Shown here: in pieces, positions 1 through 64,000 of the stretch
How positions within the stretch are numbered: the first letter of the stretch is position 1
Layout of the letters: each line of letters starts with the position of its first letter
NCBI RefSeq assembly: GCF_009914755.1
Contig: NC_060932.1
DNA: 64,000 bases
Direction: 5' to 3' (one strand)
Origin: the human T2T-CHM13v2.0 reference genome, Homo sapiens
Program-made: the position numbers and the translations under genes
The notes under the pieces: generated by a model
Seen by the model: only the letters and a program-made list of their open reading frames with translations
What the model was told of the DNA's origin: nothing
Databases searched by the model: none

Positions 1-2453
1 TCTTTATTTTATCCTCAAACATGCCTGCTTAAAACAAATGGATGGTAAAGCCCATTCGCACTCCACTGAGGAACAAAGAACACTGGGCAGGGTGCCAGTC
101 ACCTTGAAAGGACCAGCTAGGTGTCAAGCCAGATGTGAGAATGCAAAACTGAACAACACAGTCACTATTTTCATGCTGCTAACATTGCAGCTGAGCGATT
201 ATAGACAGTAATCAAACTCTCGCCAAAATCCTCTGAATAAAAGTCTGACCAAGAACTAGAAATGAGAATGACTCTGCTCCATTGCTGACTAGCATTATTA
301 TTTACATGAAGACTTAGGGAGAGAAGTAATCACATACATTATGTTCCTTGAGGAGAGAACAGATTTTTCTTTGCAAGTCTAATTCCTTTTGTTTGTCTTG
401 AAAAACAATGGAAATAAAAAGGCAATAGGCAGAAAGGACAGTGAGGATTTATTTAGCTAAAAATTTTATACTGCTTGCCTATTTCCAAGAGGAGGTTAAA
501 ACACATATTAAAACATGTGAGTTCAGTGACATTCCTCCAATAGCATAAAAATTAATTATAGAGTTAAACATAAGCCAATTCTGTCTTTGAGCTCTATTTA
601 GCAAGGATGAAATATGGTTTAGAAGCTGCCCAACTTCAAGTACTCCTACAGCACACATTTGATGAGTTGACTGTAAGTGAATTAGAAACATACGGATTTC
701 ATTTTCTTTGCAATACATATGAGCTTAAAAATCAAATGGAACAGGGATTGTCAAAACATATTCTGGGAAAAGCCTGGTACAGTGTTTCTCTCAATCAAAC
801 CCAATGAAATTACTTTCATTTTTTCCTCGTGAATTCCAGTAATAACTTGGCACAGCATTGAATTTTACTTTTCCCTATTTTAAAGTTTCGTTTGAGGATT
901 ACCCGTTACTTTAAAATGGACACTTTATGGGTGACCATTGCATTGCTTACTATTTTCTATTGAATACATGAGACTTAAAAAATTCTGTGTTCAGATTTAT
1001 TAATTTAAATGGAAATGAGGTTGACTATGCTTGCTTTCTTTAGGGGTAAGCGGATGGGTGGGAATAAAACATTTTATTTATATAAAATCAACTACCGTGT
1101 TTGAAAGGGGATTCAAGCGTGTGGATCTTGCCGTATTTTTCCTGTGTTTGCTGTAGAGTTTCATATCCAAATGTTGTCCTACATGTTGATTTAATTGACC
1201 ACAATTTTCAACTGCAAACTTTTGGAGAGCAGAGACTGTGTAAGTTTTATCCATCAGTATGGTGTTTAGAAAGCCCATCGTTCTCTACGGATTGGGTAAT
1301 GACCCATGCAATTACATTAAAAGAATTTTCTAAGCATTATAAGCCTACATTTATTTTTGAAAACCTCAAAACCCCAATAATTCATTATTCCTTTATTACA
1401 AAGTTTAATTTTTAAGCGCCAGCCATATGTCAGCTTCTTTCAGAATCCAATAGCGTTTCTTTCACTCTCATAAAATCAAGTTACCACGATTAAGATTTAT
1501 TTTAAGGAAAGTGGTTTAGGTCTTATAGATTTTCCTAGAGACATTATTTATTATTAGCCTGACATTTATTTGCAGGATGGCATCAAACTACTCTTAACTG
1601 TCTATAGCAGAGAATTTGTCACGGGTGGGTCTCTGAATAAGAGAGCATATCCCATTCTGCACCCTTTATCTCAACCATCTGCTGAGATGCAGTGTATACA
1701 GGACATGGAGCAAAAACTGATTAGCCTTCAGGCATTCCAGCTAGTGGATATTTACAGTGTTTTTCACTTAGGTGTTTGCTAAGAGGAGAAACTTGAACTA
1801 AGTTATCAAAAGAATTGCCCAACACACATGACTTGTCAACTGGTTTTTGACACCTGCGTCAACACCAGATAGAAAGCAATGATTGCAATTCACCAGTCAC
1901 ACCCCTCCACACGCCCCTTAGTATCACTAATCACAGGGCTGCCAGATGGGATGAACAGTTCAAATTTACTTTATTTTTTCTTAAATTTTGTTTGAATCTT
2001 TGCCCCCTTTGTATTATATTCTCTTTTAAACTAAGCATAAGGAAGTTTTTTTAATCCCTTAGGAGAAAAAATTAGGCAGCATGTTAGAAATAGATAAAGG
2101 AAAGTTAGAAAATTTGTCTTTTAAAATATTTACTTTATTTTACAAACTAAAAGAAAATTTGCCTTTTAAATAAGTATCCCAAGTATTTTCCCTTCTGTAT
2201 TTTTACAGGCTTGTAACACATTTCATTTCATTGACAGATAGTTTTGACAAATGCCTAAGGATTGTCTTGCTGTCTTTCCAGCTACATTTCCACTAACATC
2301 TCTGAAATCACAAAGTTAAGGACAAGTTGTCCTAAGTACTGAAATAGTGTATTTATCTAGCGGGAAGCATATTTGAGGCAGGTACTAATCTCCTGCCAAC
2401 TGCTTCAGCCTTGACTCACAGGATATCTGCCGTCTTCATTACGAGAGTAGTGA

Positions 2454-2788
<335 letters not shown>

Positions 2789-3870
2789 TTATGTTTCTTA
2801 TGTCTTGCTGTTTTCAGTATTCTTTCCTTGTCTTTGATTTTTGATAATTTGATTATCATATGTCTCGGTGAATTCCTCTTTAGGTTGAATTTAAAGGGAG
2901 ACTTCTGAGTTTCCTATACCTCGATGTTGTCATCTTTCCCCAGATTTGGAAACTTTCAAGCCATTATTCTCTTAAATATGCTTTCTAGGGCTTTCTCTCT
3001 CACTTCTCCTTCAGGAATTCTTATCGTGCATAAGTTAGTTCTCTTGATAGGGTTCCATAATCCCATAGGCCTTCTCCATTTTTTTTCACTCCTCTGACTA
3101 GAAAATTTCAAATGTCTTATCTTCAAGTGCACTGATTCTTTCTTCTTTGATTAAGCCTGCTGTTGAACCTTTTTATTGAAAATTTTAGTTTACTGTATTT
3201 TTTATAGCTAGGATTTCTGGTTTTTTTTGTTTCCACTTTATCAAACATTTTGTCAATAAGTTATTTTCCAAATTTTATTTAATTTTCTATCTTTATTTTC
3301 TTGTAGTTCTCTGAACTTAAGAGGATTGTTGTGAATTCTTTGTCATTTCATAGATCTCCGCTTTTTCAGGGTCTATTATTGGAACTTTATTAGTTTCTTT
3401 TGGTGTTGTCATTTCACTCTGATTTTTCATAGTCTTTATGTCTTGCATTGGTGCCTGTGCATTTGAGGAAATGGCCAACCTTTCCAGCTTTTGCTGGTGT
3501 TCTCTGATGGTGGAAGACCTTCGTTATTTAATCCAGTCAGAGACTGTGATGGGGCCAGTTGGTGGCAACTTCAGACGGTAGACTTTACTATTATGTTCTC
3601 TAGTTTGGCTGGGATGTTAATTATGCTCTGGGGTTCAGTGGAACTGCTCTGTGGTGCAGTGAGACCTGCTCAGCTTAGCTCTGTGCTTTGGTGAGACCAC
3701 AGGCTGACCTCAGCAGCAAGGCAGATCTGCCGACTGGGCTGTGATTGCCTCTGACTGGGCAGTGGTGGAGGTTGTCTTTCCTGGCTGGCCAGAATGCAGT
3801 TTGGCACATGTAGTTGGGCAGGGCCACGTGCTGGTCTCTGAGTTTGGGACCTGTAGTTGGGCAGGGCCAC
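2789..3870 (-). mobile_element. Old L1M fragment (ORF1/5' region)
   Basis: Resembles antisense L1M ORF1 sequence (ttgctgttttcagtattctttccttgtctttgatttttgataatttgattat...). Boundaries are approximate. Confidence 0.6.
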
Positions 3871-3872
3871 GT

Positions 3873-3955
3873 GCTGGTCTCGAACTCCTGGCTTCAAGTG
3901 ATCCATCCACTTCAGCCTCCCAAAGTGCTGGGATTCCAGGCATGACCCACTGCTC
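3873..3955 (-). mobile_element. Alu left-arm fragment
   Basis: gctggtctcgaactcctggcttcaagtgatcc...cccaaagtgctgggatt. Confidence 0.85.
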
Positions 3956-4524
3956 ATGGTCATGCTACTATTTTTGCAGGACGATTGATACTTTGAAACT
4001 TTGCAGTTTGACAAAATTAGATGAAGATGGAACAAGTAATGGTTTGTTGCATGGAAGTATGTATTAGGGACCATGAGAAAAAAAAAAGATGTATTTTTTA
4101 ATATATCTCTCCTGCATAATGTAACTACATAATTTATTATCAAAAGGAAGAACTATTGCTATGTATTCCAAGTCAATATATATAAATCCATAAATCAAGA
4201 TTCAAACCCATATGAATGTTTCTCTTTTCATTAAGATCCTTTTACTTTACATATTTATTGTGGAAATGTACACACACACACATACACACAGACTTATAGA
4301 TTTAGAGAACAACCTAATGAATCCATGTACCCTTCGTCTAGGTTCAGAAATTATCAACCTGTGGCCAATTGTCATTGTTTTGTACACCAAGTCTGACTCT
4401 GCCTCCCCAAATATAAGCGCAAATCCAAGACAGTATATCGAGTCATGTCTTGAGCGAAACATTAATTCATTTTCACCCATACCCTGCTTTTGTCCTCCAC
4501 CATGGCCTGTTCATAGCATCACCC

Positions 4525-4555
4525 TTGTCCCTTTCCTTCTTGTTTTTCTATTTAG
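4525..4555 (+). other. Splice acceptor of the ADAM coding exon (polypyrimidine tract + AG)
   Basis: ctttccttcttgtttttctatttAG ends at 4555, about 150 nt upstream of the ancestral start codon. This matches the known layout of testis ADAMs: a 5'UTR intron followed by one large coding exon. Confidence 0.6.
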
Positions 4556-4687
4556 TTCTGCTGCTCTGATGGGTCGAGTCTGCCAGAAGACAGACTGTGA
4601 AGGTCAGTGTGGCATACAAATGACTCAAAGAGAGGGAGATACCAACAGTTCCTCCTGCCCTGCCCTCCTTTGGTCTCATCCATATAG

Positions 4688-6962
<2,275 letters not shown>

Positions 6963-7078
6963 TGAAATATCCTGTGTATTAATTTTTAGTTCCTGGCAGT
7001 AGAAATGTTATTGCCGGTGTCAGAGACCACTGACAGAAAAACCCAGAGATCTATCATGTTTCAGGATTAACAATCACC

Positions 7079-7084
7079 ATTAAA
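7079..7084 (+). terminator. Putative polyadenylation signal (ATTAAA) of the ADAM pseudogene
   Basis: ATTAAA lies ~120 nt after the final stop and is followed by T/GT-rich sequence (7100-7162). Confidence 0.4.
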
Positions 7085-7899
7085 GAAAGGTAATTCCCAG
7101 TGTATTTCTAGTTTTCATCACTTTAAGCAATTTTCGTGGAACTTTTCTCTTTGTTTTTTTTTCTGAGCAAAGACACGACTTGTGGATGGGGTGGGGGTGT
7201 GTGTGTGTGTGAACTTGCTCGGTCTCAATTCCAAGCCCTCTTCCTGTCCCTACTGTGCTTCGCCCCATGGAAAATGGGAACCCACAAATCGCAATTCTTT
7301 GCCAGTCCTCCCCGTATTCATTTCTGTCAATAGAGGAACGAGAGAGACTGGAAACCTAAGCGAACAGTTTGATTCCTGTTTATGTCAGTGCTGCCACAGT
7401 AACAGCTTTCACCTTGGCAGCAACAGTAGCTTTCAGTCTCTGCATTATTTTTTGTATATATTTAGGAACTCCCAGAACCAACAGTATTGCCAGCCCCAGA
7501 GATACTAGCACAGCTACAAACAGCTTACACTCACAGTTCTGAGTTCCCGGTCTTTGAGCCCTACACCAAATTTCAGAGGTTACAACCCCAAGTTGGCTGG
7601 ACCCACTCCTCCAAGGTTGGAGTCCTAGAACCAGGGGACCTTTTCCAAAGCTTTAGGTTCCAATAACTCCAATCTTTTCCATTTGATCTCCACTCTAGTC
7701 ATGAGAGCTACATCTTGTTAGTAATTCGTGGCTATCTCAGTGGTGTGGTTTCCCATTTTCTGTCTGAAGTCTACGTGATACAGTGCCTACCTTGGTAAAG
7801 CAGAGAACAGAGGAAGGAGTCAGACCTCAGAAAGTTTTGGAATTTTTCTCACTATCCCCTTCAATTTCTTCAAAATCTAAAAAGAGCTTATTAACACTT

Positions 7900-9330
7900 G
7901 CCACTCAACTCCTTTGGAACTTTGATTATAAAATACGATAAAGAAGATGCTTACAATTCTATGTAGGATGTAATAAATTTTAGCAAATCATGTTTCCCCT
8001 AGGTTAAAAAAAATGGGGAAATCCCAATTAAACTTTAAAAATCATATTTTAAAGCCATCAGAGAGCTGTAGCAACAAGGAGGACTAGAGGAACTAAATTT
8101 CAGGCATGGAAAGCAATTGTGAAACGAGTTGAGTATTGCCAGCTGTTTCTTCCTCTGGTTTGCTTGCTGATGTGGGATATGAAGTAAGGATTAGGCTTAG
8201 CCCAGTCCGAGGACCTCTCCCGAGAGAAAAACCCACCAATCTTCTTAATTGCTACACAGGATTAAATTCAAACATTAGACATTTTGGAACCTTCAATTTG
8301 TAACCATTTCCCCCCAACTCACATTTGCTGAATTTGAGGGCGTTGTGGGATGCCGGTGAGCTAGCTTGCATTTTCTCAAAAAGACTAGTTCGCTAAAATC
8401 ATGTTATATTTTGGACACAAGACATAGGTTTGTCTCCAGCATATGTACTGTCTCTTTAAGATGCTTCTCTGATTTTGAACTTTCTTTAGCAAAAGGCTGG
8501 ACAGCTGGGGTGGAAACTTTGAGTGATAGTGATTCGTCCCCAACATCTTTCAAAGCTGAGGAAATACAGTCAGGTAGATTCCTAGTTGAGGATCTAGCAG
8601 ACCCACGTCTGAGCAGTATTAAAAAAAGAGAATTAGTCCAACCGTTAATAAAAAACTCATTTACCGGTGACCTGGTTCAGTCCATGACTGGTTTAGGTAA
8701 TCATCTCCTCATGCTATCTTCCTAACAGAAGAAAGAGGAGAAAATCTCTAGTGAAGACACCTAGAGCTTCTACAGTTTTTTTCTACACAACTTCCTGCAT
8801 ATAATAAAACATTTCTATTTACGCTAACAGTAAAATAATTATTACCTGTTATTAGAGAAAAAGGAAAAAAAAAAGAAGGAGAAATTTTTAATAGCATCAA
8901 GATAATCCAGACAGGGGAGCAAAAGTACATGAAAAAATGACTATGATAAATACATTTTAAAAAAAGAGAAAAATGTACAAAATGTAAGAGAGAATGTAGA
9001 GTTTCCTCAGTGAATTGGAAATTATCAAATGGGTATTTTGGAACTAGAAATTACAATTTATTATAAGAACTCAGTAGATGAATTGAACAGTAGATTGTAC
9101 CAGTCAGATTACAGAATTAAGCGGAAGACAGGCCAATGAAAAAATCCCCACCCCAAAGCACACAGAAAAAAAGCATAGAAATAAGAAAGCAAGAAGTTTA
9201 TGGAATACATGAACAGTTCTAAGACCCCTAATATTGGTGTTCCAGAGAAAGCAAAAAGAGATAATTGAATAGAAATAATATTCAAACAGCTGTTTGTTGG
9301 TAATTGTTTCAAAAAGGAGAAAATATTGCC
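7900..9330 (+). mobile_element. Ancient L1M(E/C) 5'/ORF1 remnant
   Basis: A-rich, ORF1-like degenerate sequence (8930-9330). Boundaries are approximate. Confidence 0.4.
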
Positions 9331-9334
9331 TTCC

Positions 9335-12300
9335 ACTGCTTGATAATGGGCCACATATTTCTCAGAGGCTCTTTTTGAATTTTTCTTTTTCTTGTTTCTT
9401 TCCTTTCTCCAGCTTGTGTCCTCTCTAATAACCTATCTTCTAGTCTGTTTGTTCTTTGTTCTGTCTGTTCAAATCTTCTATTCTCCTCTATGAAACTTTT
9501 TACTTTGGTTATTACAGTTTTAATTTTAGGAATTTCCATTTAGCTCTTTGATACATACAATTTCTGTCTCTTCATTGATATTGAAGGTGGCTTTTTGTAT
9601 AGCATACCTTTGATAAGAAGCTGTGTTTGAACGTCTTGAGTCAGTGAGGAATTTATTCATTAGTTCTAACTTGTGTGTGTATGTGTATTTAATTTTTGAG
9701 TTTTGTACATATATGATCATGTTGTCTGCAAAGAGAGATTATTTTAATTCTTCCTTTACAATTCAGAAGGCTTTTATTTCTTTTTCTCATCTAATTGCAC
9801 TGGCAAGGACTTCCAGTACTATGTTGAATAAAAATGAATAGTGCGAACATCCTTTTCTCATTTCTAATTTTAGAAAACAAGCTGCCATCTTTCATCATTA
9901 AGTGTAATGTTAGTTCCAGTTTTTTCATATATGGCCTTTATTATGTTTAGGTAAATTCCTTCTATATATAATGTGTTGAGAGGTTTTATCATGAAAGGGT
10001 GTTGAATTTTGTCGAAAGCTTTTTCTGTATCCATCAAGATGATCATGTGGTTTTTATCTTTCACTCTGTTAATGTGATACATCACATTGATTGATTTGCA
10101 TACGTTGAACCATCCTTGCATCTTAGCAATGAATCACACTTGGTCAGAGTGTATGATCATTTTTAAGTGGTGATGAATTAGAATTTGTAGTATTTTATTG
10201 AGGATTTTTGCATGTAAGTTCATCAGAGATACTAGCCTGTAGCATTCTTTTCTTGTGGTGGCTTTGTTTGTCTTTGATATAAGGGTAATGCTGGTCTCAT
10301 AAAATGAGTTTGGAAGTGTTCCTTCTTTTTTCACGTTTTGGAAGAGTTTGAGAAGGATTGCTGTTAATATTTTAAATGTTTCATGGAATTTATCAGTGAA
10401 GCCACCTGGTCCTAGGCTTTTCTTTGTTATGAAAACTTTTTGAATACTCATTCAATCTCCTTATTTGTTATCGGTATCTTCCAACTTTCCAATTCTCTTG
10501 ATTCAGTCTTGATATGTTTCATATTTCTTGCAATTTATCCATTTTTTCTAGGTTATCTAAATTGTTGATGTATAGTTCGTAATAGCTCCTTATGATCTTT
10601 TTAATTTCTGAGGTAGCCATTGTAATGTCTTTTCTTTCATTTCTGATTTTTTTGAGTCCAGATAGACTATCCATTATTATAAGTGGAGTATTGAAGTAGT
10701 CTCATATTATCATTTTTCTGTCTATCTATAGATAGATAGACAGATCTATCAATATTTGCTTTATATTTTTAGGTGTTCTGATATTTGCTGTATATACATT
10801 ATTATATCTTCCTGCTGATTTGACCCTTTTATCACCATACAATTTTTTTGACCCTAGTAACAGTTTTTGAAGAAAAGTCTATTTTCTATGATACAAAAGT
10901 ATAACCACTCCTGCTTTATTTTGGTTACCAATGGCGTGGGATATTTTTTTCCATTTTTTCTCTGTCAGTTTATCTGTGCCTACACCTAAAATGAGTCTCA
11001 TAGAAAGTGTATCTCTTGATCTTGTATTTTATCCATTTAGAGACTCTCTACTTTTTGACTGGGCAGTTTAATATATTTACATTTAAATTAATTATTAATA
11101 TATAAGGACTTACTAGTGTCATTTAGTTGTTTTGCAGCTGTTTTGTTTCTCTCCTCTCTTGTTGTCTTCCTTTTGTATTTGACGATTTATGTAATGATTT
11201 TCCTTTTTTCTCATTATCATTTGTTTATATGTCACAGTTTTTTGTGGCTATCATGAGGTTTGCATAAATATCTTGTAATTGTGTTATAACCACCTACATA
11301 AATTTATAACAACTTCAATCACATTTAAAAAACTCTACATTTCTGCTTCACCCACCCAGTCTATGTTATTGCAGTTAGAGTTCACTTCCTTTTATATTGC
11401 ATATCCATGAACAAATCGTATAGTTATAGTTATTCATAATACTTTTGTCTTTTAACTTTTATATTAGAGTTAACATTAGTTTATGCACCATTATTACAGT
11501 GTTATGTTACTACATATTTGTCTATATATTTACCTTTACCTGTGAGATGTATGGTTTCATATGCCTATGTATATGATATTTAGCATGTTTTTATTTCAAT
11601 TTTAATAACTCTCTTCAGCTTTGCTTGTAAGGAAGGTTTAGTGGTGATGAATTCCATCAGTTTTTGTTGTCTGGGAAATATTTTATCTCTCTTTAATTTT
11701 AAAAGGATAGCTTTTCCAGGTATAGTGTTTTTGATTGGCATTTTTTTTTTTCATTCAGTACTTTGAATATATCATCCCACTCTCTCTTGGACTCTCTCCC
11801 ACTTTCTCAGGAGAAATCCACTGATAATCTTATGGAGGTTCCTTTCTATATGAGGAGTTGCTTTTCTCTTGTTGCTTTCAAAATTCAAAAACCCTGTGTG
11901 GGGTCCTTCGGGCTTCTTGAATCTGAATGTCTATTTCTTTCTCCAGATTTGAGAAGTTCTCAGTCACTATTTCTTTCAATAAGCTTTCTGCTCCTTTCTC
12001 TCTCTTCTCCTTTGGGAAGTCCATTATGCGTATTCTGATTTTATTTATCACGTCACGTAAGTCCCATGGGCTTTCTTCCCTCTTTTTTATTTTTTTGTTT
12101 CTTCTCTGAATAATTTCAAATGACCTGCCTTTGAGTTTACTACTTCTTTATTCTGCTTGTTTGCTTTAGAAGCTCCATTGCATTTTTCATTTCAGTCATT
12201 GTATTTTTTAGTTCCAGAAATTCTGTTTGGAACTTTTTTATGACTTTTATCTCTTGTTGAAATTATCATTTTGTTCATGTATTGTTTCCCTAAAATGGCT

Positions 12301-12817
12301 GATTCATCTATTTGTGTTCCATTGCAGCTTGGTGAACTTCAAAACAATTGTTTTGAATTATTTGTCAGGCCATTCGTAGATCTCCATTTCTTTGAGGTTG
12401 GTTACTGAAAATGTATTATGTTCCTTCAGTGGTTTCATATTTCCCTGATTTTTAGTGTTACCTATAGCCTTGTGTTGGTGTCTGCACATTTGAAGAAGCA
12501 AGCATTTCTTTCAGACTTTACAGATAGCTTCAGTAGAGAAAGACCTTAACCAGTGACAGACTTGAGGGCACTGGCTATATAAGTTTCGCGGTGATGGCAG
12601 GTTCAGAGACGCATGGCAATGCTAGTTCAGTGGGTGCAAAAGGTCAATAGTTCTGGGTTTGTACAGTGGTGCCAGCTGTCAAAATTACGGAGAGGTCAAG
12701 AGCCCCAGCGTCAGGGAAGTGCAGCAACATGGGTTTTGAGTGGCTCCAGCAGCTGAAGCTCACATCAGCAAAGACTGCATCCTCAGCAGTGAAGGCTGCA
12801 GGGATCCGGGACCATGG
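9335..12817 (-). mobile_element. L1M fragments (ORF2 RT region and ORF1), antisense
   Basis: Minus-strand ORFs [43 protein letters not shown] and KSLGPGGFTDKF...PNSFYETSITLI are L1 ORF2p-like. ORF1p-like coiled-coil peptide at 9309-9539. Confidence 0.85.
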
Positions 12818-13382
12818 TGAGAGGAGAAGCCAGCTGGACTTCCTGGGTCGAGTGGGGACTTGGAGAACTTTTCTGTCTAGCAAGGGGATTGTAAAATGCA
12901 CCAATCAGCGCTCTGTAGCTAGAAAGAGGTTTGTAACATGCACCAAACAGTGCTCTGTAAAAACGCACTAATCAGTACTCTCTGGCTAGCTAGAGGTTTG
13001 TAAAATGCGCCAATCAGTACTCTGTAAAAACACACAAATCAGTGCTCTGTGGCCAGCTAGAGGTTTGTAAAATAGACCAATCAGCATTCTGTGAAGTGGA
13101 CCGATCAGCACTTTGTAAAATGGACCAATCAGCAAGACATGGGTGGGGACAAATAAGGGAATAAAAGCTGGCCACCCAAGCTAGCAGTGGCAACCGGCTG
13201 GGGCCCCCTTCTGTGCTGTGGGGGTTTAGTTCTTTTGCTTTTCACAGTAAATGTTGCTGCTGCTCACTCCTCGAGCCCGTGCCACCTTTAACAGCTGTAA
13301 CACTCAACCGCAAAGGTCTGTGGCTTCATTCTGGAAGTCAACAAGACTGCGAACTCACTGGAAGGAACCAACTCCGGACACA
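12818..13382 (+). mobile_element. LTR12-family (ERV9) solo LTR, LTR12F-like, nested in an L1 5'UTR
   Basis: Starts TGAGAGGAGAAGCCAGCTGG and ends CCGGACACA. Contains tandem (C)CAATCAG subrepeats, an AATAAAA TATA-like box (~13160) and an AGTAAA polyA signal. Confidence 0.9.
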
Positions 13383-13710
13383 GGGGCATTGGTTAAGCCA
13401 GATGAGGTCCTCAGTGGTTTTCTTGCTCTGCTTTTCTCCCACTGGGGAACTTGCAGCTGATGGGTTCCTCTCAGTGCTGAGCTTTGCTAGTCTGAAGAAT
13501 GGAGTAATGCAAGTAAAATTAGACCCTTCTTTCTACTCCTTTCTTTGCAGTTATCCTCAATTTTTTCTGCTTCACTTGTTGCTGCAGCTTCTTAACTGGA
13601 CTCCAGAGCTCTCACAGACTGATTTTTATCTGTGGATGGTTGTAAAGTTGTTTTTGGGTTGGAGGGTACAAGGGCTGGGACCTCCTAGTCTGCCATCTTG
13701 CTTACGTGCA
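13383..13710 (-). mobile_element. 5' end of the L1M element interrupted by LTR12
   Basis: gccatcttgc (GCAAGATGGC on the minus strand, YY1-type L1 5' motif) near 13692-13701. Confidence 0.55.
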
Positions 13711-13729
13711 GTACTTTGAATCTTCATAT

Positions 13730-15230
13730 GAAATATTCTATTACAGCTAAATTGACAAATTTATTGGCATATGGTTGCTCATAATAGTCCCTTATCATTT
13801 TAACATTTATAATTTGTAGGAAATGACCTCTTGTTCATTTCAAATATTTGCAATTTGTGTATTCAGTTTCTGTCTTCCAAATGCTTTCCCTCTCCATCTT
13901 CTCTACTCTAATAATTATAACTAATGATTTTTTTGTGTGTTTTCAAAGAACCAGTTTGGGTTTTATTTCTTATTTTTTTGCTCTTTTCTAAATTTCCTTT
14001 TATTGGTATCTTCTATTATCTTTATTATACTCCTTTTTATTATTTGAATTTAATTTCTTCATTTTCTGGTTTATTGTTGTAGAGGTATAGAATTTTGGTA
14101 TGAGATCTTTTCTGATATAAGAATTTAATTCTATGAATTTATCTCTGAGCATTTTCTGAACTGTGTCAGATGATTTTTAACAAGTATTTTCATTTTCATA
14201 CTATTCAAAAATACTTTCTAATTTCTTGTGTGACATTTTTCTTCAACCTACAGTTATGATTGTGCTCTTTAATTTTCACATTTGAAAATTTTCTAGAATT
14301 TTATCTTTATTACTAATTTAATTATACTGCTAATGGGGAATGTAATGTGTATGGTTTCAGTATGGCACGTCTTTGAAAATATCTGGGTACCTTGGAAAAG
14401 AATGTGTACTTTGCAATTTGTTGGTAGAGTATTCCATAAAAGTTGTTAAGGTCAGGTTATAGCTTTGTTCAAATTTTTTATGTCTTTATTGATTTTGTTG
14501 TCTATTTGCTGTTTAAGATAATGAGGGCTGAAATATCCAGCTATAACTGTGGACTAACCTACTTTACTTTTCAGCTCCTTGGTTTTATGCTTTGAGTATT
14601 TTGACACTCTTTCTTATGTTCATGGACATATAAGAGTTTTATGCTCTCTTTATAACCTGTCATCGCTTTCATTATGGAATGTGTCTTTTTATGGCTGCTA
14701 AATTTTTTGTTCTCTCTATCCTATCTGATATTACTATAGCCATTCTAGATATTTTGGTCATTTGTGTTTATGTACTATATTATTTTTCATCTTCTTACTT
14801 TCAGCATATATGAATTTTCACATTTAAAGTAGTTTTTTTTTGTAGACAGCACATAGTTGGGACTTAATTTTAATCTAATTTATAATCTCTGCCTTTTATT
14901 TGGATCATTTAAACAACTTTCCGTCTTGTTTAATGTTTTCAATATTTTTCGTCTGTTCTTTTTCTTGTTGCTTTTGTTTTTGAGGCAGAGTCTTGCTCTG
15001 TTGCCCAGGCTGTAGTGCCACCACACCCAGATAATTTTTGGGTTTTTAGCAGAGACGGGGTTTTGCCATGTTGGCCAGGCTGGTCCCAAACTCCTGGCCT
15101 CAGGTGATCCACCCACCTCAGCCTCTCAGAATGCTGGGATTACAGGCATGAGCCACGACGCCCAGCCTTATATTTTTCCTGTTATTTTTCCTGCTTTTTT
15201 AGATGCATTGAGTATGATTATCATCAGAAT
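13730..15230 (-). mobile_element. Ancient L1M ORF2 remnant
   Basis: T-rich degenerate antisense L1 sequence interrupted by an Alu. Confidence 0.55.
14958..15167 (-). mobile_element. Alu with ~100-bp internal deletion
   Basis: ttgcccaggctgtagtg joins directly to ccaccacacccag at ~15017. Confidence 0.9.
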
Positions 15231-15330
15231 AGTATTATTAAGGAAAAATAAGCAGACAAGCAAAATATCCCACTGTATTATGAAACAGAAATGTAGCACT
15301 CATTTTTAAATTGAAGTACATAGTTTGTGA

Positions 15331-15633
<303 letters not shown>

Positions 15634-16876
15634 GGAAATACGTAATATGTGTTTAATTAGTTTTGTCATCTTTATTTCTCCTGCAAATACAGGAGAAGAT
15701 ATATTTCAGTTTGTTAAAGACTATTTTATGAACAGGTATCAAATGAAGAAAACTACTGAGATTAGTGTTGATCCCAGTGTAGGAAAAAAAAAAAAAAAAG
15801 AACTTGCTCCTGAATACTAATTCACCGATTTATTTACAGAGAACAGTTGGTGATTCAAAACTATGCCTCCTAATCTTGGTTCAGTATTGAAGTGGTCACT
15901 CACTGTGTGACTTTTCAGTCTGTGTGAAGGAAAAGCAATCAAGGTAAAACTCTTTTCACTAGAGTACGCTTCCTACAGTGGTGCTTTCTAAGTATTTGTA
16001 GTTCTCCATTAGCTTACTGTATATAACAACAGTAAACTCCTTCTACAATTCCAAACATTTTTTCAAGTAGCTCTCTCAGTGACATTTTAGCTGCTTGAAC
16101 AGACAGAATCTGTCACTCTCCCTCTGAACCTGCTTTTAAAATGTTAGTTTGCTACAACTGTCCCTGCGTTGGAGAGCTGTGGGAAGGACTGCAGTTATCC
16201 AGGTGTTGGTAGGATACATTTATATCATAAGAGACGGTGTTGGACTATAAGTCTGCCAATCTGTTACAATAAATTAAAGCTAATACTTAACCCGACGTTT
16301 GTGTCTGTTTCTCAATCGGCTCAGAATTCTGAGGGAAAAGAAATGAGATTAATTCTTAAGCCCCAGCACATGATGCTTTGGTCAAGAGACTTTAAAATGC
16401 ACTAGTGGAACTCACACTTGTTGATCAAGATAGTATATAAGGATAATGAAACTCTTGGGTTGGCAACAGCATTTGTTGACGGGAAGTGAGCAGCTACTTT
16501 TGTAATGGATACATTGTGAAGTCTCAACTCACTAGAGCACAAGGAATAATGATTCTTCCTACTGTGTTCCTTAATTCACTACATTAATGCCCAAAGAAGG
16601 ACTTTCCTAATTCTCTCTCAATTTAATCCCATAACATTTCAATAACTTTGCTTATTAGATCAGTTTCATTTCATTCCTTATAGCCTCAGTCTGGTTCATC
16701 TTATTGAGGTATTACTGGCGTATGATGTACTGCTTATGTTTAAAGTGTGTGGTTTGATACACTTTGACACATGCAAACATCCATGATATTCTGACCACAT
16801 TGAAGAGAGTGGTGTTCGTTACATTCATTGGGGTGATAGTTTCATAGATTCATCACCCTCAAAAGTTTTTTCTTAG

Positions 16877-17187
16877 GTCGAGTGTGGTGGCTCATGCCTG
16901 TAATCCCAAAACTTTGGGAGGCCGAGGGGAGAAGATTGCTTGAGCTCAGGAGTTAGAGACCAGCCTGGGCCACATAGTGTGATCTCACCTCTATAAAAAT
17001 TTTTAAAAAAAAAAATCCAGGCATGGTGGCACGTGCCTATAGACCCAGCTACTCTGGAGGCTGAGGTGGGAGGCTCAACCTACACTTGAGCCCAGGAGAT
17101 TGAGGCTGCAGTGAGCCATGATCACACCACTGCACTTCAGCCTGAACCACAGAGTGAGGCTCTGTCTCAAAAATTAAAGAAAAAAGA
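16877..17187 (+). mobile_element. AluJ
   Basis: Dimer with AluJ-type ttgagcccaggag...gaggctgcagtgagc right arm. Confidence 0.9.
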
Positions 17188-17330
17188 TTTCCTCTTGCCC
17201 CTTGTAGTTCCTTACTCCTACCCCTACCCACACCCTCCTTTCCATGTACAGCATGCAGGCACTTTTTTGATCTGGCTTTTTTCACAAAGCGTATATCTGA
17301 GATTTGTCCATGATGATGTGTGTATCAGTA

Positions 17331-18640
17331 CAGGCATATCTTGTATTATTACACTTTGATTTATTGTGCTTCACAGGCACTACATTTTACAAATTGAAGG
17401 GTTTTAGCAACTCTGCATTGAACAAGTCAATCTGCACCATTTTTCCAACATTTGCTCTCTGTGTCACATTTTGGTAATTCTCTCAATATTTCAAACATTT
17501 TCATTATTAATATACATGTTATGGTGGTCTGTAATCAGGGATCTTTGATGTTACTCTTGTAGTTGTTTTGGGCAACCATGAGCCCCACCCATGTAAAGTG
17601 GAGAATTTAATCAATACATGTATGTTCTGACTGCTCCGCCAACCATCCATTCCCCCATCTTTCTCCCTCTCCTTGGCCTCCCTATTCCCTGATATACAAC
17701 AATACTGGAATTAGGCCAGTTAATAACCCTACATCGGCCTCTAAGTGTTCAGGTGAAAGGAAGAGTCACACATCTTCCATTTTAAATCAAAAGCTAGAAA
17801 TGATTAAACTTAGTGAGGAAAGCATGTCGAAAGCCAAGATAGGCCAAAAGTAGGCCTCTTGTGTCAGCTAGCCAAATTGGGAATGTAAAGGAAAAGTTCT
17901 TGAACGAAATTAAAAGTGCTACTCCTGTGAACACACAAAGGATAAGAAAGCAAAACAGCCTTATTGCTGAAACGGAGAAAGTTGTAGCAGTCTGGATAGA
18001 TCAAACCAGCTACAACTTTCTCTTAAGCCACAGCAGCACCCTAACTCTCCTTAGTTGTATGAAGGCTGAGAGAGGTGAGAAAGCTACACAAGAAAAGTTG
18101 GAAGCTAGCAGAGGCTGGTTCGTGAGGTTTAAGGAAAGAAGTCATTGCCATAACATGAAAGTGCAAGGTGAAGAGCAAGTGCTGATATAGAAGCTACAGT
18201 AAGTCATCCAGAAGATCTAGCTATGATCATTGATGAAGGTGGCTACACTAAACAACAGATTTTTAAGGTAGATGAAACAGCCTTCTATTGGAAAACGATG
18301 CCATCTAGAACTTTCAAGGATAGAAATCAATGCCTAGCTTCAAAGCTTGAAAGGACAGGTTGTCTTGTTAGGGGCTAAAGTGGCTGGTGATTTTAAGTTG
18401 AAGCCAGTGCTCATTGACTCTTTCAAAAATTCTAGGGCCCTTAAGAATTATGCTTAAATCTACTCTGCCTGTGCTCTTCGTGGAATAATAAAGCCTAAGT
18501 GAAACTCATCTGCTTACAGTATGGTTTACTGAATATTTTAAGCCTAAGTGAAACTCATCTGCTTACAGTATGGTTTACTGAATATTTTAAGCCCAGTGTC
18601 GAGATCTACTGCTCAGAAAAAAAAAAAAAAAAAGATTCCA
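17331..18640 (+). mobile_element. Tigger1 DNA transposon, 5' ~1.3 kb with degraded transposase
   Basis: TA|CAGGCATATC left terminus. ORF 17861-18190 ([16 protein letters not shown]...[15 protein letters not shown]) is pogo/Tigger transposase-like. Confidence 0.9.
18491..18593. repeat. Perfect 49-bp tandem duplication inside Tigger1
   Basis: 18491-18539 equals 18540-18588, followed by AAGCC microhomology. Confidence 0.95.
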
Positions 18641-18941
18641 TTTTGAGATAGTGTCTCTCTGTGTTGCCAAGGCTGGTCTTGAACTCCTGGACTGAAGCCA
18701 TCCTGTCTAGCCTGTTTTTAATAGGCCTGAAACTTAGTAAGCTCTCACATGTGAACTTCAGTGGCTAAATATAACCTAGCATAATCAGCTGACCCAAGGG
18801 GTGGAATTGCAGTTGTTGCTGAGGTTGGCGTTAGATTTTGAGTAAAATGATCTTTCAGTTATATGGACTTTTTAGGTATTGGTGAGTTGAAGTTTCTTGA
18901 TCCTTGTTGCCTATTTATTAGCGAAGAATTAGGACATTATA

Positions 18942-19011
18942 TTAGGTTGGTGCAAAAGTAATTGCGGTTTTGCTATTATGCAAAACCACAATTACTTTTA
19001 CATCAACCTTA
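18942..19011. mobile_element. MADE1 (Hsmar1-derived MITE), palindromic
   Basis: TTAGGTTGGTGCAAAAGTAATTGCGGTTTTGC...GCAAAACCACAATTACTTTTACATCAACCTTA, preceded by TA. Confidence 0.9.
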
Positions 19012-19992
19012 CTTCAAAGGCAGTTAATTGCCCATGGGGTAGAAATCATTAGTATCTAAGGTTTTAGGTCATATTTTTTCTAAAAGTTTCTTTTTTCTCC
19101 TTATGGTTTTGATTTTCATCCCATTTCACTTCAAGAACTACACGGAGGATTAACTTCTTAGTTTCCTGTGCCTTCTAATATAACCACCCTGTCATGTGGT
19201 CAACACTGGCTCTTGTTTGTTAATTCTAAATGCACTAATAATAACCCTAAATTTCAGGGAGCTAAACCATGGGTTTAACCAAAAAGAGTGATAGATTTTA
19301 AACATAAATGGGTAGAGAATAATAAAGAACCTCTTCCATTTATTCAGGTTGAAGAGAGAAACTCTCAATTAATTAAACACCTCCTTCCTGACCCTTGCAA
19401 AATACATATATATACATATATACTTTTTAAATATGTAAAATATATACATAATACATAAAATAGACATGTATTTTGCAATATCACCTGTGTCTGGAACAGC
19501 TGGTTTCTAGAAATCAGATTGGGTGATAATGTGGATTCATTTAAAACTATGTCTAGATCTTTAGATTAATACAGAGGCTGTGAAGTATTTTTTAAAATGA
19601 TGAAAATTAAGTTTAATTGCACTGTATTTTCTAACACTTTTTCCAATTTTTGTAAAAATATCCTTTAATAATAAAAACTGAAGAAAATTTAAAATTTCTC
19701 CAATTCTCATCATTACAAAACAGTAATAGCCTAAAGTAAATATAATTTCAGCCAAAAGGAAAGAATAAAGGAAGGAAGGAAGGAAGGAAGGAAGACAAAA
19801 AGCGTTTCAAAAACCAGGGATCATGGTGTACCTGTTATTTCAAATTTAATATTATTCGATTTAATTTTAATTCCACCAAAGAAAAAGATATTGAAGTAAA
19901 ACAGAAGGGATTGACAAATTTGAGATTAATATTTCTTTATTGTAAAATATGTCTCTTTAAAAATAAGTCTAAAATTAAGAAAAACAATAAAA

Positions 19993-20301
<309 letters not shown>

Positions 20302-20671
20302 ACCAATAAAATCTTTAAGAGGTTTGAGTAATATTCAACTTTATGGTATTATTATGATATTCTTGGAATCTCTAGATATTTATAACTTATTATTAATTTA
20401 TCAATATTTAGATACTTGCAGATACCTAAAGATAACTTTAGACTCTTAATATGAAAAATGGTTTTGAGCTTTACATATTTTAAAATAAATTTGTATATGT
20501 ATTATATAATATATACGTTATATATATAGTCAAGAAGTATACCATTCATATTCTATTCTGTAACCATAATTTCCATATTGACCAACTTAGATTTCTTAGA
20601 ACGGATATAATACTCACTAACAATTCACGTCAACACTGTTTCTCATATTACAGTATACAAGTTATCTATGA

Positions 20672-20996
<325 letters not shown>

Positions 20997-21326
20997 CATA
21001 TTTTTATTAAAGTTCTCTTCCAGTGTTTGCATTTACATTTATGTTATCCTAATACCTTAATTGTTGGAGAAGAAAAGAACAGAGAAGGGCCTAATGTATA
21101 AATAATGCATTCAAGCCAAGTGAAAGTAAATGATTTTATGGTTCAATATAGAATGAGAGTTCTTTAGTTGTTACGGAAAAAAAGCAAACAAAAATGGCAG
21201 ACAAAGTTGAGTCTTCATATATAATAAAAGCACACAAACTAAGAAAAGTCTTAGTAGTCAGTATCATATCCATAATTTTATGTGGCATTTTAGTTTTAGC
21301 ACACCATCATTTCATATTAAATTAAA

Positions 21327-21549
<223 letters not shown>

Positions 21550-21639
21550 TAGTTTTATGTTTATAAGGTATTTTTTAAATGCAATGAATAAAATTCAAAT
21601 ACAATTTTTTTTAAATTGATTAAAAATAGCAGGTAATGA

Positions 21640-22952
21640 CACTGTTCCATGTATATCTCCCTGGCTCTTACAGTTTTAGTAGTGCATGCAGTACTCACTT
21701 CCAACTACCAATGCCTGCAACTGAGGCCTTTTTTTCTTTGCCACCACGCACATAGCAGGCCAGATAAGCTGAAAAGAATTAACCCTCCTGGCAGCAGCCC
21801 TCAATCTATGACTGAAGGGAATTGGAGTATAAATACCTCAGCTCTTCCTCCCCGTGACTGAAATAATTCTGAGGCACACATTTACGCTGTTGCCTACATT
21901 TTCTCAGCAGAATGCAGCTCCAGTTGTTGGATGCAGGACACTTATGCAGTGGACCTAAGGCAACCTCAGGGCCCCTTTTTAAAGAGGGGGTACACAGCAG
22001 CTAGAGGAAAAATGAAGTCTGAAGTCCTGACCCAAGTTCATCTCACAGTAGATCCAGCAGATCTCTGGAACTGCCAAGTAGAAATTTCTCTGTTGCCCAA
22101 ATACATAATCAAAATGGCTGTATTTATAGCTGTCAACCATCACACTAGTCCCTGGTCTGTATAGTTTGAAAGGCCAAATGGAAGCCACCTAAAAATGCCC
22201 TCCACAATAACAAAAGTAATATCACATCTTGGGCAGGATGGTCAGAAGCAAGGGCTATGGTCCCCTTCGTACCCCATCTTGATTTAATTTAACAAGTTAG
22301 CCCACCACAGTGTCCGTGTTGTAAAGGCATGGGTCAAGGAACCACTTGGAGAACTTGTGCTTCTCATTTCCACAACTTTTCGCCATGCCGGGCCAGAGGT
22401 TCTGGTTCCTGGTAGGGAGAGGGATCCTTCTACAAGGAGCTAGAATAAAGTTTCCACTAAATTTAAAGTTATATCTTCTCCCTTGGCATTTTCAGCTTCT
22501 TATTCCAGTTGACCAAGATGCAATAAAGAAGCCCTCATTAATGAGGATACATGGTTGCTATGATATTATAAGGGCAGGGAAGACTATGTCCTGTGACCCT
22601 TTGCTAGGGGTTTCTCTGGCTACTAAAGCATGCTTGTCCATGTTCTGGAGAAGTTAACACCTCCCAGGAGAAGCTCTGTTCCAAAGCTGATGGAATTTGT
22701 TGTATAAACATCTCATTTTTCTCACCCTTACTTAACTCCAAGACACATGATCTACACTGTTTTCCAAAGTTCCTGAGAAGGGTTAAGCTACAGTAGTCCT
22801 TGCAGTACTTTTCTTGAAAACACACTCTTCTACTTGTGAGTGAGCTTCTCTCCCTTCTCTGTCTTCATTCCCTACTCCCTTACGCCTTCCAAATAAAGTT
22901 CTTGCACTCTAATCCTTGTTTCAGTGTCTCTAGGAGTACTCCAAATAAGGCA
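21640..22952 (+). mobile_element. Heavily deleted ERVL-class provirus: two LTR16-like LTRs flanking internal remnants
   Basis: LTR16-like blocks at ~21640-21925 and ~22600-22952 share ataaa(t/c)a(c/t)ctca...ac(g/a)ctgtt...agct(c/a)cagt motifs. The internal peptide GARIKFPLNLKLYLLPWHFQLLIPVDQDAIKK resembles ERVL dUTPase-region sequence. Confidence 0.6.
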
Positions 22953-23181
22953 GGGTCCTTGAAATTTTGTTTTCTCTTTAAAAAGCATGTTACCATTTTA
23001 AAAACACTGTTGTAGTGCCCAGCCAGCATACACGCTTCAATAATTGCTGGGATAACATCCTACAAAGCAATGATCTAATTGCTTACATGCTCATAGTCAT
23101 GAATGAAAGATGCAAGAAAATGTTCTTTGAGAGGGCTCAAATTATACACTAAATTTTAAAATGCATGCAAAAAACATTTGC

Positions 23182-23218
<37 letters not shown>

Positions 23219-23438
23219 GCCATTTTAAATTTGGATACTTAGAAGGACAAATTTCTTTTCTTTGAGAAACTTCCCTACGTGGAACAGCTCATCTAAGTCT
23301 TAGATCCTCGATGAGGCTGCTTATAAGGCTGTCTAAGTTGTATTCTGCATAACTCAAGGGTGACTTGCAACCTGTAGCCCACATCTTCTGGAACCTTCTG
23401 GAATTCTGGCACAACTGGATTTACAGCATGCCTTTGCA

Positions 23439-23533
23439 AATGGTTATCTATCTCCTTAGATATTATCACCACAATGCAAAATGAATGGTTATCTATCTCC
23501 TTAGATATTACCACCACAATACAATACAAAATG
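23439..23533. repeat. 45-bp tandem duplication
   Basis: aatggttatctatctccttagatatta(t/c)caccacaat... at 23439 and 23484. Confidence 0.9.
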
Positions 23534-24471
23534 AAGTGAGCCAGCCCATCAAACTCAAGCGCTCCCCTGCCCGAAAAGAAATGTTAGACTGTGGATATTG
23601 AAGCTAATTTTATTCAACGCAGTTTTCATTGCCCTGAGGCACTTTATCTACTGCTGGAATGTACTCACTGAATCATATTTTAAACCAGTATTCTCTCCGA
23701 TTCTATATGCGCCTCAAAGTCTAAGCACATTGGAACTGGATAAAGGGCTACTGTCAAGTTCAATTTAGTCAAGATTACCTCCTCAACAATACTTCAAACA
23801 TTTTATTCACATAAATCATACAGGAGGATTAGAATATGCACTCAGTTAAAAAAGATTACTTTGCCATTCTGATGATCATGCACAGTCTTATTGCTAATAA
23901 ACTCCTTTGTATAGTTTCCCACACAAACAAGTAGAGTTTCTCATGGGAAATAAGCTTTTGCAGTTTTTTTTGAAAGAAATATACACTAAGCTTTCTATTT
24001 GTTTTAAAAATCAACAAAACAGTACCTTAAAGGGAATACACTACTGGAATATTACAGAAAATTAAATCTCTACGAAGCCTGTTGCAAATGAGTAAGTCAC
24101 CTTTTGAGGTTTTAAAAATCATTTTCATAAGTGATTTCCATTGACCACATGATGATATGAGTAAACTTTAGAGAACATGTTAAACATTTTCAGCCTGCAT
24201 TGCATATTACCTGTCTGCCTGGTTTTTTTCAAGGTTTGCATTTCAAATGCTTTCCCAGTTCCGTAGCCACTCTCTCAGTACCTCGCTATTGTCTGGTACT
24301 CAACTAAATTCAAACTTTGGTGTTACCTGCCAGGTCGCGCAGGGAGGCTGAGATTTTTACCTCTGCATTAAAACAAGGGATCCAGTGGATTTTTCTAAGA
24401 CCCATACTTAGATGCATTTAATAATATATTTGAACATATTTTTATATACTTTTATAATGATCACATGCCTA

Positions 24472-25020
24472 AATTGGGGGAAAGGGGTCCTGATCCAGAC
24501 CTCAAGAGAGGATTCCTGAATCTCTCACAAGAAAGAATTCAGGGCAGGTCCACATAGTGCAAAGCAAAAGCAAGTTTACCAAGAAAGTAAAGGAATAAAA
24601 GAAAGAGTACTCCAAAGAGCAGCCCCGAGGGCTGCTGGTTGCCCATTTTTAAGGTTATTTCTTGATTATATGCTAAACAAGGGGTGGATTATTCATGCCT
24701 CCCCTTTTTAGACCATATAGGGTAACTTCCTGTCATTGCCATGGTATTTGTAAACTGTCATAGTGCTGGTGGGAGTGTAGCAGTGAGGACAACCAGAGAT
24801 CACTCTTATCGTCATTTTGCCTACTAGGTTTTGGCATGCTTCGTTACTGCAACCTGTTTATCAGCAAAGTCTTTGTGATCTGTATCTTATGCTGACCTCC
24901 TATGTCATCCTGTGTCTTAGAATGCCTTACCCATCTGGGAATGCAGCCCAGTAGATCTCAGTTTCATTTTACCCAGCTCCTATTTAAGATGAAGTTGCTC
25001 TGGTTCAAATGCCTCTAACA
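24472..25020 (-). mobile_element. MER41 solo LTR (MER41A-like)
   Basis: Minus strand begins TGTTAGAGGCATTTGAACCAGAGCAACTTCATCTT; ~550 bp; flanked by CCTA 4-bp repeats; no tandem GAS block visible. Confidence 0.85.
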
Positions 25021-25876
25021 CCTACATAGGCTGTGACATGATTGAGCATTTAAAATTAAAACATTATAATTTCATGATGTTTCTCCCCTCTCCTATTTTT
25101 CTTCTTCTTGTTATTTTTTTGTACCAATAGTCTCTGATCTCCAAGTATGCCGGGAAGCAGGTAGACACAAGGTCAGCAGGGCAGGAGGGGAAACAGCAAG
25201 AGCAGCATGCTGACGACCTTTCTGCCAGTTAACGCTCATAGGTCACGCTCTGGCAATCACTGCTGTTGACACACAAAGGTGGCCTCATAGATGGAACTAG
25301 TGTTGAACAACTCCTTGGATAGAGCAATCTGGTTTAAAAATGTCAGGTTTTTTAAAGCATTAGTTTATTTGTCTTAATGTAATGGATAAAGATAATCCCT
25401 CATTACATGATTTACATCTATGACCTGAGAAGAGTTAGATTTTTAACTTTAAATTGTATTTGGAACCAAATTTTAGACTGATGAAGGTATAAACGGATAT
25501 AAGAGTAAAAATTTAGTGATTTAACTTCCTCACAGTGTTTTCATTCCCTTGTGTATCTCCTTACAATCTTCTGTAGAAATTAACTATTATTGCCCCAGTT
25601 CACAGGAAAAAGAAACTTAAAAACATGGAAGTGAGGAATTTTTTTGCTCAAAATCATAAATTTAGTTAAGTTAGCATCCAGTAGGATTAATTTTTTTTAT
25701 TATACTACACATTTATATGAAATCATATCTGTTTATTTTATAATCTCTTCTCCAGAATTGAATCTTAGGAAAGAGCAAAACAAAAACCTAAGCAGAACTG
25801 GAGTGCCCTCCAGGTGAGGCCAGGATCTTCTTCAGGTTTAGCCTGGCTGTAAGAGCTCAGTCTCCCCATTTCCAGG

Positions 25877-26320
25877 TGACTTAGTCCATTTAGCATTGCT
25901 GTAACAGAATACCTGAGACTGGGTGATTCATAAAGAAAAGAGGTGTATTTGGCTTGTGATTCTGGTGGCTGGAAAGTTCAAAGCTAGACAGCTGCATCTG
26001 AGGAAGGCCTCAGTTGCTTCCGCTCATGGTGGAAAGTGAAAGATGAGTGGTGTATGCAAAGAGATCACATGGCGAGGGAGGAAATGAGAGAGATTGTGGA
26101 AGCCAGACTCTTTAACAACCTGCTCTTGCTTTCACAGGAACTAATCCATTCCCACAGAGTGAGAACTCACTTACTCCTGCATGAGCATCTATTCATGAGG
26201 AATCTGCCCTGCCCTGTGACCCAAACATCTCCCATCAGGCACCAACTCCCAACACTACACATTAGGGGTCAGATTTCAACATGAGTTTTGGCTGGGCCAA
26301 ACTATATCCAAACCATAGCA
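25877..26320 (-). mobile_element. MST-family MaLR LTR
   Basis: Minus strand begins TGCTATGGTTTGGATAT; perfect 5-bp TSD CCAGG (25872-25876 / 26321-26325). Confidence 0.9.
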
Positions 26321-26784
26321 CCAGGTAAAAGCACAAAAGAGCAAGTTTCTTCTAAAGCTTCTGGAGAAAATGCACAGTTACCCTGCACAGTGTAGTTTAA
26401 TTGGATAGTTAAGACTAGCGGACAAGCCCCATCAGATCCAGCAGTTTCAATTCTTCTGTATAATTGAGGAAGAACCCCAGATGTTCTTCTGACTGAGTAA
26501 GCTAGCATTGACTTGTTACAAAGAAGCTGGTGGACCAGACTATCATTAAAATGGACTTTGCCTTTTTGTCTGGGTCACAAAAGGGAAAAAAGGCTGCTTA
26601 ATTTGCTGAAGGGCATCAATTAGTGCCAATCCAAACATAAAAATAAAACAGGTGGAACTTTTAAAAAAATACTCTCTGAAGCACTCATACATTAGGACAC
26701 GTTACTAACTCATAAAGCATTTTAAAGGATGCGTTGGGTGAGCCTGAGCCAGACAATTAAAGACATCAAAGTCATGCTGGACAA

Positions 26785-27224
26785 TGTTAATCAAGTTTAG
26801 CCTAAAGCTGCCTCCTTACATATTTAAGTGCAACCTAAAGGTTTTTCTGTACATTGTGAACTATAATAAGTAGAGGTGTAAACTGCCTGTAGCCCACACA
26901 TGTGCCGGTCACTGAGTTTTGGCCAATCAAATGTAGCCGACTGTTCTAACGGTGTTCAAAAGGTGTTCAAATAAGGCAAACGCCAACCTGTAACCAATCC
27001 AGCTGTTTCTGTCCCTCACTTCCGATTTCTGTACATCATTTCCTGTTTTTTGGTTTTGTTTTTTTTTTTTTTTTTTTTTTTGTCTATAAACCTTCTTCCA
27101 CCACATGGCTCTGCTGGAATCTCTCTAAATCTGCTGTGATTCTGGGGGCTTCCTGATTCTTGAATTGTTCCTCGTTCAATTAAACTCCTTTAAATTTAAT
27201 TTGGCTAAAGTTTTTCTTTTAAAA
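26785..27224 (+). mobile_element. MER57-family LTR
   Basis: Starts TGTTAATCAAGTTTAGCCTAAAGCTGCCTCCTTACATATT; CCAAT boxes; TSD acaa/gcaa; internal polyT expansion. Confidence 0.8.
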
Positions 27225-27374
27225 GCAAGAAACCAGTAGTCCTTCCTCCTTTTCCCCCACTACCAGAGGGTAATTTTACTTGTCATCATTTGAGCTCAAT
27301 GAATTTAATGTTCTGATGTGGCTTCAGAGAAGCCCTGGAGGGTGCTAAACGGTAACATTTTCACATGAGTACAA

Positions 27375-27702
27375 CAGTACCTCCCCTCCCTTACCCACGG
27401 TTTAGCTTTCTGTGTTTTCAGTTATCCACAGTAAATCATAGTTATTTTTGTTAATATCAGGTATTTTGAGAGAGTCACCATATTCGTGTAACTTTCATTA
27501 GAGTATATTGTTATAATTATTCTATTTTATCATTAGTTATTGTTGTTATCTCTTACTGTGTCTAGTTTATAAATTAAACTTTATCACAGTACGTATGCAT
27601 AGAAAAAAAATTGTACATATAGGGTTTGGTACTATCCGTGATTTCAGGCATCCACTGAGGGTCTTGGAACATATACCCCCCCGCGGATAAAAGGGGATTA
27701 CC
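27375..27702. mobile_element. MER44-like (Tigger7-derived) MITE
   Basis: Degenerate TIRs cagtacctcccctcccttacccacgg ... ccgcggataaaaggggattac, plus MER44-type internal sequence. Confidence 0.75.
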
Positions 27703-27716
27703 CCCTTACCCCCTCC

Positions 27717-27783
27717 TTTTTTTTTTTTTTAGAGGCAGAGTCTCTCTCTTTCGCCCAGGCTGGAGTGCAGTGGCACGATCTCT
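27717..27783 (-). mobile_element. Alu 3'-end fragment
   Basis: polyT followed by gaggcagagtctc...gcagtggcacgatctc. Confidence 0.85.
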
Positions 27784-27860
27784 GTCGTTCTCTGCCCCAG
27801 CATGATGAGTGGTTTCTAATTTTTTTCTTTTGTAGAAAAGGAGGTAAAAATTACTCTCTC

Positions 27861-28179
<319 letters not shown>

Positions 28180-28959
28180 CTAGATTGTGAAGATTGATGG
28201 AGTTAAGAATGATTCAATAATTTAATCTTAAGAGTGCCTTAGTTAGCAAGCAAGACAAAAGGTTATTCAGGATAGTAGGAGGAAAACTAAGAGACCGTGG
28301 AAGCCAAGGAGGAGATAGTTTCGAGAAAGAAAGAAAGCAGGAGCGAGTTTGAGGCACAAGAGAACTGCGAAAGGTCCATTGCATATGATTAGGAAGAGAT
28401 TTCTGGAGCAATTAGGACCCTCATCAAGGTTAAAGAAAAGAGAGGATTTAGATTATCTGAGCTCCCTCCTAAATCCCTGGTTTTCAGTCCTTAGAGCAAC
28501 AGGCTAACTGATGTTTAGATTAAGAAAACTGACTTTTTCCAGCAGATAAGAGTCCCAGCAGGAATCCTGGCAGAAGGAATTAGAGACTAGCACGGGGCGG
28601 GTGGAGCTCAGGGCCATTCCTGATGAATGGCCAATGTAAAGAAACCCCAGAAAGACACCAAGTGACAGGAGGCAGGGAAATTTGTAGGAAGAGCAATGTA
28701 GAATGAAAATCATTGCAAAACGGTGATTTGGTCTTAGTTGAAAGACAAGTAGAAGAAGATGAATTTGAAAGACGACTTGTCATTTATATGGACTTGTTGT
28801 ATTTTTTTTCCAACCATTTTTTCAATATTTTGTTGCTTGCCTTAAGGGATGGCAGATATGGACTCTGTCCAGTGGAAAGTCACCTCTAGGTTTTTACACA
28901 TTTTTGAAAGGCGAGTGGAGAACAGCGGTGGCCTGAAAGCTCTTAAAACTAGTGCTCTG

Positions 28960-29305
<346 letters not shown>

Positions 29306-30364
29306 TCAGTGACAGCACAAGCATTAGTATCCAGTATCCAACCATCTGAAAAAAATTGGAGGATTTTAGCTTGTCTTCGCTAAAATAGTTTGGGGAATAA
29401 TAGAGTCACAAATTAGAACTAGTAAGAATCCATTCCTTCAGTCTTGCTAGTTGAAGTAAATCCCTTATTTGTGGACATGAGATTTACTTTAGGTTGTATT
29501 TGGCAAGTGTGGGAGTACAGGGTGTGGAATTTATTCAGCTACAAAAGTCCCTTAAAATTCCCCGCAATTTCATAAACCCTTAAGAGTTCAGACATGCAAG
29601 AATGTTTGTGAAATCTTTGGAAGATGACAACCTAGGCTACTCTCTCTGCTGAAAATGACTAAGTTGGATTTTCTGCTTCATTCCTAAGGAGGAAACTTGA
29701 CGGCTGAAAGTGAAAAGTGATGGCAATAAACCAGGGAGCGTGAAATAGAAGGTGGGTGAAAATTTTACTCAACTGGGAAAAAGATGCTAATTCAACCCCG
29801 GGCAGCAAGAGAAAATGCAAATGAAGATGAAGTCAAAAGAGCTTAACCTGTTTCAAATATTTCATTTCTAAAAATTCGATTCTATTTTCTCTTGTCTCAT
29901 AGTCTGTCTTAAGAGACTCATACTAAATCCGTGGGCATCCTATTCTTTCCTCATCTAAACACATTTTTAAAGGTGAGAAATAACCAAAGTTATGAGGCAG
30001 GATTCAGGGTTAATCAATAATTTCAAACACGAAATGGAATATGTTAAGTCAAGAACTAGTGTGTAAAGATATTCAGCAATCTTGTTAGAAAGTTGTTTGA
30101 AAGAATTTGCTCTTTTTTTGCTTAGAGATGAAGTTGTTGTTCTTATTCACACACATGAACACAGCACGTTCTTGCTTCAGGAAGTGCGCCGGCGGGCAGA
30201 TTGGATAAATTCAAAGATCGGTATTCTGACAAAATTGGCAGTTTCCAAATTCCAGATAAATTTGTTTATCCCAAATCATTGTGTTGTAACTTAATCACAA
30301 ATTAAACAGATTTAAACACAGAGCCTTTAAGTAAAAATATGTGGGGAAATAATTGCTTAAGTTT

Positions 30365-30493
30365 AAAAATAGGAATCTCTATTTTTTTATTTTTTCTTTC
30401 TTTATTTTAATCAATGTTGACCAGGTTGGCCTCGAACGTGTAGCCTCGCCTCCTCGAGTGCCAGGGCAACCGCCCTGAGCCACCGCGACTCCC
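30365..30493 (-). ncRNA. snaR-related (ASR/CAS-like) retroposed short Pol III element
   Basis: Minus strand reads GGGAGTCGCGGTGGCTCAGGGCGGTTGCCCTGGCACTCGAGGAGGCGAGGCTACACGTTCGAGGCCAACCTGGTCAACATTG plus an A-rich tail. It has an A box, B box GTTCGAGGC, 18-bp TSD aggaatctctattttttt (30371-30388 / 30494-30511), and a T5 run right after the TSD. Expression is unknown. Confidence 0.65.
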
Positions 30494-30786
30494 AGGAATC
30501 TCTATTTTTTTTAAACCAGGTGAAAAATGTTAGACCAGATTACTCACCCTTAAAAATTAGACAAAGTATCTGAGTCATCGCTCCCTTGAACAACGCCTCC
30601 TAGCCGTGGGATTGAGGAGGAATCTGGTGTTAAAAGTCCACACGCATCATTTCCCTTAATGTTATTAATGATAATTTGCATAAGGAATCTTTTTTTGACT
30701 GTAAAAATAAGTTTACTTTGACAGTCTCTATTACTTAAGACATTTGGTCTATCAGATAATATCTTCGTAATCATAGTGCTGTTTAA

Positions 30787-31152
<366 letters not shown>

Positions 31153-31399
31153 TGAGATTTTGTGTGTGTGCTATCTTCTGGAATGAAGCCCCACACCGTT
31201 TATTAGATGATCTTGGGGATATATGTCTTGAAGGGAAGAATGATTTAGAATATCACATTAAAATTGTATATGTACTGTGAGGCAGCAATACAAATCTGGC
31301 ACTTTGCCAAAGTTATTACTAGTAGGTGGGTTAAAGGGACGTTTACTCCAATACTATGCAAAGTAAAGTGGACCTTTCTGTCAAACAAAAATAGTAATA

Positions 31400-31622
31400 G
31401 GCCGGGCATGGTGGCTCAAGCCTGTAATTCTCAGCCTGGTGGCTCAAGCCTGTAATTGTCAGCACTTTGGGAGGCTGAGGCGGGAGGATAGCTTGAGCCC
31501 AGGAGGTCGAGGCTGCAGTGAGCCACGATTGTGTCACTGCCCTCCAGCCTGGGCGACAGAGTGAGACCCTGTCTCTAAAGACAAACCACACACACATATA
31601 CACACACACACTGACACACACT
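31400..31622 (+). mobile_element. Monomeric Alu (FRAM/FAM-like) with duplicated 28-bp 5' segment and (CA)n tail
   Basis: tggtggctcaagcctgtaatt(c/g)tcagc occurs at 31409 and 31437, then right-arm-type sequence. Confidence 0.8.
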
Positions 31623-32074
31623 TATTGTTCAATTCAGTGCGTGTTTTGCTTCGTTTTGGATGAAAATTAACAGGCTTTCACATTGTGACTTAATCTTATC
31701 AGAGACTCCTAAAGTAAACAATAGCGCAGTAGGAGAAACCCTGATTGTGTAACTTCTGCTCTTGCTCCCCTGGAAATAATGTCATTTCCTATAAACCCAC
31801 CCCCAAACAATCGTGACTACGTATTCATACTACTGGAGTCTTCCAAAATAGCAACTGCACATTATTTATCAACGTTTAGTTTGCATTTGACAAAGCACAT
31901 CCACCTGGGCTTCCATTTATCATTGCTATTATTATATTTTATTATTATTTTCTTATTTCCAAAATCTTTCTAGAATGGAAAGTAAACGGGGGGACCAAAA
32001 CCCCACTTAGAACTCTGCTTAGAAGATTCGGAAATGCCCTTGAGGTTTGGTCCTCCCAGGAGAGCACGAAGTTT

Positions 32075-33000
32075 ATCCTCGCGCGCAGCCTCTCTTCCCC
32101 GGCCCGCGCCCACCGGCCTAGCCCGGGGCTAGCGCCCGCCCACGTGTGCTCGGCTCCAGGCAAACCCCGCTGAGCAGCGGCCGCACACCGCCCACCCCGG
32201 GGATTGGCCAGCGCGGCCGGGGCCCGGCGGGAGGCGGGCTCGGGGTCGCGTTCCGGGAGCGCGGAGGAGGCGGTGCCGCCCGGCCCCGCGCCCCGCCCCC
32301 GCCCCGGGTGGCTACACAGAGGGGCGCCCACGTGCCCAGCCCTCCTTCTGCAGCGCGGCCGGCGGGCGCTCCTCTTCGCGGGACCAGCGAGGCGGCGGCC
32401 GCTGCTCCAGCGTCCCCCAGCCGCGGGCCCCCGACGCGCTGCAGCCGGCAGCCCACCGCCGCCTTCTTGGCGCGACCCCAACCCAGCCCCAGTAAGTTGC
32501 TAGGTCTCCAGCCCCGCCGAGAGGCCGCGGGCGAGGGGCAGCCCGGACGCTGGGGCCGGCGGGGAAGGAGCGGGGCGAGGGCGCCCTGGGGCCGGCGGGG
32601 AACTAGAGGGTCGAGGGCTCCCGGGGACGAGTCCAGCTGCGCGCAGCTGCCCTGAGGCCGCGCTCCAGCGAGTCTTCGTCAGGGAGTCGGGGCCGTGGGC
32701 TGGGGCTGAAGCCGTGGACCTTCGTCCTCGGGGCTGCGCCCCGGAATGCGCCTCGCCTCGTCCGGTCCCTGTGCAGCCGGCTCTGCCCGGGGACTTCGGG
32801 GACCGCTGGAACTGGGAGAGGGGCTGGCACGGCGACTTCGCGGGGACCCTTCAGTCACTATTTCCAGAGGAGCTCGGCGCACCCCTCTCCGGGTGGGCAG
32901 GCTGAACCTCCTGGCCCTGCACGCTGCCGGGGTCCCCGAAGCCGCCTTCGCTCCTTTTCGGTTCTTGGCTTAAATTAGAAAGCCGGCTTGGAGCGCTGGA
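32075..33000. promoter_or_regulatory. CpG-island promoter (likely SLC7A2)
   Basis: Very GC- and CpG-rich ~0.9 kb. Contains GC boxes (32283-32305), an inverted CCAAT (ATTGG 32203-32207) and two CACGTG E-boxes (32141, 32329). Confidence 0.9.
32340..32491 (+). other. SLC7A2: Non-coding first exon (5'UTR), likely of cationic amino acid transporter 2
   Basis: ATG-free GC-rich segment ending at the donor CCA|GTAAGT (GT at 32492). The start is approximate. Gene identity is inferred from recalled ADAM24P-SLC7A2 order; no coding exon is present in the window. Confidence 0.65.
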
Positions 33001-34494
33001 AGCCCCTTCACATTCTGCAGGGGACCTGGTAAAATAGCCCGTCTTGGTGTTTGTATTGGGTATTTTAAAGTAACTGGGTGCCTTTTAAAATCCGTTTGAG
33101 ATGGGCTGTATTTTATAAGCCCGTTTCATGAAACGCTGTTCTTGAGGCTTAGAGAATCTCCCAACCCATCACCCCAGAGTACCTGTCCGTTCAGAAAGTA
33201 CCTTTTCATCCTCTTTTGACGCTTACATCCAGTCTATGGAGTAAGGTATTGAGAGATTGTCATCTTCAACTCGTCGAAAAGAAATATGCTCAGCAAAAGC
33301 CACAATCATATGTGGCTTTTGAAGTGGATATAGTGCCTGGATTTCAAGAGAAAAAGTACTCAGCCTCTTCAGAGTTGTAAATATTTGTGCAAAACTGGCT
33401 AAAGCCTTTAGGTGACTAATTTTGGACCAGTAATAAGATTTATCTAGACGTTTGTGCAGAAACACTAATCCTTTTAATGAGAGGATATCGTCAGATCTTA
33501 TTCAAATAAGAGCTCTCTGAATCCCATCCAGGGCCGCCTGGGTTATAAAATTAGAATGTATGTGGCCTTGACTTGATACTTTTTCATTCTTGCCTGAGCT
33601 AGTCTTTAAAAGTTAATAATTATCTCCTCCGGAAGGTGAAACATTCTGTGTTTGTAATCTTTCTCTAGGAGATGTATAAGATGTGAATATTCTGTATTAT
33701 GTACCTTGTTAGGATTGCTTTGTAATTAGTAAATCCTTTTTTATTTTAATTGCACTGAAGCGTGACATGAAATGATCTCTCAGTGCAGAACACAGGACTT
33801 CTTCCCCCTCCTTTTCCTACAAAGTTGCTAGTTGCCTGCTCTGGGAGGCCACTTTATTGTGATTTTTCAAGTTTCTTCCCTCGGCCCACACTTTGTTTAC
33901 ATTCTGTGCCTTCATCTGGGAATGGTCATTTACCTTAAGGCATTTTAATCTTTTAGGGTGTGCCATGGCCTTGGAGACCAGAGTAAAGCGCTGTGGTATC
34001 TGCGGGGATCAGTTTGCAGAATCCTTGGCCTCCTAAGCAGTGGGCATAGCTCTTTTCATTCCAGAATCTCTGATCATTCCAGAGTCTCTCCTGTCACTGG
34101 GCTTAGGAGCCTGGGAAGGCGAATAGAAGCTAGCTGGGGAGACAGGGGAGCTGTGGCAGTTTAAAAAGCCTGATCTTGCGCTGGAGTTTTTCATCTTGCA
34201 TTCTCATGTATCTTTGCCTTTTGAACACATGTGCCTGAAGAATTTTAAAGTTCACGTTTCTTGCTTTGCACTGCAAACACACTCACCTTTGCAGAGTGGA
34301 AGTGCCTTGTCCCCATTCTAGGTGGTCTACCTTCTGTTCTCTTTTCAGACCTCCTGGCTTAAGCCCTTGTTTCTCCTGGCTGTTATGGCCAGACCCGGAG
34401 TCCCCGTTGTGCCCATTTCTTCTCTTTTCAGTCCTTCCTTTTCAAATGTTTTTTCCCAGAAGTCCTCTGGCAACTTCTCTATTTCACCTAGCCT

Positions 34495-34690
34495 CTGTCT
34501 TCTCTTGTTTTATTTTTCCCTCTCTCCCTCCCTCTCTATCCCTCTTTCCCCCTCTTTCCCTCCTTCTCCCTCGTTTCTCTCTTCCTCTCTCTCTGTCTCT
34601 CTCTCTCTCTCCCCCTCTCTCCCTCATTTCTCTCTCCCTCTCTCTGTCCCTCTTCCCTCCATTCTCTCTCCCCCCTTCTCTCTCTGTGTG
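34495..34690. repeat. (CT)-rich polypyrimidine low-complexity tract
   Basis: ~190 bp of almost only C and T on the + strand. Confidence 0.9.
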
Positions 34691-35637
34691 TTCAGAGCCA
34701 TCTGCTGGTTTTACTTTGGTGCCCTTTGGTGGACAACTTTCAGAACAGAATCTTGGGAGCACCTTCATGTTGCTGTTTGCTTTATTTCCCCCAAACATGT
34801 AGATATGAACACACTGATTTTAAAGACTCTTATAGACTACCTACTAGATGCCAAACATTTAGAACAAAAGCAAAAGCTTTCAGTGGAATATATTTCTAAA
34901 TACTCACATATTTAGTTTTGGGTGCATCATTTGAATGCTTTGTCATCCAAATGAATCCTGAAAAACTTAGTTAACTAAGATTTCACTTAAGTGATAGCAC
35001 TTGTCTAAATGGGCTTGAAAATCGAAGCTGTTAACTAATTTCTAAACCTTTAATCTGGATATTAAAAACCATATAGATACAACCTTGAATGACAACAGAA
35101 AACTAATGGAATTGTTCTTGTCATTGTCTTCCATTTTAATAACTTTTCATTTTAGTACCTAATATAGTATGTGTCACATAACCCATGCTTATATGTCTTT
35201 ATTGTTGAGTGAATGCCACTGATTTCAACAGTTTGAGAAAAGATGTTTTATCTGTCTTCAAATGTATTTATTCCTTCATTGAAAACTTACTTTCTACTCT
35301 GTACACTGGAAAATCAAAAAAGTAATGTGTAACTCCGGTTTTAGAGGGATTCTATAATTATGTTTACATTTGGGGAACTCCATTGATGGATTTTAAGAGC
35401 AGTTTTTTATTTTGCTGTACTCTATTAAAAAATATCACCACTTCTAAGCAGACGATTTCAGACCTGTCTGTGCCGCAAAGCAAGTAATTTACATGCTCTC
35501 TCTAATACATGAAGGCGATGCTACTATTTCATCATCAAAATCACATGTGCTGGACATTTTTATTTTACTAGTAGTAACAAATTTGTCCGCATTCCTCTTA
35601 TATTTCCCTTTTACTTGACTTTCTAGCTCTTGTTTTA

Positions 35638-36123
<486 letters not shown>

Positions 36124-36131
36124 TTAGTTAA

Positions 36132-36563
<432 letters not shown>

Positions 36564-37494
36564 TAAAGTTTAAATATTTCTGAGAAAGGCCTCTGCTGCT
36601 GTTACGCTGACCTCACTGGTAAGTATAATTAGTATTGACTTGAGAGAAGATTTGAGTTAATAAGGCTATTTTAGAGGCTGGATTTGAATATGTGGGTCAC
36701 GTCTCTTATTTAGACTTTTAGTATTATTTAGACTTTTATTTAGACTTTTAGTATGAATCTCTCTCTTCAGAGACATGTGGTCCCCTGTTATTCTGGGTGT
36801 GTATGGATGTGATGTGTTGTGGAAAATCTTGAAATTTCTTGATACGGGACTTTATACACCCAAGACTGAATCATGAAGCTGGAGCATTCTAGTGCTGCGA
36901 ATGTCATGAATTTAATTTTTCACCGTATCCCCATCCTCCTGCAAAACATAAAATATAAAATATGTAAAATGAGATAAAAAAATGAAAGCAATACCCACAC
37001 ACCCATTCTGGCACTGCTGCGTACTAGCCCCCCTCTACAGAACTGAGCCTAATCTGGGATTCAGTATCGGGAAGGCGAGTGATGCGAGAACATTCCATGA
37101 CCTTTGTAACAGGAGCTTAAAAAAAAAAAAAAAGTCCCAACTGTGTTATATTCATTTTTGGAATATTTGGTGAACAATACACAACAAAGAATTTGTATGT
37201 CCCTTGTTGATTCTTACTAGTTTTTCCCACAGTTGTGGGGAAAATTCTCTTCTTTCCTTAACCCATTTTGGCTTCATCAAGTCCTCCTAAGTCGTCCTAC
37301 AATTATATATATATATGTATTCCCACCATATGTATATATAATTATATATATACGTATATATATGTATGGTGGGAGTATATCTGTGGCTAAGGTGAGAGGA
37401 TCGCTTGAGTCTGGGAGGTGGAGGTTTGAAAAAAAAAAGAATGGAGAAATCACATGAGTCCTTTAGTTATCACTCCCATCATTGCTTCTCCCAG

Positions 37495-37540
37495 CAGGAG
37501 ACTCTCTGAAGACCAGCAGGAAAGCAGTGAGCCCTTACAG
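37495..37540 (+). other. SLC7A2: 46-nt non-coding second exon
   Basis: Acceptor cattgcttctccCAG|CAG (NAGNAG) and donor ACAG|GTTAGT; no ATG. The size agrees with my recollection of the SLC7A2 5'UTR exon layout. Confidence 0.6.
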
Positions 37541-38178
37541 GTTAGTGCTGATTTCAATCTTGGCTTGCACGTTGGAATGGAAAAAGGACTGATAAAAAAA
37601 AAATGTTGACAGTGGAAAGATTTGTGCCTATTCCATATTAGAGAGGGAAGAGTTCTTCTGTTAGAAGGGAACACATTCAGTTTAGTGTCCTACCATTGGC
37701 CTAGTAGAAGAAAAAAATATTTTAAAAGAATCTTTACTGGACTTCAATTCCTATAAGATATTGCTCTTCCATTGCACAAGGAAGATTTCCATGAAGTTAC
37801 GGAGTTGAGTATCACTGATTCACTTTCCAGGTTCCTGGTTCTTGTGAATGTACCTTTTAGAAAATTTTTGATAATCATTCCTGAGAGGTTGGGTGGAGGG
37901 GGTTTTGGACAAGAAATTGATTCACAGTTTTTAGTCTACTCAGGCAGATTATTTAAAGGAATCCTGGAATGAGTCCATTTTTCCTAGGGGAATCACTTCA
38001 CAAGGTTTTTGTTCAATGGACCTCAGGTGCTCCAAATTCTTTAATCATAATTCTTCACGGCACACTGCTATAATACCATGATTGGTTCTTACATGGGCAG
38101 TAAATAGTATTCATTTTAGGTCTTGGGTTGGGTGCTGGGTGCATGTTCATTATATTATTATTTAAAAATATTATATAA

Positions 38179-38587
<409 letters not shown>

Positions 38588-38711
38588 GAAAACATCTTTA
38601 TTGAAAAAAAATTTATGCTTCAGAAGGGTGGCTTTTTCTTTAGATCGCGAGTTTTTTCCTTCCTGAAATTCACTTTATATTCACTCCCGCGGTGTTCCTT
38701 ATCTGTTCTAG

Positions 38712-38942
38712 CAAAGAGTACTTATTATTCATACGCGGCGCTCATAGTTCGCAGAATATTTGCAGCTTGCCAAGGTACTTGTCCTGACAAAAATTCAAAT
38801 GGCAACTCTTCATGATAATTTGTATCAAAGAGTACTTATTATTCATACGCGGCGCTCATAGTTCGCAGAATATTTGCAACTTGCCAAGGTACTTGTCCTG
38901 ACAAAAATTCAAATGGAAACTCTTCATGATAATTTGTATCAA
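38712..38942. repeat. 114-bp tandem duplication (2 mismatches)
   Basis: 38712-38825 versus 38826-38939, followed by CAA microhomology. Confidence 0.95.
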
Positions 38943-41873
38943 TGTGGGTATGAATTCCTGTGGGAAAAGCCTGAGCTCAAAGCTTTAGGCTACTCTGTAT
39001 GGACTTTTTGTTTAATGATCATATGAAACAATACAATTTTATATTTATGTTTGAATTCACCAGCAAGTTTTAAGTGGTTTCTTTAATTCAGTTGTGATTT
39101 AAGCAATTGTTTGGGAGACGTCTTTGCTCTTGAGTTCTGGGGAAACCTAGAAGGAGCCTGGGGTGAGTTTTGACCCTCCATCCTTAAGTCCTCAGCAACA
39201 CTCAGGTGTGTTTTGGCCACATGAGGAATTTACCTTTGTTCCACAGCAGCCTATGGCAAGAAAGTGAAGTCACATTGGCTGTGATTCCCCAAGCAAAGTG
39301 AGATTTCGATTTCAACTCAGAGGCCTGGCGTTTTGCATTGATCTGGACCTTTGTGAAGGCATTGGTAGAAGAATAACAAACTACTAAGAATTCAGTTTAT
39401 TGATCATCCTGAAACAAAATGGCACTGCTGAGTGTTTAGTGAGCCTCAGTGAGGAGTAAGTATTGGGCACCAGCTGTGTGCCCTCTGAGAATGTGCCAAG
39501 TGCTTAGTGAGATTGAGGCCGGTGGTAAATGAGATCTTGTGGCTCTCCTGGACCACTGGTCAGTTTCTTATGGAGTTCAGTGTCTAGGGGATTGAAACCC
39601 TTACCTTTCAATTAGTTGCACTTTAAATTATTTCATACTTTAAAGTCTTGTATTGCAGTGATATTTTTAAATGTTTATGTAATTCTAATCGGCGGAGCCC
39701 ATACTTGATAGAATTGCCAGTGGTTCTTATTATGGGATAAAATTGAGGTCATTTTGAGTGACCAAAGTAACAATTAATTCTATCCGGTTTATCAATTGTA
39801 TTTCTATATGCATTCCTTAGAGAACCCATATATGTTCTCAGTTACTCTTCTACCACATCGTCTTCTCTTTGGCTTTCATCTTTATTACCAACTTTTATTA
39901 ATACATTTGGAGAAGTTAAAGGTCATACTCTTTTTAGGTAGAATTGTATAATATTTACAACTTAAGCGCCATACTGTTTGAGCAGTCTCTGAAATTTTAC
40001 TGCAACTCTTAAAAGATTGAGTAACTGACTCAAACAGGAGAACTAAAGAAATTCAGGTCCAGAAAAAGAAAAGATTGCGTGACTTTTACAGTTTTTTCTA
40101 ATGAAAGGCATTTGCATGAATGGTTCCCATAGTTCCCTGATACACAGAGAAGGAGCTCCTCCTCCTTTACTCCGATCTGCTGGCCATTCTGTTTACATTC
40201 GTGCCTCTGTGGGAAAGAAGAACTCTAAGATCATAGCAGCTGTTCTGTGCAGCAGTGGCTCCCTTGATGTTTTAGGGGAGTTAAGGAAATTAAGTGATGG
40301 AAGCATGTACCACCCCCCACCCCCCCGCCGCCCACCCGATCCCATCCAGTTCACTTCCCTGTAAAAAAGAATGCACATCTGTATGTAAACTGTGCCTCTT
40401 CCCTCTGGCAATTTTGTGTAAGATTTCTGGAAGGTCAAGACTTCCCACATTCCAACCAGTGGGCAACTAGGGTTTCAGAAACCCAAGATAAGAACCTTGG
40501 AATGCAGAAACCATTTCAACTTCTCGAAGAAATATCTTAGGAGAGAATCCTGTGAGCAGGATGGGGCCTTCTTGGTCATGCATCCTTTCCTCTTGCTGAA
40601 GAAGACCGCTTATGGCCTCCAAGTTGGGGCTGAGAACTGGCCCAGAGGTAGATGTGGCAGTTGGGGTCACTCTGAGTCACAGAGGTATGACAGTAACATA
40701 GCAATGACCCTTCTCAACTAGTGCCATGGTGGATGCTGTTCCCTGGCCTCAAGGGTATACTTGACTTCAGTGATCTCCAGCCTCGCCATCTTTCTTTCCT
40801 CCAGATTCTTAGACTCATAGATTTCAATGTCTTCCTATGGGCCAGAAACAAATTTACTTGAGTTTTGGCTGAGATAATTTAAACTGAGTATTTGTAAATG
40901 TCTGACATAAACAGAAAAAAAATGGGTAAGCATAGTCAGTGCCCTCTTTTCTTATCTAAAATTGGAGCATCTTTAGTGTGACATTTGAAATCTAATCTTG
41001 CCAGTTCAATGTCAGTCTGATACGGATATTCTTGTAGAAATCTCTGAGATTTAATAAACTTACAGTTGAGTAGAACTGAATCATACTAAAGACCAGTGGA
41101 AGCATCCTTGCAGGGCCTTATCAGTTTTTACAATGTAAAATAACTAACCCATAGCGTTTCCTTTTACAGTTAATGTTTGTTTAATAACATGCTTAAGGTA
41201 TAATATTGAGACGAAGTGAGGAATTTTAATGCTGATTTAGCTACTGAAAAATTATCTCTTGCAACACTTGCTTTACTTGTAGTTAGGATTTGTAATGTTT
41301 TATTGCAAAAGAAAGCCCTCTTTTAAATGCGTTGCATTTGTGGCATAGTGGTTGTGTAGGTGGAGTAGGACTTGTGTCTGTACAATTCATCAAGAAGATA
41401 GCACAGAGCACTTTTACATGCCATTCAGAGACAATAGTGGGTGTTGATAAAATTTGTAGTACTAGAGCTGTGAAAACAAGTGCTGGGCTGGTGCCTGCTT
41501 TAAACTCTCTTGAAACTTAGCAGAATTTCATTTTTATAACAAAAATCACTATTTTCTTTAAAGAGGATTGATAACATGAATAAGTCTAGGTGTCCTGGAA
41601 ATTCATTTGGTTATATCACTATAAAAATGGTGAGACACTGTTGTGGTAGTTGGTTTTGTATTTTAAAGCGTAAACTTCACAGTACATTTAAAACTGTCCT
41701 GTGCGAAATTTCAGAGGCTTTGGACACGTTCCTTTCTAGCCTCCCTCGCCGTGGACAGTTATCAAGTTTCTGGCACGGTGCTAGACGAATATGGAAGAGA
41801 AGTAAGTGCCTCAGAATGACATTTTAGAACGCTCTTTTTATAGGTTAAGAGACTGAGATCTTGAGAGGTGTAA

Positions 41874-42482
<609 letters not shown>

Positions 42483-42619
42483 TATGTGGAATTTTTAAAT
42501 TGGGGATCAGTACAATTACAACTTAACATTTTTAGATTTTAATGGTTAACTATAATTTATTATATAATTTTAAAAAGCTGGAAACTATTTAAATGTGTGT
42601 GTGTGTGTGCATTATTACT

Positions 42620-42751
42620 ATTTTTGTGTGTGTGGAGACGGGGGTCTCACTGTGTTGCCCAGGCTGGTTTTGAACTCCTGGCCTCAAATGATCTTCTCGC
42701 CTTGGCCTCCCAAAGTGCAGGAATTATAGGCATAAGCCACTGTACCTGGCC
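42620..42751 (-). mobile_element. FLAM/Alu monomer
   Basis: ggagacgggggtctcactgtgttgcccaggctgg...ccactgtacctggcc. Confidence 0.85.
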
Positions 42752-43636
42752 TTTTTAAATTTTTTGAAGAAAGGATTTTGAACATCCACAATGCAAAGAG
42801 ATGAAAAATATTTGAAGTGATGGATATGCAAATTACCCTTATTTGATCATTGCTTATAGTATATACATATTGAAATATTCTGTGTCCTATAAATATGTAC
42901 AATTATTACATGTCAGTGAAAAAAGAAAAAATACAAATGAGTAAATTTTAAAAACTCTGTTAATTTAACAATAACATGTAATAGAAATATGCCCTAAAGA
43001 TTTCATGATGAGCTATTAAATTATTTTTCAAAGAGATATTTGAAGCTGATGAAGTGCATTTAGAAATAAGTGTTACAGGAAGAGTGGAAAAGGAAGTTTT
43101 TAGATTTTGAAATTTCTTGGAAATTAATATATTTGGATAAGCTATTTTCGTAGAGTGACATTCTTATGATATGAACAAGTTTATTAAATGGCATACTTTT
43201 ACCAGAAAATGGGAAAATATAGTCTTAATCTAAAAATAAGAAGACTTTTAAAGTCATTAGGGTTTCAACCTCATAAATGGTGCTTTTAAACAAGTATGTT
43301 CTGTTTGGAGTGCTATTGTGCTCTCTTTTTTTTAAAAAAAAAAAGCTATTTGAATTTTTTACTTTTTCTGATTATCATAGATAACAGATGGTTTGCACTT
43401 AGTTCAGTGAACCAAACAAAAAAAGAGCAGACTTGGCAGAAAATTCCTGTTGATAGTGCATTTTTTCTGTACTGAAATGGATCACATGAACTTTTTGAAT
43501 AATGAATAACATATTTACATTATTCTGGTCTTTTTTGCTACAGAGTACAAGAGAAATGTGAAGGACAAACAACCTTATTGTTACTCTTATAAATTATGTA
43601 AAATATTTTTGTATTCTTCCTGCATTGCTAACTCTA

Positions 43637-43985
<349 letters not shown>

Positions 43986-44540
43986 AAAAGATAAATTGGT
44001 CAAGTGGCTGAAGATTGAAAGCCTGATTTATCTCACCGAACCACTAGTAATGGTAGTATGTTAATATATTAGTTTTTATAAGGATTTTAAAAACCCTGAG
44101 GACCCACATTATTTCTCTCAGTTTTTGAAGTATTTAGTAGAGTTGAATTTTTATTTTTAATTTTGTTTTACTTTCAGTTGATTGATCGTTGCCGCCTTTT
44201 GGTGGTGAGCTCCTGTGGCGTGTGTTGGTGAAAGTTGGAGATGCTGGTGGTGTAAGGCAGGCGAATGATATTACTAAAGTGGAGGCAGCTCTAGGAGTGG
44301 GGACTGTAGACATCAGCTGTAGTTGTTGGTACCAACTGTAATTGAAAGTTCGAGTCATCTGTTTAAAGAATGGGCCTTTCCTTCATCATGTCATTTTAAT
44401 GCATTGCATATTGGACCAGAGAAATCAGTAAAGTTGAACTATATAATCTGAAATCTAACTTTGTATCCATGAATCAGAATTCAGGCTATTTTCAAGAATT
44501 GGAAGAAAAGTGCTCATTTTATTGAACTAAGTATAATTTC

Positions 44541-44842
<302 letters not shown>

Positions 44843-45159
44843 AATTTCTTTATTATTATTAAGTACAATAAAAAGAGAAACAAGAATGCAATCATTTTTA
44901 TTTTTATTTTTTCGCCTCCAACAAAGTGATGTATGCAGAACAATGTTTTATGGTAGAGAAAAGTAATCTTTTTCCAGTGTTCATTTCACTAAAACAGCTA
45001 CTGAAATTATTTGCTGAATGGAATCTTCCACGTCTCTAAAGACATGATATGCAGTATGAATAGCTTTAGTAAATCATGAAATTCTGGGTTCGGAAGAAGC
45101 CTGTGTGTTTCATTTCAAGCAGAACTGTATCTACCTATTTTTCATTGGTGTGTGCATTA

Positions 45160-45543
<384 letters not shown>

Positions 45544-45641
45544 TCAAAATTGCCTAACTGATAACATAAATGACAATACTTATGTATTTAAAAACAGTAA
45601 AATGTTGAGAATATCTATAACTAGGAAAAAAAGCTGTAGAA

Positions 45642-46515
45642 TTGGCACACTGTCGTCCACAATGGCTGAACTAATTTACATTCCCACCAACAGTGTAAAA
45701 GCGTTCCTATTTCTCCACAGCCTTGCCAGCATCTATTGTTTCTTGACTTGTTAATAGTCACCATTCTGACTGGTGTGATATGGTATCTCATTGTGGTTTT
45801 GATTTGCATTTCTCTAATGATCAGTGATGTTGAGCTTTTTATCATATGTTTGTTGGCTGCATGAATGTCTTCCTTTGATAAGTGTCTGTTCATATCTTTT
45901 GCCCGCTTTTTGATGGAAGACAGTGTGGCCATTCCTCAAGGATCTAGAGCCAGAAATGAAATACCATTTGGCCCAGCAGTCCCATCATGGGGTATATACC
46001 CAAAGGAATAGAAATCATTCTACTAGGAAAACACATCCAAACCCATGTTTATTGCAGCACTGTTTACAATAGCAAAGACATGGAACCAACCCAATGCTCA
46101 TCAGTGAGAGACTGTATAAAGAAAATGTGCCACATATACACCATGGAATACTATGCAGCCATAAAAAGGAGTGCGATCATATCCTTTGCAGGAACGTGGA
46201 TGAAGCTGGAAGCCATCATCCTCAGCAAACTAATACAGGAACAGAAAACCAAACAGGACATGTTCTCACTCATAAGTCGGAGTTGAACAATGAGAACACT
46301 TGGATACGTGGAGGGGAATAACACACACTGGGGCCGGTTGAGGAGTTGGGGGCGAGGGGAGGGAGAGCATTAGCACAAATAGCTAATGCATGCGGAGCTT
46401 AAAACGTAGATGGCAGGTTGATAGGTGCAGCAAACCATGGCACACGTATACCTACGTAGCAAAGCTGCACATTCTGCACTTATATCCTGGAACTTAAAGT
46501 AAAATTAAAAAAAAA
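45642..46515. mobile_element. L1PA 3' fragment with 5' inversion (twin priming)
   Basis: 45642-45915 is antisense ORF2 3' region; 45914-46515 is sense ORF2 end/3'UTR with polyA. Imperfect TSD aaaaaa(g/t)ct(g/a)tagaa. Confidence 0.9.
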
Positions 46516-47495
46516 ATCTATAGAAAAAAGTTAAGCATTTTCTCCTTAACTTCTTCATCCCTAGTCCTGCAGCGTTGATGTTTCCAGCACTTTTATTTCA
46601 GTGCCTAGGAAGAGGGAGGAGTTGTTAAAGAATCAGAAGAACCCTAAGTACTTTTCCTCTTTCTCAGTCGTTGGTTGTGTAGTCATTGTTTCACAAGTTT
46701 TTAAATGGAGCTAGGGAGGGCTCAGTGCTTGATTTGAATTAGACTAATACAGTTACTGGTTTTTGACATCCTGTTATTACATTTGTTGTACAAATTATTC
46801 ACAGAATAGATAGAATTCAGTCAGTTCAGTTCTTATTCAAGTAATATAATCTATCGCTAAACCATTAAACATTATACATTAACATATTGACTATACTTTA
46901 AAAAAGCTACTGGCAGAAATAACTGAAGGTGACGTTTTTCAAGGATAATAATCATTTTATAATTACTGTTAGAAGCTAATAAACTGGGGGCTTTACAATT
47001 CTAAACAAAAACCTTCCCACTTGAAAAAATTTTCCATTTAAAATTTAGACTCTGAAAGTTAAAATTTAGAGGGCTGGAACCCATGCTAGGGCTGGCCACC
47101 AAAATTTATGTTCTTTCTATACCCCACCTCCTAACACACTGACACTATGGAACTATGTTGTGATTTCACAACATGATCTGTCGTTCTGTAAGAAAATAAT
47201 CTCATTTGGAAATCTTTGGCGTACTTGGCTGAAGATAAATTCTAAAGTTTCCTTTTTCTTCTTTTAAGACATAGTTGTTCAGTGGCTATGGAATGCTTCT
47301 GGAGCACAGAACTTCTCTTTGTACTTAGGTAGAGACATACACAAAAAGGACATGGATGTCCTGTGAGCTCTTAGAACGTATATCGTATGTCAGGCTTTAA
47401 TTCGTGTTTCTCTGTCTCTCTATGTGGAGTAGAGTAACAAAAGATATGGCTTTTTTTCAAGGCCCTGGAGACACACAGTCCAAAATCCATCATTA

Positions 47496-47852
<357 letters not shown>

Positions 47853-47869
47853 TCATGGTGGGTTTTTTT

Positions 47870-48600
47870 CCCCCTATATTTAAAATCGCAGTTAGTAGAC
47901 ATAACACAAAATTTACCATCTTAGCCAAGGGTTCAGTAGCATTAAATGCATTCACATCGTTGTACAACAGATTTCTAGAACTTTTTAATTTTGCAAAACT
48001 GAAACTCTGTACCGTTTAATCAGTTTCCCGTTTCCCCTTCCCTTCCGCCCTGGCCAACCACCATTCTACTTTCTGTCTCTGTGAATTTGACTGCTCTAGG
48101 AACTTTATACATGTGGAATCAGACAGTGTTTTGCCTTTTTGTGGCTGGATTATTTCACTGAACATGATGTTCTCGAGGTTCATCCGTGTTGCAGCATGTG
48201 TCAGAATTTCCGTCTATTTTAAGGCTGAATAATAGTCCATTGTATGTATAAAGCACATTTTATTAGTCCATTTCTCCATGATAGACACTTGGGTTGCTTC
48301 CACCGTTTTGTAGAATGCCTTTTGTGATTGCTTTCATGAACGATGCTGCTGTGAACGTGGCTGTGCAAATATCTCTTCAAGACCCTGCTTTCAGTTTTTT
48401 TGGTCATATAACCAGTAGTAGAATTGCTGGATCATATATTAATTCTGTTTTTAGTTTTTTGAGGAGCTGCCATATTGTTCCCCACAGCAGTGGCTATTTT
48501 ACATTACCGTGGACACAAGGATCCCAATTTCTGCATATCCTCATCAATACATGTTATTTTCTGGGTTTTTTTTCTTTTTGTAGTAGTCATCCTAAGGGAT
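47870..48600 (-). mobile_element. L1MB-like 3' end
   Basis: Antisense L1 3' sequence (cataacacaaaatttaccatcttagcc...gaattgctggatcatat). Confidence 0.8.
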
Positions 48601-48759
48601 ACTGAAGTCTGAAGGGTTTTTATAATTATAAGTTTGCTCTAAACTGAAACAAAAACCAGAATCATCCACTTTTACCTCCATTCACACAAAAGGAAGTTTA
48701 AAACCTGCCTGGTTTGTTTCCATGATTTTAAAAGATAGAAAAAGTTCCATTTATTTTAA

Positions 48760-50114
48760 AAGAGAAGATTTTATTTTTCTCATTTCAGTAAAGCTTATCA
48801 CAGGATCTCCATTGCCTTTATCTTTATCACTGTTGTGGTTCTCAGATTTGAGGTAGTTGTGATTCATAAAGTTGAACAAGTAGAATCTGCTGAGATGAGG
48901 CCTTAATTGATCATTTTTACAAGACATCATTTTTGGCAGAATCAAATGATAGTGAAGCTAGCCTAAGAAATAACTGTGGAATCTAAGAAGCGAGGCAAGG
49001 ACATTTGACCAAGCAAAATTGACTTTTTGTCCCACTTACAACAGCGCTAAGAGGGAAAGTTTCGTTCATTCTCAGATTAAGTTATAGGTAAGTGGATTAC
49101 ACCAGAGCACATATTGCCAAAAACCTGTCATCCTGCTCAACATTTCTACCTCTAAAAAAGTAGCAATCAAGTTCTATTTATTCTGAGGATCAGTTATATT
49201 CTATATTCATGTGTATAATGGCAGGGATTTAAAAATAATCTGGGTAAATTTGAACTGCAAATAGCATGTAAATATCACTGACCCGTAATAGTCTTAGTTC
49301 TTCTCTACAAGGGTATATGGTCAGCCCTTATTGGGAGTAAAAACACCTCGGCACATTAGTGAGGCTTCCTTGACCCCACAGAGTCTCTCAGCAATTTCAT
49401 CCCAATTCCCTGGATCCAGGTAAGTAACAGACATGAATGAAACAGGCTAGTGCAAAATAGAAAGGGGTGGTGGCAAACTGTGTTAAACCAAAGAGGAATC
49501 AATTAAAAAAAAAATACAGTGTGTCCCAAAACACGCATTTGAGTTGGGAGCAGTGATTGATCCAACATTTATAGAGAACCCTGCAGAGTCCCTGACATTG
49601 TGGGAAGAATAGAAGTAGAATGAGCCCAGAAAACCCGTGTTTTTATTTTAGATTTCTTTAAATACGTGAGAATACAATGGCATATAATGCAATATTTTCC
49701 CTTCTCAAAAATATATCTAGAAAGAAAGAGATGGGGAAATGCACAGCAGCCGTTGGTGGAGGTTGACCCTGGAAGCTAATTCTAGAATAACTTAAAAATG
49801 TAAGTTGTTCAGGTTTCCCTTTTATAGCTGTTCTGAGTAGCACAGAAACTCAATTTTGCTTGGTAGAAGGTCCTTGCCTTGCTTCTTAGATTCCACAGTC
49901 ATTTCTTAGGCTAGCTTTACTATCATTTGATTCAGCCAAAGATGATGTCTTATAGAAATGTTCAATAAAGGCCTCATTCCTAAGCAGATTCTACTTGTTC
50001 AAGTTTATGAGTTACAACTACCTGAAGTCTCAGAATCATAGCAGTAATGAGCATAAAGGCAGTGGAGACCCTGTGATAAGTTTTACTGAAATGAGAAAGA
50101 TAAAATCTTCTCTT
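48760..50114. repeat. Long imperfect inverted repeat: arms 48760-49058 and 49814-50114, 755-nt spacer
   Basis: Manual alignment of arm 2 to the reverse complement of arm 1 gives ~87% identity over ~300 bp, e.g. ttgaacaagtagaatctgct / agcagattctacttgttcaa and actgtggaatctaagaagc / gcttcttagattccacagt. Confidence 0.95.
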
Positions 50115-50504
50115 AGTTTAGAATATGAATATTTCTGGTATTTGATACTGTTATTGTCTGGGCCAAGTGGATAAAACAGCGTTTCATTTCTGATCTTGTA
50201 GGAAATTGTTTTATGTAATGAGTACATACATGGGTAGAGCTATATTGGTAAAGGCAGTGCCTACTATGCTGAATTAAATATTCCATGCAAGGGTACCAGG
50301 AAAAGGGGAGGGACTTTATAGTTGCTAACACTGAAAAAAGATTTGTTGCATCAGATGAACCTTTAAACTTAAGAAACGTTTACCAACTCAATATTTATTT
50401 GATCTAAATAGTCAGTATGTAATGGTGTGATACACCCGGTACTTTTCCAAAGTCATCAATAATGAGGACATAGCTTGTGGTTTTTAATTTTTTAGTCCCT
50501 GTGA

Positions 50505-50833
<329 letters not shown>

Positions 50834-51439
50834 TGATTGCCATTTTTCTGAAGGATGGGGATGTTGAGTGGGGTGGCGGGTTTTTGGCAATGTGTGCTTT
50901 GCTGTAATGTACCTACCCATATCTGACTATTGGTTTATACAGTACAGAGAACCATGGGCTAAGCCTTACTTTTCAGCCACAAAATAAAAATCCTATCATT
51001 AAATCTTAGAATCTGAGTTGGCAGATAACCTTGTCTAATACCCTTCTAACTAAAACTGTTCCACAAAATTCCTCAATCAACTGTCCTCTGTTTTAAGTAA
51101 TGACAGACATCTGATAGCTTTAGTGGTGGCAGCTTCTTATGGGTAGGAACACTTTTTATTAGGGAGATTTGCATTTTATTGGATCAATGCCTTACTCTTT
51201 TTATATGATATCCTTTATTAGTAGTTCTGTCTTCTGAAGTAAATACATAGGATCATTGCCTTCCTACATCTTGCCATTCATGTATTTAAAGAAAGTTATC
51301 ATCTCTTTTCTATGTCTTTTTCCCTAAGAATGAAAAGAAACTAAATATAGCAATAATACCTATTCGTGATTCTAAAACTTTTTGCTATTTGTCAGACACT
51401 TTGCTTGTCCACTTACTCCTTACGATAGTTCTATAACTG

Positions 51440-51764
<325 letters not shown>

Positions 51765-53119
51765 TATGTGTTGTCTGTTTTAAAGATGAGAAGACCGAGA
51801 TGCCAGTGACTTGTCCAAAGACACATGGGTGGTAACTCGTAGAGATTATTAGCTAGCTCAGGGCTTCTTCCCTCTTTGGGCCACAGCTGTACCCTTGCTT
51901 ATTGTACCTGAACACCTGCAGTTTCTTTCATTGCTCTTTAAGTGATGACATGGTCTCCCAGACCCCTCACCCCATCCAGTTGACTCTTCACTGAACTTAA
52001 CTGGTCAGCACTTAAGAAAAAGATGGTTTAAGCATTCAAGAAAAACATGGATGCCAAGTATCCATTGATTCAGGAAATATTTGAGTATCTGCCATGTGCC
52101 AAGCACTCTAGGTATTTGGGATAAACCAGTGAACAGAGCAGTCAAACAAATCCCTGTCTTCATGCATGGTACACTGAGGGTTCATGTTGTGGCTTAGTCC
52201 CTGTCCCCACAATCAACACTGAAGAGGACTTTGAAATAGGGGACAGAAAAGTTGCAGAAGCAGGCTTGTGCTGTTAAGGCATTAAGGTGGGAATTCTATA
52301 CGAAAAGTTCAAATGATGTATTAAATATGGATCCAATATCTCTGCTCACTCCCCCTTTGCATCACTTTAAACACACATTCCTTGCATGGATTAAGAAAAT
52401 AATGTTGACTTTAACTGACTTATACTCATTTATTTCTAGGCACAAAATGAGACCAAACAAAAACTTGGCAATAGAAGGAAGAGGTTCCTGATATTATCAG
52501 AGGTCATTCGAAATAAAATCCAGGCAAAATGAAACCACAAAAGATGTGATTTGTAGGGCCAGAAGACTTTGCTTGTTCTGAAATGTGTTTTGAATTCAAG
52601 AATATGAAGAGAATCAAGAATATTAGACATTGAGAAGCCCAGAGATGGGTTAGAAATGAACTGGATAAATTGTAAAATGCACACAAGTGTACTAGAAAAT
52701 GTTACATGTTTTGGTGAAGGCCGTGAAAATCTTCAGCTGCTTATTGTAGGTAACCTTCTTCTATTAAATCATGGGAGATTTTTCTAGCTTAGAGGTATAA
52801 GTTTTAATGTGTGTTGGAATTTTTAATACAGACTTAAGTCCTGATGCTTATCTAGTATCTTTCTTTGTTCTTAAACATTGATTTTCCCGTATTGCTTACC
52901 TTTAATAACTATTACATTTTCAGTTTTAAGGCAGTAATAGTTCATGAATTTGAAAAGTTAAAATCTATTGGAGATGAAGTTTTACAATTCTGAAGTCTTT
53001 CAAATATATTTTTGGTAACATCTTGATGACCTTCAAATTTTCTTTCATCAGCGGAGTGTTAGGGGGCTGCCGAGAGCCTGGGAACTGCTAGCATTCTGTT
53101 TCTCACTGCTTCTGGGTTA

Positions 53120-53330
53120 TGCAGCATGGAAGAGAGGGCATGGAGTTTGGAGCCACACAGACCTTAGGTTCAAATCCAGCTCTGTGACTTTGAAAAGTTT
53201 CTTAACATCTCTGAGCCTTAGTTTCATCATGCAAAGATAGGACATTTCTCCTGAGGTGGTTGTGAGGGTTAAATAAAGTAAGTCAAGAGCCCAAGACATA
53301 ATAGGAAAGCAATGAATCGTCTCTATTATT
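53120..53330 (+). mobile_element. MIR
   Basis: ggttcaaatccagctctg...aacatctctgagccttagtttcatcatgcaaagatagg core. Confidence 0.75.
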
Positions 53331-54027
53331 AATTTTTATTTTTATATATCAAAGTCTGGGGTACAGTGGCCTTGCTTAAAAATGGAATCCCCTTTCCTTT
53401 GAATTACTTTTTCTCCCCATATGATAGTCTCAAATATTTATTCATTTTTCTTTTCTTTCTTTTTTTTTTTTGCACAACATCCAAAAGTAAAGGAAACAAT
53501 ATTCTGCAACTCCATCGATTCTGAGTTTCTCTTCAGTGTGCTATATTAAGCTAGATGATGTCATCATCAGCTAACATTGGCTTTTCACCAAGCCGTGGTG
53601 ACAAGTTTCTTTCCTTAAGGCATATTCTGGAATAGTGTTTCATCTCAGTTTAGAATGTGTACTTCATAACTGGACTATTTATTGGTAGGAGCTGCCTGTG
53701 CTTCACTTTCTGGGATGTGGCAGTTAACACTTTGCTCATCAGAGCACTCTCCTTCCTCAGCCTAGTGTTCATCATGGGAAATTCTGAGCTCTGGAAAAAT
53801 GTAAACTTCGTGTTTGTCTCTTTAGATGGTGCAAACTAATCAGAAACTTCAGTGGCCACAACAAAACAAAACCATTAGCAAAAGACAAACAAAGAAGCTT
53901 TATTTTTTAATTGCAAAGCTTCATTACATTGCTTCTGAAATGCTAATCATTATATTATATTCATTTATGGAGAGTCAGACAGACTTGATTTTGTCTGACA
54001 TTGTCCTGACATTGATCTGTACTAGCA

Positions 54028-54390
54028 TCTTAGTCTGCTTGAGCTGTCATAGTAAAATACCATAGACTGGGGGCTTAAACAACAGACATTTATTTTTCAT
54101 ACTTCTGGAGGCTAGGAGTTGAGATTATGGTGCCAGCATGGTTGAGCTCTGGGGAGGGCTCTTTTCCTGGCCTGCAGACGGCAGCCTTCTCCCTGTGTCC
54201 TCAGTTGGTAGAGAGAGAACACCAGCTCTTCCTCTTTTTATAAGGACACTAATTCCATCATGGGTGCCCCACCCACATGATCTCATCTAGCCCTAATTAC
54301 CTTCTAAAGGCCCTACCTCCAAATACTATCACATTGCAGGTCAGAACTTCATAGGAATTTTGGGGGAACACAAATATTTTGTTTGTAACA
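54028..54390 (-). mobile_element. MLT1A-type MaLR LTR (adjacent to a MIR at ~54390-54560)
   Basis: cttagtctgcttgagctgtcatagtaaaataccatagactggggg...tttggggaacacaaatatt. Confidence 0.8.
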
Positions 54391-55598
54391 AGCAGCTAGT
54401 ACTTAACCTCTTTAAGCATTGGTTTTCTCACCTATAAACTAGAGATAATAAAAGCACTTACCTCATAGGGTTGATAGGTAATTCAGTTAGGTTTATATAT
54501 GTAATACACTTAGCCTAGTTCCTAAAACATAGTACGTGCTTGATAAATGTTAGCTCTCAGTAGTAGCAGCAGAAGTAAGTTATAGTGATGGTAGTATATT
54601 TTAGGAGCATGTCTCATTCCAGGAACTTATCAGAACTCTTCTGAAATTATAAATTGATGATTGAATTCTTTTTAAGCAACAGTGATGAGAATCTCTATCT
54701 TCGTCCATATTTCTGTCGCCATTTTCTCTTCCTAGGCTAATTGTGAGCTTCCTGTATCTGAATCCTGTTCCCTTTGGCCCTGTCCCTCCGGGTCAGCCTT
54801 CACTGAGGCTGTGGAGTATTGGGTTCTTTTCACTATGACCTTGCCATATAGTTAGGTGCTTGTTTCTCATTGCCTGTGGCTCCCTAGTCTTTGCTTCAAA
54901 CCCTTCACACTTTTTCTCTAACTTTTCTCCATGCCATATCATCATCTCCTTTGTTTACTTCAGGGTCACTTACCTAAAGAGGATGAAAGTTTCTTTGGGG
55001 CTTCTGAATAAAGGTGGCCAGGTTCCTAAATATTCACATTCATCTTGCCAAGCAGACTTCTGATTGCCTAAAATATTCTTTATGATGTCTCCTCCATAAA
55101 ACCTTCTAGAGTGATCCAAGGAGAGCACCCTGCTTCTTCTTCTGTGAACCCTGGGAATGGATTCATTTTTGTTGTCTACCAGTAGACCATCTGATTGATT
55201 GAAACATCTTATTCCCCAACAATGACTTGGGAAAAGAAGAGTTTTCTGTGAGAAAGAATTAGTGATGATCAGAGTGAAACATATATGTTAAAGCTATATT
55301 ATAGTTAGTTTTGAATGCTGTTTGGTACTGATTGTAGAATTTGGGGCATTTTGAGATTTCAATAAGTGATAAAAGCATCTTAAATCTTGAAACATAGGTT
55401 ATGTGTAACCAATTGCAAACATGTTTTAGGAAAGAATTATTAAAGGGAGAAACTTTTTTATTGTGACATATGTTCCAACTATATTTTAAGACAGTTATCT
55501 GAAGCATAGGGGTTCATGAGAATATTTGTGTATGTGGTGTATGTGTATATATACATAAAATGCACACACACGCACACATCCTTTTATAAAAAATATCA

Positions 55599-56115
<517 letters not shown>

Positions 56116-57294
56116 TTAAGTGTCTTAAAAGCAAATCAGTTCTGTTAATTGCTTTAAAGTTATTTAGATTTTTAACCTACAGCTAAGATACATGTTACGG
56201 AAATGACCTTATATAAGCCTGTTTCAGGCTTAGTATTTTTTAGATGAGATTTCCTTTAGAAAGAAAACACATAGTACCATAATGATAGTTACTCTTGCTG
56301 ATTTGTTGGTATTATTGATTAGGCTAATATATGTAAGGTAACTACATTTTCTTCTACTATTTTTTTTGGTAGTCCTTGAGCCATTTTAGGATACTTGCTT
56401 TCTAAAAAGAATACATTTAAAATATGAAATTGTATATTTTGATAGAGGGAGGTCAAATAAATGTTTATATTTCAACAAAATGAAGGGAAATACTTGTAGA
56501 GCTTAGGCAATGCTTGGTATACTTTGTGTTTTCCCCACAGACAAAAAACCTCGTAAATGGCCTATGTTGGTTCTTCGGAATTGGTGGCAAGAGGACAGAG
56601 TGTAGGATTGTAAGAATTTACGTCAGATGAATTTGGCAGGATTCTGATATTTCCTTGATACTTAATTCTAGGCACACTGTCTGTCTCATTAATTTCTGTA
56701 AACGTCTTGGTTAAGGAATTACACTGAGGGAGTTCTGATGTTTCATTCACACTCATCCCTGTCTGCCATCCATCAAGTGCTTCTGGAATTCCATCCTGGA
56801 TCAGACCACCCAGTGAAGACAGCCGTGGCAGGAGCCAGTAGCCCCAGAGACAGGGACTCTTCACAGGGAGACGTGGCGCTGGGCTGTGGCCTCTTTTCAG
56901 CTTTCTGGCAGCAAGCCTCTCATTAGCATGGGGTGCTGCGGTATGCTTGGCCAAGGAGGAAATCTCAAGAGCCGAAGCCTTGAAAACCCAGGTCTTGTGT
57001 CCGTGCCCAGAATTATGCATTGCTAGCATACAGCCAGCTGCAAAAGGAAGAAATCAAACCCAAATGTGGAAGCAAGTTTCTTCATGCCCTTGTTTCCCTG
57101 TTTAAAGTTTTCTGTCAAGCCACTTCCACAGGGAGCTGTTACCCAGTGGCCAGTGCTTAAAGAAATTGTGTTTGGAAAGTTCTTTTAACAGAGGCTACAG
57201 AATCTTACTGAGACTGTGTCCTTAATGACTGTAGTGGCTGCCTGGCAACAGAGCCTCCTAGGTAAGAGGAGGAAAATGACCCAGGCTGTATGCA

Positions 57295-57653
57295 TGCATT
57301 AGTTTGTTTTCACGCTGCTGATAAAGACGTACCCAAGATTGGATAATTTATTTTAAAAAAGTTTAATGGACTCACAGTTCCACATGGCTAGGGTGCCCTC
57401 ACAATCATGGCAGATGGCAAAAGTCACGTCTTACAGGGTGGCAGACAGGAGAGAATGAGAACCAAGTAAAAGGGGTATCCCCTTATAAAACCATCAAATC
57501 TCGTGAGACTTATTAACTACCATGAGAACAGTGTGGGGGAAACTAGCCCCATGATTCAGTTGTCTCCCACTAGGTCCCTCCCACAACACATAGGAATTAT
57601 GGGAGCTACAATTCAAGATGAGATTTGGGTGGGGACACAGCCAAATCATGTCA
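57295..57653 (-). mobile_element. THE1 (B/C) MaLR LTR
   Basis: Minus strand begins TGACATGATTTGGCTGTGTCCCCACCCAAATCTCATCTTG; ~360 bp. Confidence 0.9.
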
Positions 57654-57993
57654 ACTTGGCCATGCTGACTACAAGAAGCAGGACTGAACCTGCATCCGGG
57701 GCTTGAGTAGATTGTGCGCTTGTTTGTACCACCCTGATAAGTACCTGGGGACAGAGACTGGGGAGGATTCTTACTATATTTTATCACATTTTCTCAGACA
57801 ATGTAACAGGGGATGCTGCTTGTCCTCAACATCTGCTTCCCAGTTTTTAGCTGGGCATCTACAAGAGCACCTGAAATAAAGACTAGGTCCTGTGTCTCCC
57901 CTGAAGCATACTAGGGTCAAATTCTAGCTAATAGCTAGTGAGGGAAAGCTTCCTTTGTGACTTCTAGGAAGTATATTTTTTAAAAGAGGGGTT

Positions 57994-58290
57994 GGCTGGG
58001 TACAGTGGCTCATCCCTGTCATCTCAACACTTTGGGAAGCTGAGATATGAGGATCGCTTGAGCCCAGGAGTTTGGGACCAGCCTGGGCAACACAGTGACA
58101 CCCTACCTCTATAAAAAAATAAAAATATTAGCTGGGCATGGAGGGTGCCCCCGTATCCCAGCTACTTGGGAGGCTGAAGTGGGAGGATTGCTTGAGCCCA
58201 AGAAGTCAAGGCTACAGTGACCCATGATCACACCACTGCACTCCAGCCAGGGTGACAGAGGGAGACCCTGTATCAAAAAATAAAAATATA
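57994..58290 (+). mobile_element. AluJ
   Basis: AluJ-type dimer. Confidence 0.9.
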
Positions 58291-58400
58291 AACCTAGATG
58301 ATGGGTTAAGAGGTGCAGCAAACCACTGTGGCACATGTATACCCATGTAACAAACCTGCATGTTCTGCACATGTATCCTGGAACATAAATTTAAAAAAAA
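58291..58400 (+). mobile_element. Short L1PA 3' end inserted at the Alu tail
   Basis: aacctagatgatgggttaagaggtgcagcaaaccactgtggcac...cctggaacataaa. Confidence 0.85.
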
Positions 58401-58424
58401 GGAGGGAGAAAAAAGGAAAGAAAA

Positions 58425-59659
58425 TGACCATACGGCCAAAAGTAATCTACAAATTCAGTGCAACTCCCATCAAAATACCACCATCATTCTTCACAGAACT
58501 AGGAAAAACAATCCTAATAGAACCAAAAAAGAGCCCACATAGCTAAAGCAAGAGTAAGCAAAAAGAACAAATCTGGAGGCATCATATTACCTGATTTCAA
58601 ACTATACCATAAGGCCATAGTCACCAAAACAGCATGGTATTGGTATAAGAATAGCACACAGACCAGTGGAACAGAATAGAGAACCTAGAAATAAACCCAA
58701 ATATTTACAGCCAACTAATCTTCAACAAAGCAAACATGGCATAAAGTGGGGAAAGAACACCCTTTTCAGCAAATGGTGATGGGATTATTGGCTAGCCACA
58801 TGTAGAAGAATGAAACTGGATCCTCATCTCTCAACTTATACAAAAATTAGCTCAAGATGGATCAAAGACATAAATCTAAGACCTGAAATCATAAAAGTTC
58901 TAGAAGATAACATTGGGAAAACCCTTCTAGACATTGGCTTAGGCAAAGAGTTCATGACCAAGAACCCAAAAGCAAATGCAGCAAAAACAAAGATAACTAG
59001 ATGGACTTAATTAAACTAAAAAGCTTCTCCACAGCAAAAGAAATAATCAGCAGAATTAACAGACAACCCACAGAATGGGAGAAAACTTTCACAGTCTATA
59101 CATCTGACAAAGGACTAATATCCAGAATCTACAAAGAACTCAAACAAATCAGCAAGAAAAAAAAATGAAAAAGTAGGCTAAGGACATGAATAGACAATTC
59201 TCAAAAGAAGATAAAATAATGGCCAACAAGCATATGGAAAAATGTTCAACATCACTAATTATCAGGGAAATGCAAATCAAAAACCATAATGCAATACCAC
59301 CTCACTCCTGCAAGAATGGCCATAATCAAGAAATCAAAAAAGAATAGATGTTGGCATGGATGCGGTGAAAGGGGAATACTTTTACACTGTTGGTGGGAAT
59401 GTAAACTAGTACAACCACTATGGAAAACAGTGTGGAGATTCCTTAAAGAATTAAAAGTAGAACTACCATTTGATCCAGCAGTCCCACTACTAGGTATCTA
59501 CCAAAGGAAAAAGAAGTCATTATATGAAAAAGATACTTGCACATGCATGTTTATAGTAGCACAATTTGCAATTGCAAAAATGTGGAATCAGCTCAAAAAT
59601 CCCATCAATCAACAAGTATAGAAAGAAAATGTGAGATATACATATATGTGTGTGTGTGT

Positions 59660-59694
<35 letters not shown>

Positions 59695-59990
59695 ATGGAA
59701 TACTACTCAGCCATAAACAGGAATGAAATAATGGTATTTGCAGCAACCTGGATGGAATTGGATACTATCATTCTAAGTGAAGTAACTCAGGAATGGAAAC
59801 CCAAACATTGTTATGTTCTCAGTCACATGTGGGAGCTAAGCTATGAGGACACAAAGGCATAAGAATGATACACTGGACTTTGGGGAATCAGGGGAAAGGG
59901 TTGGGGATGGTGAGGGATAAAAGACTACACACTGGGTACAGGGTACACTGCTCGGGTGATGGGTGCACCTGAAATCACCGCTGAAGAACT
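58425..59990 (+). mobile_element. L1PB-like 3' ORF2/3'UTR fragment
   Basis: ORF2p C-terminal peptides [20 protein letters not shown] and [24 protein letters not shown]; internal (TG)n(CA)n. Confidence 0.9.
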
Positions 59991-61099
59991 TATGTATTTA
60001 TGTACATAGTTGTGACTTCCGCATCTAATCCTGATTTTTTTTTTTTAGCTTGTTTGTAGCAGGGATTAACATACAGAGCCAGTGTGCAATCAGGAGCAAG
60101 TTCTTAGCATACTTGATGAATTTCCCTGTGCTCACTTGCTGCTTATAGTGATAGCACTTTAACTTTTGGAAGTGGAGAAATTACCAAAAATTTTTGACTG
60201 GGGCAAGGGTCAGGGATGACTCAGAGCTCAGCTCTCTCCCTGCATCTAGACAGAGTTGTAATCTAACACAGAACCATTTTTCCACATATTCCCCCCATTC
60301 TCTACATCACATCCTATCTATTAAAAGGATCCTTTCAGCCCACCAGATTAGTTTGCCTTGACTTCTTAAGTTGAATAATGGGTTTCTTTCTGGGTGTCTT
60401 AGAGATGCTGGGCTCTTCTTCTCCCTCATTAGAAGGCCTATCTTCATTATGAGTATTCCTCTACTTGAAGAAAATAGAGTATTTAGAAGTCTTATTTTTA
60501 AAAAAGGGGATAACCGTGATCAGATGGATATGCTAATTTGCTTGCCTGTCATAACCATTTCACTATGTATATTAAAACATCATGATGTAGACCTTAAATA
60601 TATGCAATAAGAAACAAGCTCTAGAATCTGAAACAAGAAAGTGGCCAAAAATCACAGTGGCAATTATTAGTATTTGTCCCATTTTCTTTTTATTTCTCAA
60701 CAAGTTATCTTTGCATTCACAGCAAGATGTCCTAGAAAAAGGACACTATACAGATACGGGTTTGGGTGTATGAACAGTAGGAGTGGCGAGTCCTGAGGGA
60801 GGTGCAGGTGATAATCCGGGAGGATTTGTTTGCTAGGGTTTTAATTTGACAATGAACTGGTTACTTTTAAATTATCATGGTAGAATCCTACATGCCTCAA
60901 CAGTGATTGGCTGTGTATGAGTTTGCACTCAGGGTACATTAAGCAACTGGATGGTGCTAGAGAGGTAGATGATGAAATACTGTTCTGTTGCTTGCAAACC
61001 AGCACATTCCTGCAAGCGGGATTTGCTGAAACCTTCCAGTGAAGGATTCTTAAACAAACTTGGTCTTTGGTGATGTAAGATACATGAAATAGGGAGGCT

Positions 61100-62555
61100 G
61101 AGTACTGAGAGTTTGGGAAGTTCAAAAAATTTACACAAGCTTTACTTTTTGGTAGTATTCATAGAATGTTTGTCTTTTTTCATGATGGGGAAGTAATTTG
61201 CATATACCTTAGAACATTCCCTCATGACTAGCTAGTGGACTCAATCTCTATACCCTAGATTTTTAAAAAGCAGATTTCTAAATACCCAGAGAAAATATGA
61301 AGATAATTCTATGGACTGTAACCCTAAAAGGTGATGCTTTTTGGCAAGAAGAAAAGACAAATACAATCAAAATCCTAGTCTGATAACGAATGCTCTGAGT
61401 TAGGAACAAGAGGGGAGGATACCAGAAGGTTTCATTGTAGCTGCCATGGGAATTCATTTGAGGGATTCAGATTTAAAAGGTGGAAGAATAAAGTAAAAAG
61501 TATGGGTTTGTGAAAAATGGCAAAGAAATGGTTGATTGGAAGCTTGTAAAATAGGAAGGCGAACAAGAAAGGAGAGGCCTGGTATGGTGGCAGCAGATGA
61601 CAGGGAAGCAGAGCTCCTAAATCTCTATTTTGCTTTTGTCTTTACACAAAGAAGGGCCACCTGACTAGGAGGACAGGACGCATGATGGAAAAGGACCTGA
61701 AGCCCGAGTTGGTGAGAGAGAACCTCACTGTTAAAACTAGTTCACAATTTCAGGTCTGGATGAATTACATCTCATGATGTTGGAGGAATTTTTAGATGTG
61801 TGTGTGTGGAGTGAGTAGAGATCATCTTGGAGGTGCCCTGAAGTATGAGGAAGAGAGAAGAAGAAAGGAAAGAGGTAGTCACCTTTATTTTCAAACTGGA
61901 AGCCAATGTAGATGCTGGAAACCATGGATCAGGGAGCTGAAGACCATCCATCAGAAAAATTTCAGCAGCGTGTGGTATCTAGTTGGAAGAGAAGTAGCTG
62001 ATCTCCAGAAAGCATCATGAGTTCACTAAGAACACGTTATGCCTAACGAACTGCATGCCCTCTTTCTCCACGATTATTACACTGGCGAATTTGGAAAGTT
62101 TCAACATAATGTATTAGGATTTCAGCAAAGCACTTAATATATTGTGATAACCTGGGGATAAGTTCGAGAGAAATGTGGATTTCCAGTTGGTTGCATGATA
62201 ATACCAGAGTGTTGATCAATGGGTCAGTATCATCCTGAAGGGACATCTTGGTGGCATGCCATGGTACTCTGCCCTTGGCTCTGTCAGGTTTAACTTTTAA
62301 AAATCATTCATTTGGATTAACATAGAAGACCTGCTTTTCAAATTTGCAGTGATACACAGGTAGGTAGGGTACTTAATGCATGATTGACAGACTTGTGTTA
62401 TAACATGACCTCAAATAATATGAAACTTAAAATGCTGAATTTAGGTTTTAAAATAATCAGTGTAGCAAAATGGAACCAAGAGGACCACGCTATATAGAAA
62501 TATTTGAGAAAAAAGACATGAGGGTTTTAGCCGACTACAAACCAAATATAAATCA
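61100..62555 (+). mobile_element. CR1/L3 LINE remnant (RT region)
   Basis: CR1-like motifs caggtctggatgaattacatc, catgagttcactaagaac, ggatttcagcaaagcac, caaatttgcagtgatacac. Boundaries are approximate. Confidence 0.65.
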
Positions 62556-62685
62556 TTCACTCCCTCATTCATTCATTGGACAAATGTTTACTCCTATCCA
62601 TGTTTCAGTCACTGGGAAAACACTGGGGATGTGACAAATGAATAAATATAGACCTCGATTTCAAGAAACGTGTAATCTAAAGGAA

Positions 62686-63124
62686 TATATTAATTTCGTA
62701 GGGTTGCCATTCAAAGGTACCACAAACTGGGTAGCTTAAAATAACAAATAGTTTGTCTTACAGTTCTGGAAACTTGAAGTCCAAAATCAAGGTGGCAGCT
62801 GGACTGTCTGTGCTCCTTCTGAAACCTGCAGGGGAGGGTCATTCCTTGCCTCTTCTAGCTTCTGGTTGTGGCCATCCATCTTTGGCGTTACTTGGCTCAC
62901 AGCTGCGTCACTGTAATTTCTGCCTCTGTCATCACATGGCATTCTTCGTGTGTCTCACATGGCATTTTCTTCTTCTTATAAGGACACCAGTGTTACTGGA
63001 TTAGTGACTTAACTTGATAACGCCTGCAAAGACCCTGTTTCCCAGTAAGGTCACCAAATAAGGTACCAGGTTTTAGGACTTCAGCATATTTTTCTGGATG
63101 GAGGACACAATTCAATACATAACA
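62686..63124 (-). mobile_element. MLT1B/C-type MaLR LTR within L2 fragments
   Basis: gtaccacaaactgggtagcttaaaataac...ggacacaattcaatacataaca; TSD agga(a/g). Confidence 0.8.
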
Positions 63125-63581
63125 AGGAGTAAAATCTGTCTTCATCTAAGTAGTTGACTAATTAGGATTTTTTTATGTGACATAAAAATAGAGTTCTGTG
63201 AGAACAGGGTGACCTAATTTAGCTCAAGGGAGTGTCAGGGGTGATTGGGAGCCATCCAGGCGAAGAGGGGAAGGAGTAACCTTCCAGGAAGAAGAAACAA
63301 CAGTGCAGAACGCCCTGGGGCACTCAGATGCTTAGTGTTCTGAGGAAGTTAAAGGAGCCCAGGGCAGCTCAAGTGGAGGAGGAGGAAGCAGAAGACAGCT
63401 GAGGAGACAGGGAGGAGCAGACCCAGCAGAGCTCCGTACACTGTCGAGGTGGTTTTTAAGAACAAAGCAAAAAGAATTAATAGAAGTAGACAAAATGGAG
63501 GACTATTATAAGCTAATTAGGCTTTATATTTGCCTCCCTACATCTGGAACCCTTTGTTTTCTTGAGAGGTTCATATTTTAA

Positions 63582-63941
<360 letters not shown>

Positions 63942-64000
63942 GTCATTACACTTTGAATTAATATATTTATATGAGGGGAGAGAAATCTTGGGAAGGTAGC

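What the first reader, a model, noticed from the sequence alone, without database searches (positions are those of the whole stretch)
30365..30511. Complete snaR-like mini Pol III unit ~1.9 kb upstream of, and divergent from, the first exon
Seen: an ~84-nt body plus A-rich tail on the minus strand, bracketed by an 18-bp TSD, which marks L1-mediated retroposition. It keeps an A box (TGGCTCAGGGCGG), a B box (GTTCGAGGC) and 7 CpGs, and the flank supplies a T5 terminator (30365-30369) just after the TSD. A ~129-nt transcript is therefore possible. It is too short and divergent for FLAM/Alu. Its blocks GTGGCTCAGG.CGGTTGC, GGAGGCG and GTTCGAGGCCA.CCTGGTC.ACAT match my recollection of snaR (small NF90-associated RNA) and its FLAM-derived precursors ASR/CAS. 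Inference: a possibly active, unannotated small-RNA gene or TFIIIC site next to the promoter.
Basis: partly seen in the sequence, partly recalled or inferred. Interest (0 to 1): 0.7.

Follow-up and report, generated by a model that had tools for sequence, protein, structure and literature searches.

The report
Catalogued snaR-ancestor retrocopy that spawned another
This is an already catalogued copy of CAS, a small primate jumping element ancestral to the snaR RNAs; a second copy on chromosome 10 carries this copy's own flanking DNA up to its stop signal, so this one was likely once transcribed and re-copied, but no function is shown.

Summary
It is an 85-nt body (30493-30409, minus strand), a 20-nt A-rich tail, a perfect 18-bp TSD, A and B boxes, 7 CpGs and a flank T5. 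It is a CAS element (catarrhine ancestor of snaR), not snaR, ASR or a truncated Alu. It is not new: Parrott et al. 2011 (Suppl. Fig. S4 legend) name Hs17397126Ch8 as the only CAS locus with EST evidence of Pol III transcription, and an hg18-to-T2T anchor puts that coordinate within about 0.7 kb of this element. Added here: a chr10 copy shares its T6+G10 variants, carries its 3' TSD and four terminator T's, and is fused to a full-length AluY-like element inside one 17-bp TSD. It is most likely a fossil cDNA of this locus's Pol III transcript, making this locus a secondary CAS source. Against special function: CpG retention is regional (the neighbouring Alu is also CpG-rich), and published H1/ADS/iPSC Pol III peak lists and the H1 TFIIIC top-500 list have no peak here. 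Present-day activity rests on ESTs alone.

The parts
30409..30493 (-). CAS body, 85 nt; +1 G at 30493
   Evidence: 4 differences from the majority of 21 CAS-type copies (T6, G10, G21, A40)
30472..30483 (-). Putative Pol III A box (+11..+22)
   Evidence: sequence; position as published for CAS; matches 10 of 12 letters of the tRNA A-box consensus printed in Suppl. Fig. S4
30429..30437 (-). Pol III B box (+57..+65), full match to GWTCRANNC
30389..30408 (-). A-rich tail, 20 nt, interrupted
30494..30511 (-). 5' copy of the 18-bp target-site duplication, at a TTT/AAAA L1 endonuclease-type site
30371..30388 (-). 3' copy of the TSD; would be transcribed; found again with one mismatch behind the tail of the chr10 copy L002
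30365..30369 (-). Flank-derived T5 Pol III terminator; the chr10 copy ends with four T's here and joins an AluY-like 5' end
30818..31093 (-). Neighbouring older Alu in the same orientation with 19 CpGs kept (context: regional CpG retention); a T5 lies between it and the CAS

Best explanation
This is a full-length retroposed CAS copy with intact A and B boxes and a flank T5, and it likely acted as a Pol III gene and secondary source element, because a chr10 copy preserves its TSD and terminator. Shown: TSD, endonuclease-type site and A tail; family membership; both boxes; the chr10 structure (CAS + this locus's TSD + T4 + AluY-like element, one 17-bp TSD around the whole). Inferred: L1 machinery inserted a CAS RNA here, probably from the chr19 parent locus as Parrott et al. 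propose. The site happened to supply a terminator 19 nt past the tail and likely lies in a poorly methylated zone near the SLC7A2 CpG island. TFIIIC/TFIIIB could then load Pol III, giving an RNA of about 129 nt ending in U4-5. In a germ cell, L1 reverse transcriptase copying an AluY RNA likely jumped from the Alu 5' end to the 3' U-tail of this RNA and inserted the fusion on chr10, roughly 10-30 Myr ago (rates recalled). Today it is probably a low-level, context-dependent Pol III locus without a selected function.
For: 40 genome matches, best other copy 93%. Against genomic snaR genes it lacks 16 nt (epsilon1+epsilon2); against Alu left arms it lacks 17-19 nt (delta1); it lacks the extra 3' segment of ASR-like copies L028/L066/L070 (definitions). 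Published ESTs with minimal flank for Hs17397126Ch8. Coordinate anchor: an hg18 5S fragment at chr8:13,437,908 is found at T2T 13,802,512-618, offset about 364.6 kb against 365.3 kb needed. Daughter: only 2 exact hits genome-wide for CAS 3' end + TSD + T-run, on chr8 and chr10; 15 of 16 letters match after the A run, chance about 8e-5 over 39 copies; the best of 1,560 cross-pairs; T6+G10 shared by these two only among 40; sisters in the tree at 90/77, not significant by itself; one perfect 17-bp TSD round CAS+Alu and no repeat of the pre-Alu letters after the Alu. Of 10 copies (of 40) with both boxes, this is the only one with T5 or longer directly behind the tail.
Against: No chr8 entry beginning 1739 in the hg18 Pol III lists (H1, ADS, ADS-iPSC) or the H1 TFIIIC top-500 list of PMC3896398. 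No chr8 hit in the text-held supplements of an expressed-Alu screen, one file not searched; that screen may not cover CAS. ESTs were not seen directly and could come from oligo-dT priming on Pol II upstream-antisense RNA. The template jump is inferred; RNA ligation or another route cannot be excluded. Other primates could not be examined.
Confidence: 0.85

Rival explanations
1. The locus has been exapted as a functional small-RNA gene, an independent BC200/snaR-like RNA, or as a TFIIIC element that shapes the SLC7A2 promoter.
For: The only CAS with ESTs as of 2011. All 7 CpGs kept, tied top with 2 other copies of 40. The 129-nt RNA folds with z = -2.43 and a 6-7-bp stem between its 5' end and TSD-derived letters, which needs the derived U6.
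Against: The neighbouring older Alu keeps 19 CpGs against a median of 8 for 88 Alus examined, so retention is regional. 4 differences from the family majority, more than L003, L005 and L006. Body plus tail folds only at z = -1.52. No peak in the H1/ADS/iPSC lists. No functional paper found in 10 searches.
Confidence: 0.1
2. It is a dead CAS pseudogene that was never transcribed by Pol III; the ESTs are Pol II read-through from the SLC7A2 promoter and the chr10 likeness comes from chance or DNA-level conversion.
For: No Pol III peak in the lists checked. An A-rich tail can prime oligo-dT, and a CpG-island promoter lies 1.8 kb away.
Against: The chr10 copy starts at +1 and ends in the terminator T-run, the two ends of the predicted Pol III RNA. 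Homology stops on both sides at those points, so it is not a segmental duplication. Chance match about 8e-5.
Confidence: 0.04
3. It is an ordinary truncated Alu/FLAM monomer.
For: Derived from the Alu left monomer; shares the B-box region.
Against: An internal 17-19 nt deletion and many substitutions are shared with about 40 dispersed copies. The only Rfam match at 30300-30600 is snaR-A, none to SRP.
Confidence: 0.01

Closest known systems
CAS (catarrhine ancestor of snaR), Parrott et al. 2011, PMC3045588; locus Hs17397126Ch8
   Same: About 85 nt, A box +11-22, B box +57-65, oligo-A/T tail, TSD, dispersed copies; by coordinate anchor the very locus reported with six ESTs.
   Different: The paper treats the chr19 parent locus as the source of CAS copies; its main text has no 'chimer', 'transduc' or 'template switch'. 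Here a retroposed copy appears to be a second source. The Supplementary Dataset (.doc) listing flanks could not be read and may note this.
snaR-A/B/C (Rfam RF02556)
   Same: Same lineage and promoter layout; 35.8 bits to the model.
   Different: Lacks the two 8-nt expansions, scores far below the 98-bit cut-off, is TSD-flanked and has no chr19 duplicon flanks; NF90 binding untested.
ASR (Alu/snaR-related)
   Same: Shares the delta1 deletion.
   Different: Lacks the ~13-nt 3' segment that ASR keeps.
Chimeric retrogenes U6/L1 and U6/Alu (PMC4476161, PMC6789731), Alu/L1 (PMC11838501)
   Same: A Pol III RNA ending in about 4 T's joined 5' of a retroelement within one TSD.
   Different: The 5' partner is a CAS RNA from a single identifiable locus and the 3' partner a full-length AluY-like element. 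RtcB ligation needs a 5'-OH partner, which a full-length Alu RNA would not be expected to have (inference).
BC200 (recalled; compared in PMC3045588)
   Same: Alu-monomer-derived Pol III unit with an A-rich middle and a unique 3' end taken from the insertion site.
   Different: BC200 is abundant and conserved; nothing of the kind is shown here.

Membership tests
CAS | About 85-nt body before an oligo-A/T tract | tested here: met
   85 nt, 30493-30409
CAS | delta1: 17-19 nt missing relative to the Alu left monomer | tested here: met
   19 and 17 nt gaps against two genomic Alu left arms
CAS | delta2: ~13-nt 3' segment of ASR missing | tested here: met
   segment present in L028, L066, L070, L022, L075, L080 and absent here; the ASR label for those copies is inferred from the published description
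CAS | B box at +57-65 and putative A box at +11-22 | tested here: met
CAS | TSD-flanked dispersed copy | tested here: met
   18-bp perfect TSD; 40 matches genome-wide
CAS | Restricted to catarrhines | not testable with these tools
   no other primate genomes are held
snaR | epsilon1 and epsilon2 8-nt internal expansions | tested here: not met
   16-nt gap against four genomic snaR genes L081-L084
snaR | Rfam RF02556 gathering score 98 bits | tested here: not met
   35.8 bits; not among the 54 scored genome matches
snaR | NF90/ILF3 association | not testable with these tools
   needs RIP/eCLIP
ASR | Keeps the ~13-nt 3' segment | tested here: not met
Active Pol III type 2 gene | Pol III/TFIIIC occupancy and a discrete transcript today | tested here: inconclusive
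   ESTs reported; no peak in H1/ADS/iPSC lists; four 2010 ChIP-seq papers plus Barski 2010 not held
Chimeric retrogene (chr10 copy L002) | Two RNA copies directly fused, same orientation, one TSD, one 3' A tail | tested here: met
   17-bp perfect TSD round CAS+T4+AluY-like; no separate Alu TSD

The most novel reading that the evidence does not exclude
This retrocopy is a living, independently arisen snaR/BC200-like gene: the insertion site gave it a terminator and a 3' strand that pairs with its 5' end, it is transcribed by Pol III in germ cells, it has seeded at least one new insertion, and its RNA or its TFIIIC binding has been kept for a role at the SLC7A2 promoter.
Probability: 0.1. Interest if true: 0.7.

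Novelty: already known. Interest (0 to 1): 0.38.

Why it matters
The addition is a natural record of a transcript: the chr10 insertion preserves both ends of the predicted Pol III RNA of one specific locus. That shows that a retroposed CAS copy, not only the chr19 parent, could be expressed in the germ line and re-copied. Several other CAS/ASR copies are also fused 5' of an Alu or L1 (see Noticed in passing), whereas snRNA/Alu chimeras are described as very rare (PMC4476161, passages). If confirmed with primate empty sites, this small family is a handy test set for how L1 reverse transcriptase jumps between RNAs.

Tried and rejected
snaR membership, ASR membership and a plain truncated Alu were rejected. 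CpG retention as a sign of selection was rejected as uninformative because it is regional. A two-step origin of the chr10 unit (Alu inserted into a CAS tail) was rejected because the letters before the Alu are not repeated after it. A segmental duplication was rejected because the flanks differ. Read-through from the upstream Alu is unlikely: a T5 lies about 30 nt upstream of +1. A search for other secondary sources among the 40 copies gave one more, weak cross-pair (L026 to L003, 5 non-A letters), not accepted. L011 shares T6 but not G10 and shows no flank, so it is not assigned as a daughter. The tree of 85 columns resolves little (2 of 35 branches well supported; L023 and L071 left out as 5'-truncated). 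The first TSD-after-Alu script mis-set the Alu end for L015, L024 and L030 and was redone. The chr19 parent locus (snaR-F) was not found among the 40 scored matches, so its 3' end was not compared. The piR-36011 lead concerns snaR-A, not this locus. Paper searches for SLC7A2 with Pol III terms or coordinates found nothing on this locus. An A-box/B-box background scan did not run.

Full report
Observation. On the minus strand the element starts at 30493, runs 85 nt to 30409, has a 20-nt interrupted A tail, then the 3' copy of an 18-bp TSD (30388-30371), one A and T5 (30369-30365). The two TSD copies are identical, and the upstream one begins at a TTT/AAAA site. The A box, B box and 7 CpGs are as described. 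There is no T4 before the T5, so the unit could give a 129-nt RNA.

Family. Rfam gives one match over 30300-30600, snaR-A at 35.8 bits (E 1.8e-6; cut-off 98), with gaps at two internal places. A search of the own genome returned 40 matches from 55 candidates and a core pattern 43. Together these are 51 distinct places by my count, of which 40 were fetched and examined. I take contig numbers as chromosome numbers. Aligned with four genomic snaR genes, two Alu left arms and the paralogues, the element lacks 16 nt relative to snaR, lacks 17-19 nt relative to Alu, and lacks the extra 3' segment of six ASR-like copies. These are the published definitions of CAS (PMC3045588: parts 2-6 of 8 of the text and the supplementary figure PDF read; PMC3337139: parts 1-2 of 3 read).

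Already in print. The legend of Suppl. Fig. [quoted passage not shown] To test whether this is our locus I took an hg18 landmark, a plus-strand 5S fragment at chr8:13,437,908-988 from another paper's table, and fetched 10 kb around the T2T position predicted by assuming identity. A plus-strand 5S fragment lay at 13,802,512-618 (29.7 bits, E 0.007, below the family cut-off). The offset is about 364.6 kb against 365.3 kb needed, 0.7 kb apart over 4 Mb. The only other chr8 match is at 28.0 Mb. So this is that locus. The paper's Supplementary Dataset (.doc; Data S3/S4, with flanks and TSDs) could not be read and may bear on the novelty of what follows.

A daughter on chr10. The best paralogue, L002 (C10:64,135,424, minus; 93%), reads: CAS from +1, A8-T-A7, then 15 of 16 letters matching the rest of the chr8 TSD and the first four terminator T's, then the first base of a full-length Alu. 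A perfect 17-bp TSD surrounds CAS+Alu, and the letters before the Alu do not recur after it, so it is one insertion. At chr8 those letters lie on both sides of the element and so belong to the chr8 target site; the direction is chr8 to chr10. Controls: the pattern of CAS 3' end + TSD + T-run has 2 exact hits genome-wide, these two loci; its 24 two-mismatch hits compare with 15 for the reversed control, and the 18 that were fetched did not align to the body. The 16-mer occurs once (the other chr8 copy) in 362 kb of background, with an expectation of about 8e-5 over 39 copies. It is the top pair of 1,560 in an all-against-all test, with one weaker pair not accepted. L001 and L002 alone share T6+G10; L011 and the truncated L071 also have T at position 6. 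They are sisters in a tree at 90/77, which is not significant alone. chr10 has the family state at 21 and 40, so chr8 gained G21 and A40 later. The Alu is Y-like by recalled diagnostics, with 4 non-CpG differences in 232 sites and 14 of 25 CpGs kept, roughly 10-30 Myr by recalled rates.

Mechanism. Shown: structure and relationships. Inferred: Pol III transcription from +1 to the T-run in a germ cell, and joining to an AluY RNA or cDNA during L1-mediated insertion. U6/L1 chimeras likewise have about 4-8 T's at the junction (PMC6789731, passages). RtcB ligation there needs a 2',3'-cyclic phosphate and a 5'-OH; a junction at the first base of an Alu fits a template jump better (PMC4476161, passages), but this is inference. 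Ordinary daughters would prime in the A tail and lose the flank (established Alu behaviour, from my knowledge), so more may be hidden.

Why this copy. Ten of 40 copies keep both boxes by my motifs. This is the only one of them with T5 or longer directly behind the tail (+125); one has T5 inside the body and the rest have a first T4 or longer at +144 to +421. It keeps 7 CpGs, as do L003 and L006. The older Alu 325 bp away keeps 19 CpGs against a median of 8 among 88 Alus, and CpG o/e is 0.77-0.82 over 30001-31000, about 1 kb from the CpG island that starts near 32000. So low germ-line methylation of the region likely explains both CpG retention and permissive transcription, without selection on the RNA.

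Against present activity or function. The hg18 peak lists for Pol III in H1 (332 rows), ADS (229) and ADS-iPSC (316), the 61-row novel list and the H1 TFIIIC top 500 have no chr8 coordinate beginning 1739 (PMC3896398, passages and supplement searched). An expressed-Alu screen has no chr8 hit in 6 searched files, one further file not searched (PMC4333407). Passage searches of PMC12424700, PMC9151912, PMC9148063, PMC2094060 and PMC11838501 found nothing on this locus. Five 2010 Pol III ChIP-seq papers and the 2009 snaR review are not held. The 129-nt RNA folds mildly better than shuffles (z -2.43, 2 of 200) through a short stem between the 5' end and TSD letters that uses the derived U6; body plus tail alone gives z -1.52. 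This is a weak hint only.

Not in print, as far as searched. Ten full-text searches found only the two Parrott papers discussing CAS, and the 2011 main text has no 'chimer', 'transduc' or 'template switch'. Subscription papers and the .doc dataset were not covered.

Verdict. A known CAS locus, already flagged as the transcribed one; novelty 'already known'. The chr10 fossil transcript makes past germ-line Pol III transcription and secondary-source activity likely (0.85). A selected function is not supported (0.1). Interest 0.38.

Noticed in passing
L002 (G000:C10:64,134,992-64,135,441, minus): CAS + chr8 TSD + T4 + full-length AluY-like element within one 17-bp TSD; central to this report.
   Followed up: yes
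L018, L024, L030, L070 (T-ended junctions); L015, L026, L029, L072 (A-ended junctions): Eight more of the 40 copies have an Alu joined in the same orientation right after the tail, with the CAS/ASR TSD found after the Alu's tail: perfect in L015 (8 nt), L024 (11), L029 (10), L072 (9); imperfect in L026, L070; degenerate in L018, L030. T-ended ones look like chimeras; A-ended ones could be later Alu insertions into the tail.
   Followed up: partly
L012 (G000:C1:102,474,213, minus): CAS + A tail + short T-run joined to what I recognise from memory as a 5'-truncated L1 3' end, with a 10-nt upstream word repeated after the L1 tail: a likely CAS/L1 chimera like U6/L1.
   Followed up: partly
window 30362-30388 with 30494-30514: The pre-insertion site is an imperfect palindrome, so the transcript's TSD and U tail can also form a 3' hairpin; this hairpin is the predicted fold in the chr10 version.
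   Followed up: partly
window 30818-31093: Older Alu with 19 CpGs, the highest among non-Y-like Alus in the window; suggests a poorly methylated zone upstream of the SLC7A2 CpG island.
   Followed up: partly
window 31401-31577: Alu right-arm-like monomer with an internal tandem duplication near its 5' end (about 31408-31459).
   Followed up: no
window 30571-30577 and 30179-30199: An AP-1-like heptamer about 80 bp upstream of +1, and a small CpG-rich patch with an ETS-like word about 170 bp past the terminator (motif names recalled).
   Followed up: no
G000:C19 50.74-50.95 Mb and 53.09-53.23 Mb: This assembly has 52 snaR matches over the Rfam cut-off among 54 scored, well above the 21 A/B/C genes listed from hg18 in PMC3045588.
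   Followed up: no

What the first reader, a model, noticed from the sequence alone, without database searches (positions are those of the whole stretch)
48760..50114. Long intronic fold-back (~300-bp stem) with G-U-biased mismatches on the sense strand
Seen: 49814-50114 is the reverse complement of 48760-49058 at ~87% identity, with ~38 substitutions and one small indel by hand count. I do not recognise the arms as Alu, L1, MIR or a DNA-transposon TIR. Of ~24 transition differences, ~19 give G-U wobble pairs and ~5 give A-C mismatches if the + strand (the presumed SLC7A2 pre-mRNA) folds. Symmetric decay would give roughly equal numbers. Inference: the stem may be maintained as an RNA duplex, for example an ADAR substrate, a hairpin/endo-siRNA precursor or a splicing-control structure. 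Caveat: transcription-associated A>G mutational asymmetry also enriches G-U pairs.
Basis: partly seen in the sequence, partly recalled or inferred. Interest (0 to 1): 0.8.

Follow-up and report, generated by a model that had tools for sequence, protein, structure and literature searches.

The report
Single-copy fold-back in SLC7A2 intron
A 307-base inverted duplication that is not a transposon sits in an intron of the human SLC7A2 gene and would fold into a long RNA hairpin, but it has decayed at the neutral rate, so its unusual excess of G-U pairs is a modest unexplained oddity rather than evidence of a maintained RNA structure.

Summary
48752-49058 is the reverse complement of 49814-50125: 307 aligned positions, 267 Watson-Crick (87%), 20 G-U, 5 A-C and 15 transversion mismatches on the + strand. 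Both arms, the 755-nt spacer and the flanks are unique to this locus in the whole genome. There is no target-site duplication, so this is a local inverted duplication, not a transposon. A second inverted homology (49080-49169 / 50834-50924, 76%) interleaves with the first, which points to a multi-step template-switch or repair origin.

Using 26 Alus of the same gene as a clock, the arms show neutral amounts of change. Transversions are 15 against 14.9 expected; transitions are 25 against 23.6 expected. Pairing is therefore not being preserved.

Sense-strand A>G exceeds T>C 1.54-fold locally. That predicts 56% G-U, against 80% observed (predictive P = 0.014; 0 of 168 inverted Alu pairs reach 0.80). 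The non-nestable second pair shows the same bias (13:5). This favours a mutational cause or chance over selection.

The transcript would still form a duplex resembling edited dsRNAs. Editing, small RNAs and cross-species conservation could not be tested here.

The parts
48752..49058 (+). Left arm (A) of the inverted duplication
   Evidence: Local alignment to the reverse complement of 49814-50125: 267 of 307 positions complementary. blastn E = 1.8e-87. The only other genome match is the right arm.
49059..49813 (+). 755-nt spacer (the loop of the fold-back); its first part holds segment B
   Evidence: Unique in the genome except for the B/B' match. No Rfam match.
49814..50125 (-). Right arm (A'), the reverse complement of A
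   Evidence: The genome search finds only itself and the left arm.
49080..49169 (+). Segment B, 21 nt after arm A; second inverted homology
   Evidence: Aligns to the reverse complement of 50834-50924: 90 positions, 69 complementary (76%), 13 G-U, 5 A-C, 3 transversions. No other genome match.
50834..50924 (-). Segment B', the inverted copy of B. It lies beyond A', so the order on the + strand is A, B, A', B' (interleaved, not nested)
50126..50536 (.). Unique sequence between A' and the Alu
   Evidence: No other genome match for 49814-50535 apart from arm A.
50537..50833 (-). Alu inserted next to B' (minus orientation, poly-T first). Not part of the duplication
   Evidence: Metazoa_SRP-like hit at 50554-50700 on the - strand. 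Alu alignments. Target-site duplication beginning TGATTGCCA read by eye.
47485..47799 (+). Plus-oriented Alu that forms an inverted pair with the Alus at 50544-50857 and 51475-51788, enclosing the fold-back
   Evidence: blastn: 80% and 82% identity in inverted orientation.

Best explanation
This is a locus-specific inverted duplication that is not derived from a transposon. It lies in the SLC7A2 intron that follows the exon at 37495-37540. It most likely arose in one complex replication or repair event with template switching. That event copied about 307 bp (A) and about 90 bp (B) of nearby sequence in reverse-complement orientation and in permuted order. Since then the copies have decayed like neutral DNA. 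Each arm is about 6.5% diverged, the same as the non-CpG divergence of the Alus in this gene, so the event is roughly Alu-aged. This dating is inferred and needs other primate genomes. Because the gene is read from the + strand, the pre-mRNA can fold into a stem of about 307 bp that is 93.5% paired counting G-U, with a 755-nt loop. On physical grounds such a duplex is expected to be bound and edited by ADAR like an inverted Alu pair. This is inferred and was not shown here. Nothing indicates that the pairing is preserved by selection. The G-U excess comes partly from transcription-linked A>G over T>C asymmetry on the sense strand, measured here at 1.54-fold. The remainder is sampling noise in 25 transitions.
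For: Uniqueness: the arm query gave 2 of 2 candidates, itself and its partner. The spacer, right arm plus flank, and left arm plus B gave only local matches. The same tool found more than 40 copies at 69-76% identity of the neighbouring repeat, so it can see old repeats. No direct repeat flanks the arm ends (sequence read). Interleaved second homology. Neutral decay: expected G-U 13.2, A-C 10.4 and transversions 14.9, against observed 20, 5 and 15. Per-copy divergence is 0.065 against Alu 0.068. The transition-to-transversion ratio is 25:15 in the arms and 233:130 in the Alus. Local asymmetry: A>G 52 against T>C 35 (rates 0.0427 and 0.0278), and C>T 73 against G>A 73. This matches the published pattern of a global [A>G]/[T>C] above 1 and [C>T]/[G>A] near 1 beyond the first 1-2 kb of a transcript (PMC2927911, section 5 read). 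Non-Alu sequence of the gene has G/C 1.08 and T/A 1.08. No Rfam family matches in the arms.
Against: The measured background predicts only 56% G-U (bootstrap range 0.50-0.62). The predictive P of 20 or more out of 25 is 0.014. Pooling B/B' gives 33 of 43 and P = 0.0065. None of 168 inverted Alu pairs of the same gene reaches a G-U fraction of 0.80: the maximum is 0.783, the mean 0.51 and the SD 0.10. 'Background plus chance' therefore requires an event of about 1 in 70. The Alu pairs are not independent of each other, and Alus may not represent AT-rich unique sequence. A/A' (13% diverged) and B/B' (23%) differ in divergence. One event explains that only if A/A' was later homogenised or if B mutates faster. 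Template switching is inferred from the architecture alone, because no ancestral state was available.
Confidence: 0.6

Rival explanations
1. The origin is the same neutral, non-transposon one, but the G-U excess is real. In this reading it comes from an additional strand-specific mutational process tied to the fold-back. One candidate is damage to exposed single-stranded DNA during the template-switch or break-induced synthesis that made the copy, giving + strand C>T in the left copy. Another is an elevated sense-strand A>G rate in a region whose RNA or non-template DNA folds back.
For: The excess appears in both A/A' (20:5) and the non-nestable B/B' (13:5). Comparing the left copy with the reverse complement of the right copy, one class dominates: T/C 22, G/A 11, A/G 6 and C/T 4. 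Transversions and the total of transitions are neutral, as expected if only the direction of transitions is shifted. Only 2 of 33 G-U sites lie in a CpG context.
Against: Clustering of G-U sites is not significant (scan-statistic p = 0.06-0.25). The 22 against 11 split between arms is not significant on its own. The changes cannot be polarised without an outgroup. Sequence contexts are mixed and fit neither an APOBEC-like nor an ADAR-like preference clearly (read by eye). The overall signal is P about 0.01 from a feature picked out after the fact.
Confidence: 0.2
2. The stem is kept by selection as a functional RNA duplex in the SLC7A2 pre-mRNA, for example as an ADAR-edited element, a hairpin small-RNA precursor or a splicing or retention control. 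G-U pairs would be tolerated and A-C pairs removed.
For: The G-U:A-C ratio of 20:5 exceeds the local background. The + strand fold is 45-57 kcal/mol more stable than the - strand fold. The longest uninterrupted helices are 45, 33 and 30 bp on the + strand, against 37, 20 and 18 bp on the - strand. The mouse orthologue uses an edited inverted-repeat structure in an alternative 3' UTR, CTN-RNA (PMC4889969, passages read). That structure is a different region and a different sequence.
Against: Fifteen transversion mismatches match the neutral expectation of 14.9, and per-copy divergence equals that of the Alus. Selection that removes A-C but spares C-C (5), G-G (2), A-A (2) and G-A (4) mismatches is implausible. 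B/B' shows the same bias but crosses the A/A' helix. No Rfam family matches. In a genome-wide prediction, conserved dsRNAs were short (median 65 bp) and weakly structured, and over 99% of predicted dsRNAs were not conserved (PMC11838218, passages read).
Confidence: 0.1
3. The arms are terminal inverted repeats of a DNA transposon, or two opposite-orientation copies of one interspersed repeat.
For: The geometry fits: 300-bp arms with a spacer under 1 kb. Repeat libraries (Dfam, RepeatMasker) were not available, so a very old or very low-copy family cannot be formally excluded.
Against: There is no other copy anywhere in the 3.1-Gb genome for the arms, spacer or flanks. The same search finds 69-76% identical copies of a neighbouring repeat. 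Two copies 87% alike would imply a young family with many similar copies. No target-site duplication is present. The arms are not among the masked stretches listed in the hub's annotation.
Confidence: 0.04

Closest known systems
Inverted Alu pairs in introns and UTRs (the main human ADAR substrates)
   Same: About 300-bp arms, about 85-87% complementary, a loop of about 1 kb or less, and location in a pre-mRNA. The size, percentage paired, contiguous base pairs (45) and stem energy (-424 kcal/mol) resemble the medians reported for edited dsRNAs: 297 bp, 84.7% paired, 31 contiguous bp and -410 kcal/mol (PMC11838218 Table 1).
   Different: The arms are single-copy sequence, not a SINE. They can therefore pair only with each other. 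Editing was not observed here.
Non-repetitive predicted dsRNAs of the human genome (dsRNAscan catalogue, PMC11838218)
   Same: An intramolecular duplex whose arms overlap no repeat family. That paper predicts about 0.5 million such duplexes, of which 4,597 are edited (passages read).
   Different: This one is long for the class, whose medians are 144 bp for edited and 75 bp for unedited members. Whether it is listed there is unknown, because the supplementary tables could not be opened.
Reverse-complement repeats created by replication template switching (Monttinen and Loytynoja 2022, PMC8794818; ODIRA and other template-switch models, search listing)
   Same: A nearby sequence copied in reverse complement produces a ready-made hairpin in one mutational event. 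The permuted, two-segment structure (A then B, against B then A in the source) fits several switch points.
   Different: The events documented in those papers are mostly short (tens of bases) or very large (copy-number variants). No ancestral sequence was available here to show the switch points.
Mouse CTN-RNA, the nuclear-retained Slc7a2 isoform with an edited structured 3' UTR (Prasanth et al. 2005, as described in PMC4889969)
   Same: It is the same gene family member, with an intramolecular dsRNA in the transcript.
   Different: CTN-RNA's structure lies in an alternative 3' UTR of the mouse gene and, as I recall, is built from inverted SINEs. The present element is deep in a 5' intron of the human gene and is made of unique sequence. 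No homology was tested or implied.
Hairpin-RNA (hpRNA) endo-siRNA loci of Drosophila and mouse oocytes, and plant proto-miRNA inverted duplications
   Same: A long inverted duplication that can be transcribed into a hairpin.
   Different: Those loci are defined by Dicer-dependent small RNAs and by targets homologous to the arms. Here there are no small-RNA data, and no other genomic sequence is homologous to the arms, so there is no trans target.

Membership tests
DNA transposon with terminal inverted repeats | Further copies of the element or its termini elsewhere in the genome | tested here: not met
   The arm, the spacer, and the arm-plus-flank queries each match only this locus. The tool's sensitivity is shown by 69-76% hits to a neighbouring repeat.
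DNA transposon with terminal inverted repeats | Target-site duplication directly outside the two termini | tested here: not met
   The bases left of 48752 and right of 50125 share no direct repeat of 4 bases or more (read).
Two opposite copies of one interspersed repeat (SINE, LINE or LTR) | Family members at similar identity elsewhere, and assignment by a repeat library | tested here: not met
   There are no other genome matches. Dfam and RepeatMasker were not available, so the library assignment itself was not tested.
Curated RNA family (Rfam 15) | Covariance-model match | tested here: not met
   cmscan of 48000-51200 at E of 1 or less gives only three sub-threshold hits, all inside the Alu at 50554-50702.
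Structured RNA under selection | Disruptive mismatches depleted relative to neutral expectation | tested here: not met
   Transversion mismatches are 15 against 14.9 expected. Transitions are 25 against 23.6. Per-copy divergence is 0.065 against 0.068 for the Alus.
Structured RNA under selection | Compensatory (covarying) changes across species | not testable with these tools
   No other mammalian genome is held. Only the window's own assembly could be searched.
ADAR substrate / editing-enriched region | Long, largely uninterrupted intramolecular duplex in a transcribed strand | tested here: met
   307-bp stem with 287 of 307 positions paired counting G-U. The longest helices are 45, 33 and 30 bp on the sense strand. 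The stem energy is -424 kcal/mol.
ADAR substrate / editing-enriched region | Clusters of A-to-G mismatches in RNA reads | not testable with these tools
   No RNA-seq or editing database was available.
Hairpin small-RNA (endo-siRNA) precursor | Phased 21-23-nt reads from both arms, and a trans target homologous to the arms | tested here: inconclusive
   No homologous sequence exists elsewhere in the genome, so there is no trans target. Small-RNA reads could not be tested.
Template-switch inverted duplication | Reverse-complement copy of nearby sequence absent from the ancestral state, with defined switch points | tested here: inconclusive
   A nearby reverse-complement copy is present, along with a second copied segment in permuted order. 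The ancestral state and the junctions could not be tested without outgroup genomes.

The most novel reading that the evidence does not exclude
The sense-strand G-U excess may be a true footprint of the RNA fold-back. Either the roughly 300-bp duplex in the SLC7A2 pre-mRNA is used (for example as an ADAR-bound element affecting processing or nuclear retention, echoing the edited CTN-RNA structure of the mouse orthologue), or long intronic dsRNA regions suffer an editing- or structure-coupled excess of sense-strand A>G mutation beyond ordinary transcription asymmetry. The second version would be a general and testable mutational phenomenon.
Probability: 0.1. Interest if true: 0.65.

Novelty: new member of a known kind. 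Interest (0 to 1): 0.3.

Why it matters
Long, nearly perfect intramolecular dsRNAs built from unique sequence are rare compared with Alu-derived ones. They are of interest as ADAR, MDA5 and Dicer substrates. This one lies in a gene whose mouse orthologue is the textbook case of regulation by an edited inverted repeat. The work here shows a clean example of a hairpin-forming inverted duplication that is not a transposon and has aged neutrally. It also shows that a sense-strand G-U bias alone is weak evidence for a maintained RNA structure. Transversions and the total divergence have to be checked against a local neutral clock. The residual bias (P about 0.01) suggests a cheap genome-wide test: do intronic non-repeat inverted repeats in general carry more sense-strand G-U than the local A>G asymmetry predicts?

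Tried and rejected
- **Transposon or repeat origin:** rejected on genome-wide uniqueness and the absence of a target-site duplication.
- **Known RNA family:** no Rfam hit in the arms.
- **CpG decay as the source of G-U pairs:** only 2 of 33 G-U sites lie in a CpG context, and CpG decay is strand-symmetric in any case.
- **Hypermutation clusters:** a run of 10 G-U-type changes at 49126-49153 looked like a cluster. Scan statistics were not significant (p = 0.06-0.25).
- **Sequence contexts of the 22 T/C-class sites:** read by eye for APOBEC-like or ADAR-like preferences. They were mixed and undecidable without polarisation.
- **Simple nested duplication or a single inversion:** neither reproduces the order A, B, A', B' (reasoning).
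- **More homology between the spacer, the 418-bp stretch after A' and the flanks:** none at E of 5 or less with word size 6, beyond A/A', B/B' and the Alus.
- **Composition skew as an independent gauge:** it gave only a modest asymmetry (G/C 1.08, T/A 1.08) and cannot explain 80% G-U.
- **A second background estimate from the old repeat at 47879-48599:** not attempted. Its family is unidentified and the sample would be too small.
- **Literature:** a search for SLC7A2 with 'inverted repeat' and 'A-to-I' returned 9 papers. I opened only PMC4889969. Its passages concern the mouse CTN-RNA 3' UTR. From the titles and abstract openings of the other eight, none appears to describe this intronic element.

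Full report
**1. The observation**

The inverted repeat is real. The repeat finder reports 48895-49058/49814-49977 (164 nt) and 48760-48894/49980-50114 (135 nt), both 87% complementary. A gapped alignment joins and slightly extends them to 48752-49058 against 50125-49814. That alignment has 307 aligned positions, 267 Watson-Crick, 40 mismatches and two small indels. blastn E = 1.8e-87.

Read as a fold of the + strand, which is the sense strand of SLC7A2 according to the hub's annotation, the mismatches are 20 G-U, 5 A-C and 15 transversion-type.

Both strands fold into the long stem, but the + strand is more stable:
- 48730-50150: -603.8 against -547.1 kcal/mol.
- Arms alone: -424.4 against -379.1 kcal/mol.

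**2. What the arms are**

A search of the window's own 3.1-Gb assembly with the left arm returned two candidates only, itself and the right arm. Three further queries also matched nothing outside this locus: the spacer (49059-49813), the right arm plus flank (49814-50535), and the left arm plus segment B (48610-49170).

The tool can see old repeats. A query that included the neighbouring 47879-48599 returned 9208 first-look candidates. Of the 40 candidates scored, the matches to that repeat were 69-76% identical.

Two independent copies of an interspersed family that are 87% alike would imply many similar copies elsewhere, and there are none. The bases just outside the arm ends share no target-site duplication. 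Rfam has nothing in the arms. I conclude that this is a local inverted duplication of unique sequence. Dfam and RepeatMasker were not available, so this rests on copy number, not on a library.

**3. A more complex architecture**

A second inverted homology exists: 49080-49169 (B, 21 nt after arm A) against 50834-50924 (B'). It has 90 aligned positions, of which 69 are complementary. On the + strand the order is A, B, spacer, A', 418 bp plus an Alu, B'. The two pairs therefore cross each other and cannot be nested helices.

A single inverted duplication or a single inversion does not give this order. Copying two nearby segments in reverse complement with several template switches does. This is the kind of event described for replication template switching (PMC8794818, abstract and passages; other models seen only in the search listing). 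It is inferred from architecture alone.

B/B' is more diverged (23%) than A/A' (13%). Either the longer pair was later homogenised, or B mutates faster, or the events differ in age.

**4. A local neutral clock**

I fetched the rest of the gene and found 35 Alu matches across the 105.7 kb. I aligned 32 of them, dropping three partial hits of 173 bp or less. Of the 32, 26 lie inside SLC7A2. I counted non-CpG differences from their majority base on the sense strand, leaving out columns whose minor base exceeds 15%:

| Change | Count | Rate per site |
|---|---|---|
| A>G | 52 | 0.0427 |
| T>C | 35 | 0.0278 |
| C>T | 73 | 0.0504 |
| G>A | 73 | 0.0507 |
| Transversions | 130 | 0.0242 |

A>G exceeds T>C 1.54-fold, while C>T and G>A are equal. 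This matches the published pattern (PMC2927911, section 5). The six upstream Alus show no such excess, but that sample is small.

Applied to the arms' composition, the rates give these expectations:

| Class | Expected | Observed |
|---|---|---|
| G-U | 13.2 | 20 |
| A-C | 10.4 | 5 |
| Transversions | 14.9 | 15 |

Per-copy divergence is 0.065 for the arms and 0.068 for the Alus. In amount of change, the arms look like neutral DNA of about Alu age.

**5. Is pairing preserved?**

No. Selection for a duplex should remove transversion mismatches, and they are at the neutral number. Only the split of the transitions is unusual. A-C is among the least disruptive mismatches, so a filter that removes A-C but leaves 5 C-C, 2 G-G, 2 A-A and 4 G-A mismatches is not credible. 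The non-nestable B/B' shows the same direction of bias (13 G-U: 5 A-C). That fits a mutational cause better than selection on one hairpin.

**6. Is the G-U excess explained?**

Only partly.
- The background predicts 56% G-U (bootstrap over Alus 0.50-0.62).
- The predictive probability of 20 or more out of 25 is 0.014. For A and B together (33 of 43) it is 0.0065.
- Among 168 inverted Alu pairs of the same gene, the pooled G-U fraction is 0.52, the per-pair mean 0.51 and the SD 0.10. The maximum is 0.783, so 0 of 168 reach 0.80. These pairs are not independent of each other.
- CpG decay is not the cause: 2 of 33 G-U sites lie in a CpG context.
- Comparing the left copy with the reverse complement of the right copy, the classes are T/C 22, G/A 11, A/G 6 and C/T 4. 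The excess therefore sits mainly where the left arm has T and the right arm has G on the + strand.
- Clustering is not significant.

Without an outgroup I cannot tell + strand A>G in the right arm from + strand C>T in the left arm. A residual of about 1 in 70, found in a feature noticed after the fact, does not outweigh the neutral divergence. It is recorded as unexplained (note).

**7. What it probably does**

The transcript can physically form a 307-bp duplex that is 93.5% paired. Its uninterrupted helices reach 45, 33 and 30 bp, and the loop is 755 nt.

These values sit at or above the medians reported for edited human dsRNAs: 297 bp, 84.7% paired, 31 contiguous bp and -410 kcal/mol (PMC11838218, Table 1 text). 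I therefore expect promiscuous ADAR editing wherever the intron is transcribed, as a by-product and not as a maintained function. This is inference.

The same paper reports that over 99% of predicted dsRNAs are not conserved, and that conserved ones are short.

**8. What could not be done**

No other mammalian genome, no RNA-seq, editing or small-RNA data and no repeat library were available. The human editing-enriched-region table of PMC4889969 and the dsRNAscan tables may list this interval.

The literature search for SLC7A2 with 'inverted repeat' and 'A-to-I' returned 9 papers. I opened only PMC4889969, whose passages deal with the mouse CTN-RNA 3' UTR. From the titles and abstract openings of the other eight, none appears to describe this intronic element.

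**9. Verdict**

'Maintained RNA duplex' is not supported, although the G-U bias is only partly explained. The element is best filed as a new example of a known kind: a non-repetitive intronic inverted duplication that can form dsRNA. Interest is modest.

Noticed in passing
window 47485-47799, 50544-50857, 51475-51788: The fold-back is enclosed by an inverted Alu pair. A plus-oriented Alu upstream is 80% and 82% complementary to two minus-oriented Alus downstream. In the pre-mRNA these would compete with or reinforce the unique stem, and they are the more likely editing targets.
   Followed up: partly
window 50521-50536 and 50826-50842: The minus-oriented Alu at about 50537-50833 has a target-site duplication beginning TGATTGCCA. 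Its downstream copy forms the end of segment B', so the Alu inserted right at the edge of the second homology (read by eye).
   Followed up: partly
window 47879-48599: An old interspersed repeat gave 9208 first-look candidates. The copies scored elsewhere in the genome were 69-76% identical. They share one end near 47896 and vary at the other, which is the 5'-truncation pattern of a minus-oriented LINE-like element. The family was not identified.
   Followed up: no
window 46081-46253 and 48130-48302: A weak inverted homology (68% over 174 nt). One side falls inside the old repeat above, so these are probably two diverged copies of one family.
   Followed up: no
window 29599-105697 (SLC7A2; window plus L003-L007): Alus of the gene carry a sense-strand A>G over T>C excess of 1.54-fold with C>T equal to G>A. 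Non-Alu sequence has G/C 1.08 and T/A 1.08. This is a textbook transcription-associated asymmetry, usable as a local neutral reference.
   Followed up: yes
window 50573-50702: Sub-threshold Rfam hits to mir-1268 and mir-3135 lie inside the Alu. They reflect Alu-derived miRNA families, not genes at this site.
   Followed up: no
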